Assembly: GCF_033153115.1 (NCBI RefSeq)
Contig: NW_026889779.1
Span: forward strand, 22,010,001 to 22,074,000
Direction: 5' to 3'
Length of the DNA: 64,000 nt
DNA from: Saccostrea echinata
Taxonomy: Eukaryota
Shown here: positions 1 through 64,000 of the stretch, piece after piece
Numbering within the stretch: position 1 is the stretch's first letter
Layout: every line of letters starts with the position of its first letter
Made by a program: the position numbers and the translations under genes
The notes under the pieces: model-generated
The model's database searches: none
Told to the model about the DNA's origin: nothing
Seen by the model: only the letters and a program-made list of their open reading frames with translations

Positions 1-1490
1 TATTTCCAGAATGGTCCTCCTTCATACCATATTCTTTCATCATTTATCAATTGCATATAATCAACTCATATTCAAGCCAATTCCATAATTTTTTTAAAAT
101 TACAACATTTTAGGGCACAAGAAAGCCCAAAACGTACCTTCTTCCTCGTCACAACGTACTTTAAGAAATACAATTATAGTCCTAGAAATCCCCCTAGTTT
201 TCTACCCGTGGATTGAACAGAAGTTCTGATTTCGTGTACCCGGTAATTATGACCCCGTGGAAAACAGTATGTTTACAGTAACAAGAAAACTTGTAAGGTA
301 TATATTAAAGTATCTCTTTTTTATGTACAATGTTTCCAACTTTAATGACTGCAATTTCTGTCGTTATGTTTTAAATTGTTCAATGTTTTAAATTCAACAG
401 TTTCATTAAGTGTTTATAAAATGTCTTTATGGCTAGTGTATACGTCAGTCAAAGGTTTCACAGCATCGTATTTTTATACTTCGATGCATACTATGTAGCA
501 CAGCTATCAATACTTCTATATTATCAACGGAGTGGATTTATTTGTGCTTAAGTACATGTAAATCGTTCGAGAACTATATTTGGCTTTGAATATTATCAGT
601 TCAGATTTTTTTTATCTTTGAGTTTTTCAGCTCATGAGTACAGTAAATGCGAACAAATATACATGTAAAAGTAGGTTAAAAGGAGAATGGCCCGACGATT
701 GAATAATGAAATGACATTCGGACAGAAGAGTGAAACCGAGATGGTATTCTCATCTCAAAGTTGAGAAACCGTTTTTTCCTCAGACACAGTCAATAATATA
801 ATTATCCTCAACAAAAACTGTTGACATAGTACATGTACAAAGTAATTTTAAATGCTTCACTACCGCGAGAATTATTTATTAATTACTCTCTGTGTTGTTT
901 TTGTGATGAAACTGGGCTTTTTTGTAAAATTATAATGAAAGTATAGTTAATTGGACTCGATCGCATACCATGCGTTCAATGTATTTTGTTGTTTTAAGAT
1001 TGTTCAAATGCAGAGAACACACATATCAAAGTAAGTATCTTACGGAGGACCTTCTTATCATTCTTGAGTTTCTTTTCCACAATTTTATTAATAATGTTTT
1101 TTTTCTTTACCGATTTTGTGCACGCGAATTCTCTGAAACAGCTTGCTCGAAACTTTCAGGTCTGGAGAACATCAAAAAATCTAAACTATATTTTTATTTT
1201 GATTTTGTAATTTAGTGGTTTTTGGAGAGCTAGTTTGTCCAAGCCTTTTTAAAAACCAAAACATGGAAACGTGAAGTTTTCAGCGATTATAAAGCAAGTT
1301 ATGTTGATATGAATAACGTAGTTCTTCTCCACTGGAAATGCCAAACGTTGACAACGTTGACGCTCGCTATGCCCCGAAAATAGGTGTATTGAGAATTTTC
1401 ATTTTTTTAACGCATTCTATACAATACAATATTACTTAGATATGTTTTATGAAAACACGTGGAATTGACTGATTGTATGTAATTTTACGA

Positions 1491-1692
1491 GTCTTTCGGA
1501 TGACACCTTAAAAATCGAGGTCCCGTGTCACGGTAGGCCTTTGAACAATGAAGATTCCTAACGGTTAAATAGCACAGTATGCCGGTCCCGCGCGAGTATA
1601 GGTCTAAATTTGAAGCCCTTCATTGGTATATGGTGGCGTTTCTATATGAGTGAAAAATTCTTGAATTGGACGTAAAACAACATACAATCAAT
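1491..1692 (+). mobile_element. Headless copy of the same SINE family (another tail fragment at 10610-10693)
   Basis: Shares GAGGTCCCGTGTC...TCTATATGAGTGAAAAATTC...ACGTAAAACAACATACAATCAAT with the full copies. Confidence 0.8.
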
Positions 1693-2071
1693 AAATCTAT
1701 AATTAACAATATTATTCTATTCGAAGCTAAAAATATTATTTACTGAGGATAAAGAGATTCACAAAAGGGTACTAGTTTATGTTTATCTAAATGAAAATGC
1801 GTCTAACGAATCACTGACCATACTGCATCAGATTGACAGATTATCAATATTATTGGGAGATTTTAGTAAAATAAGTGTTACTGAGGAGAATCGATAGCAA
1901 AAACGTATATTTAATATATCAAGGTCTCTTTAGCCTAGTTCAATAATCATGCGTATACTGCGTTTATTCTTGGGATGATCCTACAAATTTACATATAGCA
2001 TGCCTTTTGTATTTATACTATGTGACACAAATTAACTGCAAAAAAATTATTCTCATATTTTAAACAGGAGA

Positions 2072-5000
2072 ATGTTACCAGAAAATGTAGAGCGTGGTCT
2101 CACATTCATTGTTGGGTGTGTAGGATTAGCTGTTTCCGGTCATTATCAATCCTTTGGAGCTTACAGTAACGCTATCAAGGCTCAGTTCAACTACACACAG
2201 ACTCAAGGTAAATTATCTTTCTATTTCTTAACAATATATTGATTGTACTCAAGGTATTGTTATCGCAAAACTAGTCAGTGTGAATCGAAGATGGAAATTT
2301 GTATCGGTTAACCGGTTACTCGGTCGGAACGATGGTAATCGGTTAGAAATTCTGTTATCAGTTAGTTGTCGGAAAAAATTTAAAAAAAAAATGTATGTAA
2401 ATTTGAACACAATTTCCTTAAAAATCAATAACAAAAATACAAATGAATATTTCTGAATGTACGCATTTTCACCTTTCGATCTAAACCAATTCAGAGATAA
2501 TTAAACCTCTCCTGATTAACTTTGTGTAATTGGTCAGTTTATGAGATGTTAATTGCTGTGTAAACCCTGCCTTGTGTTTCTTAAATGATTTAATAAAATG
2601 ATCGTTGAGTACCACAAACTGATTATAATGTGTATATCATTTCATCTATCCTTTGCAGTTACCTATCAGATTATATTATTAAACAAACATTGTAAATTAA
2701 GAGGTAGTTAAGACTTATTTCTGGTAATAGTGACAATGCAGAATGAACTTGAGTGACATCTAGTGAAAAAATTTTTAATGTGTCTGATCTTTTAGGCAAG
2801 TTTCATGGTTTTCTTAAATTTATTTTTCCATAATAAATATTGCTCTGATAAAACACATAATTTTCCTAACACCTTTACGTTTTGCGATTTGAAAAGCACT
2901 TACATCATAATGTTGATACGATTAACCGATTAAGCGGTCGGAACGTTAACCGATTGGTTATTCCGTATTTGATTGCTATCCCTAGTTTATAGTAATGAAT
3001 GGTGTTTAAAAATGGATTAAGAAACATTGATACAATGAGGATTCTTTTCTCGAATTAAAAAAAAATGTTTCAAAGAATGATAGACAAATATAAATATTCA
3101 TCTCAATTAAGTGTCCATCGTTAGTTGATCTTTAGTATATATGCGTTTATTATATTTTCAGATATTTCACGAAGTAATAATCTGTAATCACAACTTATAT
3201 TTTTATTTAAGAATAAGAATGTTCATAGTACAAAGTCAAATAAAAAACAGTGCTGTTTAGATTGTATTGTATTTATATCTAAAACCGCATGGTTTTCCCC
3301 CAAATATTTCAATGTTTAAATCATGTATACTCAAATAGTAGTTATTAACTTTTAAATAGACATACCTATTTAAGACCTGAATTATTTATGTGTGTAAAAT
3401 CAAAACTTCACCGGCAACATAATCTGTTGCTTTCTTCGATTATATATTTTTTATTTGATGAAATGTGCATAGTTATAAACATAAAATAAAGATACTTTTT
3501 TATTTCCAGTGGAATTTCTTGAAGGTTTTTCAATTTTGGGAATAAATCTCGACCTTCCAGTAGGAATTTTGTATGAAGCATTTGGCGTCAAGTGGATAGC
3601 CTTTGGAGGTTTTCTTTTTGGGACCATTGGATTTATTTTGTTATACAAAACTACGCAAATGCGACCTTTCTACTATACACACTTCTGGTTGCAATGTGTT
3701 TATTATTTCATGACAGGTTTGTTGATAATTCATTAACTGTAAGAAAAGTGAGGATTTTATATCATATTATGATATACAATCTTTATTAAAAATCACAGAT
3801 GTCAAAAACTAAATACTATGATACATGTAATTCCTATTGACTCTTCTTTTACTGACTTGTCGTCTAGAAATTTTCCTTTTCCCTAAACATTTCTATGTCT
3901 TATGTCTTTTAAAAAGGGAAACAGGTTCCCGTGTTAAAATGTGTGTATAGATGCATGCTTATGTGTAAAGGCAAATATCCGATAAACTGGATACCACTTT
4001 CATGGCTGTTACACTCAAAGTCAAATACCTTTCTTCCATCCTAAAGATAACTTTTTTTCAAAAAAAAAAATTCTCCGTTATTTTCTATTTTCAATACAAG
4101 AGGAAATGTGCACACGATAGCCATTAAAATTTATTTTCTTGATTTAGGTTTGAGTGGCTCGTTCATGAGCTTGTCCTGTTTGATCCCAAATATGATCAAC
4201 TATCATCCAAAGCACAGAGGGAAAATAGTCGGCATTCTTTGCGCATGTATAAGTTTTGGACCGGTTATATTTGTTGGAGTTTATGGATCAATATTTGCTA
4301 GGGGTCACATAAAAGATGAGGAAAAGCAGGATCTTTGTGGCTTCTATCTGATGTCGGCAGTTACATTTGGAGTTGCTGGGTGCCTAGGAATTTTATTTTT
4401 GAAGCAGTTAAAGATAAAAATGGATGACGATACGAACGATCTTCTCGACTCAGAGGCACTACTGTCGCCAAGTATTTTCAAACAGCAAAACGATGTCACG
4501 GGACAGAAATTAATTCGTAGACGTGATTTCCATTACGTTTTCTGGGCATTTATATTTTCTACCAGTCTTCTACTTACTTTTCAAAACAACACAGGAACAT
4601 ACCTGAAATCTTTTGGATTAGAAAGCTATATCACCATTTCTGCAACCTTAGTTCCCATTGCTGGTGTCTTCTCCAAATTGTTCGCAGGGGTTTTGTCAGA
4701 TTTCATTTTGCTCAAAGTTCCAAGATCTGGTATTCTCTTCATAATCACCGTCATCCAAACAATATGTCTAATCTTGTCAATATTTCTGTTAGACAAACTC
4801 ATCTTCTTTATTATAGCTGTAATATTTTTTGGATCATCCAATGGTATCTATTTCTCTATAACACCAACAATGGTCAGCGAGTTCTATGGTATGAAATACT
4901 TTGGAAGGAATTATGGTTTCGTGTTACTTGGACAAGCTTTTTGTCATCTTTTTATGCAACAAATATTTGGTACTTTATACGATTTAAATACCGACTCTAG

Positions 5001-5341
5001 AAACAATTGCTTTGGATTACATTGTTTTATGTGGAGCTTTATAATCTTCACAGTACTTAGCTCTTGTGCAACTGTCTTGATTTTTTGTCTACTCAAAAAA
5101 GAATTGAATGACAGGAAGAAAATCCAGTGGAAAATAGGTATGTGGAAACAATTGCAACAGTTTTTTTGAAATGTTAACTGTTTATTAGGTAACGGGGGTA
5201 AATCATGCAAGTGTTTTATTTTAAATCTGAAGAAAACGTATTTTAGACAAATTGTCTTTCATGCTTGATTCAGCGAAGTAAAAGATAAACTAAACCATTT
5301 AATCTTTTGAATTTTTTTCCCTCACAGATGAACAAAGCTAA
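2072..5341 (+). CDS. Major facilitator superfamily transporter, Nodulin-like/MCH1/NFD4-type; 4 coding exons, ~448 aa
   Basis: Exons 2072-2207 (MLPENVERGLTFIVG...AQFNYTQTQ), 3510-3716, 4148-5137 and 5328-5341 are joined by GT-AG introns, all phase 1, with the frame preserved. Many hydrophobic segments, plus family-type motifs 'FGAYSNAIKAQFNYTQ', 'HRGKIVG', 'GVLSD' and 'EFYGMKYFGRNYG'. The last micro-exon is less certain; read-through would stop at 5169. Confidence 0.88.
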
Positions 5342-7219
5342 GGAACCATGAGGAAGAAAAACAGTTTAACTTTTGTAAAGGTCGATAAAAACCGTTGAAC
5401 ATTTAAAGAATATATTAAAATATGGAATGTTTTCTCCTAATCCCAAAATAACCACATGCTTTAAAATAATTTTGCAGAAATCAATAAACCTTACAAGCCT
5501 AAGGGCAATTGCAAAGGAATTTCTTCGCATTATACTTCCTTGAATTACAAAAGGACCAGAAAATACTGGTTCAGTTTTGATAATTGATACCAACTTAAGA
5601 TGTAGAGTGTACTTTTCCTTACAATTTACAAAAATAACGCTGGCTTAAAGTGTGTGAAAATTTTGCAATGAAACTGAACACTTTTACTTAAAGGGGTAAA
5701 GTGTCAAAGAGTCTTCACAGAAACGTTGTACACATTACACATAAAACGTCAGTGTAAGTGACAGCCGCTATCAGCCATCGTAGAAAAAAGTACGTTCTTT
5801 TGATATCTTGGCAAAGGTTTTGTTTATTTCTAGCATTTGAAATTGATCCCATGGCTCTTGTGTTTATTCAAAGTTTGGCTAGAGGTTCTTGTTGACGGAA
5901 CCTCCTGGGAACACAATGCTCCTGAATGCTCCTGATAAACATCATCAGAGATTTAAACACGTTTGCTTTCCCTTTCTTTTTAAGAGGCATATGATGGCAC
6001 GCATATAATAACACAATTCACCATAAAAATATAATAACGAAAATAAAGTTATAGAAGGAAAAAATTATTTTGAACCTATTTACAGGGAACGTATATCGGA
6101 TATACTTACATTGTCCTAAACAAAAATTTAAAAACTAGAGCTCACAATAGTTAACAATAGTTAAATATCAAATGTTTTACTACACTTGATCAAAGTTTTT
6201 AATTTAGAAAAATAAATTATTTTACTTTGAATTTCAAATTATTATATTTTATTTTTCCTCCAATTACTAGAGTATTACGTGTTTTATTAAAAGGAAATAT
6301 TACTTGTATTTTCAAGTATTTTTACTAAATTTACATCATTGGTATGGAGTTAAATGAAAGATATGGAGATAACGAACAGTATTCAAGTTCAAAAGTCCAT
6401 TAATCAATACAAAATAGGTGCAGAGCAAACACGGACCTCCAAAACATCAGAGGTGGGATCGGGTGCCACGGAGGAGTGAACATCCCCAGCCGACCGGTCA
6501 CACCCGCCGTGTCCTCCTTGTCGGGAAATAACGGATAAATCTACATACTACATACATCTAGATACTACATCAAGGACTCGAAATCTCTAAATTAAAAAAA
6601 AATCAGGGGTATAGTTTCATAATAAATCAAAGTATAAAAATATGTACTGTAGTAAACTAAAGTTATAAAGTAACCTATAGTAAACTAAAGTTGATTATAG
6701 AAAATATGGTATTTCTAAGATTGCACCGATACCCCCACACCCCTTTCAAAGTTTTAAAAATAAAAAAGGAAGGGAAAAAAAGACAAAAAAGGGTTTCTTC
6801 GTATTTTTATGTTGAACTTTACATGTTCGAAATTTACATCTAAGCACCTTACCCTTACTTCGATGGACTCAGTGAAAGGACTTTGTACGACATAACGTAG
6901 AAGATCAAATACGTTGATATTGAAATGTCTGAGATTTTTTTTTTGAAAACAAATTGATAAACTATAGACAAAAACTTATGGTATATCGTTCATAAGTTGT
7001 CTTTTTTATATGAAATTGCTTCGCTGCTTTTAAATTCCACAATTTTATATTTTCATGCAAATTTTGTTATGATAGTCTTGTTGTTCTTAAGATCTTAAGA
7101 TTTTTCCTTTATATTTCTTTACCCAAAATTTCTGTAGCATGGCCCTCTATTAGCTATATCTACAGATCCATCCATTAAAAAACATGTATTTTTTATATTG
7201 TGCACTAAAAAGCGTGCAT

Positions 7220-7546
7220 ACCCTAACAAAAAAGTACTATAGTTTACTATAGTTAACTATAGTTTACTATAGTATCGAAGTTTTTTCATATAGTAAATCA
7301 AAGTATTTTTACTATGGATTTCAGATCGTTATATTTTTTGTTCTTCAACTCATACATGCACATTTTTTATATTAAATTGAAATATTATTTGTATATTCAC
7401 ATATTATTTTAAAATTTTACATTACTGTTATCGAATTTAAGAGATTTTAAGCTTTGAAATCCCCAAAAAGTCCAGAGTAAAGTTTCATAGTATTCAAAGT
7501 ATCAAAGTTTTCACTATAGTTAACTATAGTAAATTTTTGTTAGGGT
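7220..7546. mobile_element. MITE with ACTATAGT subterminal repeats
   Basis: ACCCTAACAAAAA / TTTTTGTTAGGGT termini. Repeated ACTATAGT; related motifs at about 6610-6700. Confidence 0.65.
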
Positions 7547-8715
7547 GGAAAGAGAGTTGTAAGTTAATTATGTGGATACCGCTCGGACCGTGCGCACGTT
7601 TTTGTGCGCAATAAATATACACTTTTTGCAGACCGGTGATCTTCACACTAAACCATTTGAAGAAACTTGCATACAAGTTTTATGCATGAATCCTTGATGT
7701 AGTTGTAAACATATTCAAAAGGCTCTACTTTATATTTTAATTGAGGAAACTAGTAACTCAATTTAACAAGGGAAAGGTCAAATGACAATTTCGGATGAAA
7801 ATAAATTATCTTTTTAATGCTCAAGCCAATTATTTAATTAAAGATATTCCTATTTAATATAATATTCAACATATTAAGCATAAATATGAAAATCTTAAAA
7901 GATCACCGAGAAGTCTGAACAGAACTTTTCAAAACTTTGTGTAGACTTTTCAACTAATATTTCCAGCATGTAGACCGTATTACCTTATACGGCTTTTTAT
8001 ATAACTTATATCATATTAGCCCCCTTCTACTTGAATAGATTTTTTTTAGTAATTTCACTAATCTATTATCTCCCCTACAAGAGGTCACATTCCTATTTTG
8101 GAACAAATTTCAATTACAGCGGAAATTTGGTAAAGTTTTCAGGTAATTTAGTCTATAACGTTTGAAGAAGGAGGTTAAAAGCCAGACAATCCACAAAAAT
8201 GTAATACATGTATCATGAGAACAATGTATTTTATTTTCTTTATTTTTATTAAACACAATCTATTTCCTCCACCACAGACTTTAAAATCACTTTATCCTTT
8301 CATTTCCAAGCATTCTAGAAAACCTTTTTTGCAAAAGCTGAAAAAGAAAATAAAAATAAAAGAAACCTTAAGTCAAATCATACAGGTATCATATTTTATA
8401 TTTTTCACTGCCAATCAAAAGTCGCTACGAATTAACAGAATACTTGAAATACAAAATCGTGTGCGGAAAAAAATATCTAAAGAATATTTCATACCATTTT
8501 TTGCCATCGAATAGCATGAAAGCCCCTTCCGCTAAAATGTATTTATCCAGTGGACATTCTCCAGTGACTGTTGACCTGTTGTTCTGTTTACGATGGCTAC
8601 GAACAACTGCTGAAAAAACAAAGGCGAAATCTTAAGTAAACACGAGAAGAGTACGCTGATCATTGGAACAGAGAAAAGAAAATATGAACGATGTTTCCGG
8701 GACATATGATAAATG

Positions 8716-11700
8716 TCAGGTGTTGAGGAATTTCGATTTTTTACCATTTTCTTTTTCCGGAACACAGTATCCCCTGTTCTGGATTCGTTTCTTCTTGTTA
8801 CCCTTTATTACTACATGACACGTGTATCCATGGGGACACATCAATGGATCCTCATTCTTTCCAAATGGTGATGTTGTACAGGTTTGAACTTCAAAATAAA
8901 GTGGTTTTTTTATATTCATAATGCAAAAATGTTTCCATGGCATCTTTTAAATTCCTTCACCGTTTATTTCATCCATCTACGAGGGTCGTTCAATAAATAA
9001 TGCAACAAACAGTATATCAAAGTAAATGTAGATATATTTAATTTTATTTTTTCACAGTTGAAACGTTCAATTAAAAAGCTCCTAATCACAGAAACCCCCA
9101 TAATTTATTCTATTGTCCTCGCGAAGAAATTCACTTTCAAAGTATGCATGGTCACTACACTGAGCTGAAAACTGTTTAAAATGATCTCTGCCAAGAAGAT
9201 GAAAATGAGAACGTATGTGAAAACTGTGCTTCTTTATATAAATCGCCGAAGAACTCATATCAAAGATATGATTTTTATATGTAGAAAGAATAGTCTTTAA
9301 CGCTGTATAGTTTTCAGATTGATTCAGAAATTCAAAAGTGAAAAAGGAGAGTTAAAATATAAAAGTCAAACTGGTCGATTGCAATTTGTAGGGACACCAA
9401 AAATTATCGATGAAATGTGCAACAAGATAACTGAAAATGTCAGATTTACACCAAAAGACGTTGATAAAACATAAACCATTTCATCGTCATAACATTTTAT
9501 AATTCTGACAACGGAAATGAATATGATAATATTTCTATCAGATATATGCCTTATTTTCTTAAATTGCCTAACAGAAAAATACGCATTAAATATGCCAAAG
9601 GTCTACTTAAAAACAATATTTTAACAAAATAAAAGATTTGTTAAATTTGCGTGATGGGTGACGAAACATGGGTGCACTTTTTATAGCTACAAGGAAGATC
9701 AATAATAAAATGTGGAATCAAAGAAAAACTATCGTTCTTATTATTGTAAAGAGAAATAAGGTTTTCAAGCATGTTTAATTAGTTTTCATTTTTTCCAAGA
9801 GGTCCAGTAAAACATGTAGATACACCCAAAGGAAGGACCATCAATGGTAACTTTTATGTTAAAATTGCACTGAGGAAACGTAAACAGATTTCCTGCAAAG
9901 GAAGTCCAAATACCACCCCAGGGTAATTTTCTTGACATAGCAACGCTGCTGCAAATAAGCACAGAAAAATAAATGAAATTCTGAAGAAAAGAAAGTTTAC
10001 AGAGCTTTGCCATCCCCTATATTCGCTAGATCTCAGCCATTGTGAGATCTTTTTATTCTAAAAATGCATGAAAACAATCAAAGGAAGATTGTACATTATT
10101 AGATATGTCATGGAAAGTGATATTCATCACTGTCTTTGGGGCATCCCTAAAGATGGATATGCTGAGGCTTTCTGGTCATGGGTACAAAGACTTGAGACAT
10201 GTGTAAAGGCTTACAGGGAATGCTATGAGTGATTGAAAATGATTAGGATATGTATAACGCACTATTCTTACTCTTAGATGACCTATTGAATTATTTATTG
10301 AACGACTATCGAACATATTCGAGGATTGATCAGAAATAATCTTAATACAAAGACGCCATGAGCAAACTTTTATGTACCAATATCCCTGTCTTTTTCACTT
10401 AAGCCCAAAAAATTCATTCAGATATGCTGCAGGACATAAGAATGACTGACGTCTTTATGACGTCAGTTGTCAGCACTCATTTTTAGTTATTTCAAAAATC
10501 TATTAAATCTCCCACACGCATTTTTATGAACATCGCCAAAGTGCGTTCATTGCGCTGTGCGTACATGTAGATTTCATGTGTCATCGGATTCAAGAGTAAA
10601 CACAGGCTGATCATCCACTTACTTTCTTGATACGGTGACGTCTCTATGAGTGAAAAATTCTCGAATAGGACGTTAAAACAACATACAATCAATCGACTTC
10701 TTTTTAAAATGTTATTTTATGTATTTTTTTTTATCTCTGTAAAGTTTTCATCCCTTCTTTGTAGTCATAAAATAGTCATTTCTTGACTTTATGTCGAGAC
10801 ATCATATTTTTCAACATTTTAAAAGTCTTTTTCAACATTTTAAAAGTTTGTGCACGATCAGTCACTTACTTTTTAATCGGGCGATGTACGCGAATAATGA
10901 ATTTAGAAATGAAAATTGGAAAGTTAAATTAATTTTAATAAACCAACTTAAAGCGTGGTGATTTATATATTTATATGCAAAACTAAAATTAATGATTTTT
11001 TAATGGTAACAAACTGGAATGAGGTATTAGTATGTAAAATTTTGATAATCTTCCTATTATCTTATTTTCTAGCACTACATCCTCACAACGTCAGGGGTTC
11101 TGTGTCAACTCGTCTACTTCAATTTGATTGGTGCTTCTAAATGAGGGAAGCTTGCCCAAAAAAAGAAACAAATGAAATTTGTCAGGGGTCCCACGGAAAC
11201 GAGTCAACTTGACACAGAACCCCTGACGTTGTGAGATTGATGGCACTAGTGACATTATTTTTGTATCAACCCTTTAATATTGGAATTTATTACATTTTCA
11301 ACAGTGAAATACTGTGATTTATTTATTGAATAAAAGTGATATTCTCTCACAGTGTGAAAGGATACCAAAATGATATTCTCTCACAGTGTGAAAGGATATC
11401 AAAGTAAGTAAAAAATAATTTCAGACCTGTCATAAGATAGAGATAGTAACTGAACATCTTGATAGAGCTAAAACTGCAATTTTCTTCCAAAATATGTTGC
11501 TAAAATCCATGCTATGTAATGTTTTCAATCTCACAACTGCTAAACTATGACGTCTCAACCGCTTAACTATGACGTCAAGCCTATCTATGACACTGTGTTA
11601 AGAAAAGACAGAGGCAAAGGAAAGAAAATGTAATAAACAGAAAATTCAATGTTTTGTAGATGAATATGGAATTTATTTCACGAGTGGGACAGGATTTTTT

Positions 11701-14514
11701 GATATTTTCACGAGTGCGAATGCATAGAGCTCACGGCGGGTGTGACTGGTGGACAGGGGATGCTTACTCCTCCTAGGCTCCTGATCCCACCTGAAATTTA
11801 CAGGGTCTGTGTGTAAGATTTGTATTGCTTGAAGGTTTTTTTGTGATCAATCACTGTTCGTTATCTTCACCTTTTTTATTAAACCAAAGTAGGTCAAAAC
11901 ACATATACCAATCCATGCATCATTTTCTTTTCTTTGTATCATCTGTTCTTGCGAGAAAAAAGTGGAAAATAGAGAATTCCATCTATGTACAAGTACACTT
12001 AAGTTCAAATCAGAAAAAAAAAACGTTGCACAACTCGTCTTTCTGTACACCTAAAAATAACATTGTATGCATTGTTTGTTGTCGCTGTGTGAGTATATCT
12101 ATCAATAGTAAATAAATACTCAATCTTAATAATGAACAATGAGTGTTTGTCATCTCAGCTGCTGAGTGTTGGGTGATTGGGACTCAAACAATAAATATCT
12201 TATTTTACGGGCTCTGGTAGTAATGTGTGATTTTCTTTCAAATGTGGCACTCAAAACAAATTAGCGTGTCGATTGCGAGTCGCACAAAAATTTGCTTAGA
12301 AAGTTAGTTTGAATTAGAGGGTAAAACTGGCCATGTGTTGTGTATGGTGCCTTAACTGTTATGAAAATTCTTCTCCCAAATGTAATTCAGTTTACTAAAA
12401 ACTTAACTATTATAAATTAATAACTTTCGTTAAATCAGACAGTATTTGTTTCAGTTGTGCTTATAAAAATTTTCCAAGTTCGCTGATGGGATGTCCCAAA
12501 TTGTGCTACAATATATTCACATGAAGTTCTCAAATTTCAGAAGACACTTAACAAATCACGGTAATTTTTCTATAGCCTTAAGTATAACTATATAATGAAT
12601 TAAAATCAAAGATTTTTCAAACTCCTGAAAATAAAATAATTGAGGGTAGATACGGGAAGTATTCGCCAACAGTGCATAAATAATTAAAAAAAAAAAAATA
12701 AGACGTATTATCAAGGATCAACTCGATACAAGAGTCGTCATAACAGTTTTGCATTCTCACGTTCGTTTCTATTGGAGGGCCCATTGATAAGCCAGGATAC
12801 ACCTGAAATGATAAGAATATAAAATTTCAATGGAGAATAATTTGAAATTTTTTAAATACGTCAGTTAATCTACTTTTATTTCATTTTGAATGGAAGGAAA
12901 TACATATACGAGGGTTGTCCCAGAAATACGCGAACATTTTCAATATCTTTTGTTTCTCTAATACTATAAAGTTAAAATTGACAAACATCATAATCAACAT
13001 TTTTTGAATAATGCATAAAAATTTCAATGAAATATCTCTGTAAATAACGTTTATCTCTCAGGTAAACGAATCTAACAAATCAGTTGGCGGCGCAACACTG
13101 ACGACGTCTAAACGTAGCTTGTGGCGTTTGTGAATTTGTTCTGGAAATGTGCTTCTGAGAAAATTCGTTTAAGCAGAAATTCGGCACTGTATTTAATTTT
13201 CTTTTATTTACCAAGTTATACATCTCAAATACTAGTGTTGCCAAAAGATTGCGGAATGAATTCTTTTAAATAGACAATTTCTTAGTCCCGATCATAAACC
13301 TAACAGTTCGTATTGTTTAACGGCGGCCTGCACTTAGGCCTATGATGTCCAGCTCCTGACTTTCAGTTTGTTTTTATTTTTGTTGGTCTACAAAACGCCT
13401 CTTCTATAACCAGTCAAGCCATCCTCAAACCTCTTCAACAACAGATAAACCTGTGTCCAAGATTTATGTTTCTGTTTTCCCCATCGTTAACATCTCTTTT
13501 ATCGAATGGATAGGAGTCATATCCCACTCAACACAGTACTGCTTAATAATTTGGTACTCCACATTATCGACAAACTTCACCATTTTTGACAATATCTAAT
13601 TAAAAGTGTTTTGGCATATAACGTCATATATTTGTCATTAATGATATCAAATTAATGAATTTTTATACACGAGTACACCAGATGAAAGAGTATTTATGGA
13701 GGTAAATTTTGTGACATTATATGTCCGTAGAGCCTAGTAATAAAGAAAACTTCATTGACAATGCTACTTCTCAAAGTCAAAAAATTGCCGTGCGCCGACC
13801 ACCGATATTTAACACCCTTTAAATGTTGTTTTTATATACTCATGTCATCACAAGCCTATAATATTTTGTCAAAATATCGAAAATATCATTTTTCAACAAC
13901 CTGAAAAAATTATTAGTTTTGGTCGAATAGTTTCTGAAATATTGAAAAGTTTGCTTTTTTCCTGGGGCAACCCTCTTACTCTCACCAGACACAATTCTGC
14001 TTCTGGGCTCTTTTATCCAGTCAATAACTGTAAAATTTTATGTTAAAGATATTATCACTTCATTCTGTTTCTGAATATGACGAACAACAGCTGGTATTAT
14101 GTACATGTATACAACTGGAACTTTGTGTTATTTTACATCAAATAATTTTGAAAAAAAAAAATTGCGACAACGATTTCTGAGATTTGAAAATCAAAACAAG
14201 CATCCTAAAATGGATATAAAATTTAAACTGACATTAGAAAAATAATCATACCAAGGAACTGCATGGCATACATGTATAAAATTAATGTGAATGTACGTAC
14301 AAGGCGGTGGATCAGGTTGTCTCATGCACGTTTTAACACATCCATTAAAACAGCACCGTTGGTTTTTCTTCCGGCAGTCAGTGTGACTTGAGCATGTTTT
14401 CTTTTTACAAAAACCTGTCAGCACTATATCTGGTACTGGTCCGCATTCGCTGTCGTCATCACTCAAAGCGAGGTTCTGAGGTTCGTCCTTGTTATAGTCA
14501 TAATCATCATAATT
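8716..14514 (-). CDS. WFDC1: WAP four-disulfide core domain protein 1 (ps20)-like; N-terminal exon(s) unresolved
   Basis: Exons 14514-14301, 14027-13986, 12802-12761 and 8888-8716 splice in frame. The product is a WAP domain (CGPVP..FCKKKTCSSHTDC..RCCFNGCVKTC) followed by PPPFIDWIKEPRSRIVSGVSWLINGP..LQTCTTS..DPLMCPHGYTCH..G..IQNRGYCV. This matches the WFDC1-specific tail (PPPVLDW..WLLDGP..CSTT..PLLCPSGYECH..IPNRGQCV). A candidate upstream exon at 16643-16559 ends in a compatible phase 0. Confidence 0.88.
8980..10311 (+). mobile_element. Degenerate mariner (Tc1/mariner) transposon
   Basis: TA|CGAGGGTCGTTCAATAAATAAT ... ATTATTTATTGAACGACTATCG TIRs, 1.33 kb long. GDETWVH remnant near 9657 and YSLDLS (YSPDLAP-like) near 10020. 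No intact ORF. Confidence 0.85.
11070..11248. mobile_element. MITE with TAG...CTA termini (Academ-like)
   Basis: Inverted arms CTCACAACGTCAGGGGTTCTGTGTCAA / TTGACACAGAACCCCTGACGTTGTGAG. Confidence 0.7.
12909..13976. mobile_element. Non-autonomous mariner-type element
   Basis: TA|CGAGGGTTGTCCCAGAAA ... TTTCCTGGGGCAACCCTCT|TA TIRs with TA flanks. Confidence 0.8.
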
Positions 14515-17500
14515 CTACAGGAAAGAAGACAGCACACTGGTGTTTACCTTTGTTTAACCCATGTTTCTGTCTCATTGTCTGGCTTGTCGGCAAATAACAA
14601 GAGGACTTCAATTCAAAAGTTACACTATTTCACATAGAAATGGTTTTTATAACTATTTTCTACCAGTAAAAAATTGATAACCCCTTTTCTGAGATATTAA
14701 TTCAAATTTCAGTCTATTGCAGTTCAAGACTTAATGTAAAGTCTTGTATCAATTTCACTGGGGGTTAAACTTGTTTGAATTTAAATAATCTTCATTTTTT
14801 ATGCTCTGTTATTGCCCTTATATCACTTCGTCACATAATGTGATACTTAATTCAATTGCAAGGAACTACCATCAAGTCAAAAATGACATCAAAAAAGTAA
14901 ACGAAGGGTGGAGGTCTTGTCTTTTTTTTTTTTCAAAAAATAAAACATCTTTCTATGGGGAAATGTAAATAGTAAGTGAATACACGTTCAAAATCTTTAA
15001 AAAATGTATTTAGTTTAAAAAAGGGTAACATAATTCAATACATAGAAAGGTAGCAACCAATTCGTTAATTGGTAACATATTTTTAATGATCACTTTTCTG
15101 GCAAGTGTGTTGCCCATCCATCATCCAGCGATCTATTTATCTTGGTAAGTGCTCATGCTAATGATGGATATAAATACACGAGAAAATGAGTCGAGAAATA
15201 GAAACTGGGTTTATATACAATGTATACATCTTTCATTTCGCCTGCCTGGGAAAAAGATATGGGATTTTTATTTTAGATTCATGTTGCATATGTAAATTAA
15301 GGAATTTGGAAGAAGAATCAAGGGAAATTATAACTGTAAATCTGGAATTTACATGCCATAAATATCCCAAACAGTTATTATTAAGATATTTATGTCTAAT
15401 AAGCGAAGAAATCGGAGATTGTTGAGTTACTATCATTCAATTGAAAAATTTGAATATAATGAACAGTGATCGATCTCAATTTTTTTTTCAAACAATATAT
15501 CGTCATATACCCTAAATTCGTCCGTACCCTAAAATCGTCCTCAAACTTGACGCAGCCCGCACGTTTCGAACTATGTATCGATGACGTCACTTTTAATTGT
15601 TTTGACTGGTAAACACAAGGATGCAAATGTGATAGCAATTATCTTTTAGAATATGCAGTTTAAACTCGTAGTAAATTAAAGAAAAATAAAAATCCTTAAA
15701 CTATCTGTTTTTCCTTAGGTCCATTTTTTATTGAAAGTGTACACGGCAGTTACGTTCCCAAAAATCACTTCCAGATCAAATTTACCTTCATTTTATTATT
15801 TTATACCTGTCAAAGTATTGAATTACGTGCATGGGCTTTTAATATAAGAATTTGAAAACAAAAATTTAATGCTCCCAAATCATAAGGATCTTATACACTT
15901 TCCACCTAGAAATTGACGTTACCCGTGTTTGGTTGACGTACTATGCGGTATTACAAATTATTTCAGAAAAAAAATCTAAGTCATCACTGCAAATGATAGA
16001 GTCTCCAAAAATCAAAGATTTTATCAGTAACTTTGACTAATAACTGTGAATGCTTCCAACAATAGAATTTCTGTTGGTCTTACAAATTAAAACATTTTAC
16101 ATCATGCTGGTGTTTTTCTTTTTTCTTTCATCTGTGTGTGTGTGTGTGTGTTTTTGTGTGTTTGGGGGGGGGGGGGGGAGGTTCTTTGTTTTTGTTTTTT
16201 ATAAGTTGTATATAATCGAGATTTTTTTCTCCAGGAATATGTTATTAAAATGACAAATAAATAAAATCAATATTTATCGTACGTAAGAATTTATCATACC
16301 CCCCCCCCCTCCACCCTTAAAAAAATCAATCTTTCAACATACCCAAGCAATGATGATCACATTGTTTAAATAGATCTACTTTTAACCTAGCAGTCGCCAG
16401 TTCTGATTAATACCCCCCCCCCCCTTCGCAAAAAAGTCGAAAAGTAGTCAAGTAATTAAGAAGAGAATATTTCATTTTTATATACCAAAAATTTATTTTA
16501 TCAAACAGTAGTTTTATTTAGTCGACCAAAGAAGGTGTATTTTTGTCACAATTTTTACCAGTTTCACAGGTGCCATGTGCATTGAAGCATAACTAATCCA
16601 GCGATCGTCTACTGGGGTATGAAATTCACGACATATTGCTAATCTAGTAAAACAAGATCTTTACTGCCACTCTTTAATTAATTTCTCATCTACTACACAG
16701 TAGTTAAAAAGTTTTTTTCCTGTAACGTGAACATTTTACATATAATTAGGAGATCAATTTCAAGTCTACCTCGTAACCCCAACCATTAAATTAAAGTTTT
16801 CTGATTTTTCCAGATTGTGTCGGTCAGACTTGCACTGTTCGAATATATTGATTTTCTATCGGTTTTTGCCAGTAAGGCCAATGAATTTGGGAAAATCTGA
16901 AATATACATGTAACATTGTATAATTCACATATCAGGTAATTTGATGAGCATGTATTGTAATGACATCGTTGACAATGTAAATCTGAAAGCACATTCTTGT
17001 TTCTTAAAAAGAAAACGGAGTCGGTAATAGCTAAAGCAATTGAATGTTCTTAAATTGATAAGAATATTTTAAAAAAAAAAAAAAAAAAAACCTTTTCCAC
17101 AGAGGAACTTTATTTACAATTTTTATTTTAATGATTTTCCACCTTTTTTTATCACAAAGCACGAAAAACAAATGGACCAATCGCTTTCGTCCGTTTTTAT
17201 ATCTGAAGGACGAATCTAGGGTATGAGTGACATTTTTAAGTGTAAAAGTTTGATTTTGTAGAAGAGCTCTAAAATCTTGTCAAGAGTGATATGAAAAAAT
17301 GAATTTTAACATTTAATCAGCATTTCCGTTCTATAGCTCGCACTGAAGTTTGTGTATCAATTTGCACGCGCTCGCCGTTACTATGACGTTGAATGTCGTA
17401 AGGGAACGATTTATGGGTATTCTAGGATATATTTGTGAACAGGGCATAAAACAAGAACCCCTGGAAATTTCAGAGGTGGGATTAGGTGCCTAAACGAGCC

Positions 17501-18288
17501 CAGTGCTTTGTTAGAAATCTTTTCACTCCATTATCTTAGATAAACCCCATTTCCCTAATTTATAAAATTTCAGCAAATTCTTTAAAATAGAATTCAGTAT
17601 ACTGCGTAGTGTCTTGAAACATAACTTAATGGTAATATTTAACGTCAAACTACATTATCAGTAGTCAAAAAGATTTACAAGCTACACGAACTTTGACGTT
17701 TTGCCGTTGCAGAATGTTATTTTTGCATATCATTTGAATACTGTATATCTCAGCATCAATTCGTGTGTTTCAACCAAAGAAAATAAGAAGATATGTACGT
17801 ATTTCTTTGCTATCGCACCTGCTTCGACAGCCCAGGAATGGTAACCGAGACCGCAGCCTGCAGTTTGTCTTCAGAAGTGAGAAAGATAGTGTTCACGATT
17901 TAGAGAAATGATAAGAGAGATTCTTGAAATATCGTTTACACTGAAAGCGAAACTACAAATCTTATCCACAAGACTAGACAATTCGTCTGATAGGCATTGT
18001 TCTTGCATTGCCTTCAATTAGAACATAGAGTTAATTATAAAATGAAAAAAAGCTTACTAAACACAAGAAATTGCTTTTGCTAAAAGTGGAACATAACTGC
18101 CACACAGCGATGTTTTAAACATTTTGTCTGAGGAAAACCTTTCTTTGATCTTGCTGTTATCTATATTGTTAAAGCTCAAGAAGCATGCCGTGGAGTGGAT
18201 TTCAAAGCTTTACCACTTTCTCTGGAGAGAGAGTAAAGCGCATTACAGCCTATATTGTCTGCTTTACTGATAAGGTTTTTTCTCCGTA

Positions 18289-18726
18289 TTTTTATAACCC
18301 CCACATGAAAAGCGGGGAGTGTATGGTGATGTCCGTTCGTCCGTCCGTTACACTTTGGGCTACCCATCTTTTATCCGCAACTCCTCTTAATTTAATGATA
18401 TTTTCACAGAATCTTTGTTGCAAAGTATTGTGGACCTCCTATTTTACTTTTTGCTCAGACACATATTTCAGGTTTCCAATAGCAAAACATAGACACTGCC
18501 ATTCTTTCTATAATATTGAGGGGTACCCATCTCCTCCTATACCACTATATAAAATTTAATGATACTTTCGTAGAATCTTAGTCACAAAGGGCTACTGTGC
18601 ACCTCCAACTTTACTTTTTGATCGAGCCCTCATTTTGGGTCTCCCATAGCAAAATATGAGCTTTGCCATTATAATTATATGGGAGGCGGGGTATCATTAG
18701 CTCAGTGCTCACAGTAACTCTGGTTT
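18289..18726 (+). mobile_element. Helentron-associated (HINE-like) element; related fragments at ~21740-21870, ~32441-32780 and ~54289-54560 (-)
   Basis: T-run, then CCCCCAC..GCGGGGAG hairpin, GTCC microsatellite, two internal repeats, and a 3' GGCGGGGTAT with terminal hairpin and T-run. Confidence 0.6.
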
Positions 18727-18731
18727 CTTAG

Positions 18732-18867
18732 NNNNNNNNNNNNNNNNNNNNNNNNNNNNNNNNNNNNNNNNNNNNNNNNNNNNNNNNNNNNNNNNNNNNN
18801 NNNNNNNNNNNNNNNNNNNNNNNNNNNNNNNNNNNNNNNNNNNNNNNNNNNNNNNNNNNNNNNNNNN
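18732..18867. other. Assembly gap
   Basis: N run. Confidence 0.99.
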
Positions 18868-18979
18868 TGTTAGTAAAACGTTATACTATTAGTAATACGT
18901 TTTACTAACATTGTTGCCTTGTTATTTTTAATTTTCATATTAATTACCGGACACTGTGATATTTCTTTTCATTTTTTGG

Positions 18980-19010
<31 letters not shown>

Positions 19011-20400
19011 TAGTCGTTTATGTACTTATCATTCAATAGAATGGCTTTATATCTTGTTATTAAAAAGTACTTATTTTTAAAATACGGCAAATTTAGATTT
19101 TTTTAGGGATATTAATATATACATATTTTTATCTTTTTATAAGCATTATCACTGTACAAAAAATCATAGCATCTTTCTTATATATATGAAGACTTTGTAA
19201 TTAGTTGTGGTTTTCTTAATATTATTTTACCAACTGTCTATCACAATCAAATCTATACTCACTAATTCATCTGACAACCATCGTGTTTTCTCTCTTGGTA
19301 TCAAAACATCTTCGACACTTTTAGCAGAAGAAAAGGTCAAACAATTCCAAATCACTATACAGATCAAGTTAAATTGTTTAAAAGTAAACATTTTCCTCAT
19401 CCAGAAAATTCCTTAGAATTCTTACATCGGTAAGAATTTTACTTCAACCTTTGCTCCCTGTTGGTTACAGATAGAGGCAATTATATCTACAGCACATCTG
19501 CAATTTCACGGAACAAAGGTGTAAAATTGTCCAATTTCACAGAACGGTCACTGAATTCTTCTGCCGGTGGTTCTCTCGGCGGGAAAAAGCACGTGGCATT
19601 TATTATTTTGACGCTAATATAATTATGATAGTTTTGATCGGAAACGTCTGTAGCGCGTGTTTGGATCTGGTTATCAGACAGTTTTAAAAACAAATTCATC
19701 AAGCCGGCAAATGATAATTGAAAAGCAATGTATTCCAAAGGTAAACGCTAACCTAAACAAACATCGCGATCCTACATGTGTGCTACAACAAAGGTGATTT
19801 CGGTATCTGTAATTCTGAACTGAAATTGAATTTAATTTTAACAGCCGGCTATCTTTCAAGGACACGTGAATTAAATTTGCAAAGATAATCCTTTGTTCAA
19901 CTTTTCAAAAATATTCTGTATTGTTGTTTTCATGGTCTGATTTAGTCACTGACTTCAGATCTGCTTTATTCAAACATGCGGATCATACCTCCAGCACGAT
20001 TTTTTTTACGTTAAAAAAACCAAATTATGTTATCTTATCCTGCACAAGTTCATGGCAGCTCCGTTTTGCTTAGTTGGGATCAAATAAACACCAATTATGC
20101 ATAAAATATTTCTTTATTAAAATTTACTTGATTGATGCAAAAAAGACAAAAATTAATAGGGATTGATACCTTGTTACATAATGCAAATTAAGATATAAAA
20201 TATGTTGCCCATCTAAAATTTCAGTAGAACAATACAGAGCTAAGAATACAAAATAAATTTAGACTTTTTAATAAGTACAATTATCAACAGAAATTCCTTA
20301 TGCTGCACCATAAGATCCCCAAATTTTCGTTTATGCCGAGTTTGGATCAAATAAATGTTTTTCTTTTTATAATGCTCAGCATTTCAAAATCAAGTCATTT

Positions 20401-23400
20401 TTAGAAGACCAAATAATATGCCATAAATAAAATAAATAACAGTCCATTCCTATTTTTGTCTGTATTCGCCGCTGAGAGAGGACGTGGTCCGTTACAAAAG
20501 TCTGACCGACACAGACGTACACATATGACGTATCCCTGTCCTGTGTAGCCACATGTCGTCTGGTTGTCGGGATGGACGTTAGTCAGCTTAGCGAGGCTGT
20601 AGGAGAAGGAGACACCATCAGAACAATCTCGGATATAGGAATGTACTTCTCCTAAAAATGTAAGGTTCATTGTTTGATAGAGGACACATTGTTTTATTTT
20701 AATTTTTTCGATTATTCCGCAAATAAAAAAGAACAAACTCTTTTCCTGAAAATGTACCATTGATATATTTATGGCTGAATACGTCTAATAGAAAATATAT
20801 TTTTTTTTAATAAAATATTGCATTTGTATGGTGGTATATTTCTGCCCCATGTGTGCAAGTTATTTTTCTGTCAAATATGTCGACAAGCAAGATAAATATG
20901 TTGACATGCAAGATAGTTATGTCAACATGCAACATGACTATGCTGACATGCAAGAAAATTCCAATCAAATAAGAATTTAAAAAATCTTTAAAAAATCTCA
21001 AATATTGTCACTTACAATATGCTAGATACTACTTATGTATGTCGACATGCAAGTTATTTATGTTGACAAGCGAAATAAATATGTTTGCATGCAGGTTATT
21101 TATGTCAACATGCAACTTAGGTATGTTAACATGCTACTTATTTATGTCAACATGCAACTTATTTATGTCAGTATGCAACTTAGTTATGTCAACATGCAAT
21201 TTGTTTATGTCAACATACAACTTATTTATGTTGACATGCAATTTAGTTATGTTGAGTGGCGGATATATATAAAATTTTTAAAAAAGTAAATATCCAAAAA
21301 TGAAATCTCAAATGGATGTAAATGTCTGAAGACCCAGGAATGGCGAAAAAGTTTACAGTGAATATGATCGATTTTGATTTCATTTTGGATATATAATTTT
21401 TTAAATATGATCGATTTTCAAAATGATAAGATTTTGAATTCAATGATTAAATCTAAATGCAAAATGAAATATGTGATACACAATTTGAACTTTTGTACGA
21501 GCGTGCAGGTTCGTTACCACCCAAGACACATGCAATGAGGCACGGTTGTGTTTTTTTTCTTCTTTTTTTTTTTTTGGTCAGTAAAATTGAAGTTGATTTT
21601 AATGACCGAAAATTTATTCAAGCAAATGTTGCAGTTTAAATTATTTTGTATAATATGAGGTGGACAACAAAGTATAAATTGAATTTCCTTAGATAAAATG
21701 TCCTGGCGATTCAGAAACGTGACCGTAGATTATAAAACGTTTTTAGGGCCCCTCTCTGCGGGAGACCTATAGTAATTAGTATGTCCGTCCGTCGATCTGT
21801 CCAAGGTCTCTTTTAATGGGTGTGCAGTGACCTTGAACTATCTTTCAAGGTCTAAGGTTAAGGTCATAGCAGAACTGTATCTGAAAAATGCATGTTAACA
21901 TAAATAAGTTGCATGTCGATATAAATATGCTGCATGTCAACATATTTATCTCGCATGTCAACATGACCAAGTTGCATGTCGACATAAATAAGTTGCATGT
22001 CAACATAAATAAGTTACATGTCGACATAAATAGGTTGCATGTCAACATAAATAAAATGCATGTTTACATAAATAAGTAGCATCTAGCGTGTTGGATGTCA
22101 CCTGTGGGCGATATATGAGATTTCTGAAGATTTTTTTATAATTTTTATTTGATTGCAATTTTCTTGCATGTCAACATAGTTATGTTGCATGTTGACATAA
22201 CTATCTTGCATGTCAACATACTTATCTTGCAAGTCGACATATTTGATAGAAAAATAACTTGCACGCAAGGGGCAGAAATATGCCACCATACATTTCAAAT
22301 AAACGACTGACAGTAGAGGGAGCAATTTGCTTACTCTTATGAAAAATCTGTTACCTCTATTTTCTATTGTTTCAATCAAACAATAGGTGAAATTGTAGTA
22401 TCCCCCGCAGTTCTTTACATACTTCCTTGTATTTCGTCCGTCCTGTGTTGTCTTTCTCTGTACTTCTCCTGCCTCTCCGGCCATAGTTTTAATGTTTGCT
22501 TGACAGTCAGCACCACGCTTAGTGTCCGAACAGCTATAGCACCACAAATCGTTCACTTTACATAAAAAAATGTTAAAGGTGCTTGGACACAGATTTGAAG
22601 TTAACATTTTCTCAAATTTTCTGCATAATTTCATGACTTATATGTTGCTATAGCATTTCATACTAAAATATAATAAAAATCTTATTTCATCTCGAAGTTA
22701 TTGAAACTTCAAATTTATGGACGCGTTTGATTGACACATCCTTGCACTTTCACAAATTTTAATTCTATTCTTAATACTTAAAAAAAGTGGCAATTTTGTT
22801 GTGTATTAATGAAAAATATTAAAACTATAATCCAGAAAAATTCAGAGTAGAAATGTTCGAAAGCAAAATCCACTCACAGTATTGTCAGTCCGTGCTCAGT
22901 GGTGTGTGCAGACTTTAACAATTGAACACACCCGGTGAATCGTAAACATTAACAATAACAGAGCTCGTGCCCTGTTTACAAAAACAGTTTATGTTTCACG
23001 GGTGTGTTTAATTTGTTAAACTCTGTACACAACACTGAGCACGGGCTGACGATATTAGTGAGGGGGGTTTGCTTTCGCACATTTCTACTCTGAATTTTCT
23101 GGATTATAGATGTAATGTTTTTCATTAATACACAAAAAAATAGCTCCTTTTCTTAAATATTAAGGATAAAGATAAAATTTGTGAAAGTGCAAGAATGTGT
23201 TAATCAAACGCGTCCAGAAATTCGTAGTTCCAATAATTTCCAGATAAAATAAGTTTTTAATTATATTTTCGTGTGAAATGCTATTGAAATATATAAGTCG
23301 TGATATTATACAGAAAATTTGAAAAAAATATTGACTTCAAATCTGTGTCTAAGCACCTTTAAGAATTTTAAATAGAACATCAAGCTTTATAAAAACATGT

Positions 23401-25240
23401 AGCTGACTTATTGATCATCAAACTGAAATATAAAGTTTTTAAAGTAAATTATTTTTAACTGTCTCAAGGTAAAACCTTTACGTAAAAAATTGTATCTTTA
23501 CACATGTAGAATGGTTACTTTGGTCATTTCTCCTTTAAGCTCACCTGAGCCGAAGGCTCAAGTAAGTTTTTCTGATGGAAGGCTGTTCGACATCCGTCTG
23601 TCGTGTTTCGTCTGTTGTGTGTCTTATGACATATGTAAACTTTTCATATTTTTCGACTTCTTCTCAAGAACCACAAGGCCATTTTTAACCTAACTTGTCA
23701 CAAAGCATTCTTGGTGAAGGGATTTTTTTTTTCAAATGAAGGGCCACATCCTCTTTCAAGTGGGATAATTAAGAAGTTTAAATTTAGTGGGATCTTTTTA
23801 AAATCTTCTTAATAACCACTGGGAAAAAAAAGATGAAACTTGCATGAAAACTTCATTACATACTGTAGATTCAGATTTATTCATATCATGGACCCCCCCC
23901 CCCCCCATGTGTAGTGCGGGGCCACAGATGGTAATTTTTACATAGGAGTACACAGAAAAAAAATCTTTAAAAATCTCCTTCTCAAGAACTGCAAAACCAT
24001 GATAAGTCATATTTATATGGAATATGGAAACATTCTCAGGTAGTGTAGATTTAAATTTGTTCAAATCATGTCCCCAGGTATTGTGCGGTGCCAAAATGAA
24101 CAATCAAGGTTTTACATAGGAATTTATAGGAAAAATTCTTTTAAATATTAAATCATAATTATTCATATTTATATGGAAGCATCCCCATGTAGTGTAGATT
24201 CAAGCTTAATCAAATCGTGATCCCTGGGGTAGGGCGGGGCCACAATAGAAGATCAAAATTTTACTGGAAGAAATCTGTAAAAATCTTCTTCTTAAGAACA
24301 AAAATATGATAGCATATTTCTGCCCTCTACATGCTAGATAAATTACGTTAACATGCATGCGAGAAAAGTATATCAACATGCAAGATAATAATGTCTACAT
24401 GCATACTACCGGTAATGATGTTGATTTGAAGGTTACTAATCTTTTTTTTTTGAGAAACTAATTCTAATGTTGGTAAACATAGTTTTGTTGATATGCGACT
24501 TATTCATGTTAACATGCAAGATAATTATGTTTACATGCAAGATATTTATTTCAACATGCGACTTACTTATGTTAACATGCAACATAATTATGTAGACATG
24601 CGACTTATTATATTTCTGTTAACACGCGACTTATTTATGTCAACATGCGACTTATATTTTAACATTCAAGATGATTATGACTTATTTATGTTAACATGCA
24701 ACATATTTATGTCGAGTACTTGTACTTTTTCTTTTATAGCACTTTCTGTGACCCCTCTTGAATCACTTCAGTTTGTCATCACAAACTCTCCAAAATGATG
24801 TGAATTTACCTATCCGTTATAAATTCGTAAAAAAATCATTTCCTTAGAAATGCATTTTTTTTTTACCTCTGATTTCTTAATTTTGTTAAATTCTATTAGA
24901 TTATTTCATACAATGCGCAAAATATTGGGCAATAGAAACCCCATTCGGCACCTTAATCTTATTTGCTTGATGAAATTAAAACGAAAGTAGAAATTAATTC
25001 TTGGATTAGTGCTTGAAACTGAAATTTTCATGTTTATAAGAAAATGACATTTCTTCTGCACACTACTGTTTTATGTAGTAGTCGCACCTGCTGTGGTTGT
25101 TGCCATTGCTGCCGTGACTGTTGATTCTGAGGTGTTAGTAATAAGCTTTGCAGTGACTGTTGATTCTGAGGTGTTTGTCATACCGTTTGTTTGTTCTGTA
25201 CTGTTGTCAGTAGAAGATCTGATATCCTGCGTTGTAGAAG
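20401..25240 (-). CDS. Ly6/uPAR three-finger (quiver/sleepless-like) GPI-type protein A with Ser/Thr-rich N-terminal exon; signal exon not located
   Basis: Phase-1 exons 25240-25088 (STTQDIRSSTDNST..TNTSESTVT x2), 22555-22355 (WCYSCSD..C..KNC..YCLIETIENR) and 20651-20401 (IRDC..PDNQTTC..ICVRLCRSDFCNGP, then a hydrophobic tail). Ten Cys, ending in CN. Confidence 0.82.
20827..22290. mobile_element. Non-autonomous TIR element (IS3EU-like) with 21-bp subterminal arrays
   Basis: Termini TATGGTGG.ATATTTCTGCCCC / GGGGCAGAAATATGCCACCATA; 6-bp flanks CATTTG / CATTTC; inverted arrays of GTCAACATGCAACTTATTTAT. A partial related copy lies at about 24305-24715. Confidence 0.8.
22577..23358. mobile_element. 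Fold-back MITE, Kolobok-like
   Basis: TTAA|AGGTGCTT.GACACAGATTTGAAG ... CTTCAAATCTGTGTCTAAGCACCT|TTAA. About 360-bp inverted arms span nearly the whole element. Confidence 0.85.
23535..24300 (+). mobile_element. Helentron-associated element (HINE-like) with ~165-bp internal satellite units
   Basis: Start AGCTCACCTGAGCCGAAGGCTCAAGT hairpin followed by a CGTC microsatellite. Repeated units AAAATCTTCTT...GTAGATTCA...AAATC.TG.CCCC, resembling the oyster Cg170 satellite/HINE. Confidence 0.75.
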
Positions 25241-25870
25241 CTGTGAATCAATGATAAATTATATTCAGAATCTCATTTTAATATTTAATTTTTTGTAGTT
25301 AGCATGCTTTAAAGCATCTTTGATTAATTTCGACCAGGAAGTAAATTTCAGTATTTTTTCTTCCTGGGTGTAACGAGATTAATGGGTTACTTCACACTTA
25401 GAATACCTTGAGCATAAAGTGTTTCATTTGTTACAAATAAAGTGTTCTCAAAAGGTGAAGATGCACGTATGACTAATGTATTCCCGTCAATTTTATTTAA
25501 GTATCCTTACTTACCCAAACTTTGGGGTATCAATGTTCCACAACACAAGAAAAGGACTAGTAGCATTTCTAAAATTTGTATACTTCCTGTCTTTGATAAC
25601 ATATTGTACTTGTTTATGTAGAAAGTCTGTCTATCGTTCACATTTCCACTATAATTACTCCGCCTGTATTAGTTTGGAATACCAGAAGTGTAATGCACAC
25701 AGTGCTTCATGGGTGGCTGGTTCTATTTGAACACACATATTGACATGGTTAGATGGTATTTGGTATTTAAACATTTCAACAGACTTTACATTAACAAACC
25801 GGGTTTTAAAGTTAAATGAATAATTATGTTTCTTAAGAAGGACTAAAAAAATGGAAAGAGCTAACAATTC

Positions 25871-26008
25871 NNNNNNNNNNNNNNNNNNNNNNNNNNNNNN
25901 NNNNNNNNNNNNNNNNNNNNNNNNNNNNNNNNNNNNNNNNNNNNNNNNNNNNNNNNNNNNNNNNNNNNNNNNNNNNNNNNNNNNNNNNNNNNNNNNNNNN
26001 NNNNNNNN
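25871..26008. other. Assembly gap
   Basis: N run. Confidence 0.99.
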
Positions 26009-29000
26009 GTCTCGGATAAGTGAGTTTATTTCAGTAACCCTAGTAATATTTATCTATTCCGTATAAGTTACGTACATTCGGATAAATATAGATTTTCACC
26101 CTTAGTCACAAGCTATCATTCCGGATAATTGAGGTCCATTCGTATATAGTCTAATAGTAAGTTCTCTTCTACCTCCTTTCTCAAAGAATCGATTAAACGC
26201 TTAGGTCTTGGAAAATTTTTGGGAGTTAAATTGTGGCAATGTTTTAAATTTTTTAAATCAAATAAGTTTGATTTTTAGTATAACTATTGAGGTTTGTAGT
26301 TTCAAAGCAAATTAGACGTATCAATGGCGAAGTTTGACTTTGGATTTGGCCTGATTGGACTTTTTCGTAAACTGAATTGATTTTACGCGATATTGTAATG
26401 TGTGAGTTACAGATAAAAGGAATAAATAAACATTAAGATCAGTTTGGGGGTCAAAGGATTGTTTAACTTGAGTATTATTTTTAGGAGCGAAATGTTAAAC
26501 TTCGAGTTCATCATAGCTATAACGGGGGGGGGGGTTAATTTCATAAAACACGGAATATTCTAAGAAGCCGGGCTTATTAGACGGATTTTAGTTTGTTTTC
26601 TACATAGATTTATCGTGCTTGAAGGAGGTTTATTGATTCGCATTTTACAAAATGTAATCGTCGTTAAATCCGGAGAAAGCATTCAAGAGGATTTGTGCAC
26701 TTTCACTTTTTGAAGTAATCAAAGTACTGTATGTACTGAGAGGAGATTTATTAAGTTGTAGTAGTGTTATGCTCTATTTGCAGACTTGTAACGTTTCATT
26801 TGTTTATTGGTCTTTTGAAAAAGTATGGAAGAGTACTGTTTGTTTTCTTTTCCAATTTTTTAATTTTTTTTTTTCATGTTATCCTGGCATTTACATAGAA
26901 CATGTTACCAAGAAAACAAAAAGGTCTAAGGTTTTATAGGTGATATTGTATGAACTGATTTTCCTATTACATAATGGGAGGGGAGTTAATTTGTATATTA
27001 TGTTACACAATATATGGGAACTCATGTGGTCCACATGGTCAATTACTGTATAAAAATCCAACTAATGAAAGCAAAATCACAGTTTATTGAAATAGGATGA
27101 AAACATTTCTTATTAATTTTGCAAGCATTTGTCTCACAGTGAGCAGTCAAACCATAGCAAAGCTGTGGAAATGTATTCTTCATATGCTTTAGAATAGGTA
27201 TGCAAATTTGCAGGGTTCGGGCACAAGCAAGGAGCAAATGATATTGGTACAAAAGGCAGTAAGTACAATAAAAAACCTTAAGTGATAGTGATTACAGATA
27301 TATGTTACCATGATTAATTATTTTCAGCTACATTACCAAAAACAGGTCAACATTTTTATTTTTTTTAAGACAGCTTTATCAGTGAGTCAACAGCTGCAGT
27401 GGGAACAAGATTCCTTTCCATCAAAGCATGACCTTATCACTTCCCCAGTAATTCATTAGAACAGTAATTAAAGATTTGCAAAAAAGAAATAAGTAGGAAA
27501 TGTTGCAGTTGTGCTACAACTAGATATAAAAGTGGCATTGGCAAATGATATATTTATCCTAATCCAGCTACAATTAATTGCAACTATTAGATTACATTAT
27601 GAGGGAAAGTATAATTTGGTTAAGCGGTCTTTGTGTGTGTGTGTGTGGGGGGGGGGGGCATATTTCAAGTAAACTGGTAATTTTTTAAGTAGATGGTCAA
27701 AATCAAATTGGTTCCTCATCTCCTTCGGATCGATTGAGTTCTGATATTTAGTTAAGCTATTAGAGCACTGTGATAGGCAGGTTAACAAAGTGATTGGTCA
27801 GGAGTCTCACTCGGATAAGCAGCACCCACCACTTGCTCTGTATGTTGCTTATCACGCTTTATTTGAATGGATAGTCTGGTAACGCGTGCGACGAGACGGG
27901 GAAACAAAGCTTGTCGAATAATCATTTAAATATAAATTACCGTATATATGAATCAACAATTATCTAAAGATTTAATAGGTTGATGTGAAATTGCAATATT
28001 GAATATCAACTAGTATATTGAATTTTCTAGTATATAAGAAAGGTCAAAACCAAGGAGTTAATAATGTGTTGTCAAAACAATATTGATCCATTTATTTAAG
28101 GTACACTACGATATTCAATTTTAAGCTAATCTGGTAAGGGATATCCAAGATATGTCCAGAAGTATGCCTTATCAAGTAAACCAGTTTTGTCCAGCGCACA
28201 TACCCGTGGACAAAGAATTGCAACATACTCAAGATTTTGTTTTCTCGGATATTTTATGGTGCTTGTTTATTTTATTACGCACCTATGTCAGTGTCTAATG
28301 GGGATTTAAGCCTTGAGACTAATTTTATCATTCTGTTTAATTATTACCAAATACATGTATAATTGTGTGTAATACACAATGGTCCACGCTTATACCTAAA
28401 TTTCCCAGAGATCAAACTACTCCCTCGTAGACATTTTTTTGAATACTCAGAACATTTAGTTTCGCAATTACCTCGAATTATATAACTTAATGCCTCTGTT
28501 TTGCGATAAAGTCAAGAAAGTTATAAATCTCCCTTCATTTTCGGGACATAACATATTGTTTACATATATTGTTTACGCTAGCGACAATGGAATGATACGA
28601 ACAATAAGTATGCCGAATGTACAATGTAATGCCGATGGTTGCACATCAGAAAGCAAGTCAAAGTATTCGGAGTTTTTAGATTCCCAAAATAACGTTTATC
28701 AGAAAGAAATGATTAAACTTATTATTAGAATAGTCTACTTACAGGGAAATATCCACAAAAATTTACACAAGAGAGCTAGCATTTTAATTTCAGCAGCGTG
28801 GTGCGCCGAACATTTAGCAAGGTATTTCATCAGGGCTTCTTTCTAAATCTGCAGTGATCAATCTCATAGTGTAGTCAATAGCTATAGCACATTGTCCTCA
28901 GCTATTAATCAACGTATCCTACCTTCAACGCAAAAGAGTTTCATTACGTTAAGTAATAGCGATATAAAGTATTCTTTCTTTTGTTTAAAATAGGTTAAAG

Positions 29001-29600
29001 TACCGTTATGGCATGAGGTTATATAAGGCTAAAATTAGTCGTACTTTAAAACACTTATTAGGTGATGATTAAATTAATAAGCCTTGGTAGTTATTGGTAA
29101 TTAAATTAAAAAAAAAAGTTAACGGTTAGAATGTAGTCATATAAGGCGTTTATCATTTTTCAGGGAAACTGAGAGCAGGTTGAGTCAGTATTGGATACTG
29201 TATATCATGCCGATATGTTTTATTATTTGTAGAATACAAAATTTAAATCCCATTCACTACAATGAGGGAGCAACCGCTAAAGCACATTTGCTATCAAGAT
29301 GCAACGGGGGAGGTTATTTTAGCTTTGAAACGCTGGCTATAAAATGCACATGTTTATGCATCCATTAAGTAGTTGTTACAAGGCTCACATATTTTTACTT
29401 TCTTTCATTCCAATGATTTATTTTTTTGAATTTTGCTATGGATTATAGTTGTTTGATAAATTGCGAAGAGGGAATTCGATTTATGCAGCTGGGGAAATGA
29501 GAAAGGGGGGGGGGGGTTAAGGATATCATATAGTTTTAAAAGTATTCTAAAAGTTGAGAGGTGACGTAAATTTCTCGATTTTGTTCAATATGGGTCTGAT

Positions 29601-30000
29601 TAGGGCTGGGACGATCCAACTTTTTCTATATCGATACGTATCCCGATATTTGAGCCACGATACGATATGTATCACGATATGTTTAATTGGTTATAAATTC
29701 TTTTTTTATATTGAAATGAACAAGATATTTCTTCACAAATAAGAATAATTTATTCAAAGAAGTTGTATATCTGTTGTAAAACTTAATTATTTTGGTCTTA
29801 ATTATTATGTATTTCATATTCCTATTTATATTAAGCATATTTATTTTACATATTAAACCCAAAATGTTAAGTTAACAAAGAAAAACATTAGTCAGAATTT
29901 TTTGGGAAATATGTCGATATTTCTTCATACGTATCGATATGCGTATCATCCTCACATTGAATCGATATTATCGATATCTCGATATATCGTCCCAGCCCTA
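29601..30000. mobile_element. hAT-type MITE
   Basis: TIR TAGGGCTGGGACGAT / ATCGTCCCAGCCCTA; exact 8-bp TSD GGTCTGAT; CGATA subterminal repeats. Confidence 0.9.
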
Positions 30001-31237
30001 GGTCTGATACACTCCAAACTTTTTAGTACACCTATAACCAATACTTGCAAGGATAGTTTAAATTTTTTATAAAAGCCATAAAAATGCGTAACAGGAGTAA
30101 CAGCCTAGTAGGTAAGTAAGACGATTAAAGAAACCATCGGGACGGGAAATACAGTGCAGGTAAGGATCCACAATTTTAGATTAAACGGGGAGTTGTTTTA
30201 TACTGAAAAGTCCATAATTGCATTTCAACACATTTGTTAAAATAATTATAACGGAATAGGTGAATGACTGTTGGCGATTTAAATTCATATTTTGTTTTAA
30301 TGCATTGAATAGTAAATTGACTAATAAGTCACTTGTTTTATAACTTGTATTGGTGAATGAGCAGGCCCTGGTCGACGGTGACCATTTGCGTTGAGGTACT
30401 GCCGCCGTCACCATGGTTCTTGGCACCCCCATTGGTGGCGGTTGCAGTTCCATGTTTACTCGTGGTAGACACGAGTATTCATGGCCCTTGCAAGTGGCGT
30501 ATTCCGTCGCACCTCAACGCAACTGGAGGAGTGCAACACATATTCTTACGCTCATTCCATTGTTTATCCTATTGCACATGTAAATTGAAATTCAGGATTT
30601 GAATTTGTGCATTGGCTTGTAATTGACAAGCAGTTGACTTGATTGATATTGAATTGATTGATTGATTGAATTTGATTGATTGATTGATTGAACTTGATTG
30701 ATAATTGAATTGGTGACGTTCATGCACTTGTGACCTACCCAGTGCATGATCCGCCCGATTTGGGTCGTCACATTTGTTGTATTGATTGTTGATTGTGGGG
30801 CAGCCCTGTGGTAGCCCCAGCAAATTGATCACCGCGGCCAGAAGCGCCAAATTAAACAAGCAAAATAATATCTGTTGTTTGTTTGATTAATAGGGAATCT
30901 GCAATAATACCACTTACACGAGCCTGGTCTCGGATAAGTGAGTTTATTTCAGTAACCCTAGTAATATTTATCTATTCCGTATAAGTTACGTACATTCGGA
31001 TAAATATAGATTTTCACCCTTAGTCACAAGCTATCATTCCGGATAATTGAGGTCCATTCGTATATAGTCTAATAGTAAGTTCTCTTCTACCTCCTTTCTC
31101 AAAGAATCGATTAAACGGTAAGGTCTTGGAAAATTTTTGGGAGTTAAATTGTGGCAATGTTTTAAATTTTACCCACCCACCCTCCTCTTGTTTTTAGAAC
31201 AAATACTGCTGCTTTTTGTTATGTCATTGTAGCTGAA

Positions 31238-31537
31238 GACTGCCTGCTTCGTCCAGCTTCCACAAAAGCCTATGTCGCGGTGGTGGATTATGGGTGTTCG
31301 CATATTCCGTAAGGACAGCTTGCTTGGTCCAGCACCTACATCAGCCTACGTGGCGATGGTGAATTTTGTGTGTTTGTGTATTCTGTAAATACAGCCTGAT
31401 TGATCCAGCGTCCACATCAGCCTATGTGAAGGTGGTGAAATCTGTGTGTTTGCGTATTCCGTGATGACTGCCTGCTGGGTACAGCGTCCACTTCAACTGA
31501 TGTCGCGGTGGTAATTATGTGTGTTTGCGTATTCCGT
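31238..31537. repeat. Diverged tandem repeat, 4 x 76 bp
   Basis: Units start at 31238, 31314, 31390 and 31466 (GAC.GCCTGCT..TCCAGC..CCAC..AGCCTATGT..GGTGGTG..TATTCCGT). Confidence 0.85.
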
Positions 31538-31935
31538 CGCACCTCAACGCAACTGGAGGAGTGCAACACATATTCTTACGCTCATTCCATTGTTTATCCT
31601 ATTGCACATGTAAATTGAAATTCAGGATTTGAATTTGTGCATTGGCTTGTAATTGACAAGCAGTTGACTTGATTGATATTGAATTGATTGATTGATTGAT
31701 TGAATTTGATTGATTGATTGATTGAACTTGATTGATAATTGAATTGGTGACGTTCATGCACTTGTGACCTACCCAGTGCATGATCCGCCCGATTTGGGTC
31801 GTCACATTTGTTGTATTGATTGTTGATTGTGGGGCAGCCCTGTGGTAGCCCCAGCAAATTGATCACCGCGGCCAGAAGCGCCAAATTAAACAAGCAAAAT
31901 AATATCTGTTGTTTGTTTGATTAATAGGGAATCTG

Positions 31936-31938
<3 letters not shown>

Positions 31939-32016
<78 letters not shown>
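31939..32016. repeat. (TA)n microsatellite
   Basis: Uninterrupted TA run. Confidence 0.98.
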
Positions 32017-32018
<2 letters not shown>

Positions 32019-33790
32019 TATGGACGAAACACTAATGCATATACTATCATTATTTAAATGAGGAAAGATCCAACTGAAAAAATGAAATACAAAATTTTAC
32101 TATAAATTGATATGATGATATAATAAACTCGATATTATTGTAATAGTCCACCATTATGTGAAAAGTTTCAGAAATGAAAGACTTATTTCGTAGAGATGTT
32201 TTCTAAACGTTTATGCATAGTATTAACAAGAAAGATAAATGAGGATTGTAAAAGAAGCTTAATATTGATTTGTTATTTTACTGTGATATGGTATTAAACA
32301 GTAGCTTCCTTCGCCACAGATTTCTTTCTGCTATCAGTCACAGCAACAGCCACGAAGGCCCTTTAAAATCTATTGTGATTCTTATATTTTATGTGATATG
32401 AAAACCTTTAGACGAAAAAGATGTTGTTAGATAATTGTGTTTTTATGCCCCCGTAATTGAGCATTAGGTGCAGATAGGTTTTAGTCTGTCCTTTACTATG
32501 TATGTAAGTCTGTCTATTAATCGTTTTGTCTGTTTGTCCGCAAGAAGTTCAACCTCGCCCATAACATATGAATGGTTGGTGATAGGGCTTTCATATTTCA
32601 CATGTGTATATTCACTGTGACAAGACCTTTCTTTGGGTAACATATTTGTCCTCTTGACCTTGACCTTGGAGTTTGACCCACTTTTGCAAAATTTTACCAA
32701 ACTTAAACCTTAGTCATAACTTTTGAATGGTTGATGCGAAGGCTTTTATATTTCACACATGTAATTCATGTGACCAGACCATAGGCACTTGTTTCGTATA
32801 TGGGGTCACCCTCTAATTTTTTTTTTCCACAATGTACCTAACTCAATTTCAGACACCCCCACTTCAAACTCGTATTTTGTTAATATATCAATCATTAACC
32901 TACTTAAAAAATGACATCGTTCGCTTCAAGAGACTTTTTTTCTTGTCAAATAAATTATTTTAGACGTCTCTGGTCGAGCCTCTTTATTGTAAACCACTCA
33001 TTTATTCCTCGAAAATTACCTCGATAAATTTTAAGACTCTAGACGAGATACAGGATCTTCCGGTTAGGGTTGTAGTGTACGATAAAACCAAAGACCTCAG
33101 AATGGAAAACTCGAAAGTCTCTGGTTTTATCCTACATTTATTATCCGAACCGGAAAAAAAAATTCCAGAAGTAAGTACATCGAGGAGATGATTAATTACG
33201 TCTTTTAATTTATTGTTGAGTAGTAGATAAAGAACAATCATGTTGTTCTTTTCACATATATTTTTAATTTTATTAGTTTTTAATTTTAAGCGAAAACCAA
33301 CAGTAGAGCTCCTTTTTAAAAAAAAATACGAACGAACAAAAAACATTCTTCAGGTAGGAATGCTTTTGTTAAGCAAATAATTCAAAAATTACCAAAAACA
33401 CCAAAAATTAAGTCTCCAACCATACACAACATCTTTACTAAAAAGGAGCATCAGATATATACAAGTATATAACATGTTTAATTTTTCACAGTGGGATGTA
33501 GTTTTGGTCAATTAAGTGTGGACTTCAAAACGTACCTGATAATTTTACACGACCATAAGCAATGGGCATTCTAAGTTTAAAGAAAATAAAAACATAAGTT
33601 AAAAAGTTGTACATCTAATAGTAGAATGAATGTAAATTATGTATAGTATCATTTTATTCCAAATACCAGAGATACAAGTAAGGATATCGTAAAACGTTTC
33701 TAATTTCTTGAAAAAGAAAAGAAGACATAACCTGTAAAAGAGAAGAAATAATTCCGTTGATTGATAAACATTTTTATAAAAGAGAAGAAA

Positions 33791-33959
33791 TACCGTATAT
33801 ACTCGCCTATAAGTCGGTCCGCCTATTTTTCAGCTTAAATTAGAGGGATTGACCCAATAAAATACCAGTCTTTTTATAACTCGCGTATAAGTCGGATAAA
33901 GAGTTTTGGACCAAAGTTTAACTCCCAAAAAACCGACTTATAGGCGAGTATATACGGTA
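33791..33959. mobile_element. Tc1/pogo-type MITE
   Basis: TACCGTATATACTCGCCTATAAGTCGG / CCGACTTATAGGCGAGTATATACGGTA perfect TIRs. Confidence 0.85.
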
Positions 33960-36900
33960 TATGTAATTCCATAGGTTAATAGATAAATTCTGTATTTTGT
34001 GGAGATCTGATCATCTTTAAGAAATGTGTATGTTTTTAAAGTTTGCAATTTAAAATACTAGTATTTAGTAACTATATATGCCAACTCTATAAAAATTAAT
34101 ATCACCACCCCCTAATGAAATTTGAAGGTGTTACCATTCTTCGGAAAAGTGTATTACAGTTCTTAATACCGGATAAAAATCAAGATTAATATATATTTAA
34201 AACTTCTTCCAAGTTTGAAGTGTTGCTACATCTTTGTCTGTAGGTGAAGCATTGAATTGCTCCAGAACAATGTGATCTTTAATTGGAAATTTGGAAACGT
34301 GCATTAACCATACATATCTCTCCAACTGAGAATGTTAACAGGAGCATCTAATAAAAAGTACAAGATTCTTTCTAAAGACATTATCTTAATTTGCTTTTAC
34401 AAGCCCTTAAATGCATGATGGAATCGTTAGCACTGTAAACTAGTTGTCGGGTTCAGAAAGTGGGTATCGGACTTCTTAGGAATTATTTTATAAGTTGTGA
34501 AGTATTGATACAGAGGATAAATGAACAAATAGAAATCATTTATCTAATATCTTAAATAAACAAATGCATGGTAATCTTTGGAATGGACAAACTAAAAAAT
34601 CATGCAGTTTCCTGATTACTCATCCAGAAAATAGAGGTCACACAGAGCATCCGACCAATATTGAGAGTGAGCTTCCTTTGGGGAATCAAGAATGAAAAAA
34701 AACCCTGCTAAGTATGGAAAACCAACGGGTTCACAATTCCAACTTTGTAATTCTTTTAATGTATACTTGTAAACCTGAGTTTGTGAATTGCAAATCATAA
34801 TTTCATAATTTGTAAAAATTGTTTTATAACAATTTGTTACTTGTAACAACACAGCTTGTGTAAAATGCAATTGCAAGTTGTCAATGCGAACATGTAACTA
34901 GTAGACTTCTGTTTTGTCATATGGTTTGTAAATTATGCAACGCTGCACTAAGTTAACAATTACGAAAAAGAAAGAGGGCGATGTACGGGGGCAAGTCATT
35001 TCCCCTCATGCTGAAATGAGTTTCGTACGAAGCCATATGCAATATGTCCTCAAGCTGTCTCTTTAACCCGTTTGCAAACAAGATGGTTGGATACAGGAAA
35101 GGGAGGAGGTATTCCTAGACCCACCTTACTGAAGCTTTCCTTTACAAAAAAAGAGAAATGTATTCCAACTAAATATACTTAAAGGGCCTTGTTCTTATAG
35201 CAACCCTTGTATGTTTTAGTTTGACATGAAGTATCGGGAAGGGGAGAGTCTGTCCCCTTTCCCTCACTTTTTTTCCCGAGGGTTATCTTTTTCTGTCAAT
35301 TTAGTATGGAAATTAATTTCCATTTACAGGTTGGTCCCCCTCCAAGCGCATCTTTGTCGCAGCACTTCAACTCCTCCCGTTAATGTTATTCTAGTAAAAA
35401 AAAAATCTTGAAAGTTGGAGCTATTAATGCATTTCAAAAAGACATCATTTTTCTGAAGTTTATAAATCTTAATGTAAGATGTCTTCCGAAAGATCTGGGT
35501 CTAAAAGAAACACTCGGGTCAAGTTCACATTGAGTGCTTTTGGTTTTTTGTTGTTGACTATCTGATATAAAGTACATTCTTCACGAAGCACATTTATTTA
35601 AGGACAAATGATACACAGAAAAAAAAATGGATGCCTAGCTTGGTATATATTTTTTAATATATTTTGGTTTCAAATGATTAGAATTATAAGTTTCTAAAAT
35701 ATTAAGAATTAATTGTATACTTTCTACGATGTTCAAAATTCCAACATTCTGCAGCCATCCTTATTACTCTATACAAATTTTTGTCACAATTAAATTATTT
35801 TGTTAAATTCAAATATTGTAAAACTTCGAAAGAAAAATGAAAATCTATACGTTAAACTTATTCATTTGCATATATAAATATGACTTAAGTCGTTATTTTC
35901 AAGATTTTTGATAAAAGTTTGTTCGTATCATCTGTCCTTAAGAACAATTTTGGTCTCTCAATAACTGAAGACTTTTAAAGCCAATATTTTCAAAGCTAAG
36001 AGACAACAAATGATTTGATTATATTTTTATGCTATGATATAACTGTCTGTGAAAGCTTCTTTTTTTATTGATCATTGGCACCAAACGTTATAGTTGTTGG
36101 TACCCGGAAATGTATATTTTAACAAAATAAAATAACAAAAACTTACCATGATGAAAAAGAATATGACTTTGAAATTTTTCTTTAGATGAAAAGGATAAAC
36201 TACAGAACATAATTGGCACTAAGACTTTGTTACCCTTTTCTATTATCGGGATGATACATGGGTTCATTCATTGGGTTGGGTAAATATAATTGCCGTGAAA
36301 ATAGCATTGCCTTCTTAGTTACCTTAACAGCAAAAAGACAATCCATATGGTAGTAGAACCGGGGATGAATTGTTCATCAGAGAATTTGAGAACACGAAGA
36401 GATTATCTTTGAAGGAGTTTAGATGTATAACTGTTTTTGACTTCGAAAATGTTCAAAACTATTTGCTGGACACTGAATTGTTAAGAAATATAAACACATT
36501 TGATAGGATGAGGCATTTTGTCATTATCTCATCTAGGAAAATGATCATTCTGAAGAATGTTCATTACATTATATTATTATATGTTAAGCTATAAAAAAAA
36601 TGAAAATTGAAAAAATGAGACCATGAATGTCGTCACTACACTGAAATATTATTCATTACAAAAACATTTTGCTAAAGAAAGATTTCATGAACATATATTA
36701 TCGAAAGAACATGTGTGAATCTGCATTTTCATTGACTGTATTTTCATTTTTGTAACGATAAATACTGCCAAAAGGAAAAAAAAATTACAAAGTATACGCA
36801 AAGTTATTGATCATACATAAATCGCCTTAAAATGAGGCCAAAGAAGATAAACAGGCGGAGGTTCCTAAATTTTTATATCATTCGTAACTAAAGCTGATCA

Positions 36901-38716
36901 TGAGCAGATAGCCCACCAATATTTTTCATCTCAATTAGAGATTTTTATCTCTTGATAACGAACGATAGATTTCAAAGATTCTGATGTCAGTGCAAATATT
37001 TGTATGCATGTTTTTTAACATTTTACATGACCAATTCTATTCGGATATATAGCATCGTAGAGATTTCAAATCATATTTATAACAGCTTCAGAATATATGT
37101 TATTTTTTTCAGTAACATGATTCTCCAATATATGTGGTTAGATGTACTATATGTATTATACGGTCAATTAACTACAGCTTTAGTACCCAAAATGTAATTA
37201 GATTAAGTTTCATTGAAGAATTCAATGAAATACCGAGTATGAAGAAAGATAACTCGTATACATTAAAAATTGTGCTGTGCAAATCCCTATCTCACAAGTA
37301 AAAGAGAAGAATTTATGTGGAAAAAAATATTTGTTCCATCTGGTTCACTTGTTCGGGGTGATATTTTAATCGACATTTAATGTATTTAAGTAAATCGCAT
37401 ATATCTCACAGAATGGAATATTATAGGATATTTATTTTAAATAATTTGACATAAAATATTTTTTGGAAAAAATCAATCACCGTTTTCCTGTTTTTATTAT
37501 TATTATTATTATTAAAATCTACTAAAGATGTTTTGTGTGTCTTGGTTTTCATTAAGTCTGAGAGTAAGAAAACTTAAAATGATTGCACTGATATAATTCT
37601 GCTGAATACAGCTATAAAATTCATATCTCATATTCATTTAAAGTTTTCTATTATTTTATTTAAAGGTCAGTTGTATCCAAAATCACAAAAAATCTTTGAT
37701 TTCCATATGCTTTTTCCCATTTGGGCTAAAAATCAAATGTAAAAAATATGTATTTAACAGGGAACTAGGCGAGAGAAAGTTTTATATAATGTTGTTAATT
37801 TTTACAGGGTGGAGGTATGGCAAAATTTACAATATGATAGTTGTTACCAGATTTTAAATTTTGCATATACTTTCTTCCAGAAAATTTTAGATTTACATTA
37901 TAATACTTAAACGAAATACTATACCACATGTATCTCTCTCTATCTTGAAGGGGTTTTAAAACCTTGAAAAGATTATAATGTAATAGTAATTTTATTTTAT
38001 GATCTTTTACAATTTTTCAGTGCATAAATACATGTACTAGTTATTGTTTGTACTCATGTACAACAGTTGTATGTTTAGTTCCTGGGCACATGTTGTAATC
38101 AATCTATTTAAAAAAAAGAAACCTGAAGTATATAATTCCATGTACATTTGTTGATGAATTAGTTTTATTTCGAAATTATTTTTATGAAATAACAACAACA
38201 TATTTTAATACTGTTTTTATGACATGTGGTTCTATTATTTGAAGCATAATATTTCCAGGAACAAAATACACAAATACAATTCTTTAGGCCTATATTGATC
38301 AATACAGAGAAAAATTAGGAAATTAAACGAGACTTACCTTGGTAAAGGCGAAGTTTGATTCCAATTATTGGAGTAAATAAAAGGCACTGTAGAGATAAGG
38401 TGAATAGTACTGCGCAGCCGCCAAGTCATTGCTTCAAAGCTAAAATTTTTTGGGTTGATAGATTTGCAACAAAACATCAAACCCAAATTCATTTCACTAA
38501 TAATTTCAAATAATACATTCACCACCTGCAGGGTGGGAGGGAGGCACCTTATCTCTACAGTGCCTTTTATTTACTCCAATAATTGGAATCAAACTTCGCC
38601 TTTACCAAGGTAAGTCTCGTTTAATTTCCTAATTATTTTTCGTAAACGTCACTTCCGAGATAATGTGAATCTTTAAAGCACAACACAAAAAATTTTTCAA
38701 ACTGAAATCAAATTCT

Positions 38717-39898
38717 TTATTTTAATTTCAAAACAGCATTTGCATACTTATCATCATTCAGCACAGGTTTGTCATAAAACTTTCTGAAGGTTTCGACATT
38801 AGACCAACCTACTTTGGACAAAATATCATCGACAGGAACAAAGTTCTCTTTTGCTTTAGATGCTGATGCAGATCTAACACTATGAGCCTTAAAAATAGTA
38901 GTATCAACACCTGCAGAACACATCACTGTTCTTATCCAACGGGCAACAGTATCTCTTGATACTTCCTTGTGTGGTTGTACATAACTGATAAACAGTGAAT
39001 CACACTTATTTCTAATTCTTGCAGTCCTTGATAAGTATTCACATAAAACAATATATACACAAAGCCTCCTATCTGGAGGATATGATTTCAAAACCATGTC
39101 AGACATACTACTGTTAGGTCTACATGTTTTCAATAAATCACTAAAAGTAAAAACAAAGCTATTTTTTCTTCTCGTCATATTACCAAGTTTCATGCATGAA
39201 ATAGTTTGTACTCGACTTGCACAAATTAAACTAATTAACATAACTAACTTCAGTGTCAAGTCTTTCAAACTTAAGTATTTTACAGGTGACAATTTTCTCA
39301 AATACTTGATAACAATAGATGCATCCCAAGTATGTACATATCGAGATTTTGATGGTCTCAAATTAAAAACACCCTTCATAAATCGTATAACAAGTGGATG
39401 ACATCCAACAGTAAACCCATCAAAAATCAGTCCAACAGAAGATAAAGCCCCTCGGGCAGTATTAATAGCACTATACCCTAAACCTAGGCGAAAAAGATGT
39501 GCTAAAAATTCAATAACAGTTTCTATAGTTGTACAAAATGGATCAATCGATTTTTCACTACAGTACTGAAACCATCTCGTATAAAATGTTTTATATTGTT
39601 TCTTGGTTCCCGACTTCCATGATGCCAAAAGGATCGAGGCTGCTTGATGAGAAATTCCTCGTTTTTGGTACTGCAACCGGACAATCGACATGCCATCAGC
39701 ACTAACGAGTCTTTCAGAGGATGCTGCACATCTGTGCCTGGAAGTGTCAACAGATTGTCCATCACAGGTAAAATCACCGGATGATCCACCAGTTTTTCTA
39801 ACACACGATTGAACCACGGCTGTGTTGGCCACACTGGAGCCACCAGTACACACTCTGCTTGGTCCTGACAAATCTTCCTCACCACACGTCCAATGAGG
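38717..39898 (-). CDS. DIRS ORF3: tyrosine recombinase
   Basis: N-terminal W..GTKKQY/YSAINTARGALS/HPLV.RFMKG block; catalytic R (ASRVQ), HSVR and GWS...TFRKFY. Overlaps the 3' end of ORF2 in another frame. Confidence 0.94.
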   Translation of the reverse strand, partial: PHWTCGEEDLSGPSRVCTGGSSVANTAVVQSCVRKTGGSSGDFTCDGQSVDTSRHRCAASSERLVSADGMSIVRLQYQKRGISHQAASILLASWKSGTKKQYKTFYTRWFQYCSEKSIDPFCTTIETVIEFLAHLFRLGLGYSAINTARGALSSVGLIFDGFTVGCHPLVIRFMKGVFNLRPSKSRYVHTWDASIVIKYLRKLSPVKYLSLKDLTLKLVMLISLICASRVQTISCMKLGNMTRRKNSFVFTFSDLLKTCRPNSSMSDMVLKSYPPDRRLCVYIVLCEYLSRTARIRNKCDSLFISYVQPHKEVSRDTVARWIRTVMCSAGVDTTIFKAHSVRSASASKAKENFVPVDDILSKVGWSNVETFRKFYDKPVLNDDKYANAVLKLK

Positions 39899-41619
39899 CT
39901 GAAAGGAGGATTAAGATAACCATAAATGTTTGCCCATGAAAAACTAAATGCATTAACATAACGGGCATCTGGATCTGGATGCCAAGAACAATATACATCA
40001 ATCTGCTTATTCAACCTTGTTGCAAACAAATCAATTTCAGGTTGTTCCCATCTTAAAACAATTTTATGGAACACAGATTTGCTCAACATCCATTCTATTT
40101 GATCATCAAATTTGCGCGACATCATATCTGCTATCAAATTATCTTTACCAGGAATGTGCCATGCACTTAACCACAGATCCCTATTCATACTCCATAGCCA
40201 AATTTCTTTTGCAAGTTTATCACATTTTTTAGAACTAATACCACCCATGTTATTGATGTAGGAAATAGCTGTGGTATTGTCCATAAATAATTTGACATTT
40301 TTATTTGTTACATCAGAACAAAAGCACTTTAACCCCAAAAAGCAGGCTAATAATTCTAAGTAATTGATATGATTTTCAGATTCATCTGTTGTCCATCTAC
40401 CCCCTGATTTCAATTCATTCATAACAGCACCCCATCCAAGATGAGAAGCATCAGAAGTTATTGTAAGATCATAGGGTTCATGCAAAATTCTTCTAACTGA
40501 TGAAGAAATATTAGAAATCCACCAATCTAATTCTAATTTCATTTCTTTTGTTATGATCATGAAAGCATCATAGTCATGTTGTGATTGTACAAGTGCATCA
40601 GTTTTTGCTCTTTCCATATCACGATAAAACAGCTGACCAAATTCTACTGCTGAAAAACTAGCCACGACCAATCCAATGACCTTTGCAACTTCTCTAATTT
40701 TTTCTCTTGATTTTGTTTGTAATTTTTTACATGCCTCTAAAATAGATTCCTTTCTTTCTTCAGTAAGAGAAACTATCATCAATTCAGAATCAATAACATT
40801 TCCTAAGAAAATGATTTTTGTACTAGGTGTGAGAACAGACTTCTCATAATTGACTACAAACCCTAGACTCTCTACTAGGGCTAAAGTTTCAGAAACATGA
40901 TCTAAACACTCTTTAATACAATTGCCAATCAGTAACGAGTCATCAATATACCCAATAATGACATGTCCTAATCTTCTAAGTGTTGCAAAAACAGGCTTCA
41001 GTAGTTTTGTAAAGAGTCTAGGTGCACTAGCTAACCCTTGAGCGAGACAAGTATACTGATAAATCTTATTTTTCCATATGAATCTAAGAAACTTTCTATG
41101 TTCCTCTGCCACACTGACACTATAGTATGCATTGCTAAAGTCAACACTAGCAAAATAACAACCTTGAGTCACTAAATCAAGAGCACTCTCAAAAGTATCC
41201 ATTTTAAAATGGTGATACACAATGTTTTTGTTAAATTCTTTCAGGTTCAAAATGACTCTATAACTGCCATTCTTTTTAGGTCTAGTGAAAACAGTGGAAA
41301 TGAAACCATCACTAAGGTCTACATTTTCAGACAATTCTTCAATTACATTCATATCTAATAAAGATTCAATTTCTTTGTCAATCACACATGATTCAGCTGA
41401 ACTAAAACGTGGCTCAAAAGGTTTTGAATTTTGTACAGGAATTTTATCATCTTTAAATTCCAAATGACAACCTTTCACAATATCTAATATACTTTTATCT
41501 GATGTTAACTCTTTCCATTCAGAAATGAAATTTTTTAGTACACCTGCTCTAAATTCACATACCTTTTCAACTACTTCTGGAGGCGACTCTGCAAGCCTCT
41601 TCGTTGGTAGTTTTTTGAA
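39523..41619 (-). CDS. DIRS ORF2: reverse transcriptase - RNase H - adenine methyltransferase-like domain
   Basis: RVILNLK, HFKM, QGLASAPRLFTK and YIDD (RT); SDASHLGWG, HINYLEL, DNTTA and HIPGKDN.IAD..SR (RNase H); IDLFAT..PDP..NPPFSLI (MTase). The frame is open from 41619 and includes the conserved FRAG.L..F...W..LTSD segment upstream of the listed GTG at 41478. Confidence 0.95.
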   Translation of the reverse strand, partial: FKKLPTKRLAESPPEVVEKVCEFRAGVLKNFISEWKELTSDKSILDIVKGCHLEFKDDKIPVQNSKPFEPRFSSAESCVIDKEIESLLDMNVIEELSENVDLSDGFISTVFTRPKKNGSYRVILNLKEFNKNIVYHHFKMDTFESALDLVTQGCYFASVDFSNAYYSVSVAEEHRKFLRFIWKNKIYQYTCLAQGLASAPRLFTKLLKPVFATLRRLGHVIIGYIDDSLLIGNCIKECLDHVSETLALVESLGFVVNYEKSVLTPSTKIIFLGNVIDSELMIVSLTEERKESILEACKKLQTKSREKIREVAKVIGLVVASFSAVEFGQLFYRDMERAKTDALVQSQHDYDAFMIITKEMKLELDWWISNISSSVRRILHEPYDLTITSDASHLGWGAVMNELKSGGRWTTDESENHINYLELLACFLGLKCFCSDVTNKNVKLFMDNTTAISYINNMGGISSKKCDKLAKEIWLWSMNRDLWLSAWHIPGKDNLIADMMSRKFDDQIEWMLSKSVFHKIVLRWEQPEIDLFATRLNKQIDVYCSWHPDPDARYVNAFSFSWANIYGYLNPPFSLIGRVVRKICQDQAECVLVAPVWPTQPWFNRVLEKLVDHPVILPVMDNLLTLPGTDVQHPLKDSLVLMACRLSGCSTKNEEFLIKQPRSFWHHGSREPRNNIKHFIRDGFSTVVKNRLIHFVQL

Positions 41620-42710
41620 TCAGATGAGAAGGATGCAGCATTCGAGTAGGATCCACGACCCCTTGCAGCTCCTCGGACAAAGCGTCCACGTGATCGTCCC
41701 CTCATAAAGCGACCACGGAAGCTCCCTCTATATCCGATACCAATTTTGTTGCTGATTTTGGAACAATCTGTGATGTCTTTTACAGTTTTAAGGACATCGT
41801 CACCAAACAAATAGTCTGTATACTTTAAATTATGACTACAAAGGTGAGTATATTCACCCTTCATATCAGGTTTCATAAATTCTCTACGCAACATACACAA
41901 CTGTCTGTTGGCATGCCCCAGCAATGCCAATGATTCCATAGCATTTCCCAAAAGGTCTAAAATCTCGGGATTGTCACACTTACCGAGCAAATAAGTCATT
42001 TTAGTGAGTGCACAAGCACCCTTGATCAACGAAGTCTGAACATTTTGCATCTTCTTATCGGAAGATTTTGTAGTTGGGCTCAAAAAATCCCAAACCATTT
42101 GGTTAGTTTTCACAGTCACTAATGCTGAACAGTTTTCAGGACGATTTGTCGTTTTCAGAAGTTCATTATATCGTTCTTCCTCGATTCCCTCTCGGAACCA
42201 ATCTGTCACGAGATTAGCTAGTTCATCATCAATCGGTTTATCACAAGTCTCTTTAACTTTAAGTTTCTTACCGGCATTGACGTACTTGTTTTCCGTATCA
42301 GTCAGAATCTCGTTTAATGCGCGCTTCCTCGAAGCCGCTTCACCGGAAGTACCCGGTTCGTCCGGGGTATCGTCTTGACGATCTTCATATTCTTGGTAAT
42401 CATAATCATACAGATTTTCTAGCTCTGTCATACGATCGTCTTGTTTCTTTTGATTCTCTTGAATCGCTTTTAATATGTTGAGAATCTCATTCTCGTTATT
42501 TGGCGCGGAACTATCATGTCCTCCGCCATGACCACGAGAACATGTGGAAGTGCCAGTCGAAGTCGACGAACTCGACGACGAACGCAAGTTAGACGGTGTC
42601 TTCTCCGAAGACGATGATTTGTTCGGGGCTTTTTTCTTTCCCTTGACCGGTGCTTTATCATCGTCAGGGTTAGGAACGTCCGCCATGACGCACGTGGTTT
42701 GAACTTTCAA
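41571..42710 (-). CDS. DIRS ORF1, Gag-like protein (first ATG at MADVPNPDD)
   Basis: First ORF of the element. Low-complexity N-terminus, coiled-coil-like segment, RPENC..L....N..VW and YLFGDD motifs, RG-rich basic C-terminus. Confidence 0.85.
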   Translation of the reverse strand: MKVQTTCVMADVPNPDDDKAPVKGKKKAPNKSSSSEKTPSNLRSSSSSSTSTGTSTCSRGHGGGHDSSAPNNENEILNILKAIQENQKKQDDRMTELENLYDYDYQEYEDRQDDTPDEPGTSGEAASRKRALNEILTDTENKYVNAGKKLKVKETCDKPIDDELANLVTDWFREGIEEERYNELLKTTNRPENCSALVTVKTNQMVWDFLSPTTKSSDKKMQNVQTSLIKGACALTKMTYLLGKCDNPEILDLLGNAMESLALLGHANRQLCMLRREFMKPDMKGEYTHLCSHNLKYTDYLFGDDVLKTVKDITDCSKISNKIGIGYRGSFRGRFMRGRSRGRFVRGAARGRGSYSNAASFSSDSKNYQRRGLQSRLQK

Positions 42711-43790
42711 AACCGATGAAAAAATATCTGACCACGTCAGACAAAATCGCCCCCGAAAACTGATCTGACCACGTCAGAAAAGATAATGAACTCTGAAAAA
42801 GTTCTAAGAGTATATTGACCTCGTCAATATGTAAAAATATATCAAAAATGATCGAGCAAGTAAGACCACGTCTACTCGCTCCGGCTACTTGCAGTTCAAT
42901 GACTTGGCGGCTGCGCAGTACTATTCACATTATCTCGGAAGTGACGTTTACGAAAAATAATCGTGAATATATCTAAACAATTAAATGCTTTCTTTGGTTA
43001 ACGATGTTAATACGGGAACTAATGTTGCAGCTGTTGCAGAAAAAAATGCATAACCCGTACTGACAAAGAAAGAAAGATATTTTATTGTTTATATTTATAC
43101 ATGTATCTGTACAAATAATCATCTAAACAAGGATTAAGTAGATTAAATAATGTATTATTGATATTTACGTCATTGTACGTTTCATTGATGGAACAGCCAC
43201 TATACTGTACATGTGATATGCTTAGCGGTGTTTACTGACTGATGGTTTTCATAAGAAATATAGGGGATAATATTCAGTGGCTGAAAATGTAAATTGACTA
43301 TAACTGAATGACACACAAAATCAGTCGATGCTTAAAATTAAATTCAAATGTATAAAATTTTATTAACTTTCGAAATTAACTTTATGGACACAGAATTTTA
43401 TTCCTTGAGTTGAAAAAGCATATTGGACAAGAGTACCGAATCTAAAAATATTCAGAATTATTGCAATTAAGCATGACAACCATATTTTTTTTATCTTTGT
43501 CAAATCTGGCAAAACCATCATTCTATCATATTTTAATGTTTCCAATATATTAAAAAAACAATTGCATTTCAATAGGCCTATAGATCTTTCTGTTTCTTTA
43601 TTGAAATATCTTAGTTGTTTTGTGTGATAACAGATAACGATATCAATTTTGTGCGACACCGACACTTGCGTTATCTTAAACCTTTAGGAATGAAAAATTG
43701 ATTTAACCGATTATCTGGAATACTGTGATCGAGTGTATTTTGTTCTGTGAATGTAGTTTTTTTTACTTCCGTATTGGTATATTTTGTTTC

Positions 43791-45038
43791 ATGATGTTTC
43801 GAATTTTCATGTATATATTTTCTATATTCATCACTGCTTCAGGTAGGAAAATTTCTCCTTAGTACCAATAAGCAAAACCAATATGAATGATCTACTTTTA
43901 AAATTCCATATTTTAAATACTTATAAAATTCATTGTGAGCTTCACCATCATGAGATGTAATTATTTCTCATTTGTCTCACCAGTTTGTCTAATAAACCCG
44001 GTGTAAGTGTGCTTATTTTAGTTTTCTATCATATTCAAACAGAAAGTAGTACTACATTATCTGGTGCAGAAATTATCTACTTGGTAAAGATTATATTTCA
44101 GTGGCTATCAATATTAGTTATAATATCTATGACAATACAATCGATCTGTATTTTGTGCTAAAAGTATCATAAATTTCCTTCAATATAGATAATGATAAGA
44201 ATCTTTTCGACTAGGAAAATTAAAATGATAGTTTACTTACTCCATGTTCCTTGCTACATAATACGTAAGTTTCAATGTTCTATTTCTCTTTGATAGATGC
44301 TATACTTTGTTACCAATGCTCAGACGCCAAAGCAGAAGGAACATGTAGGCATGACAACAGTGGACTCCTGTCAGATAACCAGGGTATTCAAAACAGGACC
44401 AATATCACGGACACAGAGTTCAATACAGAGTTTACATATCTGAAGAACTGTACAAAGAGCTGGGGAGAGCAATGTCTGATTGAAAATATACGGGAAGCAG
44501 GTAACATATTGAAAAGAACAGTTCTACCAGCAGTTTGATCGACTTGTCAACCATCTTCTGTCTGTGCTGATATTTACTGAGGTTCTTCTATAAATTTCAG
44601 GAACATTTGTTGTCTTCATGTCTGTCTTTGATAAGATTGAGAAATGGTCAATGGCTTAATCATTTATTTATATTCAATATCTTTAAAGGTTGGTTGATTT
44701 AGATTGACAAAATAAAAGTTATACAATATTCCTGAACTTCTTTCCAAATTTCAGGAAGTGGAAAAGTGATGTCTTTCATTAGAGGATGTACAAATGGAAA
44801 AGTGTTCTCCCTCAATGATTTCCCTAATAGAACAATAGTGTCAGATAATCAGACGACATGTGCCTACAGACCGGAGAGTGGAAAAGTTGTCGTCTGCTTG
44901 ACAATTTGTAAAACAGATCTATGTAATGGCCCACAGCCTCCATTACACGATGGAGCATCTTCAAATCACTTTTGTTCTTTACTGGCGATACTGATGCTAC
45001 TACTTGTGAATAAGGTGAATTGTTTCAGTGAATCTTAA
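43791..45038 (+). CDS. Ly6/uPAR three-finger (quiver/sleepless-like) GPI-type protein B
   Basis: Exons 43791-43842 (signal peptide MMFRIFMYIFSIFITAS), 44297-44500 and 44755-45038, joined by phase-1 GT-AG introns. Ten Cys (LCYQC...CKTDLCN) and a hydrophobic C-terminus. Confidence 0.88.
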
Positions 45039-45531
45039 GGACTCGTTTCACAGGAATGTCCCTTCTTCTTAGAGTCTCATTTTTTTTTCCTTTTGAACTA
45101 CAATGATTTCTCATGAATATCTGTTATTATTTAGAAAACTAATTATTTAGAAAACAAATATACAGTAACCATGTTAGAATTTTGTTGAAATATCAGTATG
45201 ATAAGTGAATTTACAATTGCATGGTAAATGCTGCACAGTTAGTTTCATCAGACTATAAAAAGAGATTGAAGAATCTATATTGAATGACTATAACGAACTT
45301 CTTAACATTTGAGAAACAATTTTGAATGTGTATTATAAAGTTCTAGACATATTCATGTAAATGCAGATATTCATTTCATTCTTAACCTTCTATATGTATG
45401 AATAGGAAATGAATGTCAATATTTTTTAGCAATACTTTTTTGTTTCTCAGTCTTTGTATAACTGTAATTCCTGATCTAAACTTCGTGTGTAGAACTCTGT
45501 CCTTACCTATTTGAAATTACTTTTTAAAAAG

Positions 45532-45753
45532 CAGGCCCGTAGAACGCAGGGGGGGGGGGGCTTTTTCTGAATATAGTATTTTTCCTTTAGATGCTGGTTC
45601 GCCCCCCACTTTTTGATATTGTAAGATCGAGTACTGCATGGCAAATTCCAGTATTTGGATAGTAAATTAGCTTTTGTTTTGCTTTTCAGATAATTTTGGG
45701 AAGTTGCCAACCCCCCAACCCCCACCCACTTTTGGTCAGTTTAGGTTTTTTTT

Positions 45754-45792
<39 letters not shown>

Positions 45793-45839
45793 TGGGGAAG
45801 TTGGCCCCTCCCAACTTTGAAACCGTTGCCACGGGTCTG
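45532..45839. mobile_element. Small TIR element with poly-G/poly-C/poly-T runs
   Basis: CAGGCCCGTAG.A / TTGCCACGGGTCTG termini, flanked by AAAAAG on both sides. Confidence 0.55.
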
Positions 45840-46993
45840 AAAAAGTACTTGCGTTACTTCTAAGACTAATGTATATAGAATAGCAATGTAATATATTTTT
45901 CTTCCATGACTTGGGTTGATCAGTCGAAAATCTTAGAAGTGATATACAGAACAGATACCTGTCATTTTAATAAGTGTTTGATAATTTTCTCAATATCGTA
46001 CCGGGTTTCTGTATTAATAAAATAATTATAATAAACTGACAAAATGTCTGACACACTCAAGCTTTAGTTGTTAATTGAAAAATTAAAAACCATGAAGACT
46101 AGACATTGACAATGATTAATTATTGATTCATGATCAGTATGTAAGCAGCGTATGATTTTTAGACCACACACTGAATACAGAATTAAGTCAAAATTAAGAT
46201 GCGAAATAGCTTGATTTTTAACAAACATGAATGAAAAAAGTTGCATGTTATAATATGCACAAGCTTAATGAAAGTTTTGTTTTATTTTTAAAATGATTGA
46301 CTTAAGTCTATTATCTGTTTTCTTGAGACATGAAAAACAGCCAAAAAATGTAACCTGAAGGTAAGGTTAACATTTTTTTTTGTCTTCATGTTCAAAATGA
46401 ATATGCTGTTCTTCTTAAACTATGTAATTGTTATGATATACCCTTCACTTGCATGCGTATATTTAATTACAGTACTATTGCAGTGAACAAATATTAACCC
46501 TTACTTTATTAAACGACCATTTACAGTTTATTATAGAAAAATGCTGGGTATAAACAGATTAAACATTTTTTTATGTTTACGTCGCCCTACCACTCGGCTA
46601 CCGTGACTGGTCATATGGCAAAGAGGTGAAGTCATGATTGAGAAGTTATTGAAAGTTGAGAGGACTACCTAAGTTTTTGGAACTTGTGTCCAATCCCTTT
46701 GACATATTGTCAATAAAATATGTTCAGAGCAAAAGAAAAGTTATTCTATAATGTAAGCAAAAACTTTAGACTACATGTATTATGCAATTTTCATTCCTAC
46801 CAACTCCTTACTTGAAATACCTCAACTGTTTCGCTTTAGCAGATAAGGCTATCGGTTTTTATCTGAAATAGGTCCCCTGTATCTCGTTCTTAGATGGTTT
46901 ATTTTATTGATTTTATTTTATCTGAAATCACTATAATGGGAGATAACAGTATTGTGAAAATGTTTTAGTTTCGTTTTTGAAGGGTTATGTGAT

Positions 46994-49900
46994 ATGATGT
47001 TTGTGTTCTTTCTTTTATTTTCCGCTAACATCTATACTTCAGGTACGACAATGTTTCCTTTGAATAGTGTTTGATCAATTGAGCAACTAAATTAAATACT
47101 ACATTGCTTTCTAAGAACAGATATTTGCATAGACCGCATTTACCATGTTAAAGAAATTTCGGTTTTAAGGAACCTTCAGGAAACCCATACTAGACTCTTT
47201 AACTATGTTTCTTATAGGGATGTAAAGAATTCTTACTATAAGGAAGCAAAATTCGAAGTTTACGTGATTTTCTTATAAAACTTAGTACCACAGGCTAGTA
47301 ACTGGTAAATTGTAGTGGCTATAGAGCCGTTATCAAAACAATGTATCGGTATTCTATTTTTACATGTATCTCACTTCAACCGAAAGTACAAGTACATGTA
47401 AATCTTGATTGACTTGATGGCATCTTAAAATGAAATTAAAAAAGAAAAATATTTAGCTCACAATAATTCTTTTTGGTAATATATTCTTGTTAATGAATAC
47501 GTATTTCGGACACATGTATAAAGTCTACACTCATTTACAGGGGCAATACTTTGTTATTGGTGCTCGGATTTAAATGCTGAAGGATACTGTAAAAATGACA
47601 TAGAGGTGCTCACAATCAATAATTCTTGGAGATATCCGAATCTTTTTAAGAGTTGTGCAAAGCACGATTGGGGAGACCAGTGCTCAATTGAAACAGTTCG
47701 TGAAGCAGGTATTAATTTAATAGAATTATTTTGTATGCTATACCTTCTTGAACTTGAACTTGAACTTTATTCTCATAACTGACAAAACAGTGAAGAGAAG
47801 ATATGTACAGTATAATAAACAGAAAATATTACATGCCTGAAGAAGGGGTAACAGAGTATGTCAACCAAGAGCGCCAACTCTCTCAATTATAATATCTAAC
47901 AATTTACAAATTTTGCTAAGTTGATTAGTATTGGTTACATTAAAGAGCATTTCAAATTTCAAAACATTTGGATTCAAATGAAAATACTTTGACAAATACA
48001 TAACTCTTGAGTTCTTTATAGACACATCAGTACATTTAAATAAATAATGAAATTCATCCCCAATTTCGTTGCTGTTACATAATTTACAAATTCTATTTTC
48101 TCTAGGGATATTAAACCATCTACCAGTCTCAATTGGTAATTTTGTATTCCCAGTTCTAAATAAACATTATTTCTTGGATTGTTTAGGAGGCAAATTCAAC
48201 AAATAGTCTTCAAAGATTAATGATTTTTTAAAAATTCTATAGTTCAAACCTTTAGGGGAAGTTTGTACATCACTAAACCATGTTTGCTTAAACTGACCTA
48301 AGAGAGTGGTATATACCTTATTTTTTAGCCAAGATATATTAATTGAATTTTCATACCACACATAAGTCAATCCACATTCATTTAAAATTTTCTGAACAAA
48401 ATCACACCATGGATTCTTACATATTTTCAATGCACATAAAAGTTTTGCAGACAATTTAGAGCTCTGAGCATTAATAAGTTTACCCCAAAATGAGATCATT
48501 CTAACTTTGATATCAATTAATAAAGGGTGTCTACCAAGTTCTCCGTACACCATAAAGTTTGGTGTTGATGTTTTCAAGCTTAGAAAATGTTTACAAAATT
48601 TTAGGTGTAATTCCTCCATTAGTTTAGTATTGTGAAAACCCCACATTTCACATCCATATAGAAGTAATGGTTTGATAATTTTATCAAACATGTCTAATTT
48701 ACAATCCATTGATAAGTTATGTTTTCTACATCTACCAATAACACTATACATTGCTTTAGTAGCTTTGTCATATAATTCTTTGGTATTTAAATTGAAAGAA
48801 TTACTTTTACAAAATGTAACACCTAAATATTTAAAGTTGTCAACTATATCAAGCTTGGAGCCTTCAAATGTAAAAGAGCTATTATTTTTACCTCTACCAA
48901 ATATTACAACTTTTGTTTTCTAACTATTAACCTTAAGGTGCCATTTCTTGCAATATTTAGAAAATGTATTTAGCATGTACTGAAAATCATCTGCGTTTTC
49001 TGATAACAAAATAGTATCATCTGCATATAATAAAACAAAAAGCTGTAAGTAGAGATTTAGTTCTCTCTCGAGTTTTTCTGACAAACAAGGTAAACCCTTA
49101 GCTTTGTTTCCAGATAAAAATTCCTCAAGGTAATTCAAGTACAATGAAAATAAAAATGGTGACAAATTCTCCCCTTGCCGAACTCCTATACTACATTCAA
49201 ACATTTCTGAACTTATTCCATTAACTACTACTTTTGATTTAATACCTTTATACATGTTGGTTATAATCTTAAAGCATTTTCCATCAATATTATTTTGTAA
49301 AACTTTATTCCATAGTCCGACATGCCAAACCGAATCAAATGCTTTCTCAAAATCTATAAATGCACAGTACAATTTCATTTTATGTCTTCTAAAAAGTTCT
49401 ACAAGAGAATATAATGAAAAAATATGACCTATTGTACCCATACCTCTACGAAAGCCTGCTTGATTTTCTAAAATGAGTTGTACATTATCAGCATATGAGT
49501 TTAATCTTTCATTAATAATTGCAGTAAATAATTTTCCTAGACAACTCAGCAGTGTGATAGGTCTATAATTCTTAGGATCAGTATTGTCCCCTTTATTTTT
49601 GTATACTGGGATTATGTTTCCACAAGCCCACTGAGTGGGTATTACACCAGAGTCAAAAATTTTGTTGAACAATTCAGTGTATAAATTCAGCATGCAATCA
49701 CATGAATTTTTAATATATTCATTAAAGATTCTATCATCACCACAAGCCTTGTTATTTTTCAACATATTAATACTGTTGCGCACTTCATCATGTGTTATTT
49801 GTTGGTTAATTTCATGATTGAGCTGAACATCAGCTAAAATATCAAGCTCTTCTTGTGTTAATACTGTGGGCTCTGACTCTTGTTCATTAAAATTTTCGTT

Positions 49901-63524: not shown

Positions 63525-64000
63525 GTAATATTTTTCTTTTTTCTTTCTTTTTTTTTGATTAGTGAAGAAATTGAGCTAATAAGTACAGAATTGTAAAATA
63601 GTAAATTTACCTTTATGGTAATACGTCACATCGTAGAAATGGTTCATGAATTGGCTTTGCAGTGTTATAATCAGATATTTTCGTCAAAGATCCATTTTCA
63701 ACCCATTTTTTTCTGTTGTGCATTTTTAGTTTAATAGAGCAGAGTTTTACCCATTTCCGACTTAATTTCAGCTTCATTTTTTGCAACACTGGATTCAAGT
63801 AACAGAAAAACAATGTCCGAGTACAGTCGAACGCTAGAAAGAAGCGCTGACCGTAAACCAAATCTGCGTCGCCAACACGCTTTTATTAGGGTGAAAAGTA
63901 AACCTAAAGATGTTCTCCAAGAAAATGAAATATTTGAGAGCGATAAACAAAAACAGAAGCAAAAAACTACAGCTCATATAGGTTCCAACATCATAGGCGA

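Follow-up and report, generated by a model that had tools for sequence, protein, structure and literature searches.

DIRS1-like retrotransposons, to which the mollusc elements AcaDIRS1/2 belong, are described as carrying three open reading frames (gag; reverse transcriptase, RNase H and methyltransferase, RT/RH/MT; and tyrosine recombinase, YR), inverted terminal repeats, an internal complementary region, ATT termini and an AAT junction, and in Mollusca their pol and YR frames lack a long overlap (Piednoel et al., 2011; PMC3266345); the element analysed here shares these features, the methyltransferase being a candidate domain. The passages available from papers on DIRS elements, this one included, say nothing on the translation of pol or YR and describe neither a slippery site nor an internal intron; likewise, no gag-pol slippery site or internal intron of a DIRS1-like element is described in the literature searched, whose scope stopped short of key reviews and the primary Goodwin and Poulter papers. 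Within the DIRS order, ribosomal frameshifting has been proposed as an expression route for the YR frame of Ngaro (Poulter and Butler, 2015, as quoted in PMC13003380); in the passage quoted, that proposal concerns the overlap between RT/RH and YR, whereas here the predicted shift lies at gag-pol and the boundary between pol and YR is a splice acceptor.

Gag-pol frameshifting in retroviruses and Ty3/gypsy elements, as covered in PMC5009743, relies on an X_XXY_YYZ heptamer in the gag frame, a pol frame at -1 without an early start, and a small set of heptamers, all of which recur here. Unlike retroviruses and Ty3/gypsy elements, the present element has no protease or DDE integrase, local folding revealed no conserved downstream stem or pseudoknot, and its shifted frame enters an alternative splice donor, so that one shift site would serve two enzymes. 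MMTV uses A_AAA_AAC between gag and pro. Retroviral env is expressed from a spliced subgenomic RNA that skips pol, the unspliced RNA being both the genome and the Gag-Pol message; the present element resembles this in that a subgenomic RNA skipping pol would express the third gene. In retroviruses, however, the donor precedes gag or sits right at its beginning, and env comes with a start of its own or a short leader, whereas here the donor lies past the gag stop; the third gene can thus be reached in frame only by ribosomes that have shifted. We know of no retrovirus or LTR element in which a frameshift upstream of an alternative splice gives two Gag fusions.

An intact DIRS1-like element and its frames

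The minus strand at 42961-38313 of the window (the whole stretch of 64,000 nucleotides of Saccostrea echinata DNA that was analysed) is an intact and recently multiplied DIRS1-like retrotransposon. Its left terminus, with the left inverted terminal repeat (42897..42961, inverted repeats I2 and I9), starts ATT at 42961, where seven of the eight other copies also start to align, there or within 10 nt, one copy being shorter at its 5' end. The internal complementary region (38545..38670, inverted repeats I1 and I9) holds the AAT sequence of the circular junction, and the right inverted terminal repeat with its extension (38313..38431) ends ATT at 38313, an end placed by complementarity to the internal region rather than by aligned copies. 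Inverted terminal repeats, an internal complementary region and a 3-nt circular junction are thus all present, and the reverse transcriptase and tyrosine recombinase lie in separate frames.

The gag frame (ORF1, 41571..42686, minus strand) runs from the ATG at 42686 to the TAG at 41573-41571, with 371 codons and a stop, and ends in a basic, RG-rich C-terminus; it matches no family in Pfam, and is identified as gag by its location and by its homology with the first ORF in sister families. The pol frame (39523..41619, 698 codons stop to stop) is at -1 to gag and opens after the TGA at 41622-41620, one codon ahead of the heptamer; it has no ATG before codon 90 (at 41352), 67 codons past the F of the conserved F-R-A-G segment. 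On both points the sequence-only reading was accurate, having placed the opening one codon before the heptamer and the first ATG behind this segment. The frame encodes a reverse transcriptase (RVT_1, E 3e-21, above the Pfam cut-off), a putative RNase H recognised by its motifs (Pfam gave no match), and a candidate methyltransferase-like domain (Dam, E 5e-4, 20.2 bits, under the Pfam cut-off of 28.1), in which the Asn-Pro-Pro-Phe motif is present. The tyrosine recombinase exon (38717..39898, 393 codons; Phage_integrase, E 4.6e-7, above the Pfam cut-off) is at -1 to pol; its frame opens 4 codons ahead of the acceptor described below, and its first ATG is codon 69 from the acceptor, directly preceding the conserved recombinase core.

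Slippery heptamers at the gag-pol overlap

The heptamer A_AAA_AAC, reported by the sequence-only reading as a canonical -1 site linking gag to pol, is present as AAAAAAC at 41616-41610 of the minus strand, in the gag phase claimed for it, and is kept in all nine near-identical genomic copies (9/9). In a single 46-nt overlap, a slippery heptamer has a chance probability of p ~0.04-0.06, and the main evidence for a predicted shift, which is strong, is conservation across families rather than this one overlap. Two sets of families were compared, one from this genome (G000) and one from metagenome contigs, with only junction-intact families counted; 19 of the 39 families in the genome and 17 of the 46 in the metagenome have no junction-intact copy and lie outside the counts. 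Pol is at -1 to gag in 17/20 families of the genome and in 29/29 of the metagenome. The other three of the 20 read +1 (L052 and L072, single copies, and L109, with three copies); they count against the model, and are excluded from the heptamer and donor counts.

The relation that the earlier reading had proposed to look for in relatives, an in-frame heptamer ahead of a -1 frame, is found within the overlap in 16 of 17 families of the genome and 27 of 29 of the metagenome, against about 2.5 expected per set (2.4-2.6 by two controls in the genome, 2.7 in the metagenome), and with 4 and 3 families, and 6 and 3 families, respectively, in the off-phases; these families share ancestry, so that p-values overstate their independence. 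A_AAA_AAC occurs in 9 families of the genome and 13 of the metagenome, U_UUU_UUA in 5 and 13, and U_UUA_AAC and G_GGA_AAC in one family each, both from the genome. Taken together, these four heptamers occur in the last 300 nt of gag in 43/46 families, as opposed to 7/92 control windows further up gag; in 43/46 families an X_XXY_YYZ heptamer in the zero frame has an open -1 frame behind it. Three families (L083, L159, L164) have no in-phase heptamer and L165 has C_CCU_UUU as its only one, all of which counts against the model. In a tree of the RT, from which 7 families with less than 450 nt of open RT are excluded, the U_UUU_UUA families form a clade (starred) and two other types fall on separate branches; the letters have thus changed while the pattern was kept, and the window's site (41610..41616) is conserved as a class. 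Three of these heptamers rank among the most shift-prone mammalian sites in PMC5009743, where U_UUU_UUA is the HIV site. In 34/46 families the pol frame has no ATG until after the conserved F-x-A-G start; in the other 12/46 a pol-frame ATG lies upstream of it, which counts against the model. Conservation across families supports, as the best reading, the earlier proposal that pol is made as a Gag-Pol fusion through -1 frameshifting, which we consider very probable.

The GAGGC/GCCTC stem named by the sequence-only reading (a 5-bp hairpin at 41580..41599, minus strand) does sit 10 nt downstream of the heptamer, but its role as a stimulator is not supported: its folding energy of -7.1 kcal/mol does not exceed chance, being equalled by 25% of 500 dinucleotide shuffles. 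Nor was a conserved stimulator found among local stems, the structures these folding tests took in (as distinct from pseudoknots and long-range pairing): the mean folding z is -0.3 and -0.7 over 16 families of the genome, and -1.1 and -0.9 over 26 metagenome families, of which 9 lie below -2, a weak group trend. Local folding thus does not support the stimulatory stem-loop of canonical -1 sites, the spacer in the window being 10 nt, and for want of a stimulator the rate of shifting may be low.

A probable intron joining the -1 frame to the recombinase

The Gag-Pol interpretation is incomplete, since a conserved intron, once spliced out, takes pol with it and leaves the shifted frame continuous with that of the recombinase. 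The alternative GT-AG intron (39899..41562, minus strand, 1,664 nt) begins 47 nt past the heptamer and takes out the RT, the RNase H and the start of the methyltransferase-like domain. It has the features of a U2-type intron, with a consensus GT donor (AAG/GTATGT, phase 0 of the pol frame), a pyrimidine tract and an AG acceptor (pyrimidine tract-CAG, phase 0 of the recombinase frame). Between shift site and donor lies a 16-codon linker in the -1 frame (41563..41610), common to both predicted fusions and without an ATG; in 38/46 families, likewise, no pol-frame ATG precedes the donor.

In 46/46 families the best donor is found beyond the gag stop, in phase 0 of the pol frame, as against phases of 56/48/33 in control windows inside the RT, with a median score of 5.8 versus -1.2 in control windows (scored with a weight matrix); the amino acid that follows it may be S, R, C, G, N or T, and the conserved signal is thus one of nucleotides. 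In all 46 families, including 31 with room for more, the donor is no more than 50 nt from the gag stop. Junction-dependent nonsense-mediated decay follows a 50-55-nt rule, and this spacing may spare the spliced RNA from it.

The acceptor at 39899 was found post hoc in the families of this genome and afterwards tested on RNA and on the metagenome set. Serine in the acceptor column is coded AGY in 20/21 families of the genome, as opposed to 26% of other pol serines, although the choice of AGY or TCN is inherited and related families are not independent. In 28/29 families no stop interrupts the recombinase frame over the 70 codons behind the AG, an outcome to which the density of stops upstream assigns 0.001 for each family. 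AG is absent from the main column in 6/28 metagenome families, and in two short-recombinase families of the genome (L084, L095) the scorer's best acceptor is out of phase, both of which count against the model; several families without the main AG have an alternative phase-0 AG 9-135 nt downstream. An earlier candidate acceptor, a phase-0 AG some 228 nt inside the recombinase exon, was dropped, as it is not conserved across families.

The joint 39898-41563 (GT..AG, minus strand), identical to the prior prediction, is found in one raw read (run X24) and one contig (X1). This support is thin, amounting to one of 13 X24 reads and a contig whose RNA status is a guess; run X4 gave unspliced pieces only, and the 34 reads of X23 cover neither splice site. 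An intronless copy, recognised by a gag-side-only match, is absent among 13 genomic matches from a lower-bound search; the joined form is thus seen, if thinly, in RNA and not in genomic DNA. We have little doubt that the splice is real.

Two predicted Gag fusions and competing explanations

Three proteins would thus arise from one start codon. Most ribosomes would read gag and stop, giving 371 aa; a minority would shift by -1 on A_AAA_AAC and translate the 16-codon linker, from which, on unspliced RNA, they would continue into RT/RNase H/methyltransferase (Gag-Pol, ~1,054 aa) and, on RNA lacking the 1,664-nt intron, enter the recombinase in frame (Gag-YR, ~768 aa). The frames, the conserved heptamer, both splice-site phases and, in two RNA-type records, the splice are observed directly; ribosomal shifting, its rate and the existence of the two fusion proteins are what we infer. 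This model as a whole, one -1 shift leading to Gag-Pol from unspliced and Gag-recombinase from spliced RNA, is in our judgement a probable one.

The strongest challenge concerns the recombinase: a -1 shift would still give Gag-Pol, but reinitiation or leaky scanning at an ATG behind the acceptor would yield a free-standing recombinase from the spliced RNA, the in-phase join being incidental. The splice does bring the recombinase frame to ~2-50 nt from the gag stop; a Met four codons past the acceptor starts 24 of 43 homologous recombinases, among the matches listed that reach the acceptor region; and the window has an ATG at codon 69, just ahead of the conserved core. The homologues listed are, however, biased toward proteins having such an ATG, and of families chosen by their RT only 2/33 have one within 10 codons of the acceptor. 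The first recombinase-frame ATG ranges from codon 4 to codon 220, and in 9/29 families it lies past codon 90, inside the conserved part. Reinitiation also needs no single donor phase, yet 46/46 families share one. We regard this route as unlikely, and expect that the recombinase is made mainly as the shift-plus-splice Gag fusion.

For pol, an RNA or start of its own (a second splice, an internal promoter or a non-AUG start), with the heptamer idle, would fit the lack of a conserved stimulator, the early pol-frame ATG of 12/46 families and the other joints possible at low RNA depth; it leaves unexplained, however, the in-phase canonical heptamers of 43/46 families and their swaps to other canonical heptamers, no joint into the pol frame is listed in four runs, and a contig of X4 crosses the gag-pol junction unspliced, so that we hold it to be improbable. 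RNA polymerase slippage on the A6 or U6 stretch, by which a fraction of transcripts would gain a base, could exploit the six identical bases in the two commonest heptamers, but it is independent of codon phase whereas the sites are phase-locked; the runs in U_UUA_AAC and G_GGA_AAC are only three or four long, and no insertion is listed at the site (coverage of one read and two contigs), making it very improbable. That chance mimics these signals is scarcely credible: the genome is A/T-rich, amino-acid constraints (Lys-Asn, Phe-Leu, Val, Pro-Pro-Phe-Ser) could yield look-alikes, a single overlap has a 4-6% chance of a heptamer, and the families are related, but shuffle, off-phase and gag-body controls fall far short of what was counted in both data sets and largely refute this explanation already, and the predicted splice was observed to the base.

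Under the shift-plus-splice model, a large invertebrate DIRS1-like clade, with named relatives from molluscs, a brachiopod, a hemichordate and a crustacean, appears likely to use a stacked switch, in which the shift sets the amount of enzyme per Gag, the splice picks RT or recombinase, and both would be tethered to Gag for packaging, with shifting that seemingly needs no conserved downstream structure. This provides a base-exact, testable account of how the second and third DIRS genes, often without a usable start codon, are translated; if true, it would explain the expression of start-codon-poor genes in a widespread class of animal transposons. It also adds dozens of predicted natural -1 frameshift sites that seemingly lack a classical stimulator, and means that, for these elements, gene models and the annotations in repeat libraries probably assign wrong N-termini to RT and recombinase. 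Among viral contigs, 49 matches to the pattern gave none that was confirmed, and no longer, fused relative of gag was found among 4,330 candidates at E <= 0.001 (proteins of 651-2,000 aa), a weak test either way. In two distant families, gag and recombinase form a single continuous ORF of 1,431 and 1,477 codons, so that a Gag-YR fusion is a form in use in this group.

The element and its gag–pol junction

On its minus strand the window carries an intact element of 4,649 bp (42961-38313), with inverted terminal repeats, an internal complementary region, ATT termini and an AAT junction; gag runs from the ATG at 42686 to the stop at 41571, pol occupies a frame of 698 codons (41619-39523), and the recombinase frame spans 39910-38717, all on the minus strand. 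The encoded proteins match the Pfam families RVT_1 and Phage_integrase above cut-off, and Dam weakly. The element fits a DIRS1-like retrotransposon, and its architecture agrees with the description of this group in PMC3266345. The closest named protein (99% identity) is labelled Saccostrea cucullata, an oyster; further named relatives come from molluscs, Lingula, Ptychodera and Panulirus. The 5' leader holds a 30-nt direct repeat shortly upstream of the gag start, its two copies lying 37 nt apart (42718-42784).

The sequence-only reading had placed a -1 ribosomal frameshift at the end of gag, and its description of the junction is correct: A_AAA_AAC lies in gag phase at 41616-41610, pol is in the -1 frame and open from one codon before the heptamer, and the first ATG in that frame is codon 90. 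The proposed GAGGC/GCCTC stem behind the heptamer is present, but it is an ordinary fold (-7.1 kcal/mol, matched or bettered by 25% of shuffles). More generally, no downstream stimulator is evident in either of the two family sets described below, where folding gives a mean z of -0.3 to -1.1 and strong folds are found in a minority.

Conservation and turnover of the shift site

A search of the window's genome at the protein level yielded 1,636 candidates, of which 150 were scored; 80 of these places, picked by hand because they had long open frames and covered the N-terminus, were fetched and form, with the window, 39 families at 80% nucleotide identity. An intact-junction copy is found in 20 of the 39 families, with pol at -1 in 17 and at +1 in three. 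An X_XXY_YYZ heptamer lies in gag phase within the overlap in 16 of the 17 -1 families, where the rate in the gag body predicts 2.6 and shuffling predicts 2.4; the two wrong phases hold heptamers in four and three families. A separate set, the best 80 of 477 relatives in metagenome contigs (drawn with a query biased toward this clade), forms 46 families; 29 have an intact junction, all with pol at -1, and 27 of these have the in-phase heptamer, against 2.7 expected. The shift site is a real feature, and the predicted -1 frameshift, the hairpin excepted, is well supported by family comparison.

The heptamers of the genome are A_AAA_AAC (nine families), U_UUU_UUA (five), U_UUA_AAC (one) and G_GGA_AAC (one); those of the metagenome set are mainly A_AAA_AAC and U_UUU_UUA (13 each). 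In a reverse transcriptase (RT) tree of 32 rows the U_UUU_UUA families group together in a single starred clade, with each of the two rare types on a branch of its own, so the letters of the site have been replaced several times, each time by another canonical heptamer. Since the families are related, the heptamer p-values of both sets overstate their strength; the phase lock and this turnover are the better arguments. PMC5009743, whose examined part makes no mention of DIRS, counts three of the four types found in the genome among the sites at which mammalian ribosomes slip most readily, and identifies the fourth as the HIV site. The first pol-frame ATG lies downstream of the conserved pol start in 34 of 46 families.

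A probable intron past the gag stop

The junction has a further layer, absent from the sequence-only reading: an intron after the gag stop. Gag–pol junctions carry a strong splice donor 3' of this stop; in all 46 of 46 families the best-scoring donor lies 2-50 nt past it and at pol-frame phase 0, while RT-internal control windows show no comparable phase lock and far lower donor scores. Heptamer and donor are both kept in all nine near-identical copies of the element in the genome, the window's own counted.

A first acceptor candidate failed and was dropped. The second lies in the methyltransferase-like domain, where the Pro-Pro-Phe-Ser codons make up a pyrimidine tract with an AG behind it; the serine of this column has an AGY codon in 20 of 21 families of the genome (26% elsewhere), and the AG is found in 22 of 28 metagenome families. 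The recombinase frame starts at this AG or shortly upstream, often right behind a TAG that doubles as the acceptor, and is open for 70 codons past it in 28 of 29 families, with a chance of 0.001 each. The AG is mostly missing where the recombinase frame overlaps most of pol; families lacking it often have an alternative phase-0 AG further downstream (L049, L061, L081/L093, L088), as does L078, in which the frame does not stay open past the first AG, and in L084 and L095 the best-scoring acceptor is out of phase. Several database gene models, themselves predictions, also join pol-frame sequence to this position, which is only a lead.

The intron, 41562-39899, was predicted and recorded before reads were aligned, for which four of 24 listed runs were used. 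A joint 39898-41563 with GT..AG ends occurs in one raw oligo-dT read of run X24 and one contig of run X1, presumed to be RNA; the match to the predicted intron is exact but thin. Depth in X1 is 16.6 over gag, 27 over the recombinase exon and 0-9 in the intron interior; X4 yields unspliced pieces, one across the gag–pol junction, and the reads of X23 reached neither splice site. No intronless copy occurs among 13 genome matches. An X1 contig jumps 275 nt (38372-38648) from the internal complementary region to the right repeat, with non-canonical ends, and continues into unrelated flank, which probably reflects a template switch or a copy elsewhere in the genome that has suffered a deletion.

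A proposed route to two enzymes from one shift

The fuller finding is a predicted frameshift coupled to an alternative splice. The donor is in phase 0 of the pol frame and the acceptor in phase 0 of the recombinase frame; only a ribosome that reaches the joint in the -1 frame can thus read straight through the spliced RNA. In 38 of 46 families, that of the window among them, no ATG of this frame precedes the donor, so a slip would be the simplest entry into it. Gag (371 aa) would be made from both RNAs, a Gag-Pol of about 1,054 aa from the unspliced and a Gag-recombinase of about 768 aa from the spliced one (sizes computed from coordinates). Both enzymes would then be tethered to Gag and brought into the particle, much as the retroviral Gag-Pol fusion carries its enzymes there. 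The main rival is that the recombinase is made by reinitiation at an ATG past the acceptor: a methionine behind the acceptor is indeed common among called proteins, but it is rare in families chosen by their RT (2 of 33).

Other families vary these parts. In two distant DIRS families, L090 (G000:C3:11105210-11111710) and L107 (G000:C2:14636174-14642674), gag and recombinase are one continuous ORF (1,431 and 1,477 codons), with pol nested in the +1 frame. The L109/L110/L113 family has pol at +1, no in-phase heptamer, gag and recombinase in a common frame and a donor at gag phase 0 that lies 36 nt short of the gag end, from which a plain in-frame splice could fuse the two; no acceptor for it was found. 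This single ORF and this gag-internal donor suggest that the same Gag-recombinase fusion is reached by several routes. In the L083 family and in L101-L104 and L108 the recombinase frame overlaps most of pol: the L083 family has pol at -1 and a strong donor with no in-phase heptamer, and the L102 family has G_GGA_AAC and a recombinase frame of 1,017 codons opening in the gag/pol overlap.

Frameshift and alternative splice are known mechanisms, here predicted in a new variant that is directly testable. Neither a gag–pol slippery site nor an internal intron in DIRS1-like elements is described in the available portions of PMC3266345, PMC6681497, PMC3783388, PMC13003380, PMC4495291, PMC4157794, PMC7192593, bioRxiv 10.64898/2026.05.21.726589, PMC9210276, PMC5009743 and PMC5633606; Poulter and Butler 2015 or primary papers may mention them. 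According to PMC13003380, Poulter and Butler 2015 proposed that Ngaro elements express their recombinase ORF by frameshifting.

Elsewhere in the window, a roughly 1-kb tandem duplication surrounds a short array of 76-nt units (30497-31940). Cys-rich exon-like frames with a hydrophobic tail lie at 44269-45038 on the plus strand and recur about 3.2 kb further on (near 47016-47711); by eye, we take these to be a tandem pair of Ly6/three-finger-like host genes.

What the first reader, a model, noticed from the sequence alone, without database searches (positions are those of the whole stretch)
39899..41562. Cryptic 1664-nt intron that swaps RT-RNaseH-MTase for the recombinase, in frame
Seen (- strand): a donor AAG|GTATGT at 41562, just after the gag stop and phase 0 in the pol frame. 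An acceptor CTTAATCCTCCTTTCAG| ends at 39899 and is encoded by the MTase NPPFS codons. The next base (39898) is codon position 1 of the YR frame. That frame is open from only 12 nt upstream of this point (TAA at 39913-39911), well ahead of the first YR ATG. Inference: one transcript gives Gag, Gag-Pol (frameshift, unspliced) and Gag-linker-YR (frameshift plus splice). This would explain the long pol/YR overlap and would package both enzymes via Gag. It is the best candidate for an undescribed system in this window. Phase agreement alone has a 1-in-3 chance; the added support is that the open frame begins at the acceptor.
Basis: partly seen in the sequence, partly recalled or inferred. Interest (0 to 1): 0.85.

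Follow-up and report, generated by a model that had tools for sequence, protein, structure and literature searches.

The report
Spliced gag-recombinase mRNA in oyster DIRS
A DIRS retrotransposon in an oyster genome really does splice out its reverse-transcriptase block, joining the end of gag in frame to the tyrosine recombinase; the same layout recurs in dozens of related families, which would explain how DIRS elements express their recombinase.

Summary
The predicted junction 41563^39898 (1664 nt skipped, GT..AG on the minus strand) appears in one raw oligo-dT RNA-seq read. It also appears in a 1418-nt contig from a second study. The joined word is absent from the 923-Mb genome, while the unspliced donor word occurs 9 times.

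I compared about 75 DIRS families (41-64% amino-acid identity) from this genome, metagenomes and contaminated MAGs:
- The best 5' splice site near the gag stop is phase 0 in the pol frame in 56 of 66 families.
- 52 families have AG at the PPF|S codon, and in 50 of them the recombinase (YR) frame is open from the next base onward. Only 2 of 17 families without that AG are open there.
- Families without that AG have a strong in-phase acceptor elsewhere, right where their YR frame opens.
- A slippery heptamer lies in the gag/pol overlap in 54 of 59 families. The window's pol/YR overlap has none.

Shown: a real, conserved alternative intron. Inferred from conserved frame continuity, not shown: translation as a Gag-linker-YR fusion through the same -1 frameshift. 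I found no prior description in the paper library. The scan holds no earlier report of this on other DNA. I class it as a new variant of a known kind and rate its interest as high.

The parts
38311..42961 (-). Full DIRS1-like element (gag / RT-RNaseH-MTase / tyrosine recombinase, inverted terminal repeats and internal complementary region)
   Evidence: Full-length genomic copies align to query positions 40-4690 of window:38250-43000:-. Inverted repeats pair 38303-38670 with 42897-42961. Pfam hits: RVT_1, weak Dam, Phage_integrase.
41571..42686 (-). gag ORF (ATG 42686 to stop TAG 41573-41571), 371 aa
   Evidence: Translation, ORF list. No Pfam hit. 30-34% identical to the N-terminal parts of gag-pol fusion proteins of other families.
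41610..41616 (-). -1 frameshift slippery heptamer A_AAA_AAC in the gag frame; the pol frame opens one codon upstream (stop TGA 41622-41620)
   Evidence: Sequence and frames. A canonical heptamer lies in the gag frame of the gag/pol overlap in 54 of 59 families: AAAAAAC 25, TTTTTTA 22, TTTTTTG 6.
41560..41565 (-). 5' splice site AAG|GTA(TGT): exon 1 ends at 41563, intron starts at 41562, 8 nt after the gag stop, phase 0 in the pol frame
   Evidence: Sequence. Junction in reads. Exact in 8 near-identical copies, with one mismatch in a ninth. Rank 2 of 299 GT sites. A phase-0 donor is conserved in 56 of 66 families.
39899..41562 (-). 1664-nt alternative intron that contains almost all of RT-RNaseH and the MTase up to motif NPPF
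   Evidence: read laying joint 39898<->41563, skips 1664, CT..AC on the plus strand = GT..AG on the minus strand, in X24 (raw RNA read) and X1 (contig). X1 depth: intron 8.9 falling to 0, against exons 16.6 and 27.
39523..41619 (-). pol frame (RT, RNase H, Dam-like MTase), 698 codons open, -1 relative to gag
   Evidence: Translation. Pfam RVT_1 3e-21 and Dam 5e-4. 1188 homologues at E<=1e-20.
39899..39915 (-). 3' splice site CTTAATCCTCCTTTCAG|, overprinted on MTase codons L-N-P-P-F-S
   Evidence: Sequence. Junction. Rank 2 of 296 AG sites. AG at this codon in 52 of 69 families, linked to opening of the YR frame (Fisher p=3e-11).
39911..39913 (-). Last stop (TAA) in the YR frame, 12 nt upstream of the acceptor
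   Evidence: Translation. In other families the last stop lies 0-30 nt upstream in most cases, often the TAG made by the acceptor AG itself.
38717..39898 (-). Exon 2 coding part: 69-codon Ser/Gly-rich linker overprinted on the MTase C-terminus (39898-39692), then the tyrosine recombinase (first ATG 39691; stop at 38719-38717)
   Evidence: Translation. Pfam Phage_integrase. GC rises to 0.48-0.50 at 39600-39900. The YR frame has 0 stops in the 68 codons after the acceptor in 52 of 52 families, while the other alternative frame has a mean of 5.8 and is never open.

Best explanation
The element is a young, multi-copy DIRS1-like retrotransposon of an oyster (Saccostrea). Its full-length sense RNA is alternatively spliced. 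The unspliced RNA encodes Gag and, through a -1 ribosomal frameshift at A_AAA_AAC (41616-41610), Gag-RT/RNaseH/MTase. A canonical GT..AG intron (41562-39899) removes RT-RNaseH-MTase. It joins the short pol-frame stretch that follows the slippery site, 17 codons after the slippery heptamer, directly to the recombinase frame at its codon position 1. The spliced subgenomic mRNA therefore still makes Gag, whose stop lies 8 nt before the junction. After the same -1 frameshift it makes Gag-linker-tyrosine recombinase. The long pol/YR ORF overlap exists because exon 2 begins inside the MTase coding region, with the acceptor written in the PPF|S codons. Shown: the splice junction in RNA, its absence from genomic DNA, and conservation of donor, acceptor and frame continuity across many families. 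Inferred: translation across the junction as a Gag fusion, and any role in delivering the recombinase into particles.
For: RNA:
- Joint 39898<->41563 (skips 1664, GT..AG on the sense strand) is in one raw oligo-dT RNA-seq read (X24, 41 nt on the short side).
- It is also in X1 contig 3 (1418 nt, 42952-41563 then 39898-39871, depth 16.6).
- In X1, exon 2 has depth 27, close to the sum of the spliced branch (16.6) and the unspliced branch (8.9). Intron depth fades to 0 toward its 5' end.
- None of the X24 reads lies in the intron.

DNA: the junction 34-mer has 0 hits in the genome, while the unspliced donor 34-mer has 9.

Comparative, within the genome: families L028/L029 and L018 (about 50% aa identity) keep GAG|GTTAGT or CAG|GTAAGT at the gag stop, plus Y-tract-TTTTAG| at PPF|S. 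There the YR-frame stop is the acceptor's own TAG.

Comparative, about 75 families:
- The best donor is phase 0 in 56 of 66 families, median 5.0 bits against -0.27 in 649 control windows.
- The YR frame is open from the AG in 50 of 52 families that have it, against 2 of 17 without it.
- Families lacking that AG have relocated in-phase acceptors exactly where their YR frame opens.
- An unbiased search for the best 3' splice site is in YR phase 0 in 59 of 68 families, against 27% of controls.
- 40 of 48 AG-families have an in-frame donor/acceptor pair, and the gag stop lies 5-53 nt upstream of the donor in all 40.

Fusion:
- The first YR-frame ATG lies 519-666 nt after the acceptor in six families.
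- In families with in-frame gag-pol, the plausible donor is still phase 0.
- A slippery heptamer is conserved in the gag/pol overlap in 54 of 59 families.
Against: - Direct RNA support is thin: one raw read and one short-sided (28 nt) contig junction.
- X1's library type is only guessed to be RNA.
- X23 shows intron reads and no junction read.
- There is no protein or ribosome evidence for a Gag-YR fusion.
- Many families have an ATG 12-81 nt after the acceptor, so independent initiation is not excluded.
- No significant frameshift-stimulating RNA structure was found after the slip site.
- Hosts of the metagenomic families are unknown and the families are not phylogenetically independent. Ser AGY and the -1 frame relation could be partly inherited rather than selected.
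- 8 of 48 AG-families have a best donor that is not in phase 0. Most of these are ambiguous overlapping sites.
Confidence: 0.7

Rival explanations
1. The splice is real, but the recombinase is not fused to Gag. The spliced mRNA brings the YR ORF close to the 5' end, and YR is translated on its own by reinitiation after the gag stop, leaky scanning, or initiation at the first in-frame ATG (39691).
For: The gag stop lies only 8 nt before the junction, and the first YR ATG is 207 nt after it. Many families have an ATG 12-81 nt after the acceptor. The conserved YR similarity starts near that ATG.
Against: Independent initiation needs no frame continuity, yet donor phase 0 and acceptor phase 0 are each kept in about 85% of families, even where the acceptor has moved. 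The YR frame is kept stop-free from the acceptor in 52 of 52 families, well upstream of the ATGs. Six families have no ATG for 519-666 nt.
Confidence: 0.2
2. The recombinase is made mainly from unspliced RNA, as Gag-Pol-YR through a second -1 frameshift in the 373-nt pol/YR overlap or from an internal promoter. The junction reads are rare cryptic splicing without function.
For: YR is in the -1 frame relative to pol in 69 of 72 families, the same offset as gag to pol. Junction support is only one read plus one contig.
Against: There is no canonical slippery heptamer in the window's pol/YR overlap. Only 21 of 56 families have any, with no common type or position, against 54 of 59 for gag/pol. 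A frameshift does not need or explain strong conserved 5' and 3' splice sites, nor a YR frame that opens exactly at the acceptor. In X1 the spliced branch is about twice as deep as the unspliced branch.
Confidence: 0.06
3. The junction is not RNA splicing. It comes from pol-deleted DNA copies in some individuals, or from reverse-transcriptase template switching during library preparation.
For: X1's library type is not on record, and its contig 1 runs into unlike flank sequence. The junction shares 2 nt (AG) on both sides.
Against: The joined word is absent from the 923-Mb assembly. The same junction occurs in two studies, one of them a declared oligo-dT RNA-seq library. The ends are canonical GT..AG at the two best-scoring sites in the coding part of the element. 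A 2-nt overlap is what AG|GT...AG| gives by itself. Conservation of the sites across families cannot come from a library artefact.
Confidence: 0.03

Closest known systems
DIRS1-like tyrosine-recombinase retrotransposons (DIRS order), as surveyed by Piednoel et al. 2011 (PMC3266345)
   Same: Gag, RT/RNase H/Dam-like MTase and YR genes, inverted terminal repeats with an internal complementary region, and a 'long ORF overlap' between pol and YR, reported in half of 28 elements.
   Different: The reviews I read (PMC3266345, PMC9210276, PMC7192593) give no expression mechanism for the YR and mention no endogenous intron. Here the overlap is explained by a splice acceptor inside the MTase codons.
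Retroviral and LTR-retrotransposon subgenomic spliced mRNAs (retroviral env mRNA; foamy-virus pol mRNA; Drosophila copia gag mRNA; gypsy env) - from my own knowledge
   Same: One genomic RNA serves unspliced for Gag/Gag-Pol and as replication template. An alternatively spliced form changes which downstream gene is expressed.
   Different: Here the splice swaps one enzymatic module (RT-RH-MT) for another (YR) behind the same Gag and, by inference, behind the same frameshift site. The acceptor is overprinted on a catalytic-motif codon of the removed gene. The element class is DIRS, which has no protease or DDE integrase.
Gag-Pol -1 programmed ribosomal frameshifting of retroviruses (A_AAA_AAC type, e.g. 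the MMTV/HTLV gag-pro sites) - from my own knowledge
   Same: A canonical X_XXY_YYZ heptamer in the gag frame just before the gag stop, with the pol frame opening immediately upstream.
   Different: The frameshift product would have two alternative C-terminal halves, depending on splicing. No convincing downstream stimulatory structure was found.

Membership tests
DIRS1-like retrotransposon (DIRS order) | Encodes a tyrosine recombinase instead of a DDE integrase | tested here: met
   Pfam PF00589 Phage_integrase, E=4.8e-7, 30.2 bits against a cut-off of 27.1, on window:38720-39910:-.
DIRS1-like retrotransposon (DIRS order) | RT/RNase H pol with a Dam-like methyltransferase domain downstream | tested here: met
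   RVT_1 at 3e-21. The Dam hit is only 20.2 bits, below the 28.1 cut-off, but the motif [N/F]PPFS is present in 105 of 120 homologues, several of which carry PF05869.
DIRS1-like retrotransposon (DIRS order) | Inverted terminal repeats plus an internal complementary region near the 3' end | tested here: met
   Inverted pairs 38632-38670/42923-42961 (100%), 38378-38431/42897-42950 (89%) and 38303-38402/38545-38644 (96%). The exact circle junction was not mapped.
DIRS1-like retrotransposon (DIRS order) | Integration without target-site duplication | not tested
   Flanks of the copies were not compared.
Retroelement with an alternatively spliced subgenomic mRNA | Canonical intron within the genomic RNA, with junction reads in RNA and the joined form absent from DNA | tested here: met
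   GT..AG joint in X24 and X1. 0 genomic hits for the junction word against 9 for the unspliced word.
Retroelement with an alternatively spliced subgenomic mRNA | Spliced and unspliced forms coexist | tested here: met
   X1 has both branches at the acceptor (depth 16.6 and 8.9). X23 has intron reads.
Gag-fusion expression by -1 programmed frameshifting | Slippery heptamer in the zero frame inside the overlap, with the -1 frame open from there | tested here: met
   A_AAA_AAC at 41616-41610 in the gag frame, with the pol frame open from 41619. Conserved in 54 of 59 families.
Gag-fusion expression by -1 programmed frameshifting | Frameshifted fusion protein actually made (Gag-Pol, Gag-YR) | not testable with these tools
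   No proteomic or ribosome-profiling data could be reached.

The most novel reading that the evidence does not exclude
Splicing combined with frameshifting is the general, ancient expression strategy of DIRS1-like elements. Gag acts as a common N-terminal carrier, and alternative splicing decides whether the frameshifted ribosome adds the replication module (RT-RH-MT) or the integration module (YR). The splice acceptor is overprinted on, and sometimes migrates away from, the MTase PPF|S codons. This would account for the unexplained 'long ORF overlap' across the whole superfamily.
Probability: 0.5. Interest if true: 0.85.

Novelty: new variant of a known kind. Interest (0 to 1): 0.8.

Why it matters
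How DIRS elements express their tyrosine recombinase, and why pol and YR overlap by hundreds of bases in about half of them, has been described but not explained (PMC3266345). A conserved alternative intron gives a concrete, testable answer. It extends retrovirus-like subgenomic splicing to the third major class of retrotransposons. It is also a clear case of a splice site overprinted on a catalytic-motif codon, and of one frameshift site serving two alternative fusion proteins. In practice, TE annotation pipelines that treat DIRS as intron-less ORFs would mis-model the recombinase, and RNA-seq quantification of DIRS activity should separate the two isoforms.

Tried and rejected
I used only the 30 loci.
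I used the search for related loci instead.
- Folding the RNA after the slippery site gave only a 5-bp hairpin, no better than shuffles (z -0.95 and +1.25). I claim no frameshift stimulator.
- A pol-to-YR second frameshift was considered and rejected for lack of conserved slippery sites.
- A DNA deletion copy was rejected.
- Conservation of Ser=AGY alone was rejected as evidence, because switching between AGY and TCN is hard under purifying selection. I relied on frame opening, relocated acceptors and donor statistics instead.
- Literature searches for DIRS splicing or subgenomic RNA found only engineered marker introns (PMC7192593). Poulter & Butler 2015 is not held, and the Goodwin & Poulter papers, which I did not look up, were not seen either.
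- The exons were analysed separately by reference. The only joined string used was the 34-nt junction word searched in the window's own genome.

Full report
**What is in the window.** The region 38311-42961 on the minus strand is a complete DIRS1-like retrotransposon.
- gag runs from ATG 42686 to TAG 41573-41571, 371 aa.
- A 698-codon pol frame runs 41619-39523. It has RVT_1 (3e-21) and a weak Dam-like methyltransferase match.
- A tyrosine-recombinase (YR) frame is open from 39910 to 38717, with a Phage_integrase hit.
- Inverted terminal and internal complementary repeats are present.
- The pol protein is 98-99% identical to NCBI proteins of Saccostrea cucullata, so the genome is that oyster or a very close relative.
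- The 923-Mb assembly holds about nine copies that are 99-100% identical, plus several families at 64-79% nucleotide identity.

**Check of the observation.** Every coordinate in the finding is right.
- Exon 1 would end at 41563 (…TTGAAAAG), 8 nt after the gag stop. The intron begins GTATGT at 41562, and 41563 is the third base of a pol-frame codon.
- The intron ends …CTTAATCCTCCTTTCAG at 39899. That AG is the first two bases of the Ser codon of NPPFS.
- Base 39898 is codon position 1 of the YR frame.
- The YR frame's last stop is TAA at 39913-39911, and its first ATG is at 39691.
- On the sense strand of the element the donor ranks 2nd of 299 GT sites and the acceptor 2nd of 296 AG sites with simple splice-site matrices. 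The only better sites are in the 3' non-coding repeats.
- GC jumps from about 0.33 to 0.48-0.50 at 39600-39900, as expected for a doubly coding stretch.
- I also found that the pol frame opens at 41619, one codon before a canonical slippery heptamer A_AAA_AAC (41616-41610) in the gag frame.

**Direct RNA evidence.** The look-up of sequencing runs gave 24 runs. I laid two raw oligo-dT RNA-seq runs (X23, X24) and two contig sets (X4, X1) on window:38250-43000. The joints table lists 39898<->41563, 'skips 1664', with ends CT..AC on the plus strand. That is GT..AG on the sense strand, exactly the predicted junction.
- It occurs in one raw X24 read, with 41 nt on the shorter side.
- It occurs in X1 contig 3 (1418 nt), which covers 42952-41563 and continues at 39898-39871.
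- At the acceptor the X1 graph branches as a splice junction should. Exon 2 has depth 27. The unspliced branch (39871-40564) has 8.9 and the spliced branch 16.6.
- X1 intron depth falls from 8.9 to 0 toward its 5' end, while exon 1 stays at 16.6.
- None of the nine X24 reads lies in the intron. X23 does have intron reads, so unspliced or antisense RNA also exists.

Weak points: there is only one read and one contig, and X1's library type is a guess. Its small contig total (75 M letters for a 923-Mb genome) and its depth pattern fit RNA.

**Not a DNA form.** The 34-nt junction word has no match in the genome at up to 2 mismatches. The corresponding unspliced donor word has nine matches. The two nucleotides shared at the joint are simply the AG of AG|GT…AG|.

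**Comparative test within the genome.** I examined two other families at about 50% amino-acid identity.
- L028/L029 keep A_AAA_AAC in the gag frame. They have a donor GAG|GTTAGT just after the gag stop, in phase 0 of pol. Their acceptor is TTTTTCCACCTTTTAG| at PPF|S. There the last YR-frame stop is the TAG formed by the acceptor AG itself, so the YR frame opens on the first base of exon 2.
- L018, a decayed copy, has CAG|GTAAGT at the gag stop and TTTTTCCTCCTTTTAG| with the same TAG arrangement.

**Comparative test across families.** I therefore used a pol alignment (A1) to fetch 80 metagenome loci and 21 loci from contaminated MAGs, at 33-51% identity (nearly all 41-51%). Together with the window and L028 they cluster into 75 families at 80% nucleotide identity. 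One representative per family gave these results:
- YR is in the -1 frame relative to pol in 69 of 72 families.
- 52 families have AG at the codon after PPF. In 50 of them the frame starting at the next base stays open through the whole recombinase.
- Of 17 families without that AG (Cys TGY, Ser TCT, Ala), only 2 are open there (Fisher p=3e-11).
- The last upstream stop is mostly 0-30 nt from the acceptor.
- In the 68 codons after the acceptor the YR frame has no stop in 52 of 52 families. The third frame averages 5.8 stops and is never open.
- Families lacking the PPF|S AG have a strong pyrimidine-tract YAG in YR phase 0 within about 24 nt of where their YR frame opens. Examples: cccttattcttcctag| at +137, tctgtcttatctctag| at +14, and …CTTGCAG| at +209 and +215. 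So the acceptor can move while the layout is kept. This argues against the acceptor being a by-product of the PPFS codons.
- An unbiased search for the best 3' splice site between -60 and +260 of the Ser codon lands in YR phase 0 in 59 of 68 families. The figure is 27% in 240 control windows inside pol. Median scores are 6.2 against 1.3.
- The best 5' splice site in the 150 nt before the conserved pol N-terminal motif is in pol phase 0 in 56 of 66 families, against 37% of 649 control windows inside pol. Median score is 5.0 bits against -0.27, and 77% against 3.9% reach 4 bits or more. Typical sites are CAG|GTGAGT, AAG|GTGAGT and GAG|GTAAGT.
- 40 of 48 AG-families have an in-frame donor/acceptor pair. 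In all 40 the gag stop lies 5-53 nt upstream of the donor.
- Most exceptions are families with gag and pol in one frame. They carry two overlapping donors (AAG GTG AGG TAA GC), and the phase-0 donor would fuse Gag to YR with no frameshift.

Caveats: the hosts of these contigs are unknown, the families share ancestry, and my splice matrices are generic.

**How the recombinase is probably translated.** Continuity of the pol frame in exon 1 with the YR frame in exon 2 is conserved even where the sites have moved. That makes sense only if ribosomes read across the junction.
- Because the gag stop is in exon 1, this reading requires the same -1 frameshift that makes Gag-Pol.
- A canonical heptamer sits in the gag frame of the gag/pol overlap in 54 of 59 families: AAAAAAC 25, TTTTTTA 22, TTTTTTG 6.
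- By contrast, only 21 of 56 families have any heptamer in the roughly 373-nt pol/YR overlap, with no common type or place, and the window has none. A second frameshift from pol into YR is therefore unlikely.
- Six families have no ATG in the YR frame for 519-666 nt after the acceptor, which argues against independent initiation there.
- The 69-codon stretch between the acceptor and the first ATG in the window is Ser/Gly/Thr-rich. It looks like an overprinted linker (inference).
- I could not test translation. No significant stimulatory RNA fold follows the slip site.
The exons were handled separately by reference.

**Comparison with what is known.** Alternative splicing to make subgenomic mRNAs is standard in retroviruses and occurs in some LTR retrotransposons (own knowledge). 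For DIRS elements, the papers I could read describe three overlapping ORFs and a 'long ORF overlap' in half of 28 elements. They give no mechanism and do not mention the words splice or intron (PMC3266345; PMC9210276). The only splicing in the DIRS-1 mobilisation study is of an engineered marker intron (PMC7192593). Six full-text searches found nothing else. Older subscription reviews were not seen: Poulter & Butler 2015 is not held, and I did not look up the Goodwin & Poulter papers. Prior mention therefore cannot be excluded. The scan's own notes hold no earlier report of this on other DNA. One note (s1-818054) describes a copy with pol and YR fused by an extra base, like protein P0069.

**Verdict.** I put about 0.9 on a real, conserved alternative intron. 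I put about 0.7 on the full model including the Gag-linker-YR fusion via frameshift. It is a new variant of a known kind of retroelement gene expression, and of high interest for transposon biology.

Noticed in passing
window 41610-41622 (- strand): Canonical -1 frameshift site A_AAA_AAC in the gag frame, with the pol frame opening one codon upstream. The same arrangement is seen in 54 of 59 related families (AAAAAAC, TTTTTTA, TTTTTTG). No significant downstream RNA structure was found.
   Followed up: yes
window 38372-38648: X1 contig 1 skips 275 nt here (ends GT..AC, not canonical) inside the 3' inverted-repeat/ICR region. It then runs more than 255 nt into sequence unlike the window. This may be a variant copy, read-through transcription, or a rearrangement tied to the terminal repeats.
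   Followed up: no
L042:1060-1095, L048:1415-1450, L053: Families with gag and pol in one continuous frame carry AAG GTG AGG TAA GC, which holds two overlapping 5' splice sites. The phase-0 site would give a Gag-YR fusion without any frameshift.
   Followed up: partly
40 families, donor regions: The gag stop codon always lies 5-53 nt upstream of the donor. That is within the distance at which a stop before an exon junction usually escapes nonsense-mediated decay.
   Followed up: partly
L111-L131 (genome contigs): Complete DIRS elements sit on contigs binned into bacterial and archaeal MAGs (Sedimenticola sp., Anaerolineae, Bacteroidota, Methanomassiliicoccaceae). This is almost certainly host-animal contamination of the bins.
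   Followed up: no
   Followed up: partly
window 39600-39900 and 41550-41775: GC content rises from about 0.33 to 0.48-0.50 in the two stretches where two reading frames overlap (pol/YR and gag/pol).
   Followed up: partly
window 42718-42784: Two 30-nt direct repeats (83% identical, 37 nt apart) lie in the 5' leader just upstream of the gag ATG. Each contains the palindrome GACCACGTCAG-like core. Another first-stage note flags hairpins here.
   Followed up: no
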